DNA from: Octopus vulgaris
Taxonomy: Eukaryota
Reading direction: 5' to 3'
Length of the DNA stretch: 64,000 nt
Assembly (NCBI GenBank): GCA_951406725.2
Contig: OX597822.1
Coordinates: 34,224,001 to 34,288,000 of the forward strand
Part shown: piece by piece, positions 1 through 64,000 of the stretch
Numbering within the stretch: position 1 is the stretch's first letter
Layout of the letters: each line of letters begins with the position of its first letter
The notes under the pieces: generated by a model
Told to the model about the DNA's origin: nothing
Databases searched by the model: none
What the model saw: the letters and a program-made list of their open reading frames with translations, nothing else
Position numbers and translations under genes: made by a program

Positions 1-124
1 CGCCATACTAATACAATTGTTTGTTTGTTTTCCACCTGCCTTCGTCTTTTGTCTATTTTCATAAAGCTTCCCGTTATATATATACATACTTACACAAACA
101 CACACATAGTACTTATATATGCGA

Positions 125-186
<62 letters not shown>

Positions 187-454
187 AATTAGGGATAATT
201 ATCAATTACACCAAGTAGATTTCGGCATGTAAAAGCCCCATTCGAGGAAAATTTAAGTAATACTAAGTAATTAAGGGTTTAGCAACGAATTGCCTCACCA
301 ACACACCGAATTTAGAAATAGCAGTCAAAGAGATATAGCTATTCATTCTACTAAAAGGGGGATCTCAGTAAAAACACAGCACTTAAAAGGCAAACACAGA
401 CAGGTAAGAAAGAAAGAATGAAATGACGACAATCCATCATGCAATTTTAAGTTA

Positions 455-546
455 CCTACGGACGTACGTTTCGAGATCAAGTTTTAGGATAGCATAAGAA
501 TTAGAAAATTCTACTTTACCCAGACTTCTTCTCTCATCGGCGCAGG
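455..546 (-). ncRNA. Type I hammerhead ribozyme (588-bp unit, left arm); second copy at 1043-1134
   Basis: Reverse complement reads CCTGCG-CCGATGA-GAGA...TCTC-GAA-ACGTACGT-C-CGTAGG. Confidence 0.82.
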
Positions 547-1751
547 ATACTACAATTATGAATAATTGTATATTAAATTTTGAGATACTAGAATGCGTCA
601 TCTCAACTCAGTGTCAGAGCGAGCCAAAGCATGACCAGTACCACGAAATTCAAAGTTTGAATGAAAGTTTGTGTCACCAGCCCCTTCCACCCGCGTGTAG
701 CCAAGACAAAATGCTGTGGTCATTCACTGGGATAAAATATGGTTATCAGTAATAATAAAAGGGTGAAATTAATTAATTAGGGATAATTATCAATTACACC
801 AAGTAGATTTCGGCATGTAAAAGCCCCATTCGAGGAAAATTTAAGTAATACTAAGTAATTAAGGGTTTAGCAACGAATTGCCTCACCAACACACCGAATT
901 TAGAAATAGCAGTCAAAGAGATATAGCTATTCATTCTACTAAAAGGGGGATCTCAGTAAAAACACAGCACTTAAAAGGCAAACACAGACAGGTAAGAAAG
1001 AAAGAATGAAATGACGGCAATCCATCATGCAATTTTAAGTTACCTACGGACGTACGTTTCGAGATCAAGTTTTAGGATAGCATAAGAATTAGAAAATTCT
1101 ACTTTACCCAGACTTCTTCTCTCATCGGCGCAGGATACTACAATTATGAAAAAACACAGCACTTAAAAGGCAAACACAGACAGGTAAGAAAGAAAGTAGA
1201 ATTTTCTAATTCTTATGCTATCCTAAAACTTGATCTCGAAACGTACGTCCGTAGGTAACTTAAAATTGCACGATGGATTGCCGTCATTTCATTCTTTCTT
1301 TCTTACCTGTCTGTGTTTGCCTTTTAAGTGCTGTGTTTTTACTGAGATCCCCCTTTTAGTAGAACGAATAGCTATATCTCTTTGACTGCTATTTCTAAAT
1401 TCGGTGTGTTGGTGAGGCAATTCGTTGCTAAACCCTTAATTACTTAGTATTACTTAAATTTTCCTCGAATGGGGCTTTTACATGCCGAAATCTACTTGGT
1501 GTAATTGATAATTATCCCTAATTAATTAATTTCACCCTTTTATTATTACTGATAACCATATTTTATCCCATTGAATGACCACAGCATTTTGTCTTGGCTA
1601 CACGCGGGTGGAAGGGGCTGGTGACACAAACTTTCAATCAAACTTTGAATTTCGTGGTACTGGTCATGCTTTGGCTCGCTCTGACACTGAGTTGAGATGA
1701 CGCATTCTAGTATCTCAAAATTTAATATACAATTATTCATAATTGTAGTAT

Positions 1752-1843
1752 CCTGCGCCGATGAGAGAAGAAGTCTGGGTAAAGTAGAATTTTCTAATTC
1801 TTATGCTATCCTAAAACTTGATCTCGAAACGTACGTCCGTAGG
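1752..1843 (+). ncRNA. Type I hammerhead ribozyme (588-bp unit); further copies start at 2341, 2929, 3518, 4106, 4694, 5283, 5871, 6460, 7049
   Basis: Stem I CCTGCG/CGTAGG, core CCGATGA (U4C variant of CUGANGA), stem II GAGA/TCTC enclosing a long hairpin (AGAATT-TTCT-AATTCT), GAA, palindromic stem III ACGTACGT, GUC triplet. Predicted cut after 1837. Confidence 0.85.
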
Positions 1844-4800
1844 TAACTTAAAATTGCATGATGGATTGCCGTCATTTCATTCTTTCTTTCTTACCTGTCT
1901 GTGTTTGCCTTTTAAGTGCTGTGTTTTTACTGAGATCCCCCTTTTAGTAGAATGAATAGCTATATCTCTTTGACTGCTATTTCTAAATTCGGTGTGTTGG
2001 TGAGGCAATTCGTTGCTAAACCCTTAATTACTTAGTATTACTTAAATTTTCCTCGAATGGGGCTTTTACATGCCGAAATCTACTTGGTGTAATTGATAAT
2101 TATCCCTAATTAATTAATTTCACCCTTTTATTATTACTGATAACCATATTTTATCCCAGTGAATGACCACAGCATTTTGTCTTGGCTACACGCGGGTGGA
2201 AGGGGGCTGGTGACACAAACTTTCATTCAAACTTTGAATTTCGTGGTACTGGTCATGCTTTGGCTCGCTCTGACACTGAGTTGAGATGACGCATTCTAGT
2301 ATCTCAAAATTTAATATACAATTATTCATAATTGTAGTATCCTGCGCCGATGAGAGAAGAAGTCTGGGTAAAGTAGAATTTTCTAATTCTTATGCTATCC
2401 TAAAACTTGATCTCGAAACGTACGTCCGTAGGTAACTTAAAATTGCATGATGGATTGCCGTCATTTCATTCTTTCTTTCTTACCTGTCTGTGTTTGCCTT
2501 TAAGTGCTGTGTTTTTACTGAGATCCCCCTTTTAGTAGAACGAATAGCTATATCTCTTTGACTGCTATTTCTAAATTCGGTGTGTTGGTGAGGCAATTCG
2601 TTGCTAAACCCTTAATTACTTAGTATTACTTAAATTTTCCTCGAATGGGGCTTTTACATGCCGAAATCTACTTGGTGTAATTGATAATTATCCCTAATTA
2701 ATTAATTTCACCCTTTTATTATTACTGATAACCATATTTTATCCCAGTGAATGACCACAGCATTTTGTCTTGGCTACACGCGGGTGGAAGGGGGCTGGTG
2801 ACACAAACTTTCATTCAAACTTTGAATTTCGTGGTACTGGTCATGCTTTGGCTCGCTCTGACACTGAGTTGAGATGACGCATTCTAGTATCTCAAAATTT
2901 AATATACAATTATTCATAATTGTAGTATCCTGCGCCGATGAGAGAAGAAGTCTGGGTAAAGTAGAATTTTCTAATTCTTATGCTATCCTAAAACTTGATC
3001 TCGAAACGTACGTCCGTAGGTAACTTAAAATTGCATGATGGATTGCCGTCATTTCATTCTTTCTTTCTTACCTGTCTGTGTTTGCCTTTTAAGTGCTGTG
3101 TTTTTACTGAGATCCCCCTTTTAGTAGAACGAATAGCTATATCTCTTTGACTGCTATTTCTAAATTCGGTGTGTTGGTGAGGCAATTCGTTGCTAAACCC
3201 TTAATTACTTAGTATTACTTAAATTTTCCTCGAATGGGGCTTTTACATGCCGAAATCTACTTGGTGTAATTGATAATTATCCCTAATTAATTAATTTCAC
3301 CCTTTTATTATTACTGATAACCATATTTTATCCCAGTGAATGACCACAGCATTTTGTCTTGGCTACACGCGGGTGGAAGGGGGCTGGTGACACAAACTTT
3401 CATTCAAACTTTGAATTTCGTGGTACTGGTCATGCTTTGGCTCGCTCTGACACTGAGTTGAGATGACGCATTCTAGTATCTCAAAATTTAATATACAATT
3501 ATTCATAATTGTAGTATCCTGCGCCGATGAGAGAAGAAGTCTGGGTAAAGTAGAATTTTCTAATTCTTATGCTATCCTAAAACTTGATCTCGAAACGTAC
3601 GTCCGTAGGTAACTTAAAATTGCATGATGGATTGCCGTCATTTCATTCTTTCTTTCTTACCTGTCTGTGTTTGCCTTTTAAGTGCTGTGTTTTTACTGAG
3701 ATCCCCCTTTTAGTAGAACGAATAGCTATATCTCTTTGACTGCTATTTCTAAATTCGGTGTGTTGGTGAGGCAATTCGTTGCTAAACCCTTAATTACTTA
3801 GTATTACTTAAATTTTCCTCGAATGGGGCTTTTACATGCCGAAATCTACTTGGTGTAATTGATAATTATCCCTAATTAATTAATTTCACCCTTTATTATT
3901 ACTGATAACCATATTTTATCCCAGTGAATGACCACAGCATTTTGTCTTGGCTACACGCGGGTGGAAGGGGGCTGGTGACACAAACTTTCATTCAAACTTT
4001 GAATTTCGTGGTACTGGTCATGCTTTGGCTCGCTCTGACACTGAGTTGAGATGACGCATTCTAGTATCTCAAAATTTAATATACAATTATTCATAATTGT
4101 AGTATCCTGCGCCGATGAGAGAAGAAGTTGGGTAAAGTAGAATTTTCTAATTCTTATGCTATCCTAAAACTTGATCTCGAAACGTACGTCCGTAGGTAAC
4201 TTAAAATTGCATGATGGATTGCCGTCATTTCATTCTTTCTTTCTTACCTGTCTGTGTTTGCCTTTTAAGTGCTGTGTTTTTACTGAGATCCCCCTTTTAG
4301 TAGAACGAATAGCTATATCTCTTTGACTGCTATTTCTAAATTCGGTGTGTTGGTGAGGCAATTCGTTGCTAAACCCTTAATTACTTAGTATTACTTAAAT
4401 TTTCCTCGAATGGGGCTTTTACATGCCGAAATCTACTTGGTGTAATTGATAATTATCCCTAATTAATTAATTTCACCCTTTTATTATTACTGATAACCAT
4501 ATTTTATCCCAGTGAATGACCACAGCATTTTGTCTTGGCTACACGCGGGTGGAAGGGGGCTGGTGACACAAACTTTCATTCAAACTTTGAATTTCGTGGT
4601 ACTGGTCATGCTTTGGCTCGCTCTGACACTGAGTTGAGATGACGCATTCTAGTATCTCAAAATTTAATATACAATTATTCATAATTGTAGTATCCTGCGC
4701 CGATGAGAGAAGAAGTCTGGGTAAAGTAGAATTTTCTAATTCTTATGCTATCCTAAAACTTGATCTCGAAACGTACGTCCGTAGGTAACTTAAAATTGCA

Positions 4801-7339
4801 TGATGGATTGCCGTCATTTCATTCTTTCTTTCTTACCTGTCTGTGTTTGCCTTTTAAGTGCTGTGTTTTTACTGAGATCCCCCTTTTAGTAGAACGAATA
4901 GCTATATCTCTTTGACTGCTATTTCTAAATTCGGTGTGTTGGTGAGGCAATTCGTTGCTAAACCCTTAATTACTTAGTATTACTTAAATTTTCCTCGAAT
5001 GGGGCTTTTACATGCCGAAATCTACTTGGTGTAATTGATAATTATCCCTAATTAATTAATTTCACCCTTTTATTATTACTGATAACCATATTTTATCCCA
5101 GTGAATGACCACAGCATTTTGTCTTGGCTACACGCGGGTGGAAGGGGGCTGGTGACACAAACTTTCATTCAAACTTTGAATTTCGTGGTACTGGTCATGC
5201 TTTGGCTCGCTCTGACACTGAGTTGAGATGACGCATTCTAGTATCTCAAAATTTAATATACAATTATTCATAATTGTAGTATCCTGCGCCGATGAGAGAA
5301 GAAGTCTGGGTAAAGTAGAATTTTCTAATTCTTATGCTATCCTAAAACTTGATCTCGAAACGTACGTCCGTAGGTAACTTAAAATTGCATGATGGATTGC
5401 CGTCATTTCATTCTTTCTTTCTTACCTGTCTGTGTTTGCCTTTTAAGTGCTGTGTTTTTACTGAGATCCCCCTTTTAGTAGAACGAATAGCTATATCTCT
5501 TTGACTGCTATTTCTAAATTCGGTGTGTTGGTGAGGCAATTCGTTGCTAAACCCTTAATTACTTAGTATTACTTAAATTTTCCTCGAATGGGGCTTTTAC
5601 ATGCCGAAATCTACTTGGTGTAATTGATAATTATCCCTAATTAATTAATTTCACCCTTTTATTATTACTGATAACCATATTTTATCCCAGTGAATGACCA
5701 CAGCATTTTGTCTTGGCTACACGCGGGTGGAAGGGGCTGGTGACACAAACTTTCATTCAAACTTTGAATTTCGTGGTACTGGTCATGCTTTGGCTCGCTC
5801 TGACACTGAGTTGAGATGACGCATTCTAGTATCTCAAAATTTAATATACAATTATTCATAATTGTAGTATCCTGCGCCGATGAGAGAAGAAGTCTGGGTA
5901 AAGTAGAATTTTCTAATTCTTATGCTATCCTAAAACTTGATCTCGAAACGTACGTCCGTAGGTAACTTAAAATTGCATGATGGATTGCCGTCATTTCATT
6001 CTTTCTTTCTTACCTGTCTGTGTTTGCCTTTTAAGTGCTGTGTTTTTACTGAGATCCCCCTTTTAGTAGAACGAATAGCTATATCTCTTTGACTGCTATT
6101 TCTAAATTCGGTGTGTTGGTGAGGCAATTCGTTGCTAAACCCTTAATTACTTAGTATTACTTAAATTTTCCTCGAATGGGGCTTTTACATGCCGAAATCT
6201 ACTTGGTGTAATTGATAATTATCCCTAATTAATTAATTTCACCCTTTTATTATTACTGATAACCATATTTTATCCCAGTGAATGACCACAGCATTTTGTC
6301 TTGGCTACACGCGGGTGGAAGGGGGCTGGTGACACAAACTTTCATTCAAACTTTGAATTTCGTGGTACTGGTCATGCTTTGGCTCGCTCTGACACTGAGT
6401 TGAGATGACGCATTCTAGTATCTCAAAATTTAATATACAATTATTCATAATTGTAGTATCCTGCGCCGATGAGAGAAGAAGTCTGGGTAAAGTAGAATTT
6501 TCTAATTCTTATGCTATCCTAAAACTTGATCTCGAAACGTACGTCCGTAGGTAACTTAAAATTGCATGATGGATTGCCGTCATTTCATTCTTTCTTTCTT
6601 ACCTGTCTGTGTTTGCCTTTTAAGTGCTGTGTTTTTACTGAGATCCCCCTTTTAGTAGAATGAATAGCTATATCTCTTTGACTGCTATTTCTAAATTCGG
6701 TGTGTTGGTGAGGCAATTCGTTGCTAAACCCTTAATTACTTAGTATTACTTAAATTTTCCTCGAATGGGGCTTTTACATGCCGAAATCTACTTGGTGTAA
6801 TTGATAATTATCCCTAATTAATTAATTTCACCCTTTTATTATTACTGATAACCATATTTTATCCCAGTGAATGACCACAGCATTTTGTCTTGGCTACACG
6901 CGGGTGGAAGGGGGCTGGTGACACAAACTTTCATTCAAACTTTGAATTTCGTGGTACTGGTCATGCTTTGGCTCGCTCTGACACTGAGTTGAGATGACGC
7001 ATTCTAGTATCTCAAAATTTAATATACAATTATTCATAATTGTAGTATCCTGCGCCGATGAGAGAAGAAGTCTGGGTAAAGTAGAATTTTCTAATTCTTA
7101 TGCTATCCTAAAACTTGATCTCGAAACGTACGTCCGTAGGTAACTTAAAATTGCATGATGGATTGCCGTCATTTCATTCTTTCTTTCTTACCTGTCTGTG
7201 TTTGCCTTTTAAGTGCTGTGTTTTTACTGAGATCCCCCTTTTAGTAGAATGAATAGCTATATCTCTTTGACTGCTATTTCTAAATTCGGTGTGTTGGTGA
7301 GGCAATTCGTTGCTAAACCCTTAATTACTTAGTATTACT

Positions 7340-7340
<1 letters not shown>

Positions 7341-7390
<50 letters not shown>

Positions 7391-7477
7391 GTATATATAT
7401 ATATGTATATATATATATATGTATATATATATATGTATATATATATATGTATATATATATATGTATATATGTATATA

Positions 7478-7533
<56 letters not shown>

Positions 7534-7546
7534 TGTATATATATGT

Positions 7547-7598
<52 letters not shown>
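7341..7598. repeat. (TA)n/(TATG) microsatellite
   Basis: Direct inspection. Similar tracts occur throughout, e.g. 126-183, 9068-9128, 27305-27443, 38122-38755, 40600-40868. Confidence 0.98.
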
Positions 7599-7599
<1 letters not shown>

Positions 7600-7915
7600 A
7601 AAGGGATAAAGACCCCCTTCGGTCATGAATGACCATGGGATTGCACCTAGAAAGTTAACCTCCCAGGCACAAGTCCGGGCAAGGTAGTTTATGGAAAACC
7701 AGCAGTCGCCCATGCATACCAGCCTCCCCTCTCCACACCACTGATGTTATCCAAGGGAAAGACAAAGGTCGGTACAGCTTGGCACCAGTGACGTCGCAAC
7801 TCATTTCTACAGCTGAGTGAACTGGAGCAACGTGAAATAAAGTGCCTTGCTCAAGAACACAACACGCAGCCCGGTCTGGGATTCGAGCTCACAACCTGAC
7901 GATCGTGAGCTCGAC
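7600..7915 (-). mobile_element. tRNA-head SINE (family A variant)
   Basis: Reverse complement of the element at 9685-9995. Body also seen at 44416-44612. Confidence 0.8.
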
Positions 7916-7916
7916 G

Positions 7917-7995
<79 letters not shown>

Positions 7996-8558
7996 GTATA
8001 AGCGTGTGTGTGTTTGTGTGCGCGGGTGGGCAGTTGAAATGTATACCAGGAGAGCGTTCGTATCCGCTTGTGTAGAGTGTGCGCAAGACATGATCAATCA
8101 AACCTCACGTAACTTATATTGCCGTTCATAAATATGTAAATGAATTTGTGAATTATCGAATAGAATTTTGATTAAATAGACAATGCGAGAAGAGATAAGA
8201 AGTTAATAAGCTTCATTCAGCTATTCATAAACACTGCTTCATCAAAGGCGAGTAATCTCCTTGTTAGCTTTATATGCGTCTTAATAATGTTGTCATTTGA
8301 TAGTGACTTACAGTGGAAGCACTTCAGCTTGATCTCAAATTCATTGACACGTGTCCGTGTCTATGTGTGTGTGCGTGCTTTGTATAATCATATAAATGCG
8401 CGCGCGCACACACATATACACATACAAGCATAGGTACGCGCTCTGCACACACATATTCACATCGTTATCAATATCACTGTAGTATATATATATAGATATA
8501 TCCTTAAATCCTTAACATGTTTTAGGCCGATGGCCACGGCCATGCTGGAGCACCACTG

Positions 8559-8593
<35 letters not shown>

Positions 8594-8594
<1 letters not shown>

Positions 8595-8871
8595 CGTGAT
8601 CACGCGACCGACCAGGTTATCAGATGCGCTTCTCATTGTTTTAGCCTTCAAATGACGCCACCCCGCTGGCTAAGCGAGCAGGGCAACAGAAGAAAGAGTG
8701 GGAGAAAGAGTGGTGAAAGAGTACAGCAAGGATCACTACCCCTTGCCGGAGCCTCGTGGAGCTTTTAGGTGTTTTCGCTCAATAAACACTCACAACGCCC
8801 GGTCGGGGAATCTAAACCGCGATCCTACGACCGTGAGTCCGCTGCCCTAACCGCTGGACCATTGCGCCTCC
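8594..8871 (-). mobile_element. tRNA-head SINE (family A) with an alternative 3' part
   Basis: Head GGAGGCGCAATGGTCCAGCGGTTAGGGCAGCGGACTC matches the copies at 21893 and 44103. Confidence 0.8.
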
Positions 8872-9064
8872 GTATATATATTTGTTTTGCAAGATTCTTG
8901 ATGTGAAATCATGTGTTGAAACAGATATTGTTGTATTTAGGGATGGCCATGTTGCCAGTTTAGCCAATAAAAACACGCACTATATATTTGGTGTTAATTT
9001 GCTTCAGCTTTGTTTATTTTTTACATTAATCTTAATCATATATATCCTACTGTGATATTGATAA

Positions 9065-9130
<66 letters not shown>

Positions 9131-9197
9131 ATTGCTAGAAATAGGAGTTAAAAATCCTCAGAGCCACAAAAAGCTCGTTTTCATATACTGACAGGGT

Positions 9198-9249
9198 ATA
9201 GATAGATAGACAGATATACAGATAGATAGATAGATAGATAGATATATAG

Positions 9250-9280
<31 letters not shown>

Positions 9281-9321
9281 GATAGATAGATAAATAGACA
9301 GATAGACATATAGATAGATAA

Positions 9322-9362
<41 letters not shown>

Positions 9363-9400
9363 CAGATAGACAGACATATAGATGGATAGACAGACAGACA
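9198..9400. repeat. (GATA)n microsatellite
   Basis: Direct inspection. Similar tracts at 55908-56015 and 63540-63760. Confidence 0.97.
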
Positions 9401-9995
9401 GTGGAGGCACGTGGCTTGGTAGTAAGGGTCTTGGACTTATGATCATAAGATTGTGGTTTCGATTCGTGGACTGGGGGACACGTTACGTTCTTGAGCAAAA
9501 CACTCCATTTCACGTTGCTCCAGTCTATCCAGGTGGCAAACATGAGGAATCCAACGACGCACCAGTATCCCATCTAAGTGGGATTAAATACGCCTGTGAA
9601 TCCGGGGAATCGGCGCTATGTGTCATGTACGTATAGGACTCGGGAAAGATCTTTATCCTTTACATCTCTCCACCACATATATATGGTGAAAGCGCATGGC
9701 TCAGTGGTTAGAGGGTCGAGCTTACGATCCTGATGTTGTGAGTTCGAATCCCGGACCGCGCTACGTATTGTGTTCTTGAACAAGACACTTTATTTCACCT
9801 TGTTCCAGTTCACTGGTGTCAAGCTGTATCAGCCTTTGCCTTTCCCTTGGATAACATCGGTGGCGTGGAGAGGTGAGGCTGGTATGCACGGGTCACTGCT
9901 GGTCTTCCATAAAAACAACCTTGCCCGGACTTGTGCTTGGGAGGGTAACTTTCTAGGTGCAGCCCCATGGTCAGTCATGACCAAAGGGGGTCTCA
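9401..9995 (+). mobile_element. Two tRNA-head SINE copies (about 9401-9640 and 9685-9995)
   Basis: A-box-like TGGCTCAGTGG and B-box GTTCGAATCC, followed by TTCTTGA(A/G)CAA(G/A)ACACT...CCAGT body shared with other copies. Confidence 0.8.
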
Positions 9996-10119
9996 GCATA
10001 TAAAACTTACCTGGAAAAGGATGCGTGACGTTCAATCATATAATAATATAAATAATATATAATTATATGCATGTATACATAGACATATGTACATACCTAC
10101 ATATATATGTATATATACA

Positions 10120-10310
10120 TGCATATATGGGTAGAGGACATCAAAAACACGTGGACACAATGAGGAACAAAAACATAAAAACAAAAACATAGAAAACGAA
10201 CTTTTTTCGAACAACGAGAAAAAAAAAGAACAAACAGAGAACCGAGACATGCAACATAAAGAACTTTTCCTTCATCAGATGTCCCTGTTTCATCTACTCC
10301 GCGTTCGAAC
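10120..10310. repeat. Dispersed unclassified repeat; longer copy at about 60985-61420
   Basis: Shared CATATATGGGTA(G/C)AGGACA...ACACAATGAG...GTTTCATCTACTC(C/T)GCGTT. Confidence 0.7.
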
Positions 10311-11392
10311 ACATCCTATCAGAAGGATCGCCACCTTTGTCACGGTTGAATTGCTTGCGTGTTTCTATGATTCAGAGGGCAATGCTGGTGAGAGATTAGG
10401 CTCTTGACAGGGTCACTCATACCAGACTGACAGAAGAGTAGGCTCCAGATGATGGATCCATCTTCACTCGAACCTAACGAGGTGAACTCGAGGCTAACAA
10501 TCGGAAACCGCAATTTTTACAGAAACTATTCCAACTATTTTGCGGCCCTGTACTCCTGTACTCCTTACAGAATATTGTGAACTAACCAACTACATATACG
10601 CACACGGATATATTTCAAGCACTCAATGTAACATACACATTTCTGTGTAATCATGTTAAATTGTAAACTTCATCATTTAACTGTTACTTTGGCTTTTAAC
10701 CTTAGCTGGCTGTATGTACAAAAAAATATCTATCGCAAGTCATAATACAAAGTATTCGAGCTAAATTCGACAGTTTTTATGCTCTTTTTTTTTTCAGAAA
10801 CAACTTGATGTATTGATGAACAGCCAACGGCTTTGGAGACAATAATGGGATATTATATTTTCCTTTTCCTTTCATGCTTACTGCCAAATTTAGCCGGAAC
10901 ACCTTGTAGAGTGCACGAAATAAAATTACGTAGGAAAACATTAACTGTCAACATTACAATTTTATATACAAACATGAAGAGAATTACTGTACAGGCTTTA
11001 TCAGTACAAAGATGAATGACACGCAAAAAAAATCATAAAATCTGGTGGGACTTCACTGTTTTATAATTTTAAAATTTATCGTGGACGTATTTATTAGTGA
11101 TAACTATATCCTCATGACATTTTGCGACCTTCTATGATTTTGTTATTGCCAGCACCTCATTCTGATGAAGAGGCTGACAAACTCTTAAAACATCAACGGA
11201 CTAATGGGTTTAGGAATGTTTCTGCTTTATACTAAATATAAAGGGATAATAAAAGACATATAAAAATCCTTAATAAAAAGCATCAAACTCGAGCACCCTT
11301 GGGTCATTAATATAGCGTGCGCGCGCGCACACACACATAGGCAGAAATTTTTGAAGTGTAAACTAACGACAGTTTATATATAGGTATGTATA

Positions 11393-11428
<36 letters not shown>

Positions 11429-11429
11429 T

Positions 11430-12030
11430 TCCTTTTATTTGTTTTAGTCATTTGACTGCAGCCATGCTGCAACACCGCCTTTAGTCGAACAAATTGACCC
11501 CAGGACTTATTCTTTGTAAGCCTTGTACTTATTCTATTTTTGCCGAACCGCTGAGTTACGGGGATGTAAACACACCAGCATTGGTTGTCAAAACGATGGG
11601 GGGGGGGGACAAACACAGACACATACATATGTATGTTTGTATATATATGCATACACACATACATATGTATATAATATATATATATATATACATATATACA
11701 CATATACATATGTATATATGCATACAAATACATACACACATATACATAGAAATATACATACGTCCATGTATATATATATATATATATATATAATGTGTGT
11801 GTATGTCTTTCTATTGGTGTTTGTCCTATACCACCACTTGACAACCGGTGTTGTTGTATTTACATTACTGTAACTTAGCGGTCCAGCAAAATACAATGCT
11901 AGAACAAGCAGCTAGCTTTAAATAAAACAAAAGTACTGGGGTCGATTCATTCGAATAAAATTCTCCAAGAAGGTGCCCCAGTATGGCCGCAGTCTCTCAT
12001 GACTGAAAGAAAAGATAAAAGATAAAAGAG
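11430..12030. mobile_element. Two partial family C SINE 3' halves in opposite orientation, separated by a microsatellite
   Basis: CAGTCATTTGACTGC...GCCGAACCGCT...ACACACCAGCAT module on - (11430-11610) and on + (11810-12030). Confidence 0.75.
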
Positions 12031-12509
12031 ATATAAGAATATATATATATATATATATAATTATTTGGACCTTTGGTATAGTAGTAATGCTGATCAAAGC
12101 ACTTACACCGGTTAGGCTACCTGATGTCATCCACAGTTATGATGTGTCAGTGGCTCTACGTCAAAAATTCCGTAGTGTAATAGTTGAGTTTATAATGAAT
12201 GAGGGAAACGGAAAACAGAGTTTGCAAGATTCTTTGTTCAACACAACGATCGTTTGAACCCATCCTGCATCTGCCCCTTGTGGGTGGGATATTCTAGAGC
12301 TAGTTGTGTTGCATCCACCAGTGAACACGCACATATACATGTATATATACACATGTATATATACGGTAAATATTTAAATGATACAAATGTGGAAGCTTTC
12401 CAATGGAACGTGAATGGTTTTACTGAATACTTCTGTTGGATGTGTCATTAGAGGTTAATCCACTAGAGCAAAGAATTCCTGAGGAATATATGTAAGATGT
12501 GAAGAGTGT

Positions 12510-13340
12510 ATTATACCAGATAATATTCCTTGATTTAACCTTTCCGTTATTTACATAAACTTTTTTCTTAATATTAACATTATCAAATATGTCACACTTT
12601 CAAGTATGTGCGAGAAATTATTAATCCCCATAGAGAAAAATTTTCCTGTTCATCCACCATTTTTCTGGCTGGAGTTATAGCAGTACATAACGAAAGTAAA
12701 ATTAGTATCTGATTTCAAGATTGGTAAACGCGAGTAGAACCGATAGGGTCAATTGTAAGATAAACTCTAATGCTAATTTTTCTGAACTAGTTTTTGATAA
12801 TTTAGGTGAAGATAATTTAAGTCAACATTTAGTAATGATATTGATTATAATACTGCTAATAATCCTGCTTTATCACCTAATTCTGAGGTTAGATTTAATA
12901 CTAATCCTTTTAACCATGAGAGCTACATAAAGTGAATAAATGCCTTTGTAATTTCAAAAACAAACTTATGTATCCTTTAGAAAATCAGTGCTTAAGAAGA
13001 ATATCCTATATCAATGTATGACAATTGCAGGGGTTCGTACGTATTATTATATAGGCCCGTCTGCTATAATTTAGAAATCTAGATTACATAATCATTCTTC
13101 TTCATTTAAGTTTAGAAGAAACTCTAATTCTACGAATCTTAATGAATTCATTTGGGATTTGAAAGAGAGGAACATTAAGTACGATATAAAGTGGCCCATA
13201 ATTAATTACTTTCCATTTGCAAACTGGTAACTTTAAATGTGATTTTTGCGCAAAGGGAATGTATAATAAAATTACTTCAAAATTAAATTTATTAAATTGT
13301 AGAGTCAGTTTTACATCGAAAATTTCGCGTAAATATAGAA
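12510..13340 (+). pseudogene. Decayed Penelope-like element, linker and GIY-YIG endonuclease region
   Basis: Manual translation from 13000: NILYQCMTIAGVRTYYYIGPSAII*KSRLHNHSSSFKFRRNSNSTNLNEFIWDLKERNIKYDIKW, colinear with the 14489 ORF. Upstream YPLENQCL and IEKNFP also match. Contains stops and frameshifts. Confidence 0.82.
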
Positions 13341-13399
13341 AAATATTTCAATAGTAAATAATATAGTAAATAACAGTAAATAACTCTCTAGTCCTGAGC

Positions 13400-13845
13400 G
13401 TGCCAAATTTGACACACAGACTTTAGTGATCTCCAGCCAGAGGACAAGAAAACTTTTTAAAAAATTGCTCTGGAATGTGCTTCATTCTCTGACCACTAAA
13501 CCACAGCAAATTAGTACCTCTGACACTGTGGAATGCTTCCCGCCTTTTCTCTCCTCTGCAGCAGCAACACATGTTTACAATGGTCCCACTTCCTATCATT
13601 GCTACATAAAAATGTGAGTAGTACCACATGTTTTACCTACATTTTCTTGTATTGACTAAACTAACATTGCAATATTTGTATGTTGTTAGAATGTGTTATC
13701 ATTTTGCTATAGCATCACTTCAAAGTCCATGTGCCTAATTTGGCACTATAAGCATAAGTGGAAACTGCATAAGGAGAAAATGCAAAACATGCGAGGAAAG
13801 CCTCACCCTTGGGGTGTCAAGCTCTGGGCTAGATCAGATGTATAA
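13400..13845 (+). pseudogene. piggyBac-type transposase remnant
   Basis: VISSQRTRKLFKKLLWNVLH resembles MSRNRF..L..LHF, and MRGKPHPWGVKLWARS from 13789 resembles the piggyBac KPxxWGxK motif. Confidence 0.7.
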
Positions 13846-13849
13846 CTTT

Positions 13850-14488
13850 GATCCTGTATAACTTTGATTCTTCCACTGCACTTGGGACGAATTCTGAAGT
13901 TTTTACTCCACTCTAAACGCTTTGCAACGTTTGTTTTGAAAGTAGTGGTTTTCTGATTGCAGCCCTCCCGTGAAATCCGGCTTTGTGCAGCTCCCGGCGA
14001 ATAGTTTTTGTGGAAGCTGGGTTCTCGAGGTAGTCATTAAGCTCTGCAGTAATTTTGGGAGCAGTACATTTGTTATCCTTTCTAAAGATTCGCGTAAGAG
14101 TCCAACGGTCCCTATCTGAAAGTTTTGTTTTCTTCCGGAGTTTTGTTTCGATGAGGAGGTTCTTCCCTCTTTCTCAAAGGCTGTCATTACTTTCGAGACA
14201 GTACTTCTTGATACACCAAACATTTTGGCTGTTTTCGTTATGCTAGCGCCTGCAATACGAGCACTAACAACTTGACCTCTTTGAAAGTCCGACAGATCTA
14301 TCATTTTAATGAATTTGAATTACCTTTTTCTGATGATATCTGAAAAGAAACAGCAACTTTAGCAAAACATTAAGCAACACTAATAATAAATAAAAAAACA
14401 TAAAAATAAACAAGCTTTTGACGGTTTTATAGATATTTCAAAATTATGATGCCATGATGCTAGGTATTTCCATTATCTTGTCCAGCCC

Positions 14489-14491
<3 letters not shown>
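13850..14491 (-). mobile_element. Tc1-like DNA transposon, 5' part (TIR plus frameshifted transposase N-terminus at 13903-14304)
   Basis: MIDLSDFQRGQVVSARIAGASITKTAKMFGVSRSTVSKVM...SGRK is a Tc1-type HTH region. TIR-like end TA|CATGGGCTGGACAAGATAATGGAAATACC at 14491. The other end is missing. Confidence 0.85.
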
Positions 14492-14525
<34 letters not shown>

Positions 14526-15676
14526 ATTTTTTCAGTAGAATGGGCTTAAAAATCGTTTTTGATGACGATATGACGAAGGCCAACTTTTTAGATATTACGC
14601 TTAACTTACACTGTGACTCTTACTTCCCATATCGTAAACCGTTGACCAATCTTAAGTACATTAGCAAATTTAGTAATCATCCTGGAGCAATTACTAAAAA
14701 CTTAGTTAAGAATATTTCATTTAGATTATCTAAATTATTTGCTAATGTTGATATTTTCAATAATAACGCTGAATTCTACATTAATTCTGCTCAGTCTAAT
14801 TGTAAATTCAATAATGTAGATAAGATTTCTAGTCGTAAAAAAATTATTGATAACAAACATAACTTACGCACCGATACAAAGCGAATGAAGGCAGATAACC
14901 CTTATTTAATCCCCTATTATCGATCTAAAAGTAAATATAACACCTTCAAAAGTAATTACGCTATGAATACTAGTAAAAATATTTGGATAATAATTCCTTA
15001 CGGGAGACAAATTAAATCTAATCTTCCACTGCTGTTTCGTCAAGCTATTGCTAGGAATTTTCCTAACAATTCTAGATATTACTCTATTATCAATTCACAT
15101 AAGGTTAGGATAGGTTTTTCAAACACAAAAAATCTCTTGCAAATTATCTCTTCACATAATAACAAACTGTTAAATATTAATACATTTACTAATACTAACT
15201 TTAATTTAGCTAATACCATCCAACCCTCTAGAAATATTAATAACAAGGTTATTGTATCTGAAGTCAATTCCAATAGAATTAAGTTTATGTCAAGTAACTC
15301 TAAGATTAAAAATTCTATATACCAGTGTATAATCAGTACTCGTAATAAAGTACGATTTTACATTGGAAGCACATCGTTAGAGTTATCTAAAAGAATTTCT
15401 ATCCATTACTCAACATTTAGGAGTAGAAATAAACGTAATAGTACCGGTCTCAGAAAACTGATTTGGGATTTAAAAGACCACAATGAACAATTTCATTTAG
15501 AATGGTTGATTCTCTCAAATTCGATACCATATGACAAAGGCAAGGAATTCTGTCTTTTCTGCAATTCTGAGCTATTTTTCATTATTTTTTCTAAAAATAC
15601 TCTAGTAAACACGGTTATAGAGCGAGCATACAGATGTAAGCATTGGCAAAAACATACATTTAGTGCATATAAGTAG
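14489..15676 (+). CDS. 5'-truncated Penelope-like retroelement ORF: RT C-terminus/thumb plus GIY-YIG endonuclease
   Basis: NFLDITLNL...YFPYRKP...YISKFSNHP...RLSKL (PLE RT thumb), NSIYQC...FYIGST...KRISIH (GIY-YIG), C-terminal CLFCNSE...CKH. The annotated ATG lies in the flanking Tc1 end/(TA)n, so real element sequence starts at about 14521 and the RT catalytic core is absent. Confidence 0.9.
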
Positions 15677-16165
15677 TCTCTATCATTATATATAATTTAA
15701 ACTTTAATTTCCTTTATATTTAACATTCACTATTGGTATCCCTACTCTTTCTGTTAGCTACTTATGACATATCATATAAGGTTTTTTTAAACAATATTAA
15801 TAGCGTTCTGTCTATCGCTATACAAATCCATCATTTTTTGCTAAAATGTCTTATTGACGAGTTTCGCTTTTTTCACTTTCCTGAGGAGAAGATTGCATTG
15901 TTTATACCATTTTTTCTTTTGAATAGTATCAGTGGAATTTTCGAAACATGTGTCGAAAGTAAAAAATATTTGATTACACCTGCGTTAAACTCCATATATT
16001 TATTCATATATTGTTCAAAATATTCCACGTAAACACGAAGTTTCTACCTTTATAAACAAGGAGTTACAACATCTTTACTTGTGGGATTTTTGCTACCCTG
16101 GTAACTATTTATTTGTTTTTTCCGTGTTAATTATTAACAAAGTAAAAATACACTCATCTATTTAT
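15677..16165 (+). mobile_element. 3' UTR / pseudo-LTR of the Penelope-like element
   Basis: AT-rich sequence between the ORF stop and the next (TA)n run. Contains the HHR at 15875-15960, as established for PLE pLTRs. Confidence 0.7.
15875..15960 (+). ncRNA. Type I hammerhead ribozyme in PLE 3' end
   Basis: ACTTTC-CTGAGGA-GAAGATT.CATTG...CAGTG.AATTTTC-GAA-ACATGTGT-C-GAAAGT. Predicted cut after 15954. Confidence 0.88.
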
Positions 16166-16189
16166 ATAAATATATATATATACATACTA

Positions 16190-16497
16190 CAACTACCGGC
16201 ACTCCGTCAATTACAACGACGAAGGTTCCTGTTGATTCGATCAACGGACTAGACTGCTCGTGCAATTAATGTGCAAGTGGCTGATTACTCCACAGATACG
16301 TGTACCCTTCTCAGGGATATTCAGTGTGACACAGAATGTGACAAGGCTAGCCCTTTGAATTACAGGTACTACTCATTTTTGCCAACTAGGTGGACTGGAG
16401 CAATGTGAAATAAAGTGTCTTGCTCAAGTGTCATCGCGCCGTCGGGAATTGAACTCCTGACCCTGCGATTGTGAGCCGAATCCTCTAACCACTGGCT
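16190..16497 (-). mobile_element. tRNA-head SINE (family A-related), diverged
   Basis: Tail matches the CGTAACCGACGGAGTG end of 21893-22285 and 58450-58825. Confidence 0.7.
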
Positions 16498-16534
16498 TCC
16501 CCACAATTTCCTTCTACTAAATTCTTTACTACTA

Positions 16535-17275
16535 TACCTATTTCTTTACTACCACAAGGGGCTAAACACAGAGGGGACAAACAAGGATAGACAGACGGAT
16601 TTAGTTGATTATATCAACCCCAGTGCGTAACTGGTACTTAATTTATCGACTCCGAAAGGATGAAAGGCAAAATCGACTTCGGCGGAATTTGAACTCAGAC
16701 GAAATACCGCTTAGCATTTCGCCCAGCGTGCTAACGTTTCTGCCAGCTCACCGCCTTTTCCAAGTTGCAATACCTATTTCTTTACTACTCACAACGGGCT
16801 AAACATAGAGGGGACAAACAAGGACAGACAAACGGATTAAGTCGATTATATCATCCCCAATGCGTAACTGGTACTTAATTTATCGACCCCGAAAGGATGA
16901 AAGGCAAAGTCGTCCTTGGCGGAATTTGAACTCAGAATGTAACGGCAGACGAAATACCGCTAAGCATTTCGTCCGGCGTGCTAACGTTTCTGCCAGCTCG
17001 CCGCCTTTTCCAAGTTGCAATACCTATTTCTTTATTACCCACAAGGGGCTAAACACAGAGGGGACAAACAAGGACAGACATAGGTATTAAGTCGATTACA
17101 TCGACCCCAGTGCGTAACTGGTACTTAATTTATCGACCCCGAAAGGATGAAAGGCAAAGTCGACCTCGGCGGAATTTGAAGTCAGAACGTAACGGCAGAC
17201 GAAATACCGCTAAGCATTTCGCCCGGCGTGCTAACGTTTCTGCCAGCTCGCCGCCTTTTCCAAGTTGCAATACCG
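16535..17275 (-). mobile_element. Three head-to-tail family B SINE copies (~250-bp period)
   Basis: Head GGCGG(C/T)GAGCTGGCAGAAACGTTAGCACG on -. The identical spacer TTTTCCAAGTTGCAATAC follows each copy. Confidence 0.85.
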
Positions 17276-17449
17276 TGGGTCTAAACATCTAAACATGAAA
17301 TCTCGTGGTTACGAGGCGAACTTGTGAACCATCCGACCACGTCCGCGCACATTAATGTAACTTTTATGTTTATTCAAATACGCATAGAGAACAAAGCACT
17401 CATCGAACGTTTGGTTTCAAACTCTGAAAGTCTTTGTTAACGTTATCAA

Positions 17450-18150
17450 AATATCTATTCTGCAATTTGTAATTTCTTTCTATTACCTTTCAAATCTGAA
17501 TATGAATGTACTGTAAATAAAGCATTCTTGTAAAGCACATCAAGTAATACAGTAACCTTTTAAGACCACAATTGATGTATTAACATAACTAATTAAACTA
17601 GGAAAGTTCTTTAATTTAGTTCTATTCTTATCGACTACATAATACAAGATTGTATTATTCTATTGAAATTCATATTTCATTTAGCTCCACGTTTAATCAT
17701 GGCGTAATCCTAGATCTGATTGATTCTGAATGGCACCCACCTAAATTCCATACAATAACTTAATGTCGTTATTCTTACCTTTATTTATGTTCTAATTAAT
17801 AAGACGAAAATTTAATTCTTCTTGTATAGACCCTTCTAATTACGACTTAATAATAAACTATTGTAATCTAGACATTAAAACAAAATTCTAGTAAGCTCAA
17901 ATCACATCCTCACTATGTATAAAAATCTAGAAACTTTGAAATTTATTATAATTACAAAATTCAGCAGTAATATTTATACAACAATGAAGAAAGCTGCTAA
18001 TTAATTAGTTGGGAGTATGTAACTTTTATAAAAAGAAAGCAATTATTAAAGTCTACTCTAACTAGAAAATTCTCAAAAATTCAAATTTTAATATTTTAAA
18101 ATCAAACTGAGGTTTTCAAAATTCCTTTATTATTGAGACTTCAGTTACAG
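17450..18150 (-). pseudogene. Possible highly decayed PLE GIY-YIG region
   Basis: Fragmentary minus-strand translation VGAIQNQ/IRSRIT and YCIT*CALQECFIY, in the same order as the PLE YIG...R..H and CxxC motifs. Many disruptions. Confidence 0.35.
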
Positions 18151-18530
18151 AAAACTAAATCTAATTCACTGCGAGATAGCGTTTTTTAACACATCAAGGT
18201 AGTTAGGGACCCCTTTGTATCTTTTCTCCCTCTCAATCTCATATACTTCATTGTGCTACTTCACACGCGATATAAATAAAAACATTTTCCCAAATTATAT
18301 GGTTAATCCAGCGTCCGTCGCGTTACATTATTTCCAGTATCATTTCATATTTATTGAGTTGGACTCCACGACTGTATCAACTAATATCTCAGACCAAAGC
18401 CAGAACATTTTCGAATGTATAGCTTATTAATATAGAGAGACTATTTTGAATTTTCTTAAATTTTCGGCTGTTTTCGTAAATCTCCGACAGATTCGAAAAT
18501 TGTGGAAACGTCAGCATATATAAAAGCCTG

Positions 18531-18571
<41 letters not shown>

Positions 18572-18647
18572 TTACTACTACTACTACTACTACGCCTAAT
18601 TGAAACTAATAACGGAGGAAAATTTCTCTTCGAACAATGTCATATTT

Positions 18648-18742
18648 ATACACACTGAAGAAATCATGCTAATAATATAAATTGCAGCATATAAATATTC
18701 AACAATGTGCAATTAATGCGATCGAAACACGTGTCGGACAAT
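18648..18742 (+). ncRNA. Degenerate type I hammerhead
   Basis: CTGAAGA-AATC...GATC-GAA-ACACGTGT-C. Core and palindromic stem III are intact, but stem I and the first stem II pair are broken. Confidence 0.5.
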
Positions 18743-19016
18743 TATTATGAATAAACCAACTGTAAATAAACATAACGCTTGAATGTTCAAATTTTTCATT
18801 CTCCTTGTTATCAATATAGTATTTTACACTCTAAGCAGCCAGGAAAAAACTGTAACATCGGATGGGAGTTAAAGGAAATTTACCGGAAAACGCACCATCT
18901 GCAGCCTTGGCATTTTCCATAGAGAAATTTGGTATCTGCCTGGATATTATATCTCTCCTCTTACTACACACACACACACACATGCACACACACACACACA
19001 TGCATAGGTTCATCAG

Positions 19017-19434
19017 CAGGGTGCGATGTGTAAATTGTCGCCATTTTATATTATTAATTTTGTGCATGCGCATTGTTTGATTTTGATTTTGTCGACTACA
19101 CAGTATAGTAAGGTCAGTTGGGCACCGTCTCTCAGAAATTTGGAAACGATATGCTGTACTGTTTGTTATTTTCGCCAGAATCTCTAATACGAACATTTCC
19201 CAATGTTTGGGTAGCGTTCACCAACTTAAACAAGGAAACCGTCCAGAAGAGCTGTAGGAGATTCCGAAGTCGTATGAAGATCGTGGTTGAAGCCAATGGC
19301 AGTTATATTGAATAAATTTACTCTTTAGTATTTCAAGATATCTTTTCTGTAATTTTGGTAAATATATCTGTTAAAATGAGATATTAGTGTTATTTTCTTT
19401 TTTGCGTAATTTAGACGACAGTTTATTCTTCGCA

Positions 19435-19437
<3 letters not shown>
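19017..19437 (+). mobile_element. Internally deleted Tc1/mariner-superfamily element
   Basis: Imperfect TIRs GGTGCGA...TAAATTGTCG / CGACAGTTTA...TCGCACC. Transposase C-terminus AFTNLNKETVQKSCRRFRSRMKIVVEANGSYIE*. Confidence 0.75.
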
Positions 19438-19492
<55 letters not shown>

Positions 19493-19690
19493 TAAATATA
19501 AGGGTAGCAAAAAATTCTAGAAAAAATTCTCCGCTACCAGCGGTCCAGCGAGGAAGAAGAATATACATTCAAAAATATAAGGAATGACCATAATAGGACA
19601 TTCGACTCACTAGAAAGAGCAGCCAAACTCAAACCGCTAATAGTTGTAATTCTGAAATTGAAAGAGAAATAAAAACGTTTACCCCTTTCA

Positions 19691-19785
19691 TCTCTGGACT
19701 ATGCATAGTTTCGGCAAACTTTGGTAAACAAATTAATTAAATTGAATTAAATATATTTACAACTGGCGTGCCTCGTCAGCAGAGA
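19691..19785 (-). ncRNA. Type I hammerhead ribozyme (470-bp unit)
   Basis: TCTCTG-CTGACGA-GGCA...TGCC-GAA-ACTATGCATAGT-C-CAGAGA. Canonical core and a 12-nt palindromic stem III. Confidence 0.9.
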
Positions 19786-20326
19786 AGCCAAGGACGAGTA
19801 TATATCTACGAGGCGATGGTAAGGAAGCCTCCAGTCTATATGCTATAAATTTTCAAAATCTACCGCAATCGCGCGGTCTTCTCAGCAGTAAATATAAACT
19901 GCTGATTTAATTTCAAAATTAGTCAAAAAATCATTAATTAATAAATATAAGGGTAGCAAAAAATTCTAGAAAAAATTCTCCGCAACCAGCGGTCCAGCGA
20001 GAAAGAAAAGCGAGTTTGGCTGCTCTTTCTAGTGAGTCGAATGTCCTATTATGGCCATTCCTTATATTTTTGAATGTATATTATATAGTCTTTGACTATC
20101 TTTTCTTTCTCGCTGGCCCGCTGGTAGCGGAGAATTTTTTCTAGAATTTTTTGCTACCCTTATATTTATTAATTAATGATTTTTTTTGACTAATTTTGAA
20201 ATTAAATCAGCAGTTCATATTAGCTGCTGAGAAGACCGCGCGATTGCGGTAGATTTTGAAAATTTATAGCATATAGACTGGAGGCTTCCTTACCATCGCC
20301 TCGTAGATATATACTCGTCCTTGGCT

Positions 20327-20421
20327 TCTCTGCTGACGAGGCACGCGAGTTGTAAATAAATTTAATTTAATTTAATTAATTTGTTTACCAAAGTTTGCCG
20401 AAACTATGCATAGTCCAGAAA
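20327..20421 (+). ncRNA. Type I hammerhead ribozyme (470-bp unit, right arm)
   Basis: TCTCTG-CTGACGA-GGCA...TGCC-GAA-ACTATGCATAGT-C-CAGAAA, with one distal stem I mismatch. Predicted cut after 20415. Confidence 0.87.
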
Positions 20422-20550
20422 TGAAAGGGGTAAACGTTTTTATTTCTCTTTCAATTTCAGAATTACAACTATTAGCGGTTTGAGTTTGGCTGCTCTTTCT
20501 AGTGAGTCGAATGTCCTATTATGGCCATTCCTTATATTTTTGAATATATA

Positions 20551-20629
<79 letters not shown>

Positions 20630-21109
20630 GCCAAGAAGACGGAATGGACAGCCTTTAATTATAAAACACAACTGTTTCTGTGCCGTGGTAACAGCTATTA
20701 ATTGGTGAGTGCTCCATATAATACTATTATATTGCTCTTTCCTTCTTCATATACACTTTCTCCTGCATTCATGTATGAAGCTCACTTGGTCAGGCGTCCC
20801 TTATCATTTGAACATAGTTTTTTTTTTAACTTAAAGAATCTAAAATTCTACTGTCTCTCATTTATGTTCCTGCTTTCAACTATTTCCCCGAAGACTGTCT
20901 GTGCCCAAAATGCTGCATTTTCCTCTCCGTAAGGCAAGTTCATTGTACTCTTTTTAAATCAATTTCACTAGCATGTATATGAGGGAATGTCTTCCACTAA
21001 TAGAAAATAAGTCAACGCTGAATACGAAGTAGTGTTTATGTAAGTGGATTTATTCATAATCTTAAAGCATGACTATGATTAAATCAACAAAGCAAGTAGT
21101 CGCTATATA

Positions 21110-21515
21110 TTCTTTTATCATTTTGTTTCATTTGACTGTGGCCATGCTGGAGTACCACCTTTAGTCGAACAAATCGACCCCAGAACTTATTCTTTGTATG
21201 CCTAGTACTTATTGTATCGGTCTCTTTTGCCGAACTGTTAAGTTACGGGGACGTAAACACACCAGCATCGGTTGTCAAGCGATGGTGGTGGTGGGTGGAC
21301 AAACAAACACATACAAGCATATACAGGCTCACACAGACAGACACACATATACACACATACACACATATATATGTGACGGGCTTCTTCTAGTTTCCGTCTA
21401 CCAAATCCACTCACAAGGCTTTGGTCGGCCCGAAGCTATAGCAAAAGACAATTGCCCAAGGTGCCTCGCAGTGGGACCGAACCCGGAACCATGTGGTTGG
21501 TAAGCAAGCTACTTC
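21110..21515 (-). mobile_element. Family C SINE with internal microsatellite
   Basis: Two conserved modules flanking a (CA)/(TA) tract, as in 29325-29920. Confidence 0.8.
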
Positions 21516-21892
21516 AGAGAAGAATATATATGTGTGAGTATGTATGCAAATCTACACACACACACATGCGGAGACACAAGACACGAATCACTGAATTGAT
21601 GAGCTGCAATAGAAGATCGTTGATCCCGGAAAAGCTGCTACGTTTTTCGATCCGATCAATGACCTGTTATTCATATCTGCTTCACATTAATGCTTATAAT
21701 GCCTTGTTTAATGTTTGTTTTATTGACTTTTTTTTAATGATATTTTACAGCAACAAAATAAACTACTTCACCGATCTAACACTCCAAAAACACTAAAGAA
21801 AAGTCGTTCAACTAATATTCATTATTCTGGATCTCTAAAATAAATAGAACGTAATAAATTTGCGCGAATAATTGTTGTAATATTTTAGATTT

Positions 21893-22285
21893 GTGTGGAG
21901 GCGCAATGGCCCAGTGGTTAGGGCAGCGGACTCGCGGTCATAGGATCGCGGTTTCGATACCCAGACCGGGCGTTGTGAGTGTTTATTGAACGAAAACACC
22001 TAAAAGCTCCACGAGGCTCCGGCAGGGGATGGTGATGATCCCTGCTGTACTCTTTCACCACAACTTTCTCTCTGTCTTACTTCCTGTTTCTGTTGTACCT
22101 GTATTTCAAGGGGCCGGCCTTGTCACTCTCTGTGTCACGCTGAATATCCCCGAGAACTACGTTAAGGGTGCACGTGTCTATGGAGTGCTCAGCCACTTAC
22201 ACGTTAATTTCACGAGCAGGCTGTTCCGTTGATTCGGATCAACCGGAACCCTCATCATCGTAACCGACGGAGTGCTTCCACCACA
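21893..22285 (+). mobile_element. Near full-length tRNA-head SINE (family A), followed by a family B copy at about 22300-22500
   Basis: TGTGGAGGCGCAATGGCCCAGTGGTTAGGGCAGCGGACTCGCGG...GGTTTCGA has pol III A/B-box-like motifs. Multiple dispersed copies. Confidence 0.85.
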
Positions 22286-22860
22286 TTTTAGACTTGTATG
22301 GTGGCGAGGTGGCAGAAACGTTAGCACGCCGGGCTATTTCATCTGTCTTTATGTTCTGAGTTCAAATACCGCCGAAGTCGACTTTGCCTTTCATCCTTTC
22401 GGGGTCGATAAATTAAGTACCAGTTGCTTACTGGGGTCGATCTAGTCGACTGGCCCCCTCCCCCAAAATTTCGGGCCTTGTGCTTAGAGTAGAAAAGAAT
22501 ATTTTACAGTTGTGGGACCCATATTTGGTACACTTGAACCAGCAAAGTAGTTGCAAAGTATATACGTGTGCCGTTATCTGTGCATGTCTATAATACATTA
22601 TTATCATGGCTGCCCCCTCGTTATCGAGTATGGCCATTGCACGAAGCTTAACTGTTACTGGTGCTGTGATCGAATGTGACTTTTTAGCCCAGCTAAAGAT
22701 CTACAATGTCTTGTACAAAATTGGCAACTAAAACCTTTACTGGTAATAGCCAGCTGTAGTTGTAATTGGGCTTCATGTACCTTTGCATGTCGTTTAAGTC
22801 CTCCTGCCGAATATTACACTCTCTTCCACATGTATCTCTCTCTCTCTCTCTCTCTAAATG

Positions 22861-22898
<38 letters not shown>

Positions 22899-22920
22899 AA
22901 CATATATATATATATATGAT

Positions 22921-23030
22921 ATATGACAATTAGTTGGTTGTCATAATAATTGATAGATCCCGGAGCAGACTTCAGCCCCGGTAACCGAAACTCTGAGTTT
23001 TATTATGAGAACCAACTGATTGTCACATAT
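22921..23030 (+). other. Long hairpin enclosing a degenerate hammerhead-like core
   Basis: ~29-bp stem TGACAATTAGTTGGTTGTCATAATAA / TTATTATGAGAACCAACTGATTGTCA enclosing TTGATAG...CCGG...CCGG...CC-GAA-ACTCTGAGT-T. Lies between (TA)n tracts. Confidence 0.55.
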
Positions 23031-23140
23031 TATATTTATAGATAAACTCCTCTATTTTACATAATATCGAGGTCTCATTCTTTTGCTGTCATTTTATTAT
23101 TGTTATTATGATTGTTATTATTATTATTATTATCATTATT

Positions 23141-23171
<31 letters not shown>

Positions 23172-23191
23172 TTTTTATTATTATTATTATA

Positions 23192-23246
<55 letters not shown>

Positions 23247-23431
23247 AGGATCGGCTGGAAAGATCATAGGTTGACCAAGACACTCTCATGAAATTATGTG
23301 ACCAAATGAGTTTTATCTTTCAACATAGCAACTCCATCCCTTGGAGTTTACACACTTCTCTTTCATCGGCGTTACACTACTGTATAGTCTTTTAAAACAT
23401 GTTTTAGGGTACCATAGCCGACTCATGTTTT

Positions 23432-23915
23432 CTTCTTCTTCTTCTTCGAATCAGGACTCTCGCCATTAGAACGTACTCTAAGCTACTAAGAATGCGTGTG
23501 GCAACTTGAAGATACACCCACCACACGCGACAGACTAGCGGTTATACGGGCGCGAAAGCTACGTTGTTATCCTCATTCCGTAAACGCTGGCTTTTAACGG
23601 GTGGAGAGATGAACCATCCTGGAGGCACAGAGTATTCGCAATCTAGACTAGGGCCTGAAAGTTTACCACACCATAGTGGGTTACACCATGCTTCCTCTGC
23701 TTTGTGGCAGAAGTAAGAAGAAAGAGCGAGAGAAAGTTGTGGTGAAAGAGTACAGCGTGGTTCATCCCACCACCACCACCACCACCGCCGGAGCCTCGTG
23801 GAGCTTAGGTGTTTTTGCTCTATAAACACTCACAATGTCTGGTCTGGGAATCGAAACCACGTTCTTACGACCGCGAGTCCGCTGCCCTAACCACTGGGCC
23901 ATTGCGCCTCCACAC
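23432..23915 (-). mobile_element. Family A SINE with a long alternative tail ending in (GAA)n; second copy at about 62454-62925
   Basis: The two copies align over ~450 bp (ATCAGGACTC...GCGCGAAAGCTACGTTGTTATCC...GGAGCCT(C/A)GTGGAGCTTAGG). Confidence 0.82.
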
Positions 23916-24261
23916 ATGTTGCTGTTCACCGAGATGTATCCAGGTGTCAGTGGCTTGTCTGGTATTTCTTGTAGGGAATTTGTCCAGACACCGTTTGAAT
24001 ATTATGGATTTTTTTTCTTAATTTCTTTAGGAATATTGCTTTAGTTGAGGTAAAAAAAAAATCACTTGTGTTGTATTGTTGTTTTTTGGTGACAGTTCGA
24101 TTTTTGTAAGGGATATATAACTTTGAATGCAAGCCTTGAATAATTTTTTTAAGCATTACAATTTACCTTTTTTAAAGAATTGAGAATATTGCATGGCAAA
24201 TTGCAACCAAAACTGTATCTCAAAGTTTAGTAGTTTGTTAACCAATCGTTTACAAGACACA

Positions 24262-24520
24262 TGTGAAGGCGCGTGGCTTAGTGGTTAGGGTGTCAACACC
24301 ATGGTCGTAAGATTGTGGTTTCGATTCCTGTACTGGGCGTCGCGTTGTGCTCTTGAGGAAAACACTTCGTTTCACGTTGCTCAAGTCCACTCAGCTGGCA
24401 AAAATGAGTACTGCTGCGATGGACTGGCGTCCCGTTCAGCTGGGAAACACGTACGCCATAGAAACGGGGGAAACCGGGGCCATGAGCCTAGCTAGGCTTT
24501 AAAAAGGGCGCATTTATTAT
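24262..24520 (+). mobile_element. tRNA-head SINE variant; reverse copy at about 55435-55685
   Basis: GAAGGCGCGTGGCTTAGTGGTTAGGGTGTCA head, with tail CATGAGCCT(A/G)GCTAGGCTTTAAAAAGGGCG shared by both copies. Confidence 0.8.
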
Positions 24521-24879
24521 ATTTTACAAGACACATGTAGACGAAACATACAGTGAATAGGTCTCATCCCATACCAAGGGCAATAAAGCTGCTATCCAAT
24601 GACATTTTAGATAACATCAACAAAACAAACCATCTGGATAATTAATACTCAAAGACATACTATTATTATCATCCTATTTCTTTACAATGGTTCATTTCTA
24701 TTATGTATATCACAAAAAATGTTATACAGGTACTCACTTTCGAATTCGTAATTTACGAACCATCACTGATGAAGTCCGTTCAATAAACACAACTTTCTAT
24801 CTGACATAGATACAATGAACCACTACTTAAACTTAAAAAGACAGTTTCAGTTCTATATGTTTTATTCCACTCCCTATAA

Positions 24880-26000
24880 ACCTTGCTCTACAAGAATCAA
24901 ATTACGAAAGATTCTAATGAAACAGTCCCCTGTCTCACTTCCAAATGTCCACGATTACGTTTCTTCATAAATATAAACGAAGAGTTGTTCCTTTTGGTCG
25001 TATATCTGTGGTTTCTCGTCTTTCACAACAACCGTTTCAAAACGGTTCACCCCAGTAACAGACTCTTGTACGTTCATAAGCGTCGACTATGTCCCACTTT
25101 AAAATATCTTTGTTAAATTACTACCTGACATCGACGGCCACCTCAGTCAAATGAATCTGAGTGATCAATATGAATGTATTCAGGTTGGCATCACCACCCC
25201 TGACAATATATCTGCTGCTGAATAGTAATTTGCTACTTTGTCAGAGATGGTAGCCAAATCGCTTATGCTTTGCCTTATCGTACTCCTGCACTACGTCGAC
25301 CATAGTCGTTTTTCCTTCATTCCTATCTTGATGCGACAAACATATAATTTCCGTAGATCAAAATTATGTTTATGTTCCTACTTGCTTTAACAGCATGCAC
25401 AATTACAAGGTTTTAGGGACGATGCTTATCTCTAGACCTAATGTGACCTTCTTCGTCAAGTTACTCAAAAGCTGATGAATTTGCATAAAATATGATGACC
25501 GCACGAGGTTGCTGCTTTGGTATATGCGTCGCTTCTACAATGATACATTCTAGCAGTCTGTATCTATAGCCAAACGTAGGTGTTTCGTCTTGTTCGTGAA
25601 GACACATTCAACAGCTTGCAACAAATACCTAGTTTCTGTACACTGGTTCACTGCATTCACGATGACGTCAGTGAGCATGCCATGTCCGTGTCTCTCGGTG
25701 CAGAACAAATACTGTATACATGCTCTCTGTTCGAAAGCAACAGTTATTGGTTTTCCTGTCCATCTTTACGCTTTTCTTCGATATACATTGGTGAAAGATG
25801 GGCGCACACTTACACACATAGACACAAAACGATTTATAATCTATTTACTTCTTTTACCTCTGATGCAATGGTTGTTTCCTTTAGACAATCAGACACTTAT
25901 CTCTAGCATCCAACAAATTCATGCGGCTCTTCTCTTCACACTATGTCTATTGTGTATCATTCAGTAACAACTTCTAAAAACTTACTCTTCTGACTCCGTT
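24880..26000 (-). pseudogene. Possible old LINE (L1/Tx1-like) ORF2 C-terminal remnant
   Basis: Fragmentary minus-strand translation RWTGKPITV...VFVLHRE..G.GML resembles the FxWxGK...GGLG motif. Heavily decayed. Confidence 0.35.
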
Positions 26001-26228
26001 CAATTTCAGTCATATAAAAATCTCTCCACGTTCAAGCTCTAATTTGAATACCAACCATATATATTTGACTGACTATGTTTTGCATACTAACGCAATCGTT
26101 GCTGAACCGCTGAAAGTAATGAAAAACAATGAAGTCTGTCTATATAGTCGGCTTGCAAAATTTGTGTTGTAGTAGCAGTGCATATTACAATAGTTTCTAA
26201 TTCAAAATTGCACTAGTCATATACATAC

Positions 26229-26325
<97 letters not shown>

Positions 26326-26326
26326 C

Positions 26327-26370
<44 letters not shown>

Positions 26371-26371
26371 T

Positions 26372-26745
<374 letters not shown>

Positions 26746-27301
26746 ACAAAAGACGTAAACTTGAGTTGGAACAAAAAAAACAAAAACAAAAAAACAAAAA
26801 GCAAACAAACAAACAAACAAACAAACAAACCCAACGCTTTCGAACAGAAAAATACACGTGTGATATCGTTTTCACTTCGAGATGCACAGACGCTCTATAA
26901 TTACCGATGTTAGTGCGAATGCAGTAAAGCAGTGATTATCATGTTGGTAAAAAAAAAACAACAAAAAAAAAAACTACTCTTAACTATTGTATTACTCACA
27001 CAATGATATATTATTGAAAAACAAAAAAAAAAAAAAAAAAAACAAAAAACAACAAAAATAAATAACAAAGAAAAATCCCAAATTAAATTTACTGACATAC
27101 AATTTTCTTTCTAATGACTAAATAAAAAAAGATTTTAAGCATTTAAAAAAAAATATCTTTAAAAAAAAAAACATCTAGTACAAAGTCTTAAAAACATTTT
27201 ACACACAGACACACACACAAACACACGCACACATAGTGTATATTTATGTATAATATATATGTATGTATGTATATATATATAAACATTTATATACATAGAT
27301 G

Positions 27302-27447
<146 letters not shown>

Positions 27448-27558
27448 AGAGAGAGATGTATGGATATATGTATATATTTATATCTGCATATAAATATATA
27501 TGCATAGATAGATACATACATAAATGTATATACACATATATTATATGTACTTTATCTC

Positions 27559-27624
<66 letters not shown>

Positions 27625-28390
27625 TGTATTATATATTATACGCACACACACGCATACACACACACACGCGCATACACACACATATACGAACAAAGTTTAA
27701 AGAATGATATCTCTTACCTTTAATTGTTTCGTGATGTATGTTTCAGCCAGTGAAAGAGTTTGCATATAATGATTGAAATACTATCAGCTGTTACAAATAT
27801 AAATCATTCCACTTGTTTCATCGCTTCTTTATTTAATTTCACGAGCTGTTTTTGTTGTCATTTTTTGTAATACTACATATCGAGCTTCAACCTATTTTGT
27901 TCACTGTATGTGCTGTCGTATTTGCAACCTCTACTCGTATATTTTCTGCTGAAGATCACAAATGAAGGATTGTTGCAGTTATATCGATGTTTGCATTTGT
28001 GGTTAGATTTTAAATTAAGCACAGCATATTTGGTAATTTGTTAACTGCAAAAGACAACGATAGATGTTTTGTGCAAAGAAGCGCAGAGATAACAGTGTTA
28101 GACGAGAAATATCCACCATTGTTAATCGACTGTTGTGTCGCGTGATTTCGGTTTGTTCTGCGCCTCTTCATTGCGAGAGACTTTCTTATGACAAATTCTT
28201 GGGACAAATACTTAGGACAAATACTGCAGTATTACGGCGATCTTATAACATATCCACATTAAGTAGGATACAAAGACTGCCGTTCGATGATAATATTGCG
28301 CCCATCGCTAATACATACATATGTACATACGTACATACATGCATACATGTATACATACATGTATACATACATGCATACAATATTTATACA

Positions 28391-28497
28391 AGAAGTGAGG
28401 TAACAGTGACTTCGAAGTTTCGACCTGATAGCCTTCGTCGGATTGTCTAAACAGGCTGGAACCTCTAAGTTATTGACATCCCACCATTTTGTAAAAG
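28391..28497. repeat. ~107-bp hairpin repeat; second copy at 29740-29846 inside a family C SINE
   Basis: Both start AGAAGTGAGGTAACAGTGACTTCGAAGTTTCGACCTG and contain its imperfect inverted complement. Confidence 0.8.
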
Positions 28498-28734
28498 TGT
28501 AATGAATATCTACTCTACAAAAAGTTTTGAATAATTCTTCGAGCAAATGCTTTATAAGCTGTCTGTGAAAAATAAAAACCCCCAAAACCAAAAAAGTTAA
28601 ACCTGGCTAAGTAAGCTGACCTGTGGTAGATGTAGAAATCCACGTAAACCATACTATAACAAACCGTCACCGGTTCAATTTGTAAGTCCAAAGTTTAAGC
28701 AGCAAGTTAATTGGCAGGGTGATACAGAGCATCT

Positions 28735-28968
28735 GTTTCTTTATTACCCACAAGATGCTAAACACAGAGGGGACAAACAAGGACAGACAAACGGATCAAG
28801 TCGATTACATCGACCCCAGTGCGCAACTGGTACTTATTTAATCGACCCCGAAAGGATGAAAGACAAAGTCGACCTCGGCGGAATTTGAACTCAGAGGGTA
28901 GCGGCAGACGAAATACCGCTAGGCATTTCGCCCGGCGTGCTAACGTTTCTGCCAGCTCACCGCCTTTT
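28735..28968 (-). mobile_element. Family B SINE
   Basis: Matches the 16535-17275 units. Confidence 0.85.
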
Positions 28969-29324
28969 ATCATAGAGAAAAACACAATGACAATGAATAT
29001 TTAAATATTTCATTTCTGCTTCCGCAAGTTTCCGATAAAATCGGAGTATCACGGTTCCTTAATGTAATAATCACATCTGTTAATCGATCCCATAATTGAT
29101 CTATTGAACAACGTAAAGGACAGACTTACTCCTATTATCTTCTTCGGGGTTGAACCACACTGGTTGCAGACCAAAGTGGTGTAAGTAGGAACTAGGTCAG
29201 TTTTAAGCATGTGTTTAACCGTTACTTTACTGCCTCGAAAGAAGCGGGGTCAGTAGGGAACTATGACTCTCCGCTTTTACCGGAAACACGTGTAAGCTGG
29301 AAGGAAATGTATAAATATATATTA

Positions 29325-29527
29325 CCTTGAGTGGCTGTGTGGTAAGTAGGCGTAGGAGTGCCTGCGCAGTAAGTAGCTTGCTTACCAACCACCTGGTTCC
29401 TGGTTCAGTCCCACTGCGTGGCACCTTGAGCAAGTGTCTTCTACTATAGCCTCGGGCCGACCAAAAAGCCTTGTGAGTGGATTTGGTAGACGGAAACTGA
29501 AAGAAGCCCGTCGTATATATGTATATG

Positions 29528-29626
<99 letters not shown>

Positions 29627-29920
29627 TTGTGTGTCTGTGTTTGTCTCCCCAACATCGCTTGATAACCGATGCTGGTGTGTTTACGTCCCCGTAACTTAGC
29701 GGTTCGGCAAAAGAGACCGATAGAATAAGTACTAGAATAAGAAGTGAGGTAACAGTGACTTCGAAGTTTCGACCTGATTGCCTTCGTCGGATTGCCGAAG
29801 CAGGCCGAAACTTCTAATTCACTGCCATCCCACCATCTTGTAAAAAGAATAAGTCCTGGGGGTCGATTTGCTCGACTAAAGGTGGTGCTCCAGCATGGCC
29901 ACAGTCAAGTGACTGAAACC
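29325..29920 (+). mobile_element. Full-length family C SINE with internal (TA)n(TG)n
   Basis: GAGTGGCTGTGTGGTAAGTAG head...GAAAGAAGCCCGTCG-[microsatellite]-GTTTGTC...CAGCATGGCCACAGTCAA. Further copies at about 30915-31645 (two), 33985-34440, 37245-37660, 40870-41500, 47065-47500, 50945-51330, 53285-53665, 58880-59870, 60080-60330 and 63385-64000. Confidence 0.85.
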
Positions 29921-30874
29921 TTTGTGAATCGTGTGTCGGTGTATGTACACACACACATACACACAAACTGGCGAAAAAGTAAACAATGCGTCGCGCAAAT
30001 TTACCTTGTGGTGTTTATTTTGAATGCGTTGCTGCCTCATCACCTTATTCTCATTAACGTCTCCAAGAAGAAAATTTAAAGAAAAGAAAAAAATAAAAGC
30101 AAAAACAAACACAAAGTAAACAAAACAATTCGCTAGCGAACATAATATTAAGAAAATGCATGATTTAGAATAAAAAAAAAATAATAATAAAAATTCAAAA
30201 GCCAAACAGAAAACAATACAAAACATGGGAACTAATGGAATGGATATACAATAGAAACGTCACTGGAGATGTGCTAAGTTTGGTATAATAATATATCAAT
30301 GTTCATTGGAACCATCATTTCAAATGATGCCGAATCAAATAAATTGGTAAGTTAGTTCTGCTATGATAAGCTTGTGTTCAATAGAGCGGAAGGATTGATA
30401 TTAAGATGAAAAAAAAAAATAGAGATTGAATTTTGGCAATATTTGTAAATCGTACTTTTGTTTTGCCGTTTTATTTTTTTCGCCATTTCGCAATTATATG
30501 CAGCGGTGTTTTGGCAGGGGACGCATGACGTATTTAATTTTCTTATCGAGAAGACACGTGCGTGCGTGCGCGCGAACACACATACACAAACTCAGACACA
30601 AACACACACACACACACAAACAAACACACGTACACATATAGGCATATACACAAATATTTATCTGTGTTGAAACTCGTTTATTCGATGGAGTGTGAACAAC
30701 TTTTGCTTGTGGTACTCAATACACGATGCAGTGGCAGAGTTTTATATATTTTTTATTTATTTAAAGTTAGCACAACGCTCCATTGAGCATGCGCATATCT
30801 TAGTAAAGGCTAAATTAACTCGTTATAATTAGACAGTACATAAATACATATATATGAACACACACACATACACA

Positions 30875-30917
<43 letters not shown>

Positions 30918-31114
30918 TTTATCTTTTATCTTTTACTTGTTTCAGTCATTTGACTGCGGCCATGCTGGAGCACCGCCTTTAGTCGAGCAAATCGACCCCG
31001 GGACTTATTCTTTGTAAGCCCAGTACTTATTCTATCGGTCTCTTTTGCCGAACCGCTAAGTGTCGGGGACGTAAACACACCAGCATCGGTTGTCAAGCAA
31101 TGCTTGGGGGACAA

Positions 31115-31186
<72 letters not shown>

Positions 31187-31642
31187 CATATATATGACAG
31201 ACTTCTTTCAGTTTCCGTCTACCAAATTCACTCACAAGGCATTGTATATATATACATTGTATATATATATACATTGTATATATATACTCTTTTACTCTTT
31301 TACTTGTTTCAATCATTTGACTGTGACCATGCTGGAGCACCGCCTTTAGTCGAGCAAATCGACCCCAGGAATTATTTTTTGTAAGCCTAGTACGTATTCT
31401 ATCGGTCTCTTTTGGCGAACCGCTAAGTTACGGGGACGTGAACACACCAGCATCGGTTGTCAAGCGATGTTGCTGGGACAAACACAGGACACACAAACAT
31501 ACATATATACATATATATACGACGGGTTTCTTTCAGTTTCCGTGTGCCAAATGCACTCTTTGGTCGGTGCTACGCAGTGAGACTGAACCCGGAACCATAT
31601 GGTTGGTAAGCAAGCTACTTACCACACAGCCACTCCTACGCC

Positions 31643-31759
<117 letters not shown>

Positions 31760-32221
31760 TATATAGATAGATAGATAGAGAGAGAGATAGATAGGCAAAA
31801 TATGCAGATACATCGAATATATTAAATATATTAGTTTGGGTATGAAATACAAAATATGCATATATGCAAAACGAGAAAAAGCAAAAGATGGAAACATTTA
31901 CGAGAGGAATTTTTAATGATAAATATAAATATATTTATATTAATAGGTGCAACTTAAACAATATAAGTGACAGAGAAAATTGGAGGGGTGGAAGAAAGGT
32001 GTTATAAGTCCAACAGCTGTTTCTAGGGGTTCGGCGACCTATAATAATCTTTTCTACTCTAGGCACAAGATCCGAAATTTTGGGGGTGGGGGCCAGTAAA
32101 GTAGATCGACCCCAGTACACAACTGGTACTTAACTTATCGACCCCGAAAGGATGAAAGGCAAAGTCGACCTTGGCGGAATTTGAACTCAGAACGTAAAGA
32201 GTGACAGAATATCTATTTCTT

Positions 32222-32301
<80 letters not shown>

Positions 32302-32399
32302 GAGCCCGATTTATTCGCGATCAGGGTTGTTCGAAAACCGAGGTACTACTGTATTTAACTTAGTTTGTAAAATAAGAACTAAGCAGTATCAACGATAAC

Positions 32400-33130
32400 G
32401 ACCAAAACCCAGGTGAGGTAACACCGTATAAAGTCATCACCCTCCAATGTACACCTCGACAGATTTAGCAAAGGCTCATCTTTGACGTCATTAAAACTTC
32501 CTGCTCCCCAACCTCTCAAAATCCCAACATGGATTCACAGTAAACCAAACTACCGCACAACTCTGGGACCTAAAGCAGAGGATAGGTGACGACTTTAACA
32601 ACAGAGAACTTACTATATGGTCATTTTAATTACCATCGACTTTTCCGGTAAATCTCATCTCTGCTATCCATTTTTGCCCAAAGTATTCATTATGTAACAA
32701 TAACTAACGCTGAATTGTTTGCTAACTGTCACGTTGCCAAGATCATGCAGCGACTGCACAAAAGTTTTAGTTTCCTAATTGGAGTTCCACAAAGATCCTT
32801 CTCCCCACTCTTTTTAACCAACGCCTACACGACCTCCTTGTACCTCAGAACATACAATATCACGCGCAGGCGCAGTTAACCTCATCTATTGCAATTATTC
32901 TGCAGACACAACACAGCTGCTTAATAACTTCAATCTGACATTAATAATTTAGAAACATCGCTTCAGGAAGATCTATGACGCACAGAGGATAAAGAAACCA
33001 CATACACAGAAGAGAGAAAATGCTAGGACTTACCATACAAAATCTCCACAGTATTTATGTTATGTGTAGGAGACATATTAAAGAAAGCAAATACTTAATG
33101 ATGTTATAGGTATGACATTTGGCCAACAGA
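32400..33130 (+). pseudogene. LINE reverse transcriptase remnant (Jockey/CR1-group-like)
   Basis: Fragments VILITIDFS, GVPQRS/LLPTLFNQRLHDL correspond to the RT DxSKAFD and GVPQGSxLSPxLF motifs. Frameshifted. Confidence 0.55.
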
Positions 33131-33164
33131 CAGAAACAATATTGGAGTACAACGAAAAAAATAG

Positions 33165-33985
33165 TCTTTTCTACTGTAGGCACAAGGCCCGAAATTTTGG
33201 GGGAGGGGGCCAGTCGATTAGATTGACTCTAATACGCAACCGGTACTTAATTTATCGACTCCGAAAGGATAAAAGGCAAAGTCGACCTCAGCGGAATTTG
33301 GACTCAGAACATAAAGTTAAACGCCCGGCGTACTAACATTTCTTATCTCTTTACTGCCCACAAGGGGCTAAACATAGAGGGGACAAACAAGGACAGACAA
33401 ACGGATTAAGTCGATTATATCGACCCCAGCGCGTAACAGGTACTTATTTAATCGACCCGAAAGGATGAAAGGCAAAGTTGACCTCGGCGGAATTTGAACT
33501 CAGAACATAAAGACTGACGAAATACCTATTTCTTTACTACCCACAAGGGACTAAACACAGACAGGACAAACAAGGACAGACAAACGGATTAAGTCGATTA
33601 TATTAACCCCAGTGCGCAACTGGTACTTAATTTATCGACTCAGAAAGGATGAAAGGCAAAGTCAACCTCGGCGGAATTTGAACTCAGAACGTAACGGCAG
33701 ACAAAATACGGCTACGCATTTCGCCCGGCGTGCTAACGTTTCTGCCAGCTCGCCGCCTTACATAGAAAAAAAATAGCTATTTCTTTATTGCCCACAGGGG
33801 CTAAACATAGTGGGTACAAACAATGACAGAAAAGGGATTAAGTCAATTACATCGACTCCAGTGCGTAACTGGTACTTATTTAACCGACCCAGAAAGGACG
33901 AAAGGTAAAGTCGACTTCGGTGGAATCTGAATTCAGAGCATAACGGTAGACGAAATACTGCTAAGCATTTCGCCCGACGCTCTCA
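33165..33985 (-). mobile_element. Cluster of four or more family B SINE modules; similar clusters at about 32045-32225, 48355-48740 and 56705-57065
   Basis: Repeated CGAAAGGATGAAAGGCAAAGTCGACCTCGGCGGAATTTGAACTCAGAAC core. Confidence 0.85.
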
Positions 33986-34230
33986 CTTTACTTGTTTCAG
34001 TCATTTGACAGCGGCAATGCTGGAGCACCGCCTTTAGTCGAACAAATCGACCCGAGGACTTATTCTTTGTAAGCCTAGTACTTATTCGACCAGTTTCTTT
34101 TGCCGAACCGCTAAGTTAAGGGGACGCAAATACACCACCATTGGTTGTCAAGCGATGTTGGGGTGACAAACACAGACATACAAACATATACACATACATA
34201 CATACATACATACATACATACATACATACA

Positions 34231-34317
<87 letters not shown>

Positions 34318-35199
34318 GACGGGCTTCTTTCAGTTTCCGTCTACCAAATCCACTCACAAGGTTTTGGTCGGCCCGAGGCTATAGTAGAACACACTTGCCC
34401 AAGATGCCACGTAGTGGCAATGAACTCGGATCCATGTGTGCCAGCTTGCCCCCTATCGAAAAAATATTAAAAGAACTCAGAACCAAAGACGGACGAAATT
34501 CTGCTTAGTATTTCGTGCGATGTGTGAACGTTTCTGCCAACTCACAAGGTTAAATAATATAAAAACTTCTAACATGTAAAGCCTCCTAGATTATCTATGT
34601 GCTTAAGGTGAAAAACTGCAAGCTGTCATCTCAGTGTAGATGGTAGAGGTGTAAGCGTTATCGAAACTCTGAACACTCCAAAGTAACTATACTCCTTGTC
34701 AGCAATAGTCAGAGACTAGGTTACCTCAATCATGCTGAACAGGGTCTAGAAAATAAACAACAAAAGTCATCTTATTCATTTCAATTTGTAATATTTGTAT
34801 ATTGGATTAGTGACGAAATGGGGCTTTTCCACTGGCCATTGCAGGCCTTCCGGTGCTGTGTAGGATTAACAACACCTAAGACAATTAGTTTTGTTACAGG
34901 CAGGCTTCATGCAAGCCCACCAGACCTAGCTGATTCCTTAATCCGTTTGCTATCTTTAAAGTGTCACTGCCCCCAGATTCCACACTAAATATTGTCAATC
35001 AATTATACTCCTTTAGAACAGAAAATCCTTTTGAATTTTTTACGACGTCCATGGTTTTTCTTGCACCTGTTGGTTTACAGAACTTTAATTTGGATATCAG
35101 CCACATCGATTTCATTGAACTAAGACAAATTACGATATAATCTTAAGAAAGTTCCGAAGCTTTAGTCAGGTTACATTGCAATCGTCTAAAGTCCCTATC

Positions 35200-35860
35200 C
35201 CAAAATTACTAGCATAAAAGGAAAAAATAAGCAATTTTGGGACATAGCTTTTAGTCGATTACATCGATCCGAGTCCTTGCTACTTTATTTTATCGATCCC
35301 GAAAAAAATAAAAGGAAAATTGATTTCAATAAGATCTGGACGTAAAGGATCATGGGAAATACAGCAGTGCTTTTCTTTTGCAATGTTCTAACAACACTGC
35401 CTTTCTACTAGCTAATAATTGTAATTTAGACTCAAGGTCAGAAATTTTATGGAAAGAGTGTTAGTCGATTACATTGAGGTCGAAGTACTTGTTTGGGTCC
35501 CGGTTCTATCAACCCCGAAAAGATGAGAAGCCAAGTTAACGTCGGCGAGTCTTCAACTCCGAACGTAAATAACCGGGAGAAAAAAATACTAAGCATTTTG
35601 CCCGGCGCTCAAATGATTCTGACAGCTCGCTGCCTTAATAGTTTCAAATTTTTTGATTCAAGGTTAGTAATTTAATAGGGAAAGGGTACTTAATAATATC
35701 AACCCCATTACTTTAATGGTACTTTATTTTATCGACCACAAAAGGATGAAAAGCAAAGCCGACCTCGGTGGAATTCGAACTCAGAATGCAAAGAGTTATA
35801 ACTAAATAACAAAGCATTTTATCAGACCTTCTAATGACTCCGCCAGCTTGCTGAACATAT
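35200..35860 (-). mobile_element. Old diverged family B SINE copies; similar at about 42280-42910 and 44640-45260
   Basis: Degenerate GTACTTTATTTTATCGAC...GGAATT(T/C)GAACTCAGAA core. Confidence 0.6.
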
Positions 35861-37154
35861 TCTAACACAAAATAAAGGTTGTTTTGTATAGTCATAGATC
35901 AGACTTGATCTATTCTTAATAGAAAATTACCATTGCTACAATATTATCCTAGCAGCGTGTAGACATTCCAATATGTAGCCGGTATTTATGGTTCCTGCAT
36001 TATTTCAAATGTCCAAAAAGTCGTTGTTGTTTAACCATAGGCCAGTTCTGAGCGAGCAGGACTAGGATCAAAGTGTTCCACGATGATCATCTTGTTTCTT
36101 TTTAAACCTGGGGGAAATATATTATAAAATGTCGTTCGTATGTTTTGAAGACGTAAGGCATGGTTTGAAGGAGATTTGTCTATTCTTTCTTACTGTACTG
36201 GTGATTGCGTAGAGGCCTCCATCGTTGGTTTGTGTTCAACAAATTACTAAATATGTTGTGCTTAATTGAAAATCTAACTGTCTATGCGAACGTTGGTACA
36301 GCTGCAATTGACTTCCAACTGTGATCTTCAGCAGATCTTCAGCAAAGAATATACAAGTAAAGGTTGTAAATACGCCCCCAACATAGAATGAACAAAATAA
36401 GGTTCAGCACAATATATGGTGTTGCAAAAGATGACGACAAGAACATTTGAAATGAAATAAAGAAGAAATCAGCTAATTGGAATGATTTGTGTTTGTGACA
36501 GCTGCTGTTATCTTGATTGTTATAGAAGAATACGTTCACTAACTAGATCACACATGAAGAAACGTTTAGAGGTAAGGATCCTTAATTAAAAAGAAATTTA
36601 CAAGCCCGTCTACGAGTGCTTGTGAATCAGCGATCACGTCTACAAGTGATGGTGTGAGTCTAGTGAGTCTAGTGCGAGTTAAAGTGATTCAGAAAACGAT
36701 TATGATAATATTTTTGTTATAAATGATCTTGACATTCTTTTTACTTGACCTAAAATATTCTTTACATTTTACTGTTGTTTTATTGCCATTTATTTACGAG
36801 TATTATAAATTTATACGTAAGATATTTTTCTGGTAACGAATTACGATTATATAAGAAGGAATAAATAACGAGAGTCAGTAGAAGTGTTTTCTTTTATGCG
36901 TTATAACTAAAAGGCTTCAATTTACTATACTCTGAGATGCTCATTTCCGATCATCAGCGAACATTTCAAAAGAAAAGCAGGCTCGGATTAACTGCTGTTG
37001 GTCAGAAAGTGTAATCCGGAGTACTAGAAAGCGGAACCTTTCATTTCTTATATAACATTGTTATTATGGGAGATTATTACTCTGTTTTACGACTTTTCAC
37101 CTTACAAGCGGTCTCCGGGAACAAATTAACTCGTATATCGAGACATTACTCTCA

Positions 37155-37246
<92 letters not shown>

Positions 37247-37654
37247 TCTTACTCTTTTACTCTTTTACTTGTTTCAGTCATTTGACTGTGGCCATGCTGG
37301 AGCACCACCTTTTAATCGACAACTCCACCCCGGGACTTATTCTTTTGTAAGCCCAGTACTTATTCTATCGGTCTCTTTTGCCGAACCGCTAAGTAACGGG
37401 GACATAAACACACCAGCATCAGTTGTCAAGCAATGCTAGGGGACAAACACAGACACACAAACACACACACGCATATATATATATACATATAAACGACGGG
37501 CTTCGTTCAGCTTCCGTCTACCAAATCCACTCAGAAGGCTTTGGACTGCCCGAGGCTATAATAAACGACATCTGCCCAGGGTGCCACGCAGTGGGACTGA
37601 ACCCGGAACCATGTGGTTGGTAAACAAGCTACTTACCACACAGCCACTCCTGCG

Positions 37655-37772
<118 letters not shown>

Positions 37773-38119
37773 AAAAGATAAAAATATAGGTTACAAAAGA
37801 AAAAGAGCAAAAATTCGTTAATCGATTTAAAAATCAAGCGTATAAATATAAATCAAAACTGACATTTTGTCTTTTTTTTTCTATTGTAAGTTTGTCTCTA
37901 TTTTTTATATCAGGATATAGACTAGAAGTATCCATTATCTGTATTGTCTATGACTGTTATTCTTCAAGTGACCCCTGGTCATCATTTTACTCCATCTTGA
38001 TATCCACTTCTGTGTGTGGTCCCTCTTAAATCTTTAGTTCGTTAAACCTGGTGCTCACCATGGTCTTTTAACAATCATTAAGATTCTTATCATGCGGGAA
38101 AATATTTATTCGCCTTCAC

Positions 38120-38157
<38 letters not shown>

Positions 38158-38165
38158 TTATATAC

Positions 38166-38297
<132 letters not shown>

Positions 38298-38331
38298 TAT
38301 ATGTATATATATATATATATATATACATATA

Positions 38332-38439
<108 letters not shown>

Positions 38440-38696
38440 CATATATATACATATATATATATATGTATATATATATATACATATATACATATATATATAT
38501 ATGTATATATATACATATATACATATACATATATATACATATATTTACGTATATATATACATATATATACATATATACATATACATATATATATACATAT
38601 ATTTACGTATATATATACATATATATATATACATATATATACATATATATATACATATATATACATATATTTACGTATATATATACATATATATAC

Positions 38697-38753
<57 letters not shown>

Positions 38754-38754
38754 T

Positions 38755-39520
38755 AACTAATATAGGATAAAATATTTTTCGGGAAAAAATTTTTTATCAA
38801 TGGCCAACATATCAAAAAATACCTTTAAAGGTTAAATTTATAAATAATTTACAAGATAAGGGCAAAAGAAAAATTCTAATCCCAAATATGCCGAAAAAAA
38901 GACAAAACTTTTCAATAACCATTATAATTTATGCGTCTCGAAACAAACCGATAGAAATTTCTAAAAAATTCGTTATTACCGTATTGGTCCAATTTCGGGG
39001 TTAATTAATAAGAAATTTTCCCCTCTTCAGCGGCAAATACGCGAGATATAAGTGAAATACTTACTCATACCCATGGAAAAAGTAAACACCAAGTCCTGAG
39101 CAGACCTAAGTACCCCAAATATATCCAAAATAGAAAAATCTTCGGCACATCTCGAGATACGTGTGATTCGAACTAGAAACTTTCACAGAGTGAGAGAATC
39201 CGGAAGTGAAACACTATTTAATTTATAACTAATATAGAATAAAATTTTTTTCGGGAAAAATTTTTTTACCAATGGCTAGCATATCAAAAAATACCTTTAA
39301 AGGTTAAATTTATAAATAATTTACAAGATAAGGGCAAAAGAAAAATTCTAATGCCAAATATGCCGAAAAAAAGACAAAACTTTTCAATAACCATTATAAT
39401 TTATGCGTCTCGAAACAAACCGATAGAAATTTCTAAAAAATTCGTTATTACCGTATTGGTCCAATTTCGGGGTTAATTAATAAGAAAAGTTCCCCTCTTC
39501 AGCGGCAAATACGCGAGATA
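38755..39520 (-). mobile_element. ~472-bp-unit HHR element, ~1.6 tandem units, inside a (TA)n tract
   Basis: TAACTAATATAG at about 38755 and 39227, nearly identical over ~290 bp. TA-rich microsatellite on both sides. Confidence 0.9.
38976..39036 (-). ncRNA. Type I hammerhead ribozyme (472-bp unit); second copy at 39448-39508
   Basis: TTGCCG-CTGAAGA-GGGG...CCCC-GAA-ATTGGACCAAT-A-CGGTAA, with an AUA cleavage triplet. Confidence 0.87.
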
Positions 39521-39541
39521 CATATATATATGTATATATAT

Positions 39542-39620
<79 letters not shown>

Positions 39621-39621
39621 A

Positions 39622-40370
39622 ATAAATAAATGAAAAGAATGGAGTCGAACGAAGATTTTATCAAAATACCTTTACTTTCGACATATGTTTCGAAGACTGC
39701 ATATTCTTAATTCCGAAGGAATGAAGGTTGCATTATGCCGTCTTCTCATCAGGAAATACAAGGAACCTCTATCAGCCTCAAGACGAACAAAAGCTTCTTA
39801 CCGTCTGCCTACATGGTTTCCACAGTCATAATGAGTATTTATTTAAAATAATCCGTTATAAGCAATGACGTCAAAATGGGTTGGAAGGAGGGAGTTTTAA
39901 AAAAATAGGAAGTATGTATGCTGTATGTATGGGGATTGACGGGTGTATGTTTTTGTTAATGAGTTTGAGTGTTTGTGTGTGTGTATGAGTGTGTGTATAT
40001 AACTGCATCTGCGTCTAAATACCTTTACTTTCGACATATGTTTCGAAGACTGCATATTCTTAATTCCGAAGGAATGAAGGTTGCATTATGCCGTCTTCTC
40101 ATCAGGAAATACAAGGAACCTCTATCAGCCTCAAGACGAACAAAAGCTTCTTACCGTCTGCCTACATGGTTTCCACAGTCATAATGAGTATTTATTTAAA
40201 ATAATCCGTTATAAGCAATGACGTCAAAATGGGTTGGAAGGAGGGAGTTTTAAAAAAATAGGAAGTATGTATGCTGTATGTATGGGGATTGACGGGTGTA
40301 TGTTTTTGTTAATGAGTTTGAGTGTTTGTGTCTGTGTATGAGTGTGTGTATATAATTGCATCTGTGTCTA
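39622..40370 (-). mobile_element. ~353-bp-unit HHR element, ~2 tandem units
   Basis: CCTTTACTTTCGACATATG at 39669 and 40022, with essentially identical copies. Abuts (TA)n. Confidence 0.88.
39669..39763 (-). ncRNA. Type I hammerhead ribozyme (353-bp unit); second copy at 40022-40116
   Basis: CCTTGTATTTC-CTGATGA-GAAGAC.GCATA...TATGC.GTCTTC-GAA-ACATATGT-C-GAAAGTAAAGG. Fully canonical core. Confidence 0.92.
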
Positions 40371-40469
40371 TGTGTGTGTGTTTGCAAATGTATATGTGGG
40401 GGGCGACAATTGTCAAATATATATAGTATTAATGTGAGAAATTTGTGTCTGTGTGTTTGATTGTGCGCA

Positions 40470-40500
<31 letters not shown>

Positions 40501-40605
40501 TAGGGGGAGAGGTAGAGAGAAAGAGATAAACATACGCCAACTATATTTAATGTTTGATGCAACAGAATAAAGAGGAAGCATTTGTCTACGGTAGCGCTGT
40601 ATATA

Positions 40606-40666
<61 letters not shown>

Positions 40667-40667
40667 G

Positions 40668-40700
<33 letters not shown>

Positions 40701-40753
40701 GTATATATATATATACGTATATATATATATATACGTATATGTATATATATATG

Positions 40754-40871
<118 letters not shown>

Positions 40872-41281
40872 AACCAAAGTCGATGACACACCATTGGTCG
40901 GCTTGGAGCTATAGTAGATGACATTTACCCAAGGTGCTGTGCAGTCGGACTGAACCCAAAATCATGTGGTTGCAAATCAAACTTCTTAACCACACAACTA
41001 TGTCCCGCACCTCTCCTTTACTCTTTCACTCTTTTACTTGTTTCAGTCATTTGACTGCGGCCATGGTGGGGCATCACCTTTAGTCGAGCAAATCGACCCC
41101 AGCACTTATTCTTTGTAAGCCTAGTACTTATTCTATCGGTATCTTTTGCCGAACCGCTAAGTTACGGGGACATAAACACAAACGCGATGTTGAGGGGACA
41201 AACACAGACACACAAACATAAACACACACATACATACATACATACATACATACATACATACATACATACATACATACATAC

Positions 41282-41326
<45 letters not shown>

Positions 41327-41516
41327 TACACACGACAGGCCTCCTTCAGCTTCTGTCCACCAAATCCATTCACAAGGTTTTGGTCGGCTCGAGGCTATAG
41401 TAGAAGGCACTTGCCTAAGGTGCCACGCAGTGGAACTGAACCCGGACCCATATTGTTGGTAAGCAAGATACTTACCATACGGCCACTCCTGCGCCAATAT
41501 ATATATATATATAATA

Positions 41517-42192
41517 TAATGTTCGCTTGAGTAATCGGCGATGACCAAGAACACCACACTGTAGAAGATGGGTCGCAATGTCTCCGACTGTGACCGATCA
41601 GGTCGATGCGTGCTCGAAAGGTTCTACCGCATGTCGGGTACTGGTGGCCTGCTGGAAATGAAGACCAGGATTTGGCTCTGGACTTGCGCAGCTCTCGTGC
41701 GATCCTGTTTTGTTCGTCGGAGGCGATATCTCTGTTGGTGCAGCTGCAGCAGGTAGGGTGGTCCTGTGCTTGCATTTCCCAGGTGGTATCGGGGTTGCTC
41801 TGAAAGCACTTTAGTGAGTCTTTTAGTGTGTCCTTGAAGCGCTTTTCCTGTACACCGTGTGTGCGTCTGTCTTCTGCCAATTCGGTATAAAACAGTCTCT
41901 CGGGTAGTCGTGTATCAGGTATTCGAACAAGGCGGCGAGCTGGCAGAAACGTTAGCACGCCGGGCGAAATGCGTAGCTGTATTTCGTCTGCCGTTACGTT
42001 CTGAGTTCAAATTCCGCCGAGGTCGACTTTGCCTTCATTCTTTCGGGATCGATTAAATAAGTACCAGTTACGCACTGAAGTCGATATAATCGACTTAATC
42101 CGTTTGTCTGTCCTTGTTTGTCCTCTCTGTGTAGCTCCTTGTGGGTAGTAAAGAAATAGGTATTCGAACAAGGTGGCCTGCCCACCTTACCT
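41517..42192 (-). pseudogene. RTE-clade LINE 3' end, interrupted by a family B SINE (41931-42160)
   Basis: QVRWAGHLVRIP|DTRLPERLFYTELAEDRRTHG...KRFKDTLKDSLK...CGRTFRARIDLIGHSRRH matches the RTE post-RT motif and terminal C2H2. AGGTATTCGAACAAGG is duplicated at 41917-41932 and 42158-42173. Confidence 0.88.
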
Positions 42193-42929
42193 GTGTGTGT
42201 GTGGGGGGCGTGTAGCGTAGTGGCTTGGGTGTTGTATTCATAATCGCAATTCCCAGAAAGAGGAAAATTGATTGCAACGACCCAATACTTATCAACAAAA
42301 TCTGAAAGGCAAATTGATCTCGACGGAATTTGAACTCAAAACATAATGAATCGTAAGAAATGTTACTAAGTATTTTGTTCGACTCACAATTTTGTCCGAC
42401 ACGCCATCTTTACTGCCTTTAGTAATTTCTAATATAGTTATCAGACATTAAGCCGGCTAAATTAACCCTGTGAGGATTTGAACACAGAACATCCAGAGGC
42501 AGCTCCTAACCGCAACAGCAATCAGAAAACAACTGGTAGTTTCTGATTGAGTCAAAATACTAGAAATTTTGAAGGGAGAGCGTTAAGAGACCTCAGTACA
42601 TGACTGGTATATTATTTTATTGACCCCCGATGGGATGGAATGCAAAGCTGATCTCAGTGGGATATGAACTAAGAATGTCAAAAGCCGGAAAATACATTGC
42701 AAAGCATTTTCCCGACATTCTAACGATTCTGCCAGTTTGCCCTCTTTAATAGCTTCTGAATTAATTGTAAGGTCAGTAACTTTGAGGGGAGGGGATCAGT
42801 CGATTACATCGAACCCAATGCGTGACTGGTACTTTATTCTATCAAATCCAAAATTAAGTATAGCAAATTTAGACTCGGAGGGATTTGAACTCAAGACATA
42901 AAGAATTGGAACAAATACAGTAATAGAAA

Positions 42930-43385
42930 TCATCATCATCATCATCATCATCATCGTTTAACGTCCGCTTTCCATGCTAGCATGGGTTGGACGATTTGAC
43001 TGAGGCCTGCGAACCAGATGGCTGCACCAGGCTCCAATCTGACCCGGCGTAGTTTCTACAGCTGGATGCCCTTCCTAACACCAACCACTCCGAGATTGTA
43101 GTGGGTGCTTTTACGTGCCACCGGCACGAGGGCCAGTCACGCGTTACTGGTAACGGCCACTCTCAATTGGTGTTTTTTACGTGCCCCCTGCACAGGAGCC
43201 AGTCCAGCAGCACTGGCAACGACCTCGCTCGAATGTTTTTTCACGTGCCACCGGCACAAGTGCCAGTAAGGCGACGCTGGTAATGATCAAGTTCGAATGG
43301 TGATCTTAACGCTCCACTAGCACGGATGCCAGTCATCGAATTTGATTTCGATTTCGATTTCTCTTGCCTCAACAGATCTTCGCTA
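42930..43385 (-). mobile_element. Non-autonomous retroposon with a (GAT)n tail and target-site duplication
   Basis: (CAT)n at 42930-42955, TAATAGAAAT at 42921-42930 and 43389-43398, and internal ACGTGCC(A/C)C repeats. Confidence 0.75.
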
Positions 43386-44102
43386 CAATAATAGAAATAT
43401 AAATGAATAATATCAGACTAAAAGAAGAAATAATAATGTCAAAATAACTGAAATAAGCAAAGTTTCCCTAATATAATAACAAATCAGATAGCAACAATTA
43501 ATTTATTTTAAAAAATGCTTTTTCCCCCTCAAGATTCTAGTTTTTAATGTCCACCGTATTTTAGTAATTTTCTGACATTTTCCCTGCAAAACATCCGCAA
43601 TAAGCTATTATCTCTTAACTCTTATCTATATCCCTCAGATAAATTAGATTTCTCTTTCTCGTTGTAATTTTACGTCTTATGAATACTTCTTTTTATGGAA
43701 GCCAAGTTTATATCTTTACGTCCTTATCTACGTTGTTCTTTGGTTCAGTCGGTTCATTTGTAGGTTATTTGCTTTTTTTTTTATTACTTAAACTAATCAT
43801 CTTGCTTGATGTATTTCTAGTGTAAATTTTGTTCTTATCATATCAGGATTGTAAGAGCAAGTGGCAAACAGATTCGGAAAAAAGTGTTTTGTGATGTGAA
43901 AGTGGACGCAGTTTCGTTTTCGTACCGTTCTAGTGTCATCGCATCCTTCACTTGCATCCATTGAAATGTTACACATCACTTGCACCCTGCACTTGCATCC
44001 ATTGCAATGTTACACATGTGAAACAGAAGGCCACCAAATTTTAAGGGGAGGGGATTAAGTGACTTTATACTGATATTTTGTTTACTTTGTACTATCAATT
44101 CC

Positions 44103-44612
44103 TGTGGAGGTGCAATGGCTCAGTGGTTAGGGCTGCGGACTCGCGGTCGTAGGATCGCGGTTTCGATTCCCAGACCGGGTATTGTGAGTGTTTATTGAGC
44201 GAAAACACCTAAAGCTCCGCGAGGCTCCGGCAGGGGGTGGTGGTGAACCCTGCTGTACTCTTTCACCATACCTTTCTCTCGCTCTTTCTTCCTGTTTCTG
44301 TTGTACCCGTATTTCAAAGGGCCAGCCTTGTCACACACTGTGTCACGCTGAATCTCCCCGAGAACTATGTTAAGGGTACACGTGTCTGTGGAGTGCTCAG
44401 CCACTTGCACGTTAATAAATGAGCTGCGACGTCACTGGTGCCAAGCTGTATCGGCCTTTGCCTTTCCCTTGGATAACATCAGTGGCGTGGAAATGTGAGG
44501 CTGGTATATGTGGGTGACTGCAGGTCTTCCATAAACAATCTTGCCCAGATTTGTGCCTCGGCGGGTAACTTTCTAGGTGCAATCCCATGGTCATTCATAA
44601 CCGAAGAGGGTC
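44103..44612 (+). mobile_element. Family A SINE fused to the 3' part of the variant seen at 9685-9995
   Basis: Head and body as at 21893 up to about 44415, then GTCACTGGTGCCAAGCTGTATC...ACCGAAG. Confidence 0.8.
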
Positions 44613-46697
44613 ACAACAACTATCAATTCCTAAGGGCTGAAACGCAAAGACAACGGCAGCCTGATTCGAACCCTGAACATAAAGGCTGGAACAAATAAGG
44701 CAAAGTATTTTGTTCGACGCGCTATTTTGCCAATACTACCAATTGCTGGCACAGGGCCAGTGATTTTGAGGAGAAGAAGCAGGTTGATACTTATTTTATC
44801 GACCTGAAAAGTGTGAAAGGCAAATTTGGCCTCGACAGTATTTGAACTTAGAACGTAAAGAGCCGGAAGAAATACCATTAAGCATTTTGTCCGAAGCTCT
44901 AATAATTCTACCAGCGCGCCGCCTTAACAACATTAATAACTCTTTCTACTATAAGCAAAAAGCCTGAAACTTTTGAGAGTAGAGACTAGTCAATTATATC
45001 GACTCCTCTCTTCGTCAGTTATATATTTTATTTACCCCGAAAGGATGAAAGACCAAGTCGACCTTGATAGAATTTGAACTCAGAAACTAAAGCCCGAAGA
45101 AATGCCGCTAAGCGTTTTGTCCAGCACGCTAACGATTCTGCCAACTCATTGACGATAATAATGACACTGATTTCTCATTAATGGTCAAGGCCTGGAATTT
45201 AGAGGGAAGGGATTAGACGAACTATTTACTTAACGGGTACTTTATTTTATCGATCCCAAAATGCAATATCGGTTCATTTTCTTTTCGTTTTTAGATAACA
45301 TCATTTTAGTTTGTTGTTTTATAGGGACCTTTTAAGTATGTTAAGCATAGCGAGTGTCGTAAGACAAAACAAAAGAAAAAAAGGCAAAATGCTAAGGAAG
45401 GTCTATATGAGCTGTTGAAAAAAATTATTGATATTCAGCCCTTAATGAACTCGGAAAAATAATTAAAAAAAACAGTGGAAAAATTATGAACACTAACTTT
45501 GAAAAAAGAAAAGTAAAACGGAAACACAGTCAGTTGACAGAGTTCACCAAGTGCCATGCTAAATTCTTCATCGTATTGTATCGTCTTTCCCCTCTTCACA
45601 TTCTACGTGTAATAATTTTGTCTTGCATCTTTGGTACACCATATCGTTCCACGTCATACAAGTACCATTTGCAAGCTAAGGCACATTTTAATTGGATATA
45701 TCTCTTTGTTAGGATGTGGTCAGTCTAGAGGACACACTTGAAAGACTGAATCGAATGATTTTATGTAGCTACAGAGACTGAAAATCAAAATAACCAAATG
45801 GATGTGCTATAGAATTCTTAGCTTATAAGGTCATCGGTTCAAATGCGCAACACAACAGATGTTTCATTGTGTATTTAAGCTGAATGCATAATAATTCTAC
45901 AGGAACCCAAACGCATTGTTGCGCTTCTGGGAATTAAGCTTTATTACACTTAACTGATTGGAATTTGTAGCATATCTGTAAATATCACATAAGATAGATA
46001 CCTGTAAAATTCAATAGAACTTTATTACTTCTTCGATGGTTTGTACGTTATTTTTTACTGTATATTCAATCAAGAAAATGTAAAGCCCTTGGTCCTTTTT
46101 TTCTTAAGGCCTTTTAGACTTGTGGGAGAAAGGGAATAGAAATTAATCTTCTAGTGAGAGAATATTTGCAAGAGAGGTGACTTCGCTGAAGATACCGAAA
46201 CTATCAGGTGTTGACGTTAAGTACTCAGAGCCCAAGGATCGGGAATGAATATCGCAAGGCAGTTCGTCCGACGCCCTTACAGTTCTTCCACTTCACCACC
46301 CTCGATTGGTATTTTATATCAGTGACCCCGCTATTTGATAGTTCCTTATTTTATTTGCCCCAGAAAGATGAAAGACAAAGTTGACATCGGTGAGATTGGG
46401 ACTCAGAATGCAAGAGAACCAGATTGAATAGCACAAGGTATTTTGTTGTATGCTTTAACCAATAAACGGCGGATATCATCAACTTGTGTTTCAAGAATTT
46501 TACCTGAATGCGACCATCATCGAAGGAAAGTGAATATTTTACGATTACTTTCCGATGATGAGATTGTAAATCCTATTGTGCGAGCTACTAAAAATTATTA
46601 TAGTTTTTGTATTTGAAAACAAGTATAAAAATATTTTACTTCGTTTTTGTATCTGGTTTGCAAAGTTCTTTATGTGAATTCGTGTGTTGAAGCAGAT

Positions 46698-46949
46698 TTT
46701 GTTGTCTGGAGAGAGTCATTATCTTAATGCCTTATTATTTAACACAATCACCGGTTCGATTTCCACTCGTTTATTATTTATAGTTTTTCTTCCAAAACTT
46801 TCGTTGCTTTCGCAACTTGCTTTTGCTGCAAAAGCAACGAAATCTTTTGGAAGAAAAAAATATAAATAATAACTAAGTGGAAATCGAACCAATGAGTGTG
46901 TTAGATAATGAGGCATTAAAACAATATGACTCTCTCCACACACAACAAA
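46698..46949. mobile_element. ~250-bp foldback / MITE-like palindrome
   Basis: The left arm TGGAGAGAGTCAT...GGTTCGATTTCCACT...CTTCCAAAA...TTTCGTTGCTTT is the reverse complement of the right arm, with a very short spacer. Confidence 0.75.
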
Positions 46950-47300
46950 CTATAAAAGTTACCCTTAAGAAAAAGGGATATTTTTTGCCCGTTTGTCACG
47001 TACATTCAGACAACCTTTTCCTGCAGTTTAAGGGTCAATGATTCTGCCATTTCACATTACATCTTATCTCTTACTTGTTTCAGTCATCAGACTACGGTCA
47101 TGCTGGGGCACCGCCTTGAAGAATTTTAATCGAATGAATCGACCACTGTATTCATGTTTTTTGAAGACTGATTCTTATTCTGTTGGTCTCCTTTGTCGAA
47201 CCGCTAAATTACGGGGACGTAAACACACCAACACTGGTTGTCAAGCAGCAATGAGGGACAAACGCAGACACAAATGCACATAGATACACACACACACACG

Positions 47301-47332
<32 letters not shown>

Positions 47333-50300
47333 CGACGGGCTTCTTTCAGTTTCCGTCTACCATGTCCACTCACAAGGCTTACGTGTCGGCCCGAGGCCAT
47401 AGTGGAAGACACTTGATCAAGGTGCTAAGCAGTGGGACTGAACCCAGAACCATGTGAATGGGAAGCAAACTTCTGACTACACAGCCATGCCTGTGCCTAT
47501 GCGTATGATATACTTTTCTGCACAGTATAAAACGTTATATGAAATGACAGGTGGTTTATTCATAATGATATCAACTGGACCTCTTTGAAATGATACGAAA
47601 CAACCTTTTCTTGAATGATAATACAACTTTCTATTTTAAACAGAGTCGTCAGATAAAATTTTCCTGACAGAAATTCAATTGACTTTTCTGTGATGACACT
47701 AAATCATATAAACGCAGAGCTTTGAAGTTGTTAAAAGTGGTGTTTGTGTCTTTCATAAGATCATTTGTAACCTATGTCACGGAAAATGTATCAACGCAAG
47801 TAAAACGAAAAAAAAAAAATCCTTACAACTTACCCGTAAAATGAAGACTTACTATTTATAATTATAGTTTCTCGAACAGCAAACACACTAAATGAAGATG
47901 TTTGTGTAATGTTGACTAAAGAAATTTTAACTAAATGGAGACTGACCACCAGTGTGAATTACAATATTTCTCGAAGACAACAACTTTAATAAAGATAATG
48001 CGACAAAAGTAACATAATGAAACTCCTTTAACACACTAAGAACATATCCGGAGGGAAATGACATTATAGCGATCTAGAGATTCTAGTGAACTGTATTTCA
48101 TCTTATTGATATATGATATTATTAGCTGCTAGAAATGGTTCATGACACAGAGAGACACAATTAAAGAAGAGTAAGATTAAATCTATTAGTGTTACCTTAC
48201 TAAAAACCAACATTAAGGAAGCTGTACAATGCTACTAAAAGGTACATTAGTCGATAGATGGCTTTAAGTGAAACAGAATCGAGCCTTTGAAACAGTTTCG
48301 TTTCCTACATGTATTCTTTAAAAGCTATATATGTCTTACTTGTTTTAGTTATTCTTTTCTGCTCTAGGCACTTTTGGGGATGGGGCTCGTCGATTAGATC
48401 GACCCCAATACGCAGCTGGTACTTAATTTATCGATCCCGAAAGGATGAAAGCAAAGTCGACCTTGGCGGAATTTGAACACAGAACGTAAAGGCAGACGAA
48501 ATACCTATTTCTTTACTATCCACAAGGGGCTAAACATAGAGGGGACAAAGAAGGACAGAGAAACGGATTAAGTCGATTACATCGAGCCCAGTGCGTTACT
48601 GGTAATTATTTAATCGACCCCGAAAGGATAAAAGGCAAAGTTGATCTCGGCGGAATTTGAACTCAGAACGTAACGGCAGACGAAATACCACTAAACATTT
48701 CGCCCGGCGTGCTAACGTTTCAGCCAGCTCACCGCCTTTTCTGCCTGCTCGCCTCCTTTATTTGTTTCAGCTATTGAAATGTGACCATACTGGGGCACCC
48801 CCTTGAAGGGTTCAGTCGAACAAATCGACCCCTGTACTTCTTTTTTTGTGTTTGGTACTTATTCCATCGATCATTTTCTTTTGCCGTACTGCTACGTTAA
48901 GGGGTCGTAAACAAACCAACACCAAGCGATGCATATGTCTCTGCGTGAGCAAACACAAATACAGGCTCTCATATGTAAGCATGCAGAATTGTTGTTGTAC
49001 CGGAAAAATGCTTAGCGGCATTTCTTTCGATTTATCGTTCTGCACTCAAATCCAGCCCCGGTCGACTTTGCCTTTAATTCTTTCGGGATCGATAAAATAA
49101 GTATCAGTTGATAAGATTGACTAGCCTATTTCCCTCAAATTTCTGACCTTGTGCCAATTGGAGAAAGCATTATCATTATTATAAAATAAAAATGAGAAAA
49201 GAAATCAGAATTATTATTTATCGCGATCGATTAGCAGACTTGTTAGAGCGTCAGAAAAAAACAAAAACAAAAAAAAAAACAAACACCACGAACCATTTCT
49301 TCCGAAGGATGAAAGACTGTATGGAGTAGACAGCATTTGAACTCAGAACGTAAAGGATAGTAACCACATTAGTACGTAGTATTTTGTTCAATGCTTAACC
49401 TATTGTGTTGTAATCCGATATCCGATGAGCAATAAACTGAGGAGAAACATCTCGAAGAGAATAAGCAAAACTATCAATATCTGGGGAAATTCCATGTTTT
49501 TGTTTTGTATTCTAGATTGTTAGAATTTTACAGAGAGCCATGAAATAATTTTTTTTATTTTGAAATAGTATCTTTTGTGTAGCACTTGAGTTCTGGAATG
49601 GTATACATTTCACATGACTATCCTGAAGGGCGCTTACTCCCTTACACTAGGACGTCTTTGAAAACTATTTACTTTGTTATGCCCTTGTCACTTCTATTTT
49701 CAAATTCACCGTACTTAGTCGTATATAACTCGCACACTTTTCTGCAAAAGTGTCCTAAAATATCACCCTGCGTCCTATGTACGAACTTGGGTATATATTA
49801 CAGCCTCTAATGCACTAAAATCTTCTCTACCTGAAAACGCACAGCTGAAGTTAGGGTGTGGTCGTGCATCTTTTATGCTGTTATGCAGTGAGTTGGCAGA
49901 ACCGGTTGCAGACCGGACAAAATAACTAGCGGCATTTCGTCCATTTTTACGTTTTGAGTTCAAATTCTGCTGAGGTCGATTGTATCTTTTATCCTTTCGG
50001 GGTCCATAAAATAAATACCATTCAATCCCTGGAATCGATATAATCAACTTCCCCCTCTCCTCAGAAACTGCTGCTCCTGTGCCAAAATTTGAGATCATTG
50101 TTTTATCTTGACGTGTCAGTCACAAAACAATATTAAATATGGAAAGATATAGAAGACATAAAATATCCGTAATATTTTTCTACTACGGTTCGATTATGTT
50201 GAGTAAAAGTCTAACAAATTCTTATTTGCTCAACTAAATCCATATTCTTATATCAAAGAAAATTGCAAATGACTGGACTTGAAGATACAACCCCACTGAA

Positions 50301-50549
50301 CGAAGGGCAGTAGTATGCGATCGAACGTAAGAAAGTCATATGAATAATATAAATATGATGAGTATAAATAGATTGTTTTCGATTTTCTTCCATATTTATA
50401 GCATTCTCTACGTTGACCGTTGTAGAATAATGTTTTAGATGTCGTGCGTAAAATAGATTCTATCTCCACTTTTATTCCAAATTTATATTGTTATATACTT
50501 TAGAAAGAAGCAAAATATTTCGCTGGGGAATACAGAGTTTGGTATTTGA

Positions 50550-52430
50550 AATAGAGCTGTTTTTACTTAAAGTTTGATCGCTGATTCTAAATACGCTTTC
50601 AGTTTTTCCCCATCACCTCTGCTTATCGAGGTATGCTATACTTCTAATTGCTATACATACAACCGATCGGGTGCAAGGAGTGATGACCACAAATCATTAT
50701 TGTTGCCTTTTGAATATCAAAAAAGTAGTTTCATACAAGAAGATATATACCTATTTATGATTAAATTACATTCAAAAATTCAGATAACAGTGACAGAAGT
50801 GTAGAATGTTATCATTGATACGATGTTCATTTACTCCCATGTCTCACGAAAGCGGCCTCTCAAAGACTTCCAGGCTGAGCTGTCCCCATAACAATCACGC
50901 TGAATGGTCCAATGGTGATCCATCCTCATATGAGTATCTCGCTATCCCTCTTTTACTCTCTTTTGCTTGTTTCAGTCATGTGACTGTGGTCATGCTGGAG
51001 ATCCACCTTTAGTCGAGCAAATCGACACCAGGACTTATTCTATCGGTCTCTTTTGCCGAACCGCTAAATTATGGGGACGTAAACACACTATCATCGGTTG
51101 TCAAGCGATGTTGGGAGGACAAATACAGACAACATATATACACACACATACATATATACATATATACGACAGGCTTCTTTCAGTTTCCGACTACCAAATC
51201 CACTCACAAGGCTTTAATCGACCCGAGGCTATAGTAGAAGACACTTGCCCAAAGTGCTACGCAGTGGGAATGAACACGGAACCATGTGGTTGGTAAGCAA
51301 GCTACTTATTACACAGCCACTCCTGCGCCTCTCCAGCCACTTTCCATTATCTTTCTTTCGTAGTTCTTAAATCCAGGTAGGATCGTTTACACTGTTCATC
51401 AGTTAAGTCTGCACGGTTGTCTGAGAAACGATCCAAATGCCTGTAGAAGTAATGCACGTTGATACTCGCATTTCAGCCAAGATGACGGAAAGAAAAGGAG
51501 AGCAAGTTCTCTACTAGTTCAGAGTAGTTATCTGCTTTATGATTCCCAAGAAAATTTCTCACAACCATAGTGAACGAACACCAAGCATCGGCCTCAGCAT
51601 TGTTAATTGAATCTTCGAAATGTAGGGCTTTCACGAGTTTCCTGATTTGTGGCTCGTCAAAAATCTGTCTTCAACGTGTTTGTGTCCGGTGCTGGAAATT
51701 TTCCGCATCTGTAGTCAAACCAGTCCCCTTCTTTGTTCAAAGCCTTCACAAACTCTTTCATTAAACCTAGACTGATGTATAGAGGTGGTAAAAATGATCT
51801 CATCTCTGTCCATCCAGTTTTCTGCGATTACATTCTATTCTCCAACGACTTTGTTTTTTCGCAGAGACCACTGTTCCCTCACTCAATGCTCATCCTTACA
51901 TATACGAACTCAGAGACAGATGGAGCGGGGATATTTAGTGCATCCATTCTGCTGACCTAGGAGTAGATTCACCGTGTTAAAATCCATACGGATTACCCAT
52001 TGGCGATCATAGAATATCTTCTGTAAGAACCGGATGATTGTTTCCTGTTGCCCAGTCTTCTTAGTTATGTAACCAATCGGAATTGATCCATATTTGTTGC
52101 TATTGTGTAGAATGACACATTTTAAGCTCCACTTAGAACTATGAGTAACTGCCATTCACTTGGTATATATTTTGATATAGTTACTTTTATCAGCAATACC
52201 TTGAACATCTTTGCTCAAAATGAAAGCATTTTGCTGCAAGAAGAGCACTAAATCCATTTTCCTATTGTGATAGTACAGTACGTGATTTTACTACATTTAT
52301 TGATAAGTGCATTCTCTCAAAAATTAGAACTGCTGGGAACAGATGGAGGTAATATTCTTATTACGTGGCGTGAAGATACTTAGAATCTGATGTAAAATCG
52401 AAAGCAATAAATTATTTTAAAATTTGTTCC
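50550..52430 (-). pseudogene. Decayed DNA transposase, probably Chapaev3 (CMC superfamily), split by a family C SINE at about 50945-51330
   Basis: Manual translation: SSKWSLKCVILHNSNKYGSIPIG...VNLLLGQQNGCTKYP; LPPLYISLGLMKEFVKAL; PQIRKL; NFLGNHKADNYSELV; HLDRFSDN..DLTDEQ; after the SINE, DTHMRMDHHWTIQRDC. Family assignment is from recalled motifs, not a search. Confidence 0.75.
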
Positions 52431-52963
52431 CCAGTGTTATAAAATGCTCTCTGTATAAAGTTTATGTCGTCAATTCCATTCCATATTTACAGCATTGCAT
52501 ACAGAGACCGTTGTAGAATAATCTTATAAATGTATTCAATTTAAGAACGAGCATCTCCATTGTTCCTATAGCTTTATCACATTATACACATACACGGAAA
52601 GATCAAGAGAACGAACGAAACCAAAAAAACTAATCAAAGGTATTGATTAGTTTAAACCTCCACTAAACGTTATACCGTCATTTGCGACTAGCTTCATATA
52701 GCTACCGAAAAAAAACTCACCACGTTTTTTTAATATTACTCCCATCACCCATATCAATTAAAATAGCGTTACGGCAATATCAAAAACAAATTCTAATAAC
52801 AGAGATGCTTGTATTATATTCAACAGACAAACTAATCTGGTGGAAAAAAATCATCAAACACAAAAGTGTTATTAAATGAATATGCCATGAGCCAAACTTA
52901 ATATCACCCACCACCACACAATATTTATGCATACATATATACATCATACATACATACATACAT

Positions 52964-53006
<43 letters not shown>

Positions 53007-53521
53007 TGAAAAAACATAGAAAAAACAACAAAACAAAGCAAATCAGTATTCTATAGGCGGACTATATGATTCAGAGCTGCCCTTTGTTGTCGGCTATGAA
53101 TATATTATTATACAAATAAGGGACCATTTGAAATACATAGTTTTGATAAGTTAACGAACGTATACAAATATTCGGCTATTTCAAGTTGATGCATATATTT
53201 ATTATACACTCACACATACACGTTCAGACTCACACATATTTAAATATAAGACTATATATGCATGTATATATATGTATATATATACTCTTTTACTCTTTTA
53301 CTTGTGTCAATCATGTGACTGTGACCATGCTGGAGCACCGCCTTTAGTCGAGCAAATCGACCCCAGGACTTATTCTTCGTAAGCCTAGTACTTATTCTAT
53401 CGGTCTCTTTTGCCGAGCCACTAAGTTATGGGGACGTAAACACACCAGCATCGGCTGTTAAGCAATATTTGGGTGGACAAACACAGACACACAATCATAT
53501 ACACGCACACACATACACCCC

Positions 53522-53572
<51 letters not shown>

Positions 53573-53670
53573 TACGGCGGGCTTCTTTCAGTTTCCGTCT
53601 ACCAAATTCACTCACAATGTGGTTCGTAAGCAAGCTACATACCGCATAGCCACTCCTACGCCTATGTATG

Positions 53671-53705
<35 letters not shown>

Positions 53706-54259
53706 CAACACACATATATATATATACACACGTATATGCATATGTACATACTTCCATATATATACACATACACTCGCATATATACATGCTTATCGTATAT
53801 ATCTCGTATGCGCTTCACTTCATTCACAAGATTTATGTATGTGTGTTTTATATAATTAATATCCATACATATGAATAAATATCTTTATGTATGAATGAAT
53901 GTGTCTATGTTTATAAATGTATATACAAGTGTATTTATATGTATATCTTCGATCGGGTATCATACAGACACGCACACACAGACACACATACATATATACA
54001 CACATGTTCTCCTCTCAGGAAATGTATACACAAATATAAACACACACACACATACTCATACAAACTCAAATATAATCATCTGAAGTTCTCTGTTATAAAC
54101 CGTAGAGTAATAAAACTGATATATTTGGCAAATGTCCACTTTGGACAGGTCGAATGTCCATTTGAAATGTACAGTTATGTCTTTTCAGAGACATATGACT
54201 GACAGCAAATGGACTAAAGGTTAAAAACGGCTGCAGACACGGCACAGGTGATATATGTA

Positions 54260-55155
54260 TGTGGTGGTATGGGTGATGGTGGTGGTGGTCGTAGTGATGA
54301 TGATGATGATGACGACGACGATGATGATGATGATGCTGGTGTTAGTGACAGAATGGTGTGTGTACTGATAGTGGTAGTGATGGTGGTAGTGATAATGATG
54401 GTTACTGTGAGGATGGCGATGGTAGTGGTGATGGTGATGGTAGAGGTGTTGGTGACAGAATGGTTGGGGTAATGGTGGCAGTAGTGGTAGTAGTAGTAGT
54501 GGTAGTGGTGATGGAAATGTTGGTGACGGAATGGTGGGTGCGATGGTGGTGGTAGTGGTGTTTGTGACGAAATGGTGAGGATGGTGTTAGTGACGGTGGA
54601 ATGTTGGTGATGGTGGCGGAAGAGGGGTGGTGGTGGTGTGATAGTAGTGATAGTGGTGCTAATATGGAGATGGTCGAGGAGTTAGTGTCAGAATGGTGGT
54701 GGTCGTAGTGGTTCTGATAATGATTGTAGAGGTATTAGTAGTGATGGTGGTGATAATGGTTTGATAATCATTGTAGTAGTGATGAAAGAGGTGGCGATAA
54801 TGGCGGCGGCGGTGGTGGTGGCGGTGGCGGTGGTAATGGTGATGTTGGTACTGGTGATAGTAGTAGCAGTGGTAGTAGTGTTGGTGGTGATTAATGACGA
54901 TGCTAGTGGGGTTCGTAATGGTTGTGGTTATAGCAATGTAGTGTTAATAATTTTGGGTGGTGTGCTGGTGATAGTGTTGGTGGTGATAATGAAAGTAGAG
55001 GTGGGGATTGTAGTGGTGTCTTAGTTGCGTTGGTGGTAGTGTTGATGGTGGTGGTAGTGTTGATGGTGGTGATGATGACAGATTCTGGTGACGGTAATGG
55101 TGGTGGGAGTAGCGGCGACGGTAGTCGTGGGAGTGGTAGTGACGGTGGTGGGGAA
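54260..55155. repeat. Degenerate (GGT/GAT/AGT)n low-complexity tract
   Basis: Direct inspection. Confidence 0.9.
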
Positions 55156-55331
55156 ATACTACTTCAACATCTTTAAAATGGCGAAAGAAAATTGGTGTAT
55201 AGAAAATCTCAATGAAAGGTAAAAGATATCGAAATGCCAACATATCGAAAGAGAGATTACAAGAAAAAAAAGCAACGAAGAAAGAGAATAAGAGGAGAGA
55301 GAGAGAGTAAGAAAGAGAGAAAGAGAGGGGG

Positions 55332-55389
<58 letters not shown>

Positions 55390-55927
55390 GTATATATATG
55401 TATGTATGTAAGTATAAAATAAAATAATAAATAAATCCGCCCTTTTAAAGCCTAGCCAGGCTCATGGGCCCGGTTTCCCCGTTTCTATGGCGTATGTGTG
55501 TGCCCCAGCTGGACGGGACGCCAGTCCATCGCAGAGCTACTCATTTTTGCCAGCTGAGTGGACTGGAACAACGTGAAATGAAGTGTTTTGCTCAAGAACA
55601 CAACCCGTCGCCCGGTCCAGGAATCAAAACCACAATCTTAAGATCATGATGCTGACACCCTATCCACTAAGCCACACGCCTCCCCGTATGTAAGTATAAT
55701 GAATATATAATACATTTGCACATACATACGAATAAGATCGTAAAAGACAGAGAGAGAGAGAGAGAGAGAGAGTGGGGTGAGTAAAAGTGTTGATTTATGA
55801 AAGAGATCCGACGTCAAGTTGATATACGAAGAAAAGTGAGAAATTTGATAATGGATAAAAAAAGTGTTAGTCTGATAGAAATATACAGAGATACAGAAAG
55901 ATGAAGTGATAGACAGGCAGATAGATT

Positions 55928-56002
<75 letters not shown>

Positions 56003-57300
56003 TGATAGATAGATAATTGGGAGCAAGAGAGATGAATATATAGAGATAAAGAGAGATATTGAAATGGAAATATGCAAGGACGTTTTAAGTGTTCGTGTGG
56101 GATGAGAACTTTGGAAGATGTGATCACATTTCTCTTAGTCGAAAATTTTACAGCGTTCTTGCACAGAGAGAGAGAAAGAGAGAGAGAAGTTGAGATGATG
56201 GAAACCTCGGTACTAAAGAATGTTAAAAAAAATAATAATTTAAGAGAGCTACAGTTTCACTAGGAAATATAATTAAATTTATAGGAGGTATGCAAGCGAT
56301 AGAATCGACTTCCATCAATATTTTATTCGGTTTTTATTCGTCCTGCAACAAAGGTGAATTTTGTACAAGAAGCGCGTGTACTCAATCGGCAACACTCTCG
56401 TATATTACGTATATTTATTTATATGTTGTTCTGGCTTCTCAGCGCTAGATCAACTAGCAGTAAACCGGTGATCAAAAGTTTGGAGTCGTAGTATTTTGTT
56501 TAGGTTTAATATATCCACAGCTGCATGATAGTGAAAGCATACGTATCTTTAACTTTTTTAAGGTAGTTATGAATGATTTCATAGTGATTTGGCTGCTATT
56601 CCTACTAACTCTAAACAATTTGTAAAGCTTTATCTACCTATGTACACTGTTAAGTGTTTAAATGTCCTAGTGTGTGTGTGATTAGTGTTATTCTGATAAT
56701 TATTCTTTTCTACTCTTGGCAGAAGGCCTGAAACTTTGGAGGAAGGGGCCAGTCGATTAGATCGACCCCAGAACGCAACTACTACTTAGCTTATCAGTCC
56801 CGAAAGGATGAAAGGCAAAGTGGACCACGGCGGAGCCAGAACTCAGAACTCAGAACGTAAAGACCGACGAAATATTTCTGTACTACCCACAAGGGGCTAA
56901 ACACAGAGAGGACAAACAAGGACAGATAAACGGATTAAGTCGATTATATCAACTCCAGTGCGTAGCTGGTACTTATTTAATCGACTCCGAAAGGATGAAA
57001 GGCAAAGTCGACCTCGGTGGAATTTGAACTCAGAACGTAAAGACAGACGAAATACCGCTAAACATTAACACCCAAGTACCAGTCTCAATATTCTCTCTGT
57101 ACCTAATAAATCAGTTTTCTGAGCATGTTCTACTCTCATGTCAGTCCCAGTTTCCCAGAGCAGTCGAGTTTATTTCAGATATTCTCATTTTAAAAATCAT
57201 CTCTGGCTAATCGTTGAGTGGACGTTGCTGTGCTTGGCGGAGGTTTGCACTCTCTAAGTGCTCTTGTTATTATTATTATTGTTGTTATTATTATTATTAC

Positions 57301-57860
57301 TGAGTGAGAGAGCAGCGCATGCCATCGAAGTGACACTGGGGTAAAATATACGAAGCCCGGTATACCCATCACGACTACCCGCTTGATAAGGGCACACCAA
57401 GCACATGCGTCAAAACCAAATGTGCGCGACATAGTGATCTCAGATCATGATAAACAACACATAACACATGCAGGTGGGGCCCAGTTTGAATTTTCTTCAG
57501 GTCGAATAGCCCATCCAGCTCAAAAGTTTTCTGAATAAGGGTTGTTTAAAGATGTTGAACGAAACATCACTGTTTCCAGAAGTGAATTATTCAAACACCA
57601 AAAAATTATTTTCAATACTTGGTTATGATGCTCCCCCACTAAGTCTGCTCGTGATTAGAGATGCACAAATTTTCAGCCGCTCGAGGACATGCTCAACTGG
57701 TTATGGTCAAACAACTGACAAGCAAATATGTGGTATTGAGCAGAATATTTGCTGTAGCCCATCTTTTATACCAAGACAAAACAATGTACATGATAACACT
57801 TCCAATTAGTCTAGATCAGAAGCCATGAGAGCCACTGCCTGGTACTGCATCAGGGCATTT
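57301..57860. mobile_element. ~560-bp non-coding insertion within a (TTA/TAA)n microsatellite, possibly Dong/R4-dependent
   Basis: Complex sequence bounded on both sides by (TTA)n. Dong/R4 LINEs are known to target (TAA)n, but the link here is inference. Confidence 0.4.
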
Positions 57861-57911
57861 ATTATTGTTGTCGCTATTATTATTATTATTAATAATAATA
57901 ATAATAATAAC

Positions 57912-57953
<42 letters not shown>

Positions 57954-58449
57954 TATTATTATTATTATTATTATTGATAATATTAACAATGATGATGATG
58001 ATGATAATGATAATAATAATAATAATAATAATAGAATTAACATTGAAATTACTTCAATTCATTTAATTCTCATCGTACAATAGCTGACTATTATAATTCG
58101 AATTTCCAGCACATTAAATATTCGTAGCGTTACTATTTGCCAAGGTACGCTTGAATAGGTGTGTAAAATAGAAGATGCTAACTATATGATTTATACTTTA
58201 TGGCTTATTGCTCGTATACTGCCGTTGTTTGCTATTTGCCATCATTCTTTATTTGTCTCCCGTTAATTCTGCATATTTCAGTATTTCTGGGCGAGAGCAA
58301 CTCTGACGTGGTTAAAAAGTCATAATCTCATTTGAATGCTTTAATCAAAATACACATTAATTATAAAGTTGTTTTTATTGTTTATAGTTGGTGGCTACTC
58401 TATGGAACTATTTACAGTTGGCCTTCTACGGAGTTAGTGTATTTGACAG

Positions 58450-58825
58450 TGAAGGCACATGGCTTAATGCGTTGGGTATTGAACTCACAATTGTAAGGAG
58501 GAGAGTTCGATTTCCGGTGGTGACTTGTGTTCTTGAGTAAGAGATTTTATTTTACGTTGCTCCAGTTCACTCAGCTAGTAAACATGATTGGTACCTGTAA
58601 TTCAAAGGGTCACCTTATGTGACCTTTTGTCACAGAATGAGACCCGTTGTCACACGGTGTGACCCTTTGTCACATTCTTTGTTGCACTGAATCTCCTTGA
58701 CAATTATGTTAAGGTTACGCGCGTCTGTGGAGTGCTCAGCCACATGCACGTTATTTTCACGAGCTGTCTGTTCCGTCAATCGGAACTACTTCGACGCTCG
58801 TCGTCGTAACCGACGGAGTGCCAGT
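58450..58825 (+). mobile_element. Diverged tRNA-head SINE (family A-related)
   Basis: GAAGGCACATGGCTTAATG head, and GTGGAGTGCTCAGCCAC...CGTAACCGACGGAGTG tail. Confidence 0.7.
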
Positions 58826-59377
58826 ATTTGACACAGGCGCAACACACAGTCAATGAACAAAACAATTTAAAATCGTTTAGACCAGGCATGGCTGTCTGGT
58901 TAAAAAAGTTCACATTGAAACCACGTGGTTTCGCGTTCATCTCCTCTGCGCACCACTTTGAGAAAGTGTCTTCCACTAAAGCCCCAGGTCGAAAATGTAT
59001 GTGTGTGTGTGTGTTTATAATATGCTTATAATAAAACAGGCGAATGGCTTATCTGGTACTGACACTGCTTGCTTGCTTATTTAGTAGCCTAATGAGTTAA
59101 GTAGCCTAATGAGTTTAGTAGCCTAATGAGTTAAGAATTAGCTTACGAATGTTGTTCATACTCCATATCTGGAGTAGCCCTGGTGAATGAATTTGGTAGA
59201 CGAAAACTGTGTGGAAGCCCGTATGGGTGTGTGTGTGTGTGTGTGTGAGTGTATGTGTGTATATGTGAGTGAATGTGTGTGTGTGTGTGTGTCAGTGAAT
59301 GTTTGTCTTTATCCCTCCCCCATCGCTTGACCACCGATATTGGTCTGTTTGTTTATGTCTCTGGACGTGAGTGGTTC

Positions 59378-59734
59378 TACCCTAAAGTCCAACCCCTCCT
59401 CAAAGCGGTAGGGTGGTGTAAACGGGCAGTGTCAGAGCTATGCTGTTGGGAACTGGTAGGGCCACCCAAGGCGGATTAGGGCCGCAGCCTGGGCCAACGG
59501 GGCTCTGGTGAAAATTCCAAGAGGCGTCTGATCGGCAACCGGCGGCTTCGAGGTCGTTCTGTCCCTGCGTCTGTGGAGACTCCGCGGCAAACCGGGCGTC
59601 CCGTCACTCGGGATATGCATGCGGGATGTCGGGGACCGCTTGTGTATTCAATATTCACACGAAACTTTTTATGAGAGAAGAAGCCGGCTCAACCCACCCT
59701 GGGTGAACGCTGTCACAAGTACAAGTAAGTAAGT
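59378..59734 (+). mobile_element. Young GC-rich retroposon (possibly RTE-dependent) nested in a family C SINE
   Basis: Perfect 13-bp TSD ACGTGAGTGGTTC at 59365-59377 and 59735-59747, 3' tail CAAGTACAAGTAAGTAAGT, CpG-rich. Confidence 0.82.
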
Positions 59735-60445
59735 ACGTGAGTGGTTCGGCAAGAAAACCCAATAGAATAACTGCCAGACTTAAGAATTAATACAGGGATC
59801 ACTACGTTCGACTAAAGCCTTCAAAGGCGGTACCGCGTCACGGCTGCTGTGGAAGACCCAAACAAATAAAATATTTCAGATTGATAGTGCTCAGTTTGAT
59901 ATTAATAGGAAAACAATATGGCAGGGAAGGAGACCCAGAGAAAGAATGATAAGAATGCATTCAATGATTAATAGGGAAAGGAAATGTGATAAAGCTGTTG
60001 CAAGGAGATAAAACGCTGTGTGACTGGGACGCTACAGTGGTTTCAAGACTTACTCCAGAAAAATCCGTATACGTGCATACTCTTTACTCTTTTACTTGTT
60101 TCAGTCATTTGACCGTGGCTATGCTGGAGCACCGCCTTTAGTCGAGCAAATCGACCCCCAAGACTTATTCTTTGTAAGCCTAGTACTTATTCTATCGGAC
60201 TCTTTTGCCGAACCGTTAAGTTACGGGGGCGTAAACACACCAGCATCGGTTTTCTGGCGATATTGGGGTGGGGACAAACATAGACACACAAACATACACA
60301 CACACGTATATATATATATATATATACATACAGATATAGGGTAAATAATTATTAATTTAATAATTCATAAATTTTACAAAGTAGTTTCGGAATGGAAAAA
60401 ACCATTATCGGTAAAACTTATACAAAAAGTTTTTTTTATATAATT

Positions 60446-60686
60446 ACTAGCAGTATTGCCCGGCGTTGCTCGGGTTTGTTTCGACCTTTTAGAATTGAAA
60501 TGTTTGAAAAGTAAAAATTTTACATTATGTAGATTGTAATTCTCTTTAAGTGAATATTTTTCTGGTTGAAATACACCGAAAAATAACAACACAGCAGTCA
60601 AAAAATCGTAAAAATAGGGATTTTCATAGAAAAAAAAGCACCGTTTTGATGTAAATAATTTTTGGTGTTAACATGGTCCGATTTGA
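60446..60686 (+). mobile_element. Possible Helitron/Helentron-type non-autonomous element end
   Basis: T|ACTAGCAGTATTGCCCGGCGTTGCTCGGG: ACTAG terminus plus a short GC hairpin, as in HINE-like elements. Confidence 0.45.
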
Positions 60687-60691
60687 AGAGC

Positions 60692-60775
60692 AAGCCTTAC
60701 AGCTGTTTCTGCTCTAAGGTGTAATGCGCCCATAGTTGAGTGCTTGAGTATCATCCTGTTACTTCATCGGAGCTT
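60692..60775 (-). ncRNA. Degenerate type I hammerhead
   Basis: AAGCT-CCGATGA-AGT...GCA-GAA-ACAGCTGT-A-AGGCTT. Palindromic stem III, but imperfect stems I and II. Confidence 0.4.
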
Positions 60776-61413
60776 CGAACAATTTGTTATCCTTTGTCAT
60801 CGTTATTTCTTATTACTGCTATGTACCCAACTGATCCCTCATTCTGAAGGATATGTATAGTGAGTTCTAACCCCAGGTTATTGTCATATCAATGATATAT
60901 ATATATATATATATATAATAAATTACTAAATAAAACATATACATATATACATACTTATATGTACGTACCTACCTCTACATGTATATATACATACATATAT
61001 GGGTACAGGACACCAAAAAACGTCGAACACAATGAGAAACAAAAACATAAACACAAAACCAAGGAACTGGACATTTTTCTTAAACAACGAAAAAATAGAC
61101 TACAGGACAAATAACACAAGGAAAATTCCCCTTTTCAGTCGCCATGGTTTCATCTACTCTGCGTTTCGAAGGTGAAGGCGATACGCATTTTCGATAGAAA
61201 CTTTCCTTCCCGCGAAAAGCAAATTAAATAAAATTTGAGATCTTTTTGCGGGGGATGAGGGGGGGGGTAAAAATAGTATGAAAAACAGGACAGTAACGAC
61301 AGTACAAAATATAAACAGTAAAAGACAGGACAAGGAGAATAACAAGACAAGAAGGGCTGTTAGGCCGAACGAGATAAAGTATACGAACGCTATTTTTGAG
61401 AACGGCGAAGGAG

Positions 61414-61467
<54 letters not shown>

Positions 61468-63315
61468 AGAGAGAGAGAGAGAGATGACCAAAAGTTTGGA
61501 ACATCGGTCTGAAAATTAGATTTTTTATATTAAATGCCCAAAGTTATATTTGAATCGAATTGAACTTGGGCATAATTTTAATTTAAAAAAAAAAATCTTC
61601 CAAACTTTTGCTCACGGCTGTAAACGCACACGCACGCACACACACACTATTTCTTTATTACACGCACACACACACACAAACCCATATCATTCATACCATC
61701 TACTACTGAATCCTCAGAGCATGAAACCAAATTACAAGATGTCAGTAACATCTTTTAAGATTGTTAGTTAACCATCAGCACCAACACATCGTTATCTACA
61801 AAAGCCATCACCTTTACCATCATTAGTTTCCTTACTTTCATCCGTATAATTACCATTAAATATAATTTCACCTATCTGTAGCAGCAGCTTTAGAGTTATT
61901 AAATGTAAATTTGCAATATTTATAATGCTTTCTTTGTTGTTAAAGGTCAGATAAATTCAGATTTGTTATTTGCCTTCCACGGTATCTGCAAGCTCTCTGC
62001 ACAGACTACATTAATCTTACCAACAGCTATTCAATATCAACTGGAAGTATTTCCCTTCCAATTAAGTTTGTAATAACATATTATTCATATGAGGCTTAAT
62101 ATTGATGTTCTTCATTTGACGAATGTCTTATTAAGTCGTACACATCCCGCAGTATCAAAAACCACTCTTGTGACTGGACTTGTAAACAAATGTTGCTGGC
62201 AAAAAAATAAGACAGTGTCAGTATTTCCTGTTCACATCTTAAACTTTATGCATATTAGGTGAGGACAACGAGAAACGTACCTATTAGAGAAATACAGCAA
62301 CCCATGGAAATTATAGGATAGTCCTTTTCGAATTTGAATATGACCTATTAGGTTGGGCTTCAACTCGATGAGTTTCTGTGTGGCATGAACCTAACGAGTC
62401 TTTCATTTCTTTCCAAAAGAGATCGAATGTCGCTTATTGTATGCTGCTGTTGTCTTCTTCTTTTTCTTCTTCCGATCAGGACTCACGCCATTAGCCACAA
62501 AGAATAATCTCTAATTCGAGTCTACTCTAAGCTACTAAGCATGCGTGTAGCAACTTGGAGATCCACCCACCACAAGCGATGGACTGGCGGTTGCACGGGC
62601 GCGAAAGCTACGTTGTTATCCTTATTCCGTAAACGGTGGCTTTTAACGGGTGGAGAGCTGAACCATCCTGGGAGCACAGAGGATTCGCAATCTAGACTAG
62701 GGTCTCAAAGTTTACACACCATAGTGGGTTACACCATGGTTCCTCTGCTTTGTGGCAGAAGTAGGAAGAAAGAGTGAGAGAAATTTGTGGTGAAAAGTAC
62801 AGCGGGGTTCCCCACTCCTCCCCGCCGGAGCCTAGTGGAGCTTAGGTATTTTTGCTCAATATATACTCACAACGCCCGGTCTGGGGATCGAAACCGCGTT
62901 CTTACGACTGCGAGTCCGCTGCTGTTGCTGTAGTTTAGTGCAGTGAATTATATCGCTTTATACTAATTAAGATGTATGCATTCATTGGTTGAGAGTTAAG
63001 TAGTTTGACACAGACACAGTACAATATCCATGACGATATGAAATAGCGATGGTATGATAAGCGTTAACAACTATTCGGCTTATTACGAACTATTGAATCC
63101 ATCTAGCAGTGTTGGCCGAAACTGATGTTTTAAGATAAAAATAAAAAAATAAAAAAAGATGAGGCCTGAAGTTACTATCTTCCGTTTTTGTTTGCTTGTA
63201 TTATTTTGTCATCTGCTTTCTTATATTAATGTTTTATTCTTCAAGATTGAAAGAGAGAGAGAGAGACAGAGACAGAGAGAGAGAGAGAGACAGAGAGAGA
63301 CAGAGAGACAGAGAG

Positions 63316-63346
<31 letters not shown>

Positions 63347-63696
63347 GAGATAAAAGAAGAAAGGATGTCTACGGATACAAGTATAGATGTATGGTTAAGA
63401 AGTTCGCTTCCTATCCAGATGATTTCTGGTTCGATCGTATGTGCGGTACTTTATGTAAGAGTCTCCTAGTATAGCCTTGGGCCGTTCAATGCCTTTTGAG
63501 TTAATTCTGTTGACAGAAACCAGCGTGGACATCCGTCTAATCTATCTATCTGTCTGATTGTCAATCTATCTATATGTCTGTCCGTCTGCCTGCCTGTCTG
63601 TCTATCTATATGTCTGTCTGTCTGCCTGCCTGTCTGTCTATCTATATGTCTGTCTTTCTGCCTGTCTATCTATCTATCTGTCTGTCTTTCTGCCTG

Positions 63697-63754
<58 letters not shown>

Positions 63755-64000
63755 CATCTATATGTATATATAAATGTATGCGTGAACGTATGTGTGTATG
63801 TGAGTGTGTATGGAAGTACACGTATATATATGTATGTGAATGCGTGTTTGTGTTTGTATTTCATTGTTTGACAACTGATATTGGTTTTTTTTTTGGTCCC
63901 TATAATTTAGCATTTTGTAAATCCGGGGCCAATAGAATAACTCAGAATTTAAAAGATAAGAACTTGGCTTATTTCGTTTGACTAAATCCTTCAACGTGAT

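What the first reader, a model, noticed from the sequence alone, without database searches (positions are those of the whole stretch)
1196..7340. Ten near-identical ribozyme units in tandem: possible rolling-circle reverse transcript of a ~588-nt circular RNA
Seen: ~10.4 head-to-tail units, nearly identical. The array starts and ends at different mid-unit positions unrelated to the cleavage site. A read-through transcript would be cut into exact monomers. Inference: an RT going repeatedly round a circular template in a single insertion explains the permuted ends and the homogeneity. This is far more units than the usual partial-tandem pLTR.
Basis: partly seen in the sequence, partly recalled or inferred. 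Interest (0 to 1): 0.8.

Follow-up and report, generated by a model that had tools for sequence, protein, structure and literature searches.

The report
Two-armed Penelope-type hammerhead retrozyme array
This is the longest copy found of a dispersed, non-coding jumping element made of 589-base repeats that each carry a predicted self-cutting RNA motif; it was likely pasted into an AT-repeat by a Penelope-type enzyme copying a likely circular RNA from both DNA strands and then likely lengthened in place, which makes it a clean new example of a known class rather than a new phenomenon.

Summary
The array is real: 10.45 head-to-tail units of 587-589 nt (1193-7341), 99.2-100% identical, each with a type I hammerhead motif that covaries with a 68%-identical sister family. 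It belongs to a young dispersed family (280 exact ribozyme 28-mers): a non-LTR retrozyme, a described class for which circular-RNA templating by Penelope-like (PLE) RTs is already the published model. The ends are not arbitrary: 101 of 115 outer 3' ends fall at two sites, about 200 and 300 nt past the cleavage site, and two-armed insertions pair one of each (38 of 39). The sister family and an autonomous RT+GIY-YIG PLE here follow the same rule. A seamless, single-haplotype template is supported: no excess of stops at the cleavage site, and private alleles fixed across both arms. One-shot copying of all ten units is not favoured: one position is C in 8 copies and T in 5, with all terminal copies T, a pattern like local duplication seen at other loci. 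No cleavage, RNA or long-read test was possible. Known class, modest interest.

The parts
126..181 (.). (TA)n target, left side
   Evidence: (TA x29)
182..1153 (-). Inverted arm, 1.65 units, from about q485 to an outer end at q274-279 (possibly q297 with a 17-nt skip; only 6 AT-rich bases support that)
455..546 (-). Type I hammerhead motif, predicted cleavage between 461 and 460
1043..1134 (-). Type I hammerhead motif, predicted cleavage between 1049 and 1048
1150..1196 (-). 47-nt inverted piece (q91 to q45) at the head-to-head junction; 4-nt microhomology with the forward arm at 1193-1196
1193..7341 (+). Forward arm, 10.45 units, q533 to q207-210; monomers 1250-1837, 1838-2426, 2427-3014, 3015-3603, 3604-4190, 4191-4779, 4780-5368, 5369-5956, 5957-6545, 6546-7134; units 2 and 10 identical, units 4, 6, 7, 9 identical
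1752..1843 (+). First of ten complete type I hammerhead motifs (core C3 at 1758, 2347, 2935, 3524, 4112, 4700, 5289, 5877, 6466, 7055): 6-bp stem I, CCGAUGA core (U4C), long stem II, GAAAC-GUAC-GUC with palindromic loop III; predicted cut after 1837 and equivalents
1365..1365 (+). q116, the only substitution shared between copies: C at 1365, 2541, 3130, 3719, 4306, 4895, 5484, 6072; T at 1953, 6661, 7250 and on the - strand at 345 and 933; family state G
7244..7341 (+). Terminal part of the conserved structured domain (q110-q290 in full units), ending in the AU-rich unpaired loop that holds initiation site A (q197-212); site B (q291-317) follows the last hairpin in full units
7342..7599 (.). 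(TA)n/(TATG)n target, right side

Best explanation
This is a two-armed, non-coding insertion of 589-nt hammerhead-motif repeats in a (TA)n tract, likely a non-LTR retrozyme copied in trans by a Penelope-like RT/GIY-YIG protein from a likely circular monomer RNA and then likely lengthened by local tandem duplication. Inferred steps: the endonuclease nicks both strands of (TA)n. Each 3' end primes cDNA inside the RNA at one of two fixed AU-rich sites, A (q197-212) or B (q291-317), one site per strand, probably from one RNP. Both cDNAs run through the ribozyme junction, here for 1.65 units and a few units, and join head to head by microhomology. Later a T116C unit was amplified in place to give 10.45 units. 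Shown: anatomy, end phases, A/B pairing, haplotype uniformity within loci, no excess of stops at the cleavage site. Inferred: cleavage, circularity, the enzyme, and the order of events. Class assignment about 0.9; circular template about 0.65; part of the length gained after insertion about 0.55.
For: Dispersed young family: 280 exact 28-mers, control 0. 63 of 70 longest arms end in TA-rich flank; 101 of 115 outer 3' ends lie in windows covering 52 of 589 nt; of 45 two-armed loci 32 are A/B, 1 B/B, 0 A/A and 12 have an end elsewhere. In 12 loci fetched after the windows were set, 18 of 20 ends are A or B and 6 of 8 two-armed loci are A/B, the other 2 being A plus elsewhere; combined 38 of 39, p=7e-11 against 0.5. 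The same pairing holds in the sister family and in an autonomous 778-aa RT+GIY-YIG family with the same U4C core: 5 of 6 two-armed loci pair +52-63 with +204-207. This fits PLE biochemistry: two internal initiation sites, both strands cut and extended, predicted dimer (PMC11167929). Single continuous template: 43 private alleles fixed in all copies of their locus, 22 of them across both arms; only 10 of 809 cells mixed at polymorphic columns; stops at the cleavage site 3.4% vs 2.6% expected. No long source with this haplotype in the assembly: 10 of 13 matches are the window itself, the rest lie in loci of <=1.6 units. Local expansion: all 4 terminal copies are T (p=0.007 if T and C were dealt at random). 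In L057 the middle units share derived alleles absent from its tail and inverted arm. In L197 one single-unit duplication explains both of its partial alleles. Next longest arm is 6.27 units.
Against: Two different non-family bases at the same nucleotide need two hits at one site, and this is the only such column in 70 loci. No autonomous element sharing sequence with the unit was found. The U4C core lowers activity in vitro (PMC3088659), and 8 of 9 predicted Xenopus retrozyme dimers did not cleave (bioRxiv 2026.07.22.740005), so circles may be rare. Some loci mix family haplotypes (L059, L061, L193), so templates are not always one monomer. A 5'-end cluster at q44-47 (6 of 125; corrected p about 0.04) could mark the start of a linear transcript. 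Loci were picked from best hits and are biased to long and two-armed copies.
Confidence: 0.5

Rival explanations
1. One-shot rolling circle: all 12 units were written in a single event from one circular RNA whose G116 was damaged or modified, so that each of 13 passes read it as T or C and never as G.
For: q116 is non-G in 13 of 13 copies, with two transversions, and is the only column with two derived alleles in 70 loci. G is kept in the family and the sister family. The order TTCCCCCCCTC/TT has no period. Units 2-10 carry no other substitution. G>T plus G>C is the expected read-out of oxidised, abasic or N1-methylated G (recalled, not from a call). No long source in the assembly.
Against: All four terminal copies are T (p=0.007). 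A miscoding lesion should slow an RT (recalled), yet this is the longest arm found. Local duplication is evident at other long loci (L057, L197). q116 also varies elsewhere: 12 non-G copies at 10 loci, against 3 for q117.
Confidence: 0.17
2. Linear template: a weakly cleaving ribozyme leaves long uncut read-through RNAs from a source array, and the PLE RT copied ten units of such an RNA, T/C pattern included.
For: U4C core and minimal stem III. Uncut RNA was the dominant substrate for an anole PLE in vitro (PMC11167929). 5' stops cluster at q44-47, and the window's short piece stops at q45. Haplotype-mixed arms exist (L193, L061). No excess of stops at the cleavage site fits an uncut RNA as well as a circle.
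Against: No source of 10 or more units with this haplotype in the assembly (40 of 2095 candidates scored). Linear copying can only shorten arrays, so it still needs another amplifier. Many different private haplotypes are fixed across whole loci.
Confidence: 0.18
3. Assembly artefact: the true array is shorter, or the unit differences come from consensus errors next to a 924-bp inverted repeat.
For: Several unit differences are single-base losses, mostly in homopolymers. Unit 1, which faces the inverted arm, holds 3 of the array's 4 singleton substitutions; at two of them no laid contig of four runs has the window's letter.
Against: The 7.2-kb insertion sits between unique flanks in a 227-contig, 2.8-Gb assembly. 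Six distinguishable unit types. Arrays of 4-6 units assemble at other loci. The runs laid may come from other individuals.
Confidence: 0.1
4. Template jumping: the RT copies cut linear monomers and jumps end to end to build the tandem.
For: Would explain occasional haplotype switches (L193, L059).
Against: No excess of stops at q1; both alleles of polymorphic columns meet in only 10 of 809 cells; the haplotype switch in L193 falls mid-unit.
Confidence: 0.05

Closest known systems
Metazoan non-LTR retrozymes (Cervera and de la Pena 2020, PMC7229834; Li et al., bioRxiv 10.64898/2026.07.22.740005)
   Same: Non-coding tandem units, each with a type I hammerhead; GC below 50%; dispersed; co-occur with PLEs; published model is circRNA copied into tandem cDNA; arrays of 62 to 300 units and units of 51-972 bp are reported.
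   Different: 589 nt is longer than the 170-400 nt invertebrate circles tested; long stem II and U4C core; here the ends, two-arm structure and target are resolved. Expression as a circle is not shown for this family.
EN+ Penelope-like elements: partial tandem or inverted pLTR with a 'tail' at one end (PMC8557442, PMC3846280) and Anolis Poseidon PAc biochemistry (PMC11167929)
   Same: (TA)n targets, 5' truncation, inverted 5' copy, two internal initiation sites, extension present at one end only, minimal hammerhead with palindromic loop III.
   Different: No ORF; the two sites are about 100 nt apart (30-40 nt in described PLEs); both arms can be several units long; no sequence match to any autonomous PLE sampled.
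Newt/axolotl satellite-type hammerhead repeats (as described in PMC7229834)
   Same: Weak helix III with palindromic tetraloop, expected to cleave as dimers; monomeric and multimeric RNAs.
   Different: Unrelated sequence, 330-350 bp units, far higher copy number.
L1 twin priming (recalled, no call)
   Same: 5' inversion joined by microhomology.
   Different: Here the inverted arm's outer end is a fixed family site and does not abut the forward arm's 5' end.

Membership tests
non-LTR retrozyme | Tandem repeats with at least two consecutive units bearing a complete type I hammerhead motif | tested here: met
   10 complete motifs on +, 2 on -; stem I 100% paired with 2 double changes against the sister family (two families, so about one independent contrast). 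No Rfam match.
non-LTR retrozyme | No protein coding; no LTR structure | tested here: met
   Longest stop-to-stop frame 84 aa in 1800-3100; none of the 82 family loci mapped runs from the unit into a shared ORF as far as seen. PBS and PPT were not searched for separately.
non-LTR retrozyme | Dispersed mobile copies at unrelated sites | tested here: met
   280 exact 28-mers, control 0; 97-100% identical full-length copies on many chromosomes.
non-LTR retrozyme | Self-cleavage of the transcript | not testable with these tools
   Stem I pairs with probability 0.93-0.99 in the circular monomer, but the core is U4C and stem III is minimal.
non-LTR retrozyme | Accumulates as linear and circular monomer RNA | tested here: inconclusive
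   Only assembled contigs of runs not on record as RNA were available; they cannot show ends, strand or circularity.
PLE-mobilised (non-autonomous PLE) | PLE-type insertion anatomy: AT-rich target, 5' truncation, inverted copy, extension at one end only | tested here: met
   same rule in an autonomous PLE of this genome.
PLE-mobilised (non-autonomous PLE) | Sequence homology to the pLTR of an autonomous PLE | tested here: inconclusive
   No link between the unit and an ORF in 30+10+20+7 PLE loci. Unit-like hits beside L098/L158, L152 and L155 look like separate insertions in (TA)n. Only part of the PLE families was sampled (150 of 6136 candidates scored).
autonomous EN+ PLE | RT plus GIY-YIG ORF between pLTRs | tested here: not met
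   No ORF in the unit.
viroid-like ambisense circle | Ribozyme on both polarities of the unit | tested here: not met
   The motif scan finds one hammerhead per unit on one polarity; - strand hits are the inverted arm. Other ribozyme classes were tested only through Rfam.

The most novel reading that the evidence does not exclude
The whole 12-unit insertion is a fossil of one reaction: two RT subunits of a PLE dimer, primed from opposite DNA strands at sites A and B, chased each other round a single circular RNA carrying one miscoding guanine, which was read 13 times and never as G. That would be direct genomic evidence for rolling-circle reverse transcription in an animal germline and for dimeric two-site initiation as the origin of PLE tails and inversions.
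Probability: 0.12. Interest if true: 0.75.

Novelty: new member of a known kind. Interest (0 to 1): 0.35.

Why it matters
The class and the circular-template model are published, so the array itself is ordinary. The useful part is the family as a test bed for two open points in PLE biology: how the tandem/inverted structure and the one-sided tail arise, and whether circles are the real templates. The near-strict A/B pairing in three families of one genome (38 of 39 here) turns the known 'tail at one end' into a testable rule of one initiation site per DNA strand. Private alleles fixed across both arms give a sequence-only argument for one template per insertion. I found no such count in print in six searches of the open library, which lacks most subscription papers.

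Tried and rejected
Rfam: no match at gathering score in the window; only chance-level matches at E<=10. ORF scan of the unit: nothing. Search for an autonomous partner with shared sequence: none among GIY-YIG loci, the 781-aa RT+GIY-YIG family or the 778-aa family; the sister family is also non-coding as far as seen (output partly cut). Sequencing runs: no RNA holder listed. Contigs of four runs (two DNA?, two RNA? by guess) cover the unit and one guessed-RNA contig crosses the cleavage site, but contigs cannot show ends, strand or circularity; no joint matching this locus's junction was listed, and 2539 pieces were not shown. So expression, copy number and the empty site remain untested. Multimeric-circle reading of q116: rejected, the order has no period; also rejected for L057, whose tail and inverted arm lack the periodic alleles; still possible for L056, L035 and L055. 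Independent CpG decay as the source of T116: rejected, since none of the unit's other CpGs (16 counted per unit) is changed in any window copy. Quasi-palindrome templating of C116: not supported; G116 pairs with C146 in family monomers and is unpaired in the two-family consensus fold. q116 as a general hot spot: 10 loci against 3 for q117, suggestive only. Covariation in the A/B domain is weak: 1 of 48 pairs with a double change. The closing pair of stem II is broken in the sister family. Two look-ups of earlier scan findings returned nothing.

Full report
Observation. The array is there. Eleven GAAAC-GTAC-GTC cores on the + strand delimit ten monomers of 587-589 nt, 99.15-100% identical to the monomer 1838-2426, and the arm runs 10.45 units from 1193 to about 7341. 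TRF missed it only because its period limit is 500. An inverted arm of 1.65 units lies at 182-1153, a 47-nt inverted piece at 1150-1196 joins the arms with a 4-nt microhomology, and (TA)n tracts bound both ends. Below, q1 is the first base after the predicted cut (window 1838).

Ribozyme. Rfam finds nothing. The motif is still a clear type I hammerhead: 6-bp stem I, core CCGAUGA, a long stem II, and GAAAC-GUAC-GUC with a palindromic loop III. Stem I forms with probability 0.93-0.99 in the circular monomer, and the linear monomer folds better than 100 of 100 shuffles (z -4.35). A non-coding sister family, about 68% identical over a unit, mostly has the canonical CUGAUGA core. Across 3 family and 5 sister copies stem I is 100% paired with two double changes and stem II has two, but stem II's closing pair is broken in the sister. 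Two families give about one independent contrast. U4C lowers activity in vitro yet supports viroid infectivity (PMC3088659, passages). Weak-helix-III hammerheads of axolotl cleave well only as dimers (PMC7229834, parts 2-4 of 6 read). Clean cutting into monomers therefore cannot be assumed. The unit has no ORF.

Family. The genome (2.8 Gb, 227 contigs) holds 280 exact copies of a 28-mer across the cleavage site, control 0, and full-length units 97-100% identical on many chromosomes. I mapped the window plus 69 loci: 39 best hits, 10 picked for a non-G q116, and 20 from the first 100 places. This set is biased to long and two-armed copies. 63 of 70 longest arms end in TA-rich flank. 101 of 115 outer 3' ends fall in two windows, A (q195-215) and B (q290-320), which cover 52 of 589 positions. 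Of 45 two-armed loci, 32 are A/B, 1 is B/B, none is A/A, and 12 have an end elsewhere, the window among them (210 and 274-279). The windows were drawn from these data, so I checked 12 loci fetched afterwards: 18 of 20 ends are A or B, and 6 of 8 two-armed loci are A/B. Combined, 38 of 39 classifiable loci are A/B (p=7e-11 against 0.5). Among 30 sister-family loci selected on a B end, 16 show an inverted arm ending at q187-201 (two of them one duplicated insertion), one more is A/B the other way round, one is B/B and one other. In the two-family consensus fold, A lies in an AU-rich unpaired loop and B just after the last hairpin; covariation there is weak. 5' ends are spread round the unit.

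Who moves it. The window itself holds a 5'-truncated RT+GIY-YIG element with a 3' hammerhead (14525-16170). Its family has 778-aa open frames, a CCGAAGA (U4C) core in young copies, a long stem II and (TA)n targets. In 5 of its 6 two-armed loci one arm ends 52-63 nt and the other 204-207 nt past the cut; the sixth is +12/+204 (7 loci fetched). A second family of 781 aa with many intact copies also ends in (TA)n. Neither shares sequence with the unit, so the partner is not named, but the end rule is that of PLE machinery here. It fits PMC11167929 (parts 1-2 of 4 read): an anole PLE nicks and extends both strands of AT-rich DNA, starts internally at two adjacent RNA sites, is predicted to be a dimer, and used uncut RNA in vitro. 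[quoted passage not shown] I infer one site per DNA strand, probably from one RNP.

Template. Only 6 of 119 arms stop within q580-q11, against 171 crossings (3.4% vs 2.6% expected), so cut linear monomers are not the usual template. 43 private alleles are fixed in every copy of their locus, 22 of them across both arms in 15 loci, and only 10 of 809 cells are mixed at polymorphic columns. By the logic of rolling-circle sequencing (PMC11331410, passages), changes present in every repeat were in the template. A 42-mer marking the window's haplotype occurs 13 times: 10 in the window and 3 in loci of 1.6 units or less. A four-unit query finds no arm longer than 6.27 units among 40 of 2095 candidates scored. 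A circular monomer is the simplest reading. Uncut RNA from a homogenised source array is not excluded, and three things favour some linear or mixed templates: haplotype-mixed loci (L059, L061, L193), a cluster of 6 of 125 5' ends at q44-47 (corrected p about 0.04) beside initiator-like motifs (consensus recalled), and the weak core.

One event or several. Apart from single-base losses and four singleton substitutions (three in unit 1), the copies differ only at q116: in order of synthesis TTCCCCCCCTC in the forward arm and TT in the inverted arm, where the family has G. It is the only column with two derived alleles in 70 loci. A single clean circle predicts uniformity, a multimeric circle predicts a period, and neither is seen. 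A damaged or modified G on one template read 13 times would give this pair of transversions (chemistry recalled) and avoids two hits at one base. Against it, all four terminal copies are T (p=0.007), a lesion should shorten arms, and other long loci show duplication in place: L057's middle units share alleles absent from its tail and inverted arm, and one single-unit duplication explains both partial alleles of L197. One T-to-C change, one two-unit duplication and expansion of one C unit reproduce the window's order. I put local expansion at 0.5, a linear multimer at 0.18, the one-shot circle at 0.17, an assembly artefact at 0.1 and template jumping at 0.05.

Comparison with what is known. Tandem type I hammerhead repeats of animals are non-LTR retrozymes. 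PMC7229834 shows circles in coral, mussel and axolotl, reports arrays up to 62-mers, and proposes RT copying of circles into tandem cDNA by PLEs. The preprint 10.64898/2026.07.22.740005 (parts 1-3 of 5 read; its supplements not seen) reports units of 51-972 bp, arrays up to 180 and 300 units, homology to pLTRs in Xenopus, local amplification as a route to tandems, and cleavage in only 1 of 9 dimers tested. PMC5680766 was seen as passages. The supplements of these papers were not read and may list this family or similar end patterns. The element meets the sequence-level criteria of the class; cleavage and circular RNA are untested; pLTR homology was not found in the part of the PLE families sampled.

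Verdict. A real feature, larger than reported, and a new member of a known kind. What may be new is the near-strict pairing of two initiation sites across three families and the two-allele column; six literature searches showed no such count, in a library that lacks most subscription papers. Interest 0.35.

Noticed in passing
window 14525-16170 (+): 5'-truncated Penelope-like element in (TA)n: RT C-terminus plus GIY-YIG frame ending at 15676, hammerhead at 15881, 3' end about 204 nt past the cut. Its family is very abundant (23,450 first-look candidates), with 778-aa open frames that Pfam does not recognise at E<=0.1; clade not assigned.
   Followed up: partly
window 39664-40370 (-): Second hammerhead repeat: two 353-nt units, 99% identical, canonical CUGAUGA core at 40105 and 39752; its ribozyme region is about 80% like the hammerhead downstream of the GIY-YIG frame in L158.
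   Followed up: partly
L161-L190 (e.g. L183, L186, L181): Sister retrozyme family, about 595-nt unit, 68% identical, mostly canonical core, same two end sites; 1738 first-look candidates. Further relatives at 79-89% lie in L079 and L152.
   Followed up: partly
L121-L130: Young, intact 781-aa RT+GIY-YIG family with a CxxxxCxxC linker (Neptune-like by the motif described in PMC8557442), copies about 93-98% identical, ending in (TA)n; no canonical hammerhead found by my scan.
   Followed up: partly
L070:4581-7420 (about 0.6-3.4 kb left of the window start): Another RT frame (813 aa, Pfam RVT_1) with a frameshifted GIY-YIG-like C-terminus; separate from the array.
   Followed up: no
L056, L057, L035, L055: Private alleles recur with period 3 (L056, L057) or 2 (L035, L055) along the arms. 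In L056 a tandem three-unit duplication does not fit the 4.7-unit length, leaving a trimeric circle or gene conversion.
   Followed up: partly
L192, L193: L192 has a private allele in 3 non-contiguous copies across both arms; L193 switches between two family haplotypes mid-unit.
   Followed up: no
family-wide, q44-47 (window 1150-1196 piece ends at q45): Cluster of arm 5' ends just downstream of two initiator-like motifs; a possible transcription start.
   Followed up: partly
window 16696-17274: 250-nt repeat, 2.3 copies, 93% identical, matching an abundant dispersed SINE-like repeat found at many places in the window.
   Followed up: no
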